NCBI GenBank assembly: GCA_049472355.1
Contig: JBLIRP010000065.1
Span: 1-22,748, forward strand
DNA from: a bacterium
GTDB lineage: Bacteria; SZUA-182; DTGQ01; JAFGSM01
Direction: 5' to 3'
Length of the DNA: 22,748 bases
Under the pieces are notes generated by a model. It worked only from the letters and a program-made list of their open reading frames with translations. It did not search any database and had not been told where the DNA came from. How positions within the stretch are numbered: position 1 is the first letter of the stretch; every line of letters begins with the position of its first letter. This document shows, in pieces, positions 1 through 22,748 of this stretch. The translations under genes were made by a program, and so were the position numbers.

Positions 1-910
1 CATATGCATCGATGGCCTTGGCCACGGACTCGATGAAGGAGTGGTATACCTCCCGTTCGGGTCCGGCCTCCGCCAGACAGCCGGGGGGAAATGAGCACAG
101 GATGGGACAGATGCGCAACGGCGGCCATGAAGCACCGAACCGTTCCCATATGAACTGAAGAAAGAGCACCTGGAACTCGAGGGTATGTTCGGAACGGTGG
201 AGAAACTCCTCTGAATAGAGCCCTCCTCTAAAGTGTTCCTCAATAAGTTTCATGAATCCCTCGTCACACGGTGTCGTCCCCAGCGGGGTCTGGAAGGATT
301 TCGCCGTAAGCGCAAACAGCCCCTCCACCCCCGCATGGCAGGTCCCCAGGATAATGAATAGGGCGGGCACCGGCGAGGATTGGGACAGGGCGGCGTATGC
401 ACGGGCAAAGCAGGGCCCCCCGGATGCAAGATCGATATGGGGGGCGACGAGACCGCTTATTTTCCCTGAATGATTCCCTGCCGGGGGAAGGCCGGGTCCC
501 TTTGGGGGCGGGAAATACCCCTCCAGTTCATCCCGCAGGGCGGCAGGGTCCGAGGAATAGCTCAACCCGGAGAAGAAGGGGGGCCTGAAGGGAGAATCGA
601 GGAATCCCTGCCGTATCCTTTCCTGAAATTCCCGGAACCTCTCGGAGTCGAGAAAGAGGTAGTGATCCAGTTGCTGAAGAAATGCCACCAGGTCGTCACG
701 AAAGAGCAGGTCTCCGTGGCAGCGGGTATACTCCGCCTGGATGTCCAACAGGGAGTGGGTGCCGTCAAGGCAGGAAAGGAGGGGAACGAGGTGCCAGGGG
801 ATGAGGAGGGGCTTGTCGCTGATCCTCTGAGGATCGTGCAGGCAGCCCATCCGTTTTCCGTCGACCAGAACAGGGAAGAATTGAACCGGCCTCAATCGTG
901 CATAATCCAT
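1..910 (-). CDS. amrB: MEMO1-family protein (AmmeMemoRadiSam system protein B) with N-terminal extension; runs off the left edge
   Basis: Absent from the ORF track (no stop in window). Manual translation from ATG 910 (AGAGG upstream): MDYARLRPVQFFP...RPPFFSGLSY...GLVAPHIDLASGG...FIILGTCH...FQTPLG...HRSEHTLEFQVLFLQ. PH, G-x-x-H, TPLG and EH-x-x-E motifs match MEMO. Confidence 0.88.
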   Translation of the reverse strand, partial: MDYARLRPVQFFPVLVDGKRMGCLHDPQRISDKPLLIPWHLVPLLSCLDGTHSLLDIQAEYTRCHGDLLFRDDLVAFLQQLDHYLFLDSERFREFQERIRQGFLDSPFRPPFFSGLSYSSDPAALRDELEGYFPPPKGPGLPPAGNHSGKISGLVAPHIDLASGGPCFARAYAALSQSSPVPALFIILGTCHAGVEGLFALTAKSFQTPLGTTPCDEGFMKLIEEHFRGGLYSEEFLHRSEHTLEFQVLFLQFIWERFGASWPPLRICPILCSFPPGCLAEAGPEREVYHSFIESVAKAIDAY

Positions 911-970
911 GGTCAACCTCTGCGGTTCACAAACCGGCGCCGGAAGGCGCTCTCCTTTCCCATCGGGCGT

Positions 971-1597
971 TCATTGCACAATCTCCAGAAGCTCGAGCGG
1001 CTCACGGATCGTGAAGTCCGGGATGAGTTCCTGCCTGCGCCCGAAGCCGTACGATGCCCAGCAGGTGGCAATACCGGCATTTTTACCGGCGAGGATATCC
1101 GTGTAGTTGTCCCCGATGGTCATGGTTCCCTCCTGTTTGGAGGAGGATCGTTTCATGACCTCGAACATGGCATCCGGGGCGGGTTTCTTGGGCCACTCGT
1201 CATCCCCTGCAATGATACAATCAAATCTATCCAGAAGTCCGAGTCCCTCCAGGATCGGAATCGTGAATTCCCTCGATTTGTTGGTGACCACGGCAAGAAA
1301 TCTGCCCCGTAACCGGTCGAGCAGTTCAGGGACTCCCCCGTAGCAGGTCGTGGTGTCCAGCAGGTGCCTTCGATAGTCGGCCTTGAAGATCGCAACCCCT
1401 GCTTCCACCTCTTCAGTGTGTCCTTCCATGGCCTGGGCGATCAAACGGTATACGCCCTCTCCGATGAGCCGGTAAATGGTCTCCAACTCCTTGGGCGGGA
1501 GATCAAGGCTGATGAGGGTCCGATTTACCGAATCGGCGATGTCCTTCTTTGAATCGACGAGGGTGCCGTCAAGATCGAATATGAGGGTTTGTATCAT
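971..1597 (-). CDS. HAD-superfamily hydrolase, phosphoglycolate phosphatase (Gph)-like
   Basis: Motifs IFDLDGTLVDS, VVTNK, KKPAP, IGDNYTDILAG. Start placed at ATG 1597 (MIQTLIFD); the frame is open to 1735 but that part overlaps a repeat. Confidence 0.9.
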   Translation of the reverse strand: MIQTLIFDLDGTLVDSKKDIADSVNRTLISLDLPPKELETIYRLIGEGVYRLIAQAMEGHTEEVEAGVAIFKADYRRHLLDTTTCYGGVPELLDRLRGRFLAVVTNKSREFTIPILEGLGLLDRFDCIIAGDDEWPKKPAPDAMFEVMKRSSSKQEGTMTIGDNYTDILAGKNAGIATCWASYGFGRRQELIPDFTIREPLELLEIVQ

Positions 1598-1602
1598 ATC
1601 TT

Positions 1603-1676
1603 TCAACCAAACTTCGTCAGGCGGAGCGAAGCGAAGCACTATGTTGCCCTCCCCGTCACCTTTACGTCTTGCTTCG
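1603..1676. repeat. Dispersed intergenic repeat, copy 1
   Basis: TCAACCAAACT (1603-1613), GCGGAGCGAAGCGAAGC (1621-1637), ACTAT and CTTGCTTCG (1668-1676) recur in the same order at 18078-18157. Confidence 0.8.
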
Positions 1677-1771
1677 CAAAAGCCCCACCCCGCTTCCGGG
1701 CGTTTCACTTGAAAATCCCCTTTGGGTATTTTCATGCCTCTTTGTGAGCCGAAGTCTCATCTGCGTTTCAC

Positions 1772-1806
1772 TTCTACATTCTACATTCTACATTCGACAT
1801 TCGCAG
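1772..1806. repeat. Heptamer tandem repeat (TTCTACA)x3-TTCGACA-TTCGCAG inside a hairpin
   Basis: Read directly; enclosed by inverted pairs TGAGCCG (1745-1751)/CGGCTCA (1814-1820) and CTGCG (1761-1765)/CGCAG (1802-1806). Confidence 0.85.
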
Positions 1807-1945
1807 TTTCATCCGGCTCATGTGCGTTTCACCCGCACGTGATCGGGATGCGCCGCTCGGAGGCGAGTACTCCCCTGTAAAGGGCACTATCAGGATACCA
1901 TATTTTCATTCTGCGTGAAATAACGATTTACAGGATGTACGGGGC

Positions 1946-1973
1946 TTGACATTTACTGAATGTGGTATAAAAT
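1946..1973 (+). promoter_or_regulatory. Putative sigma70 promoter for the 2030 gene
   Basis: TTGACA (1946-1951)-N16-TAAAAT (1968-1973); overlapping extended -10-like TGgTATAAA. Confidence 0.65.
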
Positions 1974-2029
1974 AATCGTGCTTAATAACGGGTTTCCATT
2001 GATTGAACATGAAAAGGGGGTGAACATCC

Positions 2030-2326
2030 ATGACGGCTTTATGGGCGGTACTTGGAGGTATTGTTGCGATATGTTTAGGGGCGATCGGTCTCGTCTACTG
2101 GTGGGCATTTTTCTTGAAGGCATTGGCGGCAACGGTCCCTGCCATATTGATTTTTGGAGGAGCGATTGCATTGTTCATAGGCATAAGTGAGTTACGAGAT
2201 TCCCTCAAGAGCAAGGAGGAAACGGATTTTTCCGATTATAAAACAGAGAGTAAAGTAGAAGAAAAGGGTGAAGAAGAGAAGCCCGAGGGTGAAAAAGCAA
2301 AGCCCAAAAAGACATCGAAGAAGTAG
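2030..2326 (+). CDS. Small two-TM membrane protein, MamI-like, with charged C-terminal tail
   Basis: GGGGGTG RBS, own promoter and terminator. Pattern G..A..LG..GL..WW......L...VP..LI.G...AL..G....R followed by an E/K-rich tail. Confidence 0.75.
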   Translation: MTALWAVLGGIVAICLGAIGLVYWWAFFLKALAATVPAILIFGGAIALFIGISELRDSLKSKEETDFSDYKTESKVEEKGEEEKPEGEKAKPKKTSKK

Positions 2327-2358
2327 GTTCTGTTTGCATTGTTCGCCATGATCAGAGA

Positions 2359-2389
2359 GGGTGCCAGTGTATGCTGGCGCCCCTTTTTT
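2359..2389 (+). terminator. Rho-independent terminator
   Basis: GGGTGCCAGT-GTAT-GCTGGCGCCC stem (two G.U pairs) followed by C-TTTTTT. Confidence 0.8.
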
Positions 2390-2488
2390 ATGATGGGATG
2401 GGTATTCGACCCTGTATTGCAGCAATGGACGCGGGTAAATATATCCGCCCGCGGCGACAGCATGCAGGAATTGGACTTGCTGCTTGTA

Positions 2489-2517
2489 TTGACATGGGCG
2501 GATATTTTTGTTATCAA
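2489..2517 (+). promoter_or_regulatory. Putative sigma70 promoter for the exeA-like operon
   Basis: TTGACA (2489-2494)-N17-TATCAA (2512-2517) with TG at 2509-2510. Confidence 0.5.
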
Positions 2518-2559
2518 TACGTTATTTTACGGAAGGCCATTTTTCATTACTGACGTATC

Positions 2560-4047
2560 ATGGACTACATAAAACTTTTAAACCTCCAGTCTGAACCGTT
2601 TTCGAATTCCCCTGATCCCTCCTTCTTTTTTCTTTCGAAAACCTATCTGGATTGCCTGCAGAACCTTGAAATTTCAATCCGGTTGAGGAGGGGATTGAAT
2701 CTTGTGGTGGGGGATATCGGAACAGGAAAAACGACCCTGAGCAGGGCATTGATACAGCAGTTTCAAGCCGAGGTGGATCGCTTTCTGTTTCATCTTATCC
2801 TGGACCCCTCCTTCAAATCGGAGTATGATTTTCTGCACGCCCTCATCATGGGGTTCGGCATAACCCGTCCGGCCGTCAATTCCTCATTCGCCTACAAGGA
2901 GGCAATACGTCAGTTTCTGCTGGACGAAGGTGTCCAGAAGGGGAGGGTGATCGTCCTCATTGTCGACGAGGGGCAGAAGCTCAATGACGTGTGCCTTGAA
3001 TTGCTGAGGGACCTGCTCAACTTCGAGACCAACCAGTACAAGCTCCTTCAGTTGATCATTATGGCGCAAAAGGAGTTCCATGAGAAGATACGAGACAAAC
3101 GAAATCTCACCGACAGGATCAATACCTTTCATACCATAAGGCCGCTCGACAGAAACGAGACACAGGATATGATCCAGTTCCGCCTCCGCAAGGCAGGGTG
3201 GACGAAGAGCCGCCCCCTCTTTTCCCAGAAGGCCATCGATCGTATCTACCATTACAGCGAGGGATATCCCCGGAGGATCATTACCCTGTGCCATCATTCG
3301 CTCCTCCTGATGCTCATCCGGAAGGCGGATGTTGTGGAGCCCGACATCGTGGAGAATGCCATTTCCCAGTTGTACGAATACGAGGAAGGGGCCGGGGCGG
3401 ATGGGGTATCACTCCCCTCCAAGGGCATTGCATCACAGAAGCCGCGCAAGGGTTTCAGTCTGTCGAGGAGACTGCGAACCTTTCCCGTGCGGCGCCTCTT
3501 CAATCCCGTTCTCTCGGCATCACTCATATTTCTTCTCTTTGTAACCCTGCTCTGGGGTACCAAACACATGAATTGGATCAACAGGGAGGGCGCGATAGAG
3601 GAGCCTATTGCCTCCGTCACGCGTGAGGCCCCAATTACTCCTGCCGAACCCGATGAGGCAGGGGTGAGCGCTGATGTCCCTCTCGCCGGAACCGGGATTT
3701 CGGAACCCTCTTACACCGGGCAGGTGGCCAGGATCATGGATGAACTTAAGGAGCCTGAGGAAGATCGCCGCGAGGATGTCAGCGAGGTTATCCCCATGAT
3801 CGTCTCGGAGGGGGATACAATATTGAGGCTGGCCAGGAGGATATACAGGAGCCCCATGGACCAATCACTTCTTGAGAAGATCCGGGGCATGAATCCGCAC
3901 ATCCCGGATCTTGATCATATAGAGGTCGGCGAACGGGTCTTTTTCCCCAGATTCTCCGATTCCGGCGCCGAACTCCTTGCCCCCTCATTCTCTGCCGGAA
4001 AGGAGTTCCCCTTCGGCGCGGGGGAGGGTGATCATGAAAACCGATAA
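2560..4047 (+). CDS. ExeA/GspA (MshM-like) AAA ATPase with TM segment and C-terminal LysM-like domain
   Basis: EPFSNSPDPSFFF N-terminus, Walker A GDIGTGKTT, Walker B LIVDEGQ, SEGYPRRI; TM SLIFLLFVTLLW; LysM-like VSEGDTILRLARRIY...NPHIPDLDHIEVGERVFFP. Confidence 0.9.
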   Translation: MDYIKLLNLQSEPFSNSPDPSFFFLSKTYLDCLQNLEISIRLRRGLNLVVGDIGTGKTTLSRALIQQFQAEVDRFLFHLILDPSFKSEYDFLHALIMGFGITRPAVNSSFAYKEAIRQFLLDEGVQKGRVIVLIVDEGQKLNDVCLELLRDLLNFETNQYKLLQLIIMAQKEFHEKIRDKRNLTDRINTFHTIRPLDRNETQDMIQFRLRKAGWTKSRPLFSQKAIDRIYHYSEGYPRRIITLCHHSLLLMLIRKADVVEPDIVENAISQLYEYEEGAGADGVSLPSKGIASQKPRKGFSLSRRLRTFPVRRLFNPVLSASLIFLLFVTLLWGTKHMNWINREGAIEEPIASVTREAPITPAEPDEAGVSADVPLAGTGISEPSYTGQVARIMDELKEPEEDRREDVSEVIPMIVSEGDTILRLARRIYRSPMDQSLLEKIRGMNPHIPDLDHIEVGERVFFPRFSDSGAELLAPSFSAGKEFPFGAGEGDHENR

Positions 4048-4702
4048 GGACTTGAATGCGACAAACCAGTTGATCAAGGTCATCAGGGGAGAGGCCTACT
4101 CCATCCCTTCGGACCGGAATTCCTCCCATGAAGATGCCGGTACAACCGGGCTTACCGGCCACGCCGGTGTGGGGAGATGGGGGAGGATGGCGATTGCGAC
4201 CCTCGTTCTCCTCATCGTCTGCTTTACCTTTTTGAGTGTGTCATTTCTTGCCGGACAGATCAAAAATCTCGAGGCCGCCAGGGGCAAACTGGCCGCCATG
4301 CGGCAGCAAATCGAAGCCCCCCCGGAACCGGTTTCCCTGTGGGAACAAAGGACGGAACTTGTTGAACGGATCGACTCCTTCCGGGAGTTCCTTACAGGGC
4401 CCAGGCCTTACGTATCGAGCCTTCTCAAGGAGATCTCGCACATCCTGCCCAAGAATTGTTTTTTAAACCGTGTTCACATCTTCATTCCCTCGTATGAGCT
4501 TGCCTCCCAGGGGGCAACCCTTACCGTTGAGGCAACCCTGGTCGATGATACACCCTCCTACCGGGACGCGGATGTAACCCCGGTGATCAAGGCCATCGAG
4601 GCATCCCCGCTTTTTGGGCGGACGAGGATCGGGTACCAGGATCGCTCGATTCTTTTCAACTATCGGACCATCGATTTTCAACTCGACTTTTCTCTGGAAT
4701 GA
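4034..4702 (+). CDS. PilN/MshI-like fimbrial assembly protein
   Basis: ATG 4034 after GGAGGGTG, overlapping the previous stop; single TM, coiled coil, SSLLKEISHILPKNCFL and IEASPLF segments typical of PilN. Confidence 0.7.
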   Translation: MKTDKDLNATNQLIKVIRGEAYSIPSDRNSSHEDAGTTGLTGHAGVGRWGRMAIATLVLLIVCFTFLSVSFLAGQIKNLEAARGKLAAMRQQIEAPPEPVSLWEQRTELVERIDSFREFLTGPRPYVSSLLKEISHILPKNCFLNRVHIFIPSYELASQGATLTVEATLVDDTPSYRDADVTPVIKAIEASPLFGRTRIGYQDRSILFNYRTIDFQLDFSLE

Positions 4703-5292
4703 CACGGGCAAACGCATACAACAGATTGAAATACATAGGAATATCCATCCTCGTGTGCGTGGTGGTCATTCTGTATGCTGCATGGTGGGGGGTATGCATA
4801 TATGTTCCCTATGCAAAAAAGAGGGATGCGCTCAAGCCCGATATTGCGGCCCTTGAGGAGGATATCCGCCAGAGAACTGAACAAGTGCGGCAATACCGGA
4901 TGATACATGAGCGGCTCAGCGCATCCATGGCCCCTCTGGAGCCCTTTCGGTCAAAACTTCCCCTGGTTCCCGATCTGCCTGAATTTGTCCGCCATGTTAA
5001 GCAGAGGGGAAGAAGGCATAATCTGATCGTGGAAGGGGTGCTGACCACACCCTCCCTTTCCACCGATTATCCGACCGAGGCCCTCATCGCCCCCGTACAC
5101 CTTTCGTTCACCCTCAAGGGGGAATTTCTTTCGGTCGGGCGATTCCTGCAGTATCTGGACGAGGAGGAACGGCACTTCTGTCATGTGCGGAGCGTCACCC
5201 TGGAAAGGTCATTGGCACGGGGCTATTCCGTGCTTGCCCGGGTAAAGGCTGAGCTGTTTTGCCAAAAGGAGGAGCGTGATGGATCTTCCTAA
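4699..5292 (+). CDS. PilO/MshJ/GspM-like protein
   Basis: ATGA overlap; TM + coiled coil + KLP..PDLPEF...PVHLSFTLKGEFLSVGRFLQYL, a PilO-type signature. Confidence 0.8.
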   Translation: MTRANAYNRLKYIGISILVCVVVILYAAWWGVCIYVPYAKKRDALKPDIAALEEDIRQRTEQVRQYRMIHERLSASMAPLEPFRSKLPLVPDLPEFVRHVKQRGRRHNLIVEGVLTTPSLSTDYPTEALIAPVHLSFTLKGEFLSVGRFLQYLDEEERHFCHVRSVTLERSLARGYSVLARVKAELFCQKEERDGSS

Positions 5293-5791
5293 GAAATGGC
5301 TCATTCCCGTACTTTCCACTGTTGCTGCGGGAATCGTCGTCCTCATGCTCATCGGCCTGAGGCATCGAAGCATGCGTCGATCAGACCCTGTTTCCGGTGC
5401 CGATGAGGAGGCCGGGCTCACCACCCCTTCTCCCGGTGGGCAGAGTGCATCCGGGCAGACCGACCAGGGAATGAATTCCTCCTATGCAGCCCAGGCACGA
5501 CTCTTGAGCGCCCCCTGGGGAAGGGACCTTTTCAGCCTCGATTCCATAAAGACCAGATCTGCCGGGGCTACCGCCCCCCCCAGCGGGGGGCTTCGCACCT
5601 CGGAGGGCCGGCTTTTGGATATCAAATTGACCGGGATTGTCTTTTTTGATAATCAGTATATGGCGCTGATCAACGACAACGGCGTACGGGAAGGGGACAG
5701 CATTTTCGGTTTCAAGGTGTTGAAGATAAAGCGCGACTATATCGTGCTGCTCGACGGCTCCGGCGACTACTATACACTGGATCTCAAATAG
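5279..5791 (+). CDS. GspB/MshK/PilP-like accessory protein
   Basis: AGGAGG RBS; N-terminal TM, low-complexity linker, WGRDLF, then KLTGIVF....MALINDNGVREGDSIFGFKVLKI beta domain. Confidence 0.7.
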   Translation: MDLPKKWLIPVLSTVAAGIVVLMLIGLRHRSMRRSDPVSGADEEAGLTTPSPGGQSASGQTDQGMNSSYAAQARLLSAPWGRDLFSLDSIKTRSAGATAPPSGGLRTSEGRLLDIKLTGIVFFDNQYMALINDNGVREGDSIFGFKVLKIKRDYIVLLDGSGDYYTLDLK

Positions 5792-5808
5792 AAACGATTC
5801 GAGGAACA

Positions 5809-8800
5809 ATGGAAGAAGAGAGAATCTCCTGGAACTATATCATATTCACCGCGCTCATCGGGATTTTTTTGCTCCTGAACCTTTTCGGGATCTTCCGCAC
5901 CCTTTTCGGGGTGAACACCGCCATCTTTCTTACCCTCATCGGCGGGTACAAGATCTTTTACCATGCAGTGAGCGAACTGTTCGAGAAGAGGATCTCGGTG
6001 GACCTGGCAATCGGCATTGCCGCCATCGGGGCCCTGGCCATACGGCAGTATCTTGCGGCTGCAGAGGTCATCTTCATCATGCTCATCGGCGAGGCCCTGG
6101 AAATGTTCGCGGTGGACAAGACCAGATCGGCCATCAAGAACCTGGTCGCCTTGGCCCCCAAGAGGGCTCGGGTGAGAAGGGACGGGATCGAGCTGGAGCT
6201 GCCCCTGGAGGCGATCAGGGTGGGAGAAACCGTCATCTGCAAGCCCGGGGAAAGGATCCCCGTCGACGGCGTGGTGGTTCATGGCGCATCCTTTGTTGAC
6301 CAGGGACCCATCAGCGGGGAATCGATCCCGGTGGAAAAGCAGGTGGGCTCGGAGGTTTACAGCGGCACCATCAATCAGCACGGCGTTCTTGAGATCAGGA
6401 GCGAGAAGGTCGGCGAGGACACCCTTCTTGCGAGGATCATTCATCTGGTGGAGGATGCCCAGGAGAAGAAGGCCCCCTTTCAGAAGACCGCCGACCGCTA
6501 TGCCGTCTATTTCGTCCCCACCATCCTGATCCTCGCAGCCCTCACCCTCCTGTTCAGCGGCGATTGGATTCGCGCGGTTTCCGTTCTTATCATCGCCTGC
6601 CCCTGCGCGCTGGTGCTTGCCACTCCTACGGCGGTGGTGGCGGGTATCGGCCGCCTCGCCAAGGAGGGCATCCTGGTGAAGGGGGGTATGTATCTGGAGG
6701 CCGTGGGCAGGATCGACACCCTGGTGATGGACAAGACCGGCACCGTCACCCAGGGGCGGCCGAGGATCATTGATATCAAGCCCCAGGGCGGTTATGACCG
6801 GAAGGGTGTGCTTACCCTGGCTGCATCTGCGGAGAGCTGTTCCGAGCATCTCCTGGCCCGGTTGATTGTGGAAAAGGCCAAGGAAGAGGGCATAGGGATC
6901 AAAAAGGCGGATACCGCCCAGGTGATACCGGGCCGGGGGGTCGTGGTCGGCCTCGGCCGGAATAAGGTCGTGGTCGGCAACCGGAAGATGGCCGAGGAGC
7001 ATGGGATTACCTTGAGCATGGACCAAATCGAGGATCTCGAGCGGATCGACGCATCGGGCCAGACCCCCATCCTCGTTGCGGATAATCAAAAACTCGCGGG
7101 GATTGTCAGCATCGAGGACAGTGTCCGCCCTGATGCGGAAGAGGCCATAGGCTCCTTGACAGGGCTGGGTGTAACGGGTATCCACATGCTGACGGGTGAT
7201 ACCCCTCGGGTCGCCAAGGTCATCGCCGAAAGGGTGGGAATACGGGAGGTGCAGGCCGGTCTCCTTCCCGACGAGAAGGCCGAACATATACGCAGGCTTC
7301 AGTCCGAAGGACGGAAGGTGGCGATGGTCGGTGACGGGATCAACGATGCCCCCTCCCTTGCAATGGCGGACGTGGGGATCGCCATGGGGGGTATAGGCAC
7401 GGACATCGCCATTGAGGCGGCGGACATCATCCTCATGGCCGACGACCTGAAGAAGCTGCGCGAAACCGTGCTCATAGGGAAGAGAACCGTCCGGGTCATC
7501 AAACAGAACATCCTCTTTTTTGCGGTGGTCTTCAATCTGCTCGCAGTGGCCGCCGCCTCTTTCTTTACCTTCATCACCCCGGTATGGGCCGCGGTCATCC
7601 ATCAGATAAGCTCACTGCTCGTGGTGGGGAATTCCTTGCGGCTCCTTTCCAGTCATCGGATCAGGCAGGAGATGCGGGAGAATGTTGTTTCATTCCTGGG
7701 GTATCTCTCCCGGGATGTGTGGGGAAAGGGGGGAGACTGGATCGGGGAACACAGCGCCGGTCTGCTGAGATCCGCCGTTGTCCTTTGTGTCCTGATATAC
7801 GCCGTGAGCGGTTTTTTTATCATCCGGCCCAATCAACTGGGGGTTGTTCAGATCTTCGGCAAGAGACGTCCGAGGACTATTGCTCCCGGGCTTCACTATA
7901 TCCCACCGTGGCCCATAGGAAGGGTGACCAAGCTTCCCCGGAGTGTGGATCGGGTGGAGATCGGTTTCCGCAGCCGGAGTGTCCGGGAGGCACTGGGGGA
8001 TCCAAACCGGGTCTATCAGCCACTTGTTGCCTATGAGTGGGACATCCAGCACCGAACGGGCGCCTACAAGGACGTTCCCGATGAGTCCCAGACCTTTACC
8101 GGGGATGAGAACTTCATCGAGCTTGATATGGTGGTGCACTATACCATCAAGGATCCCGCGCTCTACCTTTTCAGGATTAGGGGGAGGGAGGATGCCGATT
8201 CCATCATCCGTTTCACCGCGAAATCGACCATCATCCGGATTATTGCCAAGAAGACCATCGACGATATCCTGACCACCGAGCGAAATGCCATCGAGGAGGA
8301 GGCCAAGGAGGGGCTTCAGGCGGTTCTCGATGACTACGGGGCAGGGATCGAGGTGGAGGGGATCTATCTCCAGTCGGTGCATCCCCCCATTGAGGTTGCC
8401 GATGCGTTCCGGGATGTGGTAAACGCCAATGAGGAGAAGAGCCGGTTGATCAATCTGGCGGAGGCCTATTCGCGGGAACAGTTGCCCCTGGCCCGGGGGA
8501 ACGCCTTCAACTCTCTGGAGGATGCCGGAGCGTACAGAAAGGAGCTCATTGATAAGTCCGCAGGGGACGGGAAACGATTCCTTTTTTCTGCGCAGGAATT
8601 CGGACGATATCCCTCCGTGACAAAGGAGCGGCTCTACCTCGAGACAATGGAGGCCGGCCTGAGCGGGATAAAGAAATTCGTGATGGATAAAAACAGAACC
8701 GGAGGGAGTGAACTGACCATTGTCACCCCAAGGGAATTCACGGAGTTTTTGAATGCACTCTCTTCGGGATCGAGAAACAACACCGGCGCTGCTTCACGGG

Positions 8801-8829
8801 GAGGCGGCATGGGAGGAGGGAATCAATAG
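5809..8829 (+). CDS. Heavy-metal P1B-type ATPase fused to a C-terminal HflK-like SPFH domain
   Basis: SGES actuator loop, CPC (6598-6606), DKTGT (6730-6744), MLTGD, VGDGINDAP; then in frame TM + SGFFIIRPNQLGVVQIFGK...PGLHY..PWPI...TGDENFI...SVHPPIEVADAFRDV...ERLYLETME (HflK). Confidence 0.93.
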   Translation: MEEERISWNYIIFTALIGIFLLLNLFGIFRTLFGVNTAIFLTLIGGYKIFYHAVSELFEKRISVDLAIGIAAIGALAIRQYLAAAEVIFIMLIGEALEMFAVDKTRSAIKNLVALAPKRARVRRDGIELELPLEAIRVGETVICKPGERIPVDGVVVHGASFVDQGPISGESIPVEKQVGSEVYSGTINQHGVLEIRSEKVGEDTLLARIIHLVEDAQEKKAPFQKTADRYAVYFVPTILILAALTLLFSGDWIRAVSVLIIACPCALVLATPTAVVAGIGRLAKEGILVKGGMYLEAVGRIDTLVMDKTGTVTQGRPRIIDIKPQGGYDRKGVLTLAASAESCSEHLLARLIVEKAKEEGIGIKKADTAQVIPGRGVVVGLGRNKVVVGNRKMAEEHGITLSMDQIEDLERIDASGQTPILVADNQKLAGIVSIEDSVRPDAEEAIGSLTGLGVTGIHMLTGDTPRVAKVIAERVGIREVQAGLLPDEKAEHIRRLQSEGRKVAMVGDGINDAPSLAMADVGIAMGGIGTDIAIEAADIILMADDLKKLRETVLIGKRTVRVIKQNILFFAVVFNLLAVAAASFFTFITPVWAAVIHQISSLLVVGNSLRLLSSHRIRQEMRENVVSFLGYLSRDVWGKGGDWIGEHSAGLLRSAVVLCVLIYAVSGFFIIRPNQLGVVQIFGKRRPRTIAPGLHYIPPWPIGRVTKLPRSVDRVEIGFRSRSVREALGDPNRVYQPLVAYEWDIQHRTGAYKDVPDESQTFTGDENFIELDMVVHYTIKDPALYLFRIRGREDADSIIRFTAKSTIIRIIAKKTIDDILTTERNAIEEEAKEGLQAVLDDYGAGIEVEGIYLQSVHPPIEVADAFRDVVNANEEKSRLINLAEAYSREQLPLARGNAFNSLEDAGAYRKELIDKSAGDGKRFLFSAQEFGRYPSVTKERLYLETMEAGLSGIKKFVMDKNRTGGSELTIVTPREFTEFLNALSSGSRNNTGAASRGGGMGGGNQ

Positions 8830-8834
8830 GAATA

Positions 8835-9740
8835 ATGGCGCACAAAAAGGACACAATGTTCAAGACCCTTGCTATCATCATTATCCTGATATTGGGATTG
8901 TTCTGCCTTTTTATCTGCGATGAGACGGAATTCGTCATCGTCACCCTCTTTGGCAAGCCGGTGCGAACCGTGAGCCAACCCGGCATCCATGCCAAGACGT
9001 TCCTGCATAGCACCACCCGCTTCGATAAAAGGCTCCTGATCTATGATCCCACGCCGTCGGAGTTTCTCACCATGGACAAGAAGAATGTGGTGGTGGATTG
9101 CTTTGCCTGCTGGAAGATCATCGATCCCCTTGTATTCTACCAGACTGCAGGGGATATCGAGGGGGCGGAGAGGAGGCTGTACGATATCGTCTATTCGGAG
9201 GTCTCCGCAGTGCTCGGTAAATACGATCTCTCCAGCCTGATCGTGACCGATCCCGAGCAGGGGAGGATCGATCAGCTCATGGCGACCGTTACTGAAAACT
9301 GCCGGGTAAGGGCTGAAAGGGATTTCAGTATCGCCATAAAGGACGTGCAATTGAAGCAGCTCCTTCTGCCGCAGCAGAACAAGCAGAGCGTGTTCGACCG
9401 GATGCGCGCCGAGCGGCAGCGTATTGCCAAGATGTACCGTGCGGAAGGGGAGGAGGAGGCGCTGAAGATCAGGGCCGCCACCGACCGGGAGGTGAAGGCT
9501 ATCCTTTCCGAGGCCTACCGGGAGGCCCAGATCATCAAGGGCGAGGGTGACGCCGAATCGATTCGGATCTATGGTGAGGCTTACAGCCAAAACCCGGGAT
9601 TTTATAAATTGGTCCGCACCTTGGAGGCATACCAGAAATTCCTCGACGAGAAGACCACGGTGGTGCTCTCTTCGGACTCGGAACTCTTGAAATTGATGAC
9701 GGAGGGTGAACGGGCGATCTTTCCCGGCAGCGCCCGCTGA
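8835..9740 (+). CDS. hflC: HflC-like SPFH protein
   Basis: TM + DETEFVIVTLFGKP...PGIHAK...FDKRLLIYD..EFLTMDKKN...VFDRMRAERQRIAKMYRAEGEEEA...GEGDAE..IY.EAY..NPGFY...RTLEAY. Start may be 8856. Confidence 0.9.
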   Translation: MAHKKDTMFKTLAIIIILILGLFCLFICDETEFVIVTLFGKPVRTVSQPGIHAKTFLHSTTRFDKRLLIYDPTPSEFLTMDKKNVVVDCFACWKIIDPLVFYQTAGDIEGAERRLYDIVYSEVSAVLGKYDLSSLIVTDPEQGRIDQLMATVTENCRVRAERDFSIAIKDVQLKQLLLPQQNKQSVFDRMRAERQRIAKMYRAEGEEEALKIRAATDREVKAILSEAYREAQIIKGEGDAESIRIYGEAYSQNPGFYKLVRTLEAYQKFLDEKTTVVLSSDSELLKLMTEGERAIFPGSAR

Positions 9741-9758
9741 TCACCCTGACGGAGAATA

Positions 9759-10727
9759 ATGCGCATGACGAAGACGACGCGAGGTCTTTACGGGCACCTG
9801 CTTGCCTGGGGAAAATATCTCCTGCTTTTGGCGCTCGGCCTCTATCTTCTTTCCGGGCTTTACTTTATCAGAACATTCGAGACGGGGGTCCTCCGATTTT
9901 TCGGCCGCGTGGTCAGCGATCATATCGGGCCCGGGCTCCACTATACCCTCCCGTATCCCTTCACCCGGGTGGACAGGATCAGGCTTCAGGAGAGAAAGCG
10001 CGTTGCCGTGGGATTCGAATTCTCCGATCAGGTGGTGGGCAGGAGATCAAATCCCCTCCAGGGGGAATTCATAAGCGGCGACGAGAATATCCTCAACCTC
10101 GAAATGGTGCTCCAGTATTTCATCATCAGCCCGGTGGAATACCTCCTGAGGGCTGAGAACCCCCAGGCCCTCATTCGCTCCTTTGCAAAGGACAACCTTA
10201 CCCGCGCCGTATCGCACATGCAGGTGGATGAGATCCTAAAAGGGGAGGGAAAGGTGTTCATCCAGTCAAAGGTGCTCCAGCAGACCCAGAGGGATCTGGA
10301 CCGGATCATGAACGATCGTAAGTGGGTTCAGATCACCTCGGTGAACCTGCAAATGGTTTCACCGCCGCTGGAGGTGGCCGATGCGTTCAAGGATGTGGTG
10401 ACGGCCCGTCAGGACAGGGATCGCCTCATCAATGAGGCCGAAGGGTATCGCTACGACAGCCTCCCCAAGGCGCGGGGGAGGGCGGCGGAGTTATTTCACC
10501 TGGCCGAGACATACAAACTGGAGAGGATCAACCAGGCCAAGGGTGATGCGGAGCGGTTTAGGAAAATGGCGGAAGAATTCAACAAAAAGGGAAAGGTTAC
10601 GGCAACCCGCCTCTACCTGGAGACAATGGAGCGCGTCATGGCGAGGATCCAGAAGGTCCTTGTCCAGGATGCGAAGGGCGGGGAGCCCCTGGATCTGAAT
10701 ATCATTGATATTGAGGGAATGCAGTGA
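9759..10727 (+). CDS. hflK: HflK-like SPFH protein
   Basis: TM + ETGVLRFFGR..GPGLHYTLPYP...ISGDENIL...SPPLEVADAFKDV..ARQDRDRLINEAEGY...RLYLETMERV. Confidence 0.9.
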   Translation: MRMTKTTRGLYGHLLAWGKYLLLLALGLYLLSGLYFIRTFETGVLRFFGRVVSDHIGPGLHYTLPYPFTRVDRIRLQERKRVAVGFEFSDQVVGRRSNPLQGEFISGDENILNLEMVLQYFIISPVEYLLRAENPQALIRSFAKDNLTRAVSHMQVDEILKGEGKVFIQSKVLQQTQRDLDRIMNDRKWVQITSVNLQMVSPPLEVADAFKDVVTARQDRDRLINEAEGYRYDSLPKARGRAAELFHLAETYKLERINQAKGDAERFRKMAEEFNKKGKVTATRLYLETMERVMARIQKVLVQDAKGGEPLDLNIIDIEGMQ

Positions 10728-10734
10728 AGGGTGG

Positions 10735-13050
10735 TTACTTGATGCAGACCTTGCGCACCTGCAACAGATCGGTGTCCCCCTTGAACACCTTCATGATGCC
10801 GTCCTGCTTCAGGGTGGTCATCCCCTCTTCGATGGACTTATCCCTGATCACGTCGATGCTCGCCCCGTCCACGATGAGCTGCTTGATCGTATCACTGCCG
10901 TAGAGGAGCTCGTGGATGCCCGTCCGGCCTTTGTAGCCGGTGTTCCCGCACTTCGGACATCCCTTCGGCTTGTACAGGTAAAGATCGTCGGTGTATTTGA
11001 CCCCCATCTTCTTATCGAACCATTCCGCCCCGTATTCATGGACCAACTCGTCATATTCCTCCTTGGTGGGATGATACTTCTCCTTGCAATCCGAGCAGAG
11101 CGTCTTCACCAGACGCTGGGCCAGGATCCCCAGCAGGGCGTTTGCGAAATTGAAGGCATCCATCCCCATGTCGAGCAAACGGACAATGGTTTCAGGTGCG
11201 CTGTTGGTGTGGAGGGTGCTGAACACGAGGTGACCGGTAAGGGACGCCTCGATGCCGATAGAGGCGGTCTCCTTGTCCCTCATCTCACCGACCATGATCA
11301 CATCCGGATCGGCCCTGAGGAAGGAGCGCATGCAGTTGGCAAAGGTCAGCCCGATGGTGCTGTGCACCTGGACCTGGCGAAGTCCGTACTGGGTGATTTC
11401 GACGGGGTCCTCCGCGGTCCATATCTTTCTTTCCGGACGGTTTATGTTGCCCAGTGCGGAGTGCAGGGTGGTGGTCTTTCCTGATCCGGTGGGTCCCACC
11501 ACCAGGACAAGGCCATAGGGTTTGCCGATGATGTCCATCAGATGCTTGAGGTTGTATTCGCTCAGGTTCATCTTGTTCAACGGCAGAGGCTCGCTCGCCG
11601 CCAGGATCCTGAGCACGATGTCCTCATTCCCGCCCACCGTCGGGGTGACCTCGACACGAAGCTCGATGTTTTTCTGGGAATAGTGAAACTTGATCTTGCC
11701 GCTCTGGGGGAGCCGCCGTTCAGCGATATCCAGCCTGGCCATGATTTTCAGCCTGGAGGCCAGGGCCCTTCGATAGTTTGCCGGTATCTCCAGGGCCTTT
11801 CGACACTCGCCGTCGATCCGGTAGCGGACGATGGTCGACTGCTTCCCCTGGTAGGGCTCGACGTGGATATCCGAGGCCCCCATGGTATAGGCATCGCGTA
11901 TGATCTGGTTGGCCAGCTTGATGATGGTGTTATCCGATTCGTCGATCCCCTCCTCAACCTCGTCGCTCTCCGTTTCTTCCTGGATCTCCATATCAAGCTC
12001 CGACACGAGGTCATCGAGTTTGACGGCGGGCCTGCCGTCGCTCGAGGTGACCGACTGAAGAAACTTGAGGATATCCTCGGGGAGGACGCCGACCAGGCGG
12101 ATCTTGATCGAGCCCAGGTATCGCTTTATCTCATCGATCTTGTGTACGTCATGGGGATCGTCCACCATGACCTCTACGATGCCGTCATCCGACCTTTTGA
12201 AGGGAGTCCACTGGTTTTTGACCAGATAGTTGGGGCTGAGTCCGGTGAGAAGGGATCGGTCGATCAGGATCTTGGGGTCGTAATCCATAAAGGGGATGTT
12301 GTAAAATTTCGCCAGGGAGTCCAGGATGTCCTTCTTGTCGATCTTGAACTCCCTTTTCAATATGCCGACGATGTTCTCCTTGGACTTCCTGGATTTCACG
12401 ATGATGGTGTTCAGCTCATTCTCGGTGATCAGATTCTTTTCAACGAGGTAGCCGAACTTGGTGCTGACCTTATTCTGCCGGGATGTCTGGTTGTGGAATG
12501 CGATGCCGAGGGTTTTGGCAATCTCCTTGATGGACGAGATCTCGTAGAGGCTGAATTTGCCCCCGCTCTTTTTGTTGATGAGCTGGACGACGCCCAGCAT
12601 GGTGCCCTGGAACATGATTGCGCATGCCAGCACCTGTCTGGTCCGGTATCCGCTTTGAATATCATATTTTTGATTGAAGCCGAGCTCGGGATCGATCTTT
12701 CGCAGCTCTTCCTTGTCGTATGCGTCGGTGATGTTGACATAGGTTTTCGAACAGGCGGCAAATCCGGAGATACTCTTCTTGTCCATCTTGACCCTGATCT
12801 CACCGATACCGTCACCCACCTTGTATTTGGAAAAGAGCTCGTTCTGCTTGGAATCGACGGCATAGATGGTGATCCGCTCGGCATCGAACAGCTCCAGGAT
12901 TTGTCCCTGCAGTTTGAGGAATATCTCCTCGATGTCCTTGGCGGCGTGGATGGCGTTGGTGATATTGAGGAGCCGCTCCTTGTATGCGAGCTCACTCTCT
13001 AATGCCTTGAGATCTTTATCCTTTTCCTTTGCTCCAAACAAGATGGGCAT
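10735..13050 (-). CDS. GAF-domain-containing PilB/GspE secretion/pilus assembly ATPase
   Basis: N-terminal GAF; ASDIHVEP, LDIAERRLPQSG, Walker A GPTGSGKTT, TAEDPVE, LRADPDVIMVGEMRD, TGHLVFSTLHTN; Zn knuckle CSDC/CPKC. Confidence 0.93.
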   Translation of the reverse strand: MPILFGAKEKDKDLKALESELAYKERLLNITNAIHAAKDIEEIFLKLQGQILELFDAERITIYAVDSKQNELFSKYKVGDGIGEIRVKMDKKSISGFAACSKTYVNITDAYDKEELRKIDPELGFNQKYDIQSGYRTRQVLACAIMFQGTMLGVVQLINKKSGGKFSLYEISSIKEIAKTLGIAFHNQTSRQNKVSTKFGYLVEKNLITENELNTIIVKSRKSKENIVGILKREFKIDKKDILDSLAKFYNIPFMDYDPKILIDRSLLTGLSPNYLVKNQWTPFKRSDDGIVEVMVDDPHDVHKIDEIKRYLGSIKIRLVGVLPEDILKFLQSVTSSDGRPAVKLDDLVSELDMEIQEETESDEVEEGIDESDNTIIKLANQIIRDAYTMGASDIHVEPYQGKQSTIVRYRIDGECRKALEIPANYRRALASRLKIMARLDIAERRLPQSGKIKFHYSQKNIELRVEVTPTVGGNEDIVLRILAASEPLPLNKMNLSEYNLKHLMDIIGKPYGLVLVVGPTGSGKTTTLHSALGNINRPERKIWTAEDPVEITQYGLRQVQVHSTIGLTFANCMRSFLRADPDVIMVGEMRDKETASIGIEASLTGHLVFSTLHTNSAPETIVRLLDMGMDAFNFANALLGILAQRLVKTLCSDCKEKYHPTKEEYDELVHEYGAEWFDKKMGVKYTDDLYLYKPKGCPKCGNTGYKGRTGIHELLYGSDTIKQLIVDGASIDVIRDKSIEEGMTTLKQDGIMKVFKGDTDLLQVRKVCIK

Positions 13051-13417
13051 AATTCCGCTCTCAATACATTGGTAGTGTCATGTGCATTCGTAACCATGCA
13101 GGATTTTGGCGAGACGGACATCGCCCCTCAATTGATGAATGCCCGGCAGCATGGTGTCCGTATGAGCGATTGCCAATGCCAATGGTCCGAGAATCCTTTT
13201 CCGGTTCCGTAATGGGGTTGTTGGCCAAAACCCTTTTTGTGCATACGACTTCACTATACTATTTTATCGACAATCGATGGGTAAAGCAATGGTTTTCAGA
13301 ATTAATTCAATGATATATTTGATGTTATCGAGGTGGTTTCGGCTACTCGTGGGCATGGAAGGAATGAAGGCGCCGCAACCATCGAGCCGTTGCCAAAACG
13401 GCTTGATTGGAAATGCT

Positions 13418-15385
13418 TTATTGACATATCAGCCTGAGAAGGATATCGACGATCCGTTTATCATATTTGCCCTGCTGGGCTGAACGTTCGATTTCCTTCA
13501 GGGCCGCATCCCGTTCCCAGGGTTCCCGGTACGGTCTGGTGGAGGTGAGTGCGTTATAGGCGTCGGTAACCGATACGATTCGTGCCTCGATCGGGATTTC
13601 CTCCCCGCTTTTCCCTTCGGGGTATCCGCAGCCATTATAAAACTCATGATGATACTTCACGATGTTAAGGATGGTGTCATCATCGTATCCACGGATCTGG
13701 AGGGTCATTATTCCCTCGAGGGGATGTTTCATGATCTCCTCGAATTCGGTGCTGCTCAGATTCCCTTCCTGATTGAGGAGATAGTGGGGCACCTTTTCCT
13801 TCCCTATATCGTGGAGACAGGCGCCGATGGCGATTTTCTCCCTTCTTGATTCAGGCAGGTCGAGCTCGGTGGCGATCGCGAATGCAAGCAGGGCGGACAC
13901 CTTTGATCCCCCGACGCTCCCGTCGATCACCTCCACCGGGAGTATGGAATTTTCAAGATCTTCAATGACTGCTTCAACGTGTTTGAATCGATCAAAGAGG
14001 TGTGCGGGGATCTTGTTCCGATCCTCCAGCGGATTCTTGAGTCTCCCGATTTCGTAAACGGTTATCCGTTCACTGCCTCCCTTCATTGATACCTTTTCGT
14101 AGCCATCCTGCTTCATGACGACCTCGGTATAGGCAGTCTTGATCCGGGAATTATCGGGATCGAGATCCAGCGCCTTGCCAAGGAATTCCTTGGCCTTGCT
14201 CATATCATAAATGGCATGGTAGAGGCGGCCTATGGAGAAAAGGAGGTCCGCATCCAGGGGTTTTTCTCGTGCCTTTTGCATCAATGCATTGATCTTTCTT
14301 TTGATGTGGGCGTGCCGGGTGTTATTCCTCTTTATCTCGAAGGAGTTCACCACCCTGGAATCCACGTATGAAGACACCGCTTGATGGGTGTTCTCATCAA
14401 CCAGGATACCGTTGGGCGGGCAGAGTTCCTGCAACCTGCCGGCACGGTTGACGAGATTTCCCACGGCCGTATACCTGTTCCTTTTCTGGCCGATCAGCGC
14501 GGTAATCGCCTGTCCTGTGGCTATGCCGATCCTTAGACTCCAGGGTTGGTCGAGATCACTGAGACCTTCCTGCACCTTGATGGCCGCCGCCACCGAATGC
14601 AGGGCGTGGAGTTTGTAATTGATCGGTGCCCCAAACTCGCATACGATCTTGTCTGCGAGGTACGCATCGATGTGACCCTTGAATGTGTGGATAACAGGCT
14701 CAATCTGTCCGTAGATCCGGTTCAGTTCATTGATCACGATCTCCGGGCGGTAGGTGTCGGAAAAATCGCTGAACTCAACCAGATCGGCGAAGAAGACGCT
14801 GATGCGCGACCGTTCGATGTTCAACCGATTCTCGATGATCAACCGAGCCACATTGGTATCCATGATCGAATAGAGTGTTTTTTCCAGCCGTCCCTTCAGG
14901 TGGCTCACCATGACGTTTTTTTCCAGGAGCTGTTCCGTCTTGTACGCGAAATTCTCGTTCTCATCCTCGCGTGTTTTGTACAATGTTTCCAGCTCTGCCC
15001 CGGAAATCCGGATACGCTCATTGAGGTTTTGGATGTGCATGGTCTGGTGATGCAGTGTCTCATTGAAATGCCCGGTGACGAACCCGGCAAGCATCAAGAA
15101 ACCACCCCAGGTGGAAAAGCGCAGGCCGATTTCGATTGCATTCCTCCCGGTGAAGGGGGACTGGGCGGAGGCAAGGGCGAGAATGCCGATCACCACCACG
15201 GCGGCGATTCCTCCGAGGAGCGAGCACCGCTTTCCCATAAGGTACCCTGCAAGGAGTATGGGAATATAGAAGAGATTGAGAAAATCCGTTTTATTGGGTG
15301 CAATCCAGTATATAAGCAGGACGAGGATAAAGCTTATACCCACGAGGATTTCTTTATACCGTCTATATTCACTGATGCTTCTCAT
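13418..15385 (-). CDS. Membrane-anchored class III nucleotidyl cyclase-TPR-HD-GYP hybrid protein
   Basis: Four N-terminal hydrophobic segments, coiled coil, cyclase (VFFADL, YLADKIVCEFGAP, LRIGIATG, YTAVGNLVNRAGRL), TPR (LFSIGRLY...AKEFLGKALDLDPDN), HD-GYP (LHDIGK, HHEFYNGCGYP, RPYR). Confidence 0.9.
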   Translation of the reverse strand: MRSISEYRRYKEILVGISFILVLLIYWIAPNKTDFLNLFYIPILLAGYLMGKRCSLLGGIAAVVVIGILALASAQSPFTGRNAIEIGLRFSTWGGFLMLAGFVTGHFNETLHHQTMHIQNLNERIRISGAELETLYKTREDENENFAYKTEQLLEKNVMVSHLKGRLEKTLYSIMDTNVARLIIENRLNIERSRISVFFADLVEFSDFSDTYRPEIVINELNRIYGQIEPVIHTFKGHIDAYLADKIVCEFGAPINYKLHALHSVAAAIKVQEGLSDLDQPWSLRIGIATGQAITALIGQKRNRYTAVGNLVNRAGRLQELCPPNGILVDENTHQAVSSYVDSRVVNSFEIKRNNTRHAHIKRKINALMQKAREKPLDADLLFSIGRLYHAIYDMSKAKEFLGKALDLDPDNSRIKTAYTEVVMKQDGYEKVSMKGGSERITVYEIGRLKNPLEDRNKIPAHLFDRFKHVEAVIEDLENSILPVEVIDGSVGGSKVSALLAFAIATELDLPESRREKIAIGACLHDIGKEKVPHYLLNQEGNLSSTEFEEIMKHPLEGIMTLQIRGYDDDTILNIVKYHHEFYNGCGYPEGKSGEEIPIEARIVSVTDAYNALTSTRPYREPWERDAALKEIERSAQQGKYDKRIVDILLRLICQ

Positions 15386-15558
15386 GGTTGTCGTGATGCC
15401 GTCTTTACGAAAATGGATACGTCCTTATACGGAATGTGCAAAATGATCCGGTTGTACATATCATTATTCGGATGTTTTTAAAAAAATGTTGTTACTGTAT
15501 GTATCCGATTGCGTGGTGTGAGGAGTCGGGGAGTGGTCGCATCCATGCCCGGAGGGGC

Positions 15559-16548
15559 TTAGGCGTGATTTCTCAACCTGAGCTCCAATGGATGCGGGTA
15601 AAGGTAGTATTGCATCTTCAGGTAGGGTTGATCATATTTTCTCACGTAGTGTCCCATGAGGGTGACAGGAACGATCAGGGGGATGTCGCCGTTGCGATAC
15701 TGTTCGATAACCTCGATCATTTCCCTTTTTTCGTCCGGGGAGAGATCGGCCCTGAAGAATCCCAGCATGTGCTGGAGCACATTGGCATTCTTCTTGACCG
15801 TAGTCTTCAGACTGAGGGCCTCCATAAGGAGGGATTGATATCGCTCGAAGAGCTCACCCGGGGGGATGTCCTTGGCATGCGCCACAAGTTTCCCCATGGT
15901 GCGATAATGGGATGGGCTGTGCGAGAGTATGAGCAACTTGTGCCTGGTATGAAAATCAACCAGATGTCCCAGGTGTTTTTTCATCGTGAGTTCCCGCCAT
16001 CTTTTCAGGGCAAAGACGCGCTCGATGAAATTTTCGCGCAGGACCGGGTCATGGAGCCTCCCCTCCTCCTCCACCGGTATCAAGGGGAAGTGTGTCATGA
16101 AGGCCCGGGCGAAGATGCCGGTCCCCTTTTTCACCGGCATCCCCTTCTCATTGTAAACCTTTACCCGCTCCATGCCGCTGCTCGGTGAATCGCTCTTGAA
16201 AATGAAGCCGCACAGGTCCTCCCTCTCAAGTTCAGCGGTACGTTGCCGGGACCAATCGAGCATGCGCTCAGTGGAATCGATTTTGGTGCGGATGGTGATC
16301 AGCCGGGGTTTTGCAGGATCCCCGACCAGCCGGAACGGTTCACGCGGAATACCGAAGCCGCATTCCACCTCGGGACATACCGGCATGTATTCCACATACG
16401 TTCCCAGGGTATCGGTGAGGAAGCGATCCAGTTTATGGCCCCCGTCGTACCGGACCCGTTCTCCCAGGAGGCAGGTGCTTATCCCCAGTTTTATGGGTGA
16501 CGAAAAGGGCGGGCAGTGGTAACACCCCTGATAGGACTCATTGGTCAT
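15559..16548 (-). CDS. YbgA-family protein (DUF523/TudS-like + DUF1722)
   Basis: GISTCLLGERVRYDGGHK, PVCPEV, SPSSG, PVEEEGRL...RENFIERVF, FHTRHKLLILSH, NVLQHMLGFF, YLYPHPLELRLRNH. Confidence 0.9.
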   Translation of the reverse strand: MTNESYQGCYHCPPFSSPIKLGISTCLLGERVRYDGGHKLDRFLTDTLGTYVEYMPVCPEVECGFGIPREPFRLVGDPAKPRLITIRTKIDSTERMLDWSRQRTAELEREDLCGFIFKSDSPSSGMERVKVYNEKGMPVKKGTGIFARAFMTHFPLIPVEEEGRLHDPVLRENFIERVFALKRWRELTMKKHLGHLVDFHTRHKLLILSHSPSHYRTMGKLVAHAKDIPPGELFERYQSLLMEALSLKTTVKKNANVLQHMLGFFRADLSPDEKREMIEVIEQYRNGDIPLIVPVTLMGHYVRKYDQPYLKMQYYLYPHPLELRLRNHA

Positions 16549-16928
16549 GGTTCGGTTTCATCCCCGGCCCCGATAAGGGGAAGCATCTTGTCAACCGTGA
16601 AAAATACCAGGTAGCGGGCGGTGTCGTCCCTTCCATAGCTTTTTCTGCGTATCGAATACAGGAGTTCCGAATCCTTTTCCTCCCTGACCTTGGTCAAAAA
16701 CATCCTCCTCCCCGCCGGTTTCTCCCCCGATTCCATGAAAAGATAGGCTGCATGGGGATTCGTCTGGAGATTATGATGGGTCAAGCGGTCAGGCATGATG
16801 AAGGCGACGGTGCCGTCATCCATGATATGGGGGGTCGCATAGACGGCAATATCAACCAGCCCGTTTGCATCCGCTGTGGCCAGTACGCCGTGACCGGAAA
16901 CGCTATCAAAGTATTCTTTAAGATTCAT
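16545..16928 (-). CDS. Pyridoxamine 5'-phosphate oxidase-like (FMN-binding split barrel) protein
   Basis: GVLATADANG.VDIAVYATPH...THHNLQTNPHAAYLF; GGGAGGG RBS; overlaps the ybgA-like start. Confidence 0.85.
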   Translation of the reverse strand: MNLKEYFDSVSGHGVLATADANGLVDIAVYATPHIMDDGTVAFIMPDRLTHHNLQTNPHAAYLFMESGEKPAGRRMFLTKVREEKDSELLYSIRRKSYGRDDTARYLVFFTVDKMLPLIGAGDETEP

Positions 16929-17107
16929 AACACCCTCCCCTGAAAGATGATATCACTGCAAGACACGGATTACACGGATGTATATCGAGCCTTTCCATGA
17001 GGTATTCGTTGTTGTAATCCTTCGCCCTTCGGTGTGATCGAACGATCATTGGTATTTGAAGGGCAGGCAATCGAATAGTATCCTCGATGGCAATGAACCA
17101 CACTGCC

Positions 17108-17135
17108 ATTATACATGTATTGCATGAAGTTGCAA
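17108..17135 (-). promoter_or_regulatory. Putative sigma70 promoter for the PNPOx-like/ybgA-like pair
   Basis: Minus strand TTGCAA (17135-17130)-N16-TATAAT (17113-17108). Confidence 0.5.
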
Positions 17136-17247
17136 TCGTCCCGCATTCAAGGGCTTTTCGGTCTATGATATCGTTATGGAGATCTCACCTTGAACGCTTC
17201 CATCACTATTGCTTGATGCACAAAAAGGGATATGACCGGGCACCCCT

Positions 17248-18000
17248 TCACTCCTGGAGCCGGATATGGGACCCCGGGGGCCATGGCCAGTTGTGGGGTA
17301 CAGGTGACTCGATCTCGATCCTTTTATGCCGCGTGGGATGCTCCACCACCAGCCTTTTTGCAAGCAGCGCGATGGCGCGTTCGGGCAGAGGATGGGATGA
17401 GCCATACTTTATGTCACCAAGCACCGGATGCCCTGCCGCTGCCATCTGCACCCTGATCTGATGGTGGCGGCCTGTTCCCAGAATGATCTCCACGAGGCTG
17501 AATCCGGCGAGGCTTTCCATTGTCCGATAGGTCAGGATGGCCTCCTGCGCCTTCTCCCGTTCCTTGATGCTGATAAAGCTCTTCCGGCCATGTCGTATGA
17601 TATGGCCGGCGAGGTCCCCGGCGGGAGGGGAGGGGGTCCCCTGGAGTACGGCCCAGTAGACCTTTTCGATCCTGCGTTCCCGTATCTGGGCGCAGAGTCG
17701 TGCGGATGCCTTCGATGTGCGCGCAAAGATCACCACCCCCGCCACCGGCCTGTCCAGCCGGTGAACAAGCCCTATGTATACCCTGCCGGGCTTGTTGTAT
17801 TTTTCTGCAATATACCCCCTGGCCATGTCGAGGAGGGTGCGGTCTCCTGTCCGGTCTCCCTGGACGAGGATACCCGGAGGCTTGAACAGGGCAAGAAGGT
17901 GGTTGTCCTCGTAAAGGACCAGGTGCCCTTCGTCATGCTGATCATTTTCCCTTGCGGGTGTGCGTTTTGTATCCTGCTTCATGACATCCACGTGATCCAT
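17248..18000 (-). CDS. RluA-family RNA pseudouridine synthase (no S4 domain)
   Basis: LYEDNHLLALFKPPG, VHRLDRPVAG (catalytic Asp), TGRHHQIRVQMA..GHPVLGDIKYG. Exact start uncertain. Confidence 0.92.
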   Translation of the reverse strand: MDHVDVMKQDTKRTPARENDQHDEGHLVLYEDNHLLALFKPPGILVQGDRTGDRTLLDMARGYIAEKYNKPGRVYIGLVHRLDRPVAGVVIFARTSKASARLCAQIRERRIEKVYWAVLQGTPSPPAGDLAGHIIRHGRKSFISIKEREKAQEAILTYRTMESLAGFSLVEIILGTGRHHQIRVQMAAAGHPVLGDIKYGSSHPLPERAIALLAKRLVVEHPTRHKRIEIESPVPHNWPWPPGSHIRLQE

Positions 18001-18028
18001 ATTACTCTATATTGTATTTCTGCACGAC

Positions 18029-18253
18029 CGGGAAGGGGGGATGCGTCTGTGTGCCCGCGGATGAGCACTGCAGCCTGTCAACCAAACTGTGTTAGAGCGG
18101 AGCGAAGCGAAGCTACTATAATACGGCTTTTTTTGAAAAGCTCAAAGGCTTGCTTCGTTTATAGGCCCGAAGGGCGAGTTGAGGCGTGCCCGAAGCAAGC
18201 CATACAGGCTGTGTGCAAGGGAGCCGAAACAAAAGACGCATCCCCCTTTCCCG
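18029..18253. repeat. 225-bp nested palindromic element (MITE/REP-like or structured RNA) containing repeat copy 2
   Basis: Terminal IR 18029-18048/18234-18253 (19/20 match); inner IRs CAGCCTGT (18071-18078)/ACAGGCTG (18204-18211) and GGCTTGCTTCG (18147-18157)/CGAAGCAAGCC (18191-18201). Confidence 0.8.
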
Positions 18254-18309
18254 AAGGATAGTAAGCAATTTCCATTGCATTTGATTCCCGGTGAAAAAAT
18301 ATGCAATAC

Positions 18310-18338
18310 TATATAAGCCTTGTCTTCACATCTGTCAA
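18310..18338 (-). promoter_or_regulatory. Putative sigma70 promoter facing the palindromic element and rluA
   Basis: Minus strand TTGACA (18338-18333)-N17-TATATA (18315-18310). Confidence 0.5.
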
Positions 18339-18483
18339 CCCGGGGATGGACACCCGGGGATCAGTGTCCGGTTTTCCCTGCCATGGGGAAGATTTTCATT
18401 GAACACGCAGGGTAGTGGATTTTGTCCCCTATCACCCCGTTTCAGGGGCGGTGAATTAACGATCATTGTACGGAGGGTATTGC

Positions 18484-19371
18484 ATGAAGGGGATCATTCT
18501 GGCAGGAGGGGCGGGAACCAGGCTCCATCCGATCACCCGCTCGGTGAGCAAACAACTCCTTGCGGTGTACGACAAGCCCATGATTTACTATCCCCTGTCG
18601 GTTCTGATGCTTGCGGGAATACGCGAGATCCTCATCATTTCCACCCCATGGGACCTGCCCAATTTCAAGACCCTCCTCGGGGACGGGTCCCAGTATGGCC
18701 TCTCCCTTTCATACGCTGAGCAACCGCGACCGGAGGGTCTTGCCCAGGCCTTCATCATCGGCAAGGGGTTCATCGGCGGGGACACGGTATGCCTCATACT
18801 CGGTGACAACATCTTTCACGGTCAGGGGCTGTCCGGCATCCTCAACAGGTGCACCCGATTGACCGAGGGGGGGATCATCTTCGGGTACCTGGTGAAAGAC
18901 CCCCAGCGTTACGGGGTGGTGGAGTTCGACCGGGAGGGAAGGGTGATCGGCATCGAGGAGAAACCCAGGGAGCCGAAGTCGCGGTACGCGGTTCCCGGTC
19001 TCTATTTTTATGACAACGAGGTGGTGAGCATTGCCGGGTCGCTCAAGCCCTCAGCGCGGGGGGAACTGGAGATCACCGATGTCAACGACGTGTACCTGCG
19101 CCGGGGAACCCTCAGGGTGGAGCTGTTCGGACGCGGATTTTGCTGGCTTGACACGGGGACCTATGAATCGCTCCACCAGGCCGCCAATTATGTTCAGGCG
19201 GTGCAGGAACGGCAGGATCTCAAGATCGCCTGCATCGAGGAGATCGCCTTCCGCCTCGGGTACATCGATGAGGCCCAACTCGGGAGTCTCGCCGATGCCC
19301 TTGCCCACAATGAGTACGGTCATTATCTTATGAGCATACTCAAGGAAACCAGGGAGCGGCGTGTGTCATGA
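18484..19371 (+). CDS. rfbA: Glucose-1-phosphate thymidylyltransferase
   Basis: [16 protein letters not shown]...[16 protein letters not shown]...LGDNIF...EEKP...RGELEITD...WLDTGT; GGAGG RBS. Confidence 0.97.
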
Positions 19372-19910
19372 AATTCACCCCGACCGAGATTCCCGGTGTT
19401 GTCGTGGTCGAGCCGGAGGTGTTCGAAGACGCCCGCGGTCTTTTCATGGAGACCTTTCACCGTAAAAAGTACGCCTCGGGGGGTATCGACCGGGCCTTTG
19501 TTCAGGACAACTATTCCCTCTCCGTGCAGGGGACACTTCGCGGTCTGCACTATCAGTTTCCCCGTCCTCAGGCAAAGCTTGTCTATGTCCTGAGCGGAGA
19601 GATCTATGATGTTGCCGTGGACATCCGACGGGATTCACCGACCTTTCGTCAATGGGTCGGCATCACCCTTTCGGCTGAAAACAGGCGTCAGTTCTTTGTG
19701 CCCGAGGGATTCGCGCACGGTTTTTGTGTGGTGAGCGAGACTGCCCGGGTCCTCTACAAATGCACGGACTTTTACCACCCTGAATACGATCGGGGCATCC
19801 TGTGGTCGGATCCCTCCCTGGCGATCCGCTGGCCGATCCGTGAACCCCTCCTTTCCGCCAAGGATGCCGGGCTGCCGATGCTGGAAAACGGCATGACATT
19901 GAATCCATGA
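19368..19910 (+). CDS. rfbC: dTDP-4-dehydrorhamnose 3,5-epimerase
   Basis: [43 protein letters not shown]. Confidence 0.96.
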
Positions 19911-19958
19911 ATATCTCGTGGGTTTCCTACAGCCATTGCCGGAACAGGGGGGACACCG

Positions 19959-20597
19959 GTGGCCTTTAATCCCATCATCGTCATTCAGTTCGCGGTGCTC
20001 CTTTTTGCCATCACCATTCACGAGGCCAGCCATGCCTGGATTGCCAATCTGTGCGGGGACCCGACCGCTGCATACATGGGAAGGGTGACCCTGAATCCGG
20101 TCCCCCACATCGACCCCATCGGCACCATCCTTATCCCCCTGTTCCTGATGATCTTCAGCCCGGGGTTTGGATTGATCGGGTGGGGAAAACCATGTCCGGT
20201 GAATCCCAATAATTTTCGAAACCTGCGCCGCGATGAAATCCTGGTGTCCATCGCCGGGGTGACGTCGAATCTCGTGGCAGCCCTGGCCAGCCTTTTCCTC
20301 CTGAAACTCTTTCTCATCGTGGGGATCACATCGCAAGGACTCTCCATCCTTCTTCGTATCATGTTCCAGCTCAACTGTGTGCTCCTGCTTTTCAACCTCA
20401 TCCCCATTCCCCCCCTCGACGGATCCCATGTCATGAAACAGTTCCTGCCGGCCGCAACGGTGGAAAGGCTCGCCTTTTTGGATCGGTGGGGATTCCTTAT
20501 CCTCCTGCTTTTGATCAATACGCCCCTGTTTGATTATTTTTTTTCGGTGTTCATGTATCCGTTCAATCGTCTATTCTTTTTGGTAATGGGCATTTAA
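19959..20597 (+). CDS. Site-2 protease family (M50) zinc metalloprotease
   Basis: HEASH, GDPT, LNPVPHIDP, FNLIPIPPLDG; GTG start after a G-rich RBS. Confidence 0.92.
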   Translation: MAFNPIIVIQFAVLLFAITIHEASHAWIANLCGDPTAAYMGRVTLNPVPHIDPIGTILIPLFLMIFSPGFGLIGWGKPCPVNPNNFRNLRRDEILVSIAGVTSNLVAALASLFLLKLFLIVGITSQGLSILLRIMFQLNCVLLLFNLIPIPPLDGSHVMKQFLPAATVERLAFLDRWGFLILLLLINTPLFDYFFSVFMYPFNRLFFLVMGI

Positions 20598-20599
20598 GG

Positions 20600-20626
20600 A
20601 CTCCCCCCTCGAAGAAGAGGGGGAGT
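20600..20626. terminator. Hairpin between convergent genes, possible terminator
   Basis: ACTCCCCCCTC-GAAGAA-GAGGGGGAGT (one bulge); no clear U tract. Confidence 0.45.
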
Positions 20627-20780
20627 ATCATTCCACGGAGATGCAACTCGACGACTTATATCCCTCTTGTATGTTCCTTCTCTCGGTTTGTGGGATATGG
20701 CATCGCGGAGAGAATGGCTGTGTGACTGGATTGTGGGAGCGCGGTCATTCCCACTGGTGGAGGCCCCTTGGCTGCCCTAT

Positions 20781-21443
20781 CTAATGCCAGTAGCGGCGAT
20801 CGTCCCGGCCGCGATCGCGCAGTTTCCGCACCCTTCTCATGATATTGGGGTAGTCGAGGTAGAGATACCCGATGACCATCCCGCCGAGGTGCGCCATGTG
20901 GGCGATGCCGTCGCCCCTTCGGGAGACGGTGGAATAGAATTCAATGAGACCGAAGATGAGGGCGAAGTATTTTGCCTTGATGGGAAACAGGAATTGCAGG
21001 TAGATGATCCGGTCCGGATAGGTAAGGGCAAAGGCGAGGAGTATCCCGTAGACGGCCCCGGAGACCCCGATCGTGGGGATGGGGGAGTTCGGTGTGAATA
21101 AGGCGCTGGAGAGCCCCGCCCCGATCCCCGTGATGAAGAAATACTTCATGAAGTACCTGGTTCCCCACCGGTATTCGAGGTCGCTTCCGAACATCCACAG
21201 GGCAAAGAGGTTGAAGAGGATGTGCATGAGCCCGCCGTGAAGGAACATGTACGTCACCGGCTGCCAGAAGAAGAACCGATGCCAGACGAAATAGGGTCGA
21301 AGCCCGAAGTAGACGACCAGGAAGTTCCCGGTGATGAGCTGCAGGAAAAAGACCACCCCCATGATGATCATCAATTTTTTTATACCCGGGCTCAGGGGGG
21401 GGCCGAAGGAGGTATAGCGCGGTCCGTATTCATGATAAGGCAT
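20781..21443 (-). CDS. Rhomboid-family intramembrane serine protease
   Basis: WQPVTYMFLHGG..HILFN, catalytic GVSG, AHMAHLGG. Confidence 0.93.
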   Translation of the reverse strand: MPYHEYGPRYTSFGPPLSPGIKKLMIIMGVVFFLQLITGNFLVVYFGLRPYFVWHRFFFWQPVTYMFLHGGLMHILFNLFALWMFGSDLEYRWGTRYFMKYFFITGIGAGLSSALFTPNSPIPTIGVSGAVYGILLAFALTYPDRIIYLQFLFPIKAKYFALIFGLIEFYSTVSRRGDGIAHMAHLGGMVIGYLYLDYPNIMRRVRKLRDRGRDDRRYWH

Positions 21444-21467
21444 GGGCTTGTCGCTTCCCTTTCTTTT

Positions 21468-22088
21468 TTATGTATCCGAGGCGTTTCGCGGCAATCGTAC
21501 AAAACCTCTCCTCATTCCCGTGATAATCCAAAACGCCGCAACGATCTTCAGGAGTTCACCAGGGAGAAAAGGGAGGAATCCCAGGTAGATGGCCTGGGCC
21601 AGCGTCCACCTGCCCCACAGCATCAATTGGATTATCCCCAACGCATAGATGGTGAGTACGGCCATTATGATGCCTGCGAGGATTCGGCGCCAGGAGGGGG
21701 CTGCACTCGACCCGATCACACATCCGATGACCCACGCACCCACCACAAACCCGAGGAGATACCCCCCGGTGGGGCCCAGGAGATAGAGGAGGCCGCAGGA
21801 GGCCCCGGCAAAGACCGGTATACCGCAGGCCCCTATGAGGAGATAGATGCCCATGGCGCTTGCCCCCCATCCGCATCCGAGAAATACCCCCGCAAGGAGC
21901 ACGAAGAGGGTTTGAAGGGTAACGGGGACCGGGGTAAAGGGGAGAGGGAGGCGAATAAAGGCACCGAGTGCGGTGAGAAGTACAAACAGCCCCATGCCGA
22001 GGAATCGGTTGAGTGTTGCGGGAAGGGGTAAGGGATAGGTAAGGATGGTTAAACCGCTGGTATGGATTTTTGATTGGTCGTTCATCAT
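21468..22088 (-). CDS. bioY: Biotin transporter BioY
   Basis: LPFTPVPVTLQT, YLLIGACGIPVFAG, GPTGGYLLGF, PFLPGELLK. Start uncertain (22088, 22106 or 22169). Confidence 0.92.
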   Translation of the reverse strand: MMNDQSKIHTSGLTILTYPLPLPATLNRFLGMGLFVLLTALGAFIRLPLPFTPVPVTLQTLFVLLAGVFLGCGWGASAMGIYLLIGACGIPVFAGASCGLLYLLGPTGGYLLGFVVGAWVIGCVIGSSAAPSWRRILAGIIMAVLTIYALGIIQLMLWGRWTLAQAIYLGFLPFLPGELLKIVAAFWIITGMRRGFVRLPRNASDT

Positions 22089-22172
22089 TTCTTCAACGCT
22101 CCACATGGTGTGATCGGAATTGGACCGTTCCTTGTTACTAAAGAAGCTTTTTACCAGAAGTTGCATCAAAAA

Positions 22173-22748
22173 TCAACCGGGTGATCGGTCGAAATTCTGT
22201 GCAATCCGGCCTCCGAGTTCGAGGGCTTCGTGTAAGGCCGTGGGGTGTTCCCGTATCGCGCCTTTCCCGTCGACTCCCCGCACCAGGAGTTCCCCCGAGT
22301 AGGTAACGTCCAGGACATCAAAGAAATACCGTACCGTCAGCTTGACCCCCTTGAAGAGCCTTTCTCCATGGGTTGCCCCAACGGAGACAAAATACCCCTT
22401 CCGCGCCTTTTGCACCGGCAAGGGCCTTTTGAGCACGTACTTATTTACCCAGAGCGACTGGCAGCGGTCCACAAAGGCCTTGGTGTGGGCAGGCAGGTTA
22501 TAGAAGAAGATGGGTGAGGCAAGGACGAGGGCATCGGCATGAAACACCGATTCAAGCAGTGCGTCAAAATCATCCTTGAGCACGCATCGGCCGTCCTTTC
22601 TGCACCCGTAAATCTCACGACACGGCTTGATAGTAAAGGAGGAAAGGATCAGTTTATCCACGTCCGTCCCCTGTGATTGGGCACCCTTGAGCACCTCATC
22701 CAGGAGGATCTCCGTGTTTCCCTTTAATCGAGGGCTCCCCATCAGGCC
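22173..22748 (-). CDS. Iron-sulfur flavoprotein/NADPH-dependent FMN reductase family; start beyond right edge
   Basis: GSPRLKGNT, PCREIYGCRKDGRC, ASPIFFY, KAFVDR; frame open to the window end (GLMGSPR). Confidence 0.88.
   Translation of the reverse strand, partial: GLMGSPRLKGNTEILLDEVLKGAQSQGTDVDKLILSSFTIKPCREIYGCRKDGRCVLKDDFDALLESVFHADALVLASPIFFYNLPAHTKAFVDRCQSLWVNKYVLKRPLPVQKARKGYFVSVGATHGERLFKGVKLTVRYFFDVLDVTYSGELLVRGVDGKGAIREHPTALHEALELGGRIAQNFDRSPG

Follow-up and report, generated by a model that had tools for sequence, protein, structure and literature searches.

A P1B-type metal pump fused to an HflK-type subunit in a conserved HflK/HflC module that probably forms a tethered cage

The window, the whole 22,748-nucleotide stretch of DNA analysed here, contains a three-gene module in which a P1B-type metal ATPase with intact pump motifs is joined in frame to a full HflK domain (K1) and is followed by hflC and a free second hflK (K2). 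Across relatives the K1-C-K2 order is fixed, and the cargo is exchanged among P1B, CDF and ArsP transporters. This arrangement probably represents a dedicated HflK/HflC-type cage to which a metal exporter is covalently joined as cargo, and it suggests that metal export, in place of a protease, can be what an HflK/HflC-type cage is built around. By analogy with the E. coli cage, K1, HflC and K2 would co-assemble with the pump inside the ring. The three genes are listed here.

5809..8829, + strand: P1B-ATPase::HflK fusion gene (K1), 1006 aa, from the ORF list, Pfam, TIGRFAM and homologs
8835..9740, + strand: module hflC, 301 aa, scoring 211 bits against TIGR01932 (cut-off 134)
9759..10727, + strand: free second hflK (K2), 322 aa, without the Trp/His residues of K1, scoring 195 bits against TIGR01933 (cut-off 159)

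The preliminary description had read K1 as one uninterrupted 1006-aa ORF trailed by hflC and hflK after 5- and 18-bp gaps. Positions 5809-8829 do form a single stop-free frame, and both the gaps and the family identities agree. Pfam placed E1-E2_ATPase at aa 115-285, Hydrolase at aa 302-521 and Band_7 at aa 670-886 of K1, and the heavy-metal P-type ATPase family TIGR01525 matched aa 65-612. We assigned proteins to the HflK and HflC families when the profile score exceeded the curated cut-off (TIGR01933, 159; TIGR01932, 134). By this measure K1 is a member of the HflK family (aa 669-964, 204 bits), and its fused domain also matched E. coli HflK at E 3.6e-36. A stop or misassembly near 7640-7780 had been named as fatal to the fusion. 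A contig from a DNA run of a related strain spans 7323-7844, where it differs by a single pair of 1-base indels that compensate each other. An RNA-library contig, also from a related strain, spans 7615-7778 without gaps. Together with 77 three-domain relatives among 117 homolog matches, these bridging contigs rule out misassembly or read-through. RNA-library contigs overlap parts of all three module genes, an overlap that cannot show transcription.

Those 77 matches each carry E1-E2 ATPase, Hydrolase and Band_7, and in all 117 the fusion partner is a metal transporter; the fusion is thus not absent from relatives, and the similar clusters expected in other genomes exist as conserved three-gene loci. 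Using the free K2 as the query gave the same picture (67/67 long relatives fused to a metal transporter), as did a second search, in which all 73 long representatives were fused to P1B, CDF or ArsP transporters. In metagenome loci with room, hflC comes next in 70/70 and the second hflK follows in 58/59. In each of the three gene trees, two CDF modules cluster with modules of the P1B type, and both H-x3-D motifs are intact in 11/11 CDF partners. There is also a fourth form, a degenerate CDF-HflK with a free-standing P1B gene behind it (14 loci). The degenerate domain was assigned to CDF by hhalign (98.3%) and by Foldseek matches to ZnT3 (E 8e-4) and YiiP (E 3e-3); it matched neither P1B membrane part, so we rejected the idea that it is a displaced piece of a P1B pump. 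The free pump of these loci belongs to a different P1B clade from the fused pumps, and a complex prediction of the degenerate domain with its own operon's free pump scored 0.01 (mark, 0.32), a value that we weigh neither for nor against their pairing. Because cargo swaps among three unrelated metal-transporter folds, the case for the module is stronger than the preliminary description could know.

The window's genome carries a separate canonical hflKC pair, ftsH (contig C4) and a further module in which a CDF replaces the pump. In the IQ-TREE phylogeny, 17 canonical HflK rows, E. coli among them, group in a single clade (SH-aLRT 99) with no K1 or K2 inside, and the genome's own canonical HflK gene (C142) falls within it. 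We therefore rejected the module HflKs as orthologs of E. coli HflK, the canonical FtsH-modulating type. A single clade of all module HflKs, given by FastTree at 84, was not recovered by IQ-TREE, so we do not claim one. The earlier remark that the window lacks FtsH holds by eye among ORFs of at least 80 aa (11 of them Pfam-scanned); as evidence it is uninformative, because E. coli hflKC does not lie beside ftsH either. The location of ftsH on other contigs in 11/11 fusion-bearing genomes of the order is equally uninformative.

We then considered the pump part, whose features are as follows.

5809..7647, + strand: P1B ATPase part (aa 1-613), comprising the membrane helices and the A, P and N domains, without an N-terminal CxxC domain; TIGR01525 match (65-612), AlphaFold2 model and CopA fold match
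6598..6606, + strand: CPC metal-site motif (C264, C266), 73/73 in alignment A1
6730..6744, + strand: DKTGT phosphorylation motif (D308), invariant in alignment A1
7531..7614, + strand: TM5-TM6 specificity residues F575-N576 and H598-Q-x-S-S602, from the alignment to 3j08

The pump has the CPx, DKTGT, TGE-type and GDGxND motifs and the A, P and N domains of a P1B heavy-metal ATPase, and its fold matched CopA (7r0g) at E 3e-47. The P1B-1 (CopA, Cu+) signature is YN in TM5 and MxxSS in TM6, and that of P1B-2 (ZntA/CadA) is Lys in TM5 and Asp-Gly in TM6. At the P1B-1 positions, taken from the 3j08 alignment, the pump instead has F575-N576 and H598-Q-x-S-S, and we rejected this class. N576, H598, Q599 and S602 occur in 73/73 aligned fusions, Tyr at 575 in 1/73 and an N-terminal CxxC in 0/73. 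The P1B-2 signature was absent from the fused rows and present in the CadA-like rows L017, L020, L022 and L027, so this class was rejected as well. P1B-6 (FezB) is defined, in the available part of 10.1101/2020.01.10.902569, by D[Y/F]SCA and HNxxT motifs and six helices; the window pump shows ACPCA and HQISS, and was not assigned to it. CtpC-like pumps combine CPC with N-X18-H-N-X-(S/T) (PMC13460109, available part), as against N-X21-H-Q-I-S-S here; the pump tree was built without CtpC. The metal-site signature (CPC, F/V-N, HQxSS) appears to fit no classified type. In the tree, the fused clade is the sister of the CopA-like Cu+ pumps (support 92), a position that counts against Zn. We nevertheless regard Zn2+ as the most likely substrate, at about an even chance; one of Mn, Fe, Co or Ni is possible, and Cu+ rather unlikely.

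The remainder of K1 is organized as follows.

7654..7749, + strand: linker helix (aa 616-647), amphipathic and probably cytoplasmic, from DSSP on the model; hydrophobic moment 1.1-1.4
7753..7824, + strand: HflK-type membrane helix (about aa 649-672), from the model; aligns with E. coli HflK 83-128
7816..8466, + strand: SPFH (Band_7) domain, aa 670-886 (Pfam)
8032..8061, + strand: Y-E-W-x-x-Q-H-R-x-G motif (W744, H748), conserved within an insert that the fused SPFH domain carries, from alignments
8380..8382, + strand: H858, ahead of the coiled coil and typical of transporter-fused HflK by alignment counts
8389..8661, + strand: coiled-coil helices of the HflK part (aa 861-951), from the model

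The AlphaFold2 monomer model of K1 has a mean pLDDT of 81, falling below 50 in the insert with W744 and H748. It runs from the final pump helix (aa 591-613) through the linker and the membrane helix (aa 649-666 in the model) to the SPFH domain and coiled coil, in agreement with the earlier view that the SPFH domain lies on the metal-exit side. H858 was found in 54/54 fused HflKs, 0/52 free second HflKs and 2/23 canonical HflKs; that it is exclusive to fused subunits held at 0/68 and was abandoned when added genomes gave the 2/23. It occurs in 70/73 long representatives and also in 7/65 short matches without the insert motif. The W-x3-H pair is absent from the 8/8 ArsP fusions of the aligned set.

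On the model of the E. coli cage, HflC and HflK-type subunits would alternate around a ring that faces the periplasm, and the HflK positions would be split between a few pump-bearing K1 and free K2, giving less crowding of bulky pumps. The linker helix of about 32 residues could then allow the pump to occupy the enclosed membrane patch. The pump would export a transition metal from the cytoplasm, and the K1-specific W744, H748 and H858 may take it up beneath the dome. The likeliest purpose would be to keep exported metalloproteins supplied with metal as a housekeeping task, and not to detoxify in an emergency. The mechanism as a whole, a tethered exporter cage handing metal to the periplasmic side, we put just short of an even chance. 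Counting for it are the fixed operon, the metal-transporter-only partners, the cargo swaps, the degenerate-CDF form with its free pump, the intact CDF motifs, the separate canonical pair, the position of K1 and K2 outside the canonical clade, the K1 Trp/His residues, the lack of a regulator or operator, the neighbouring metallohydrolase and the stomatin precedent; counting against it are Arg/Lys at the R141 column, genome G006, H858 outside fusions, ArsP fusions without W-x3-H, the low-confidence insert, the sparse metallohydrolase linkage, the opening in the E. coli cage and, for Zn, the CopA-like neighbours in the pump tree. This neighbour, a secreted PHP-like protein, adjoins 20/46 P1B loci with room, as a raw count, and lies on the module's contig in only 1/11 fusion-bearing genomes of the order. 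The copy in the window's genome has no visible H-x-H motif, and a PDB search with it gave no match. No operator or palindrome was common to 49 upstream regions, no metal-responsive regulator family was found among 109 flanking ORFs scanned with Pfam, and no regulatory partner among flanking ORFs was conserved across module architectures. Promoter and terminator counts were near chance, and Rfam gave no match.

The cage might merely cluster and stabilise an exporter for detoxification, like PacL/CtpC, with no hand-over to a client. Every cargo family is annotated as an exporter, PacL1 maintains CtpC abundance in membrane foci (PMC9374683, in the part available), and the TM6 His motif resembles that of CtpC (PMC13460109, likewise in part). 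We consider this reading unlikely: it sits poorly with the missing regulator and shared operator, with a pump devoid of an N-terminal metal-binding domain (0/73) and with ZIP importer genes directly upstream of 2/8 ArsP modules, and a pure scaffold leaves Trp/His confined to the fused subunit unexplained. It is improbable that paralogous HflK/C still hold FtsH, the tether delivering the pump for turnover or coupling export to proteolysis, since the window genome has its own canonical pair, the module HflKs fall outside the canonical clade, pump degradation would destroy a cage subunit, and in the window K1 the residue aligned with E. coli HflK R141 is Asp, with a long insert immediately behind. 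FtsH binding by the module may still occur, because the R141 column, in the likely FtsH-contact strand, is Arg or Lys in most module HflKs. In the same direction point the three SPFH domains, all above HflK/HflC family cut-offs, and genome G006 (98% complete), which has FtsH but no separate hflK, all four of its HflK matches lying within modules; in the Planctomycetota sample, 19/29 module-bearing genomes yielded no pair of canonical type.

Stomatin forms an enclosure around AQP1 and UT-B, with sealing or sequestration discussed (PMC12407830), HflK/C opens and closes, and the His residues could act as sensors of metal in the periplasm. A cage that restrains the transporter until a signal frees or activates it, as is thought for stomatin, is nonetheless a remote prospect, given that a covalent tether prevents release and no regulatory partner is conserved across architectures. 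More remote still is a storage organelle of the ferrosome kind, in which the SPFH dome would shape a sealed membrane pocket or vesicle for the pump to load with metal. In ferrosomes this loading is done by a P1B ATPase that has a TM6 His motif (10.1101/2020.01.10.902569, available part), and one shell recruits several transporter types, but the pump has neither D[Y/F]SCA nor HNxxT of P1B-6, no fez-like family appeared among the Pfam matches of flanking ORFs, and conserved ligands are few in the shell. Because the E. coli cage has an opening on one side (PMC12048511), it would not retain free ions. Of the three roles offered in the preliminary description, the best match is metal delivery, ahead of a sealed compartment and of pump quality control. 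Its broader idea of a cage repurposed around a metal pump finds partial backing in the conserved fusion, the fixed unit, the separate canonical pair and ftsH, the position of the module HflKs outside the canonical clade, the topology and the cargo swap.

If the delivery model is true, the module would be a route to load metals into exported enzymes. More speculatively, and with considerable doubt, it may typify a widespread undescribed class of periplasm-facing metal-loading domes, with a socket for three transporter folds (or for a dead CDF alongside a free P1B pump) and a Trp/His site taking up the exported ion and passing it to new exported metalloenzymes under the dome. A literature search found no paper on this pump-HflK module: PMC13086221 mentions no fusion or transporter, and neither PMC13707694 nor the available part of PMC11672702 bears on it.

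The closest known system is E. coli FtsH-HflK/C (PDB 7VHP/7VHQ, 7WI3, 9CZ1/9CZ2), which shares coupled genes and subunits built of a membrane helix, SPFH domain and coiled coil. The module differs in having three subunit types rather than two, one HflK being fused to its cargo, a metal transporter; it belongs to a separate paralogous lineage, and E. coli HflK lacks its Trp/His insert. Human stomatin around aquaporin-1 and UT-B (PMC12407830; PDB 9ZD2) provides a precedent for an SPFH dome over a transport protein, but is non-covalent, homo-oligomeric and placed over passive channels, whereas the module has a covalent, ATP-driven or secondary metal exporter and a dome predicted to be on the exit side. 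Mycobacterial PacL-CtpC (PMC9374683, PMC13460109) likewise pairs a CPC-type P1B ATPase bearing a TM6 His motif with a co-encoded membrane scaffold, although PacL, in the available parts of these sources, is unfused, is not an SPFH protein, has a cytoplasmic metal motif and forms foci reported as flotillin-independent. Ferrosome FezB (P1B-6) is also a TM6-His P1B pump tied to a compartment-forming gene cluster, yet its defining motifs are not those of the window pump, and the available part of the source reports no SPFH proteins for ferrosomes. For the pump itself, the CopA-type P1B-1 Cu+ ATPases (PDB 7R0G, 3J08) are the best sequence and fold match and the sister group (92), sharing CPC, the TM5 Asn and the TM6 Ser; in the fused pumps, by contrast, the TM5 Tyr is replaced in 72/73 and the TM6 Met by His in 73/73, the N-terminal CxxC domain is missing, and an HflK domain is added at the C terminus.

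Features at the locus, where K1 is the transporter-fused HflK and K2 the free second HflK, are as follows.

2560-5791, ExeA-like AAA ATPase gene and three small membrane genes, separated by a 17-bp gap from the fusion gene
5809-8829, + strand, K1 fusion gene, a single uninterrupted frame of 1006 amino acids
8835-9740, + strand, hflC
9759-10727, + strand, K2 hflK
10735-13050, PilB/GspE-like gene, converging on K2

In K1, Pfam located E1-E2_ATPase at residues 115-285, Hydrolase at 302-521, and Band_7 at 670-886. K1 scored above the NCBIfam cutoffs for both heavy-metal P-type ATPase and HflK, the profile search placing it among the P1B heavy-metal ATPases, and the products of the next two genes (intergenic gaps, 5 and 18 bp) passed the HflC and HflK cutoffs, respectively. 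The preliminary description, which had read the locus as one frame joining a pump to HflK with hflC and hflK behind it, was thus borne out by the profiles. An AlphaFold2 model of the fusion (73 sequences; mean pLDDT, 81; pTM, 0.59; residues 723-751 of low confidence) ordered it as a last pump helix (591-613), an amphipathic helix (616-647), a membrane helix (649-666), the SPFH domain, and a coiled coil. Since the C terminus of P1B pumps is cytoplasmic, the extra membrane helix would put the SPFH part on the metal-exit side, and the modeled helices fit this topology, as originally proposed.

The fusion recurs well beyond this contig. Residues 560-1006 as the query retrieved 117 proteins, namely, the query itself and 84 P1B, 3 CDF, and 29 ArsP fusions; 76 of the 84 P1B fusions carried all three domains of the pump-Band_7 architecture and 8 were partial. 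Near-full-length matches (56-93% identity) came from five genome records, and marine sediment metagenomes were among the best DNA sources matching the locus. In a sample of 40 relatives, the fused domain was found in 11 of 12 genomes of the same order (ten frames of 1003-1052 codons and one of 749 codons near a contig start), the twelfth being 63% complete, and no such match was found in the other 28. Contigs of related strains crossed the pump/HflK junction with neither a stop nor a net frameshift, so that the feared misassembly was not seen there; this bridging, together with the recurrence in relatives, rules out an assembly artifact. The fusion module is real, intact, and widespread. Databases name its fusion proteins simply HflK or Cu+-ATPase, and a full-text search of a largely open-access literature found no paper on transporter::HflK fusions; the module is apparently undescribed.

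We then took the three genes as a unit. A pattern scan for the K1 insert motif returned at least 120 stretches, of which 80 were examined; because the pattern was derived from the P1B-fused family, the scan selects for the P1B clade. Of the 80, 75 had the motif within an HflK-like frame and 5 did not. A full P1B pump was in frame in 56 of these 75, and a P1B part truncated by the end of the contig was present in 8; another 8 gave no information, and the last 3 were split or frameshifted. In the examined stretches hflC followed K1 at every locus with room (70/70), and K2 was present at 58 of 59, the exception (L093) being a broken contig, so the surveyed gene order is fixed. No FtsH match was found at the motif-scan loci; E. 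coli hflKC is not adjacent to ftsH either.

The source genome holds three HflK/HflC sets: the window module, a second module on contig C57, and a plain pair. The search for a separate canonical system found this hflK-hflC pair on contig C142 and ftsH on C4 beside folP. The second module and the homologs of the usual accessory genes are as follows.

C57:8645-12238 (L241), CDF::HflK (579 amino acids), hflC, and hflK in the same gene order
C27:16-3138, large PHP-like gene
C127:6727-7320, small NTF2-like gene

The C57 CDF::HflK has both H-x3-D motifs intact, and no C-terminal CDF domain was seen. In an 87-row HflK tree, from which two long rows were omitted and for which groups were subsampled, 17 plain HflKs, including that of E. 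coli and the C142 gene, formed one clade (SH-aLRT, 99) that contained no K1 or K2. The module HflKs belong to the HflK/HflC sequence families and lie outside the canonical HflK clade; we claim no joint K1-K2 clade.

With K2 as the query, all 67 longer matches were fusions (50 P1B, 16 CDF, 1 ArsP), as were all 73 long proteins among the best 150 K1 representatives (40 P1B, 31 CDF, 2 ArsP). Judged from these matches, the partner of a module HflK is always a predicted metal transporter. An HflK match was present in 49 of 121 Planctomycetota genomes; the 34 loci examined there comprised 4 P1B-fused, 3 CDF-fused, 8 ArsP-fused, and 14 of a fourth type, with 2 incomplete and 3 unrelated. In the fourth type, K1 carries a membrane domain lacking a Pfam match and is followed by hflC, K2, and a separate P1B gene.

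Fourth-type (degenerate-CDF) loci: L214, L217, L218, L220-L223, L226-L228, L231-L233, and L235

This domain is CDF derived (hhalign, 98.3%, E = 1.5e-14; Foldseek matches to ZnT3 and YiiP) and had 632 homologs in a database search. It lacks the helix-2 Asp and helix-5 His/Asp that true CDF partners keep (11/11 aligned; 13/16 in a second set). In a 49-row pump tree the fourth-type free pumps formed their own clade (support, 100), separate from that of the fused pumps (98), and P1B pumps therefore appear to have entered the module twice. In the trees of K1, HflC, and K2 alike, CDF modules L202 and L203 grouped with P1B-type modules, a pattern that suggests an exchange of cargo. Two CDF::HflK proteins of about 800 amino acids (P0284 and P0296) lack H-x3-D motifs and have an additional membrane domain at the N terminus.

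C264, C266, N576, H598, Q599, and S602 of the fused pump were present in all 73 aligned fusions. The CopA TM5 Tyr was retained in 1 of the 73, the CopA TM6 Met was His in all, and an N-terminal CxxC was absent from all. ZntA-type pumps have a TM5 Lys and a TM6 Asp, both absent from the fused pumps, which also lack the P1B-6 motifs. The nearest described signature is that of CtpC, given in PMC13460109 as CPC plus a TM6 His and linked to zinc export. Cu+ is a possible ion, as the fused-pump clade adjoins CopA-like rows (support, 92). From the CDF His-Asp sites, the SO_0444 Cu/Zn family, and the CtpC-like pump, we infer that all three cargo families have zinc in common.

K1 also has residues of its own. 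W744 and H748 occurred in 45 of 54 K1 rows (P1B, 25/26, many chosen by the insert motif; CDF, 8/8; degenerate CDF, 12/12; ArsP, 0/8), and W-x3-H was absent from that stretch in all 68 free HflKs; in sets chosen independently of the motif, W744 was found in 73/73 and H748 in 66/73. H858 was present in 54/54 K1, 0/52 K2, and 2/23 canonical rows and, among the best 150, in 70/73 long representatives and 7/65 short matches without the motif. P0321, a 327-amino-acid HflK with a short N terminus, carries H858 as well as the W-x3-H insert and is possibly an unfused K1. The insert comes after the strand that corresponds to E. coli HflK 140-146, which we take to be strand beta4; if so, it would face the lumen near the membrane. 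A preprint places the FtsH contact on beta4, inside the chamber, and the "Arg191" cited in PMC12048511 is Ala in E. coli K-12.

Neighbors are given as raw counts. A 165-amino-acid membrane-anchored protein with weak DUF4878/NTF2-like similarity followed K2 at 38 of 44 loci with room, directly so in 6/6 genomes of one sister family; it is absent at the window locus, and its homologs on C127 and C27 are distant. A secreted DUF3604/CehA-McbA (PHP-like) protein of about 870 amino acids, its His/Asp columns conserved in at least 90% of 14 rows, lay beside 22 of 85 loci (20 of the 46 with at least 1 kb upstream), including two in Planctomycetota. In this order it shared the module contig in only 1 of 11 genomes, and the large copy in the source genome has no visible H-x-H motif. 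A scan of 109 of the 201 flanking ORFs showed ZIP importers upstream of two ArsP modules and M28 peptidases on the downstream side of two CDF modules; six fourth-type modules had ABC-2 exporter genes beside them. No metal-responsive regulator family was seen in the scan, and 49 upstream regions had no shared operator. The ExeA-like gene was upstream only in L012-L016.

Other genes were also noted. Two adjacent genes about 9 kb from the module (window 19959-21443) have motifs that, by eye, suggest a site-2 (M50) zinc protease and a rhomboid protease. In one case, a single-cysteine ribosomal protein S14 gene (L222:2470-3012, - strand) diverges from a degenerate-CDF module; such S14 paralogs are zinc-shortage genes. 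A 684-amino-acid frame (L001, C83:6407-8461 of the source genome) joins, as read by eye, a stomatin/QmcA-like SPFH domain to an apparent radical-SAM domain (CxxxCxxC), and further radical-SAM genes adjoin it. A proline-rich tandem family of about 190 amino acids (C116:57289-59818, C27:5589-7419, and C57:12732-13322) has signal-peptide-like starts and the motif P-P-Y-N-x-L-W-P-L-W-S-P.

The simplest reading, which we consider likely, puts K1 and K2 together in the HflK positions of the cage, where K2 would dilute the pump-bearing K1, and has the tether hold the exporter within an enclosed membrane patch. The whole mechanism, in which exported metal would be handed over to periplasmic clients, is proposed tentatively, at somewhat below an even chance. 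CtpC and secreted-protein metallation are reportedly, by its title, the subject of one paper, a lead toward delivery. That the cage is instead an efflux scaffold for the exporter seems unlikely. In favor of delivery are the absence of regulators among the scanned ORFs, a pump that has no N-terminal metal domain, ligands specific to K1, and neighbors that are metalloenzymes.

A link to FtsH is improbable; it is kept in view because most module HflKs have a basic residue in the R141 column and because the survey showed no plain pair in 19 of the 29 Planctomycetota genomes that bear a module. We are slightly more doubtful still that the cage gates the transporter, and a sealed metal store, against which the open nautilus form argues, is the least probable reading. 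Delivery is the preferred reading. The module itself would be an SPFH cage variant whose metal-transporter cargo is covalently fixed and interchangeable. Its likeness to stomatin holding AQP1 and UT-B, as described in PMC12407830, would be in the way of working. Its likeness to the PacL-CtpC platforms, which PMC9374683 describes as flotillin independent, would be in purpose.
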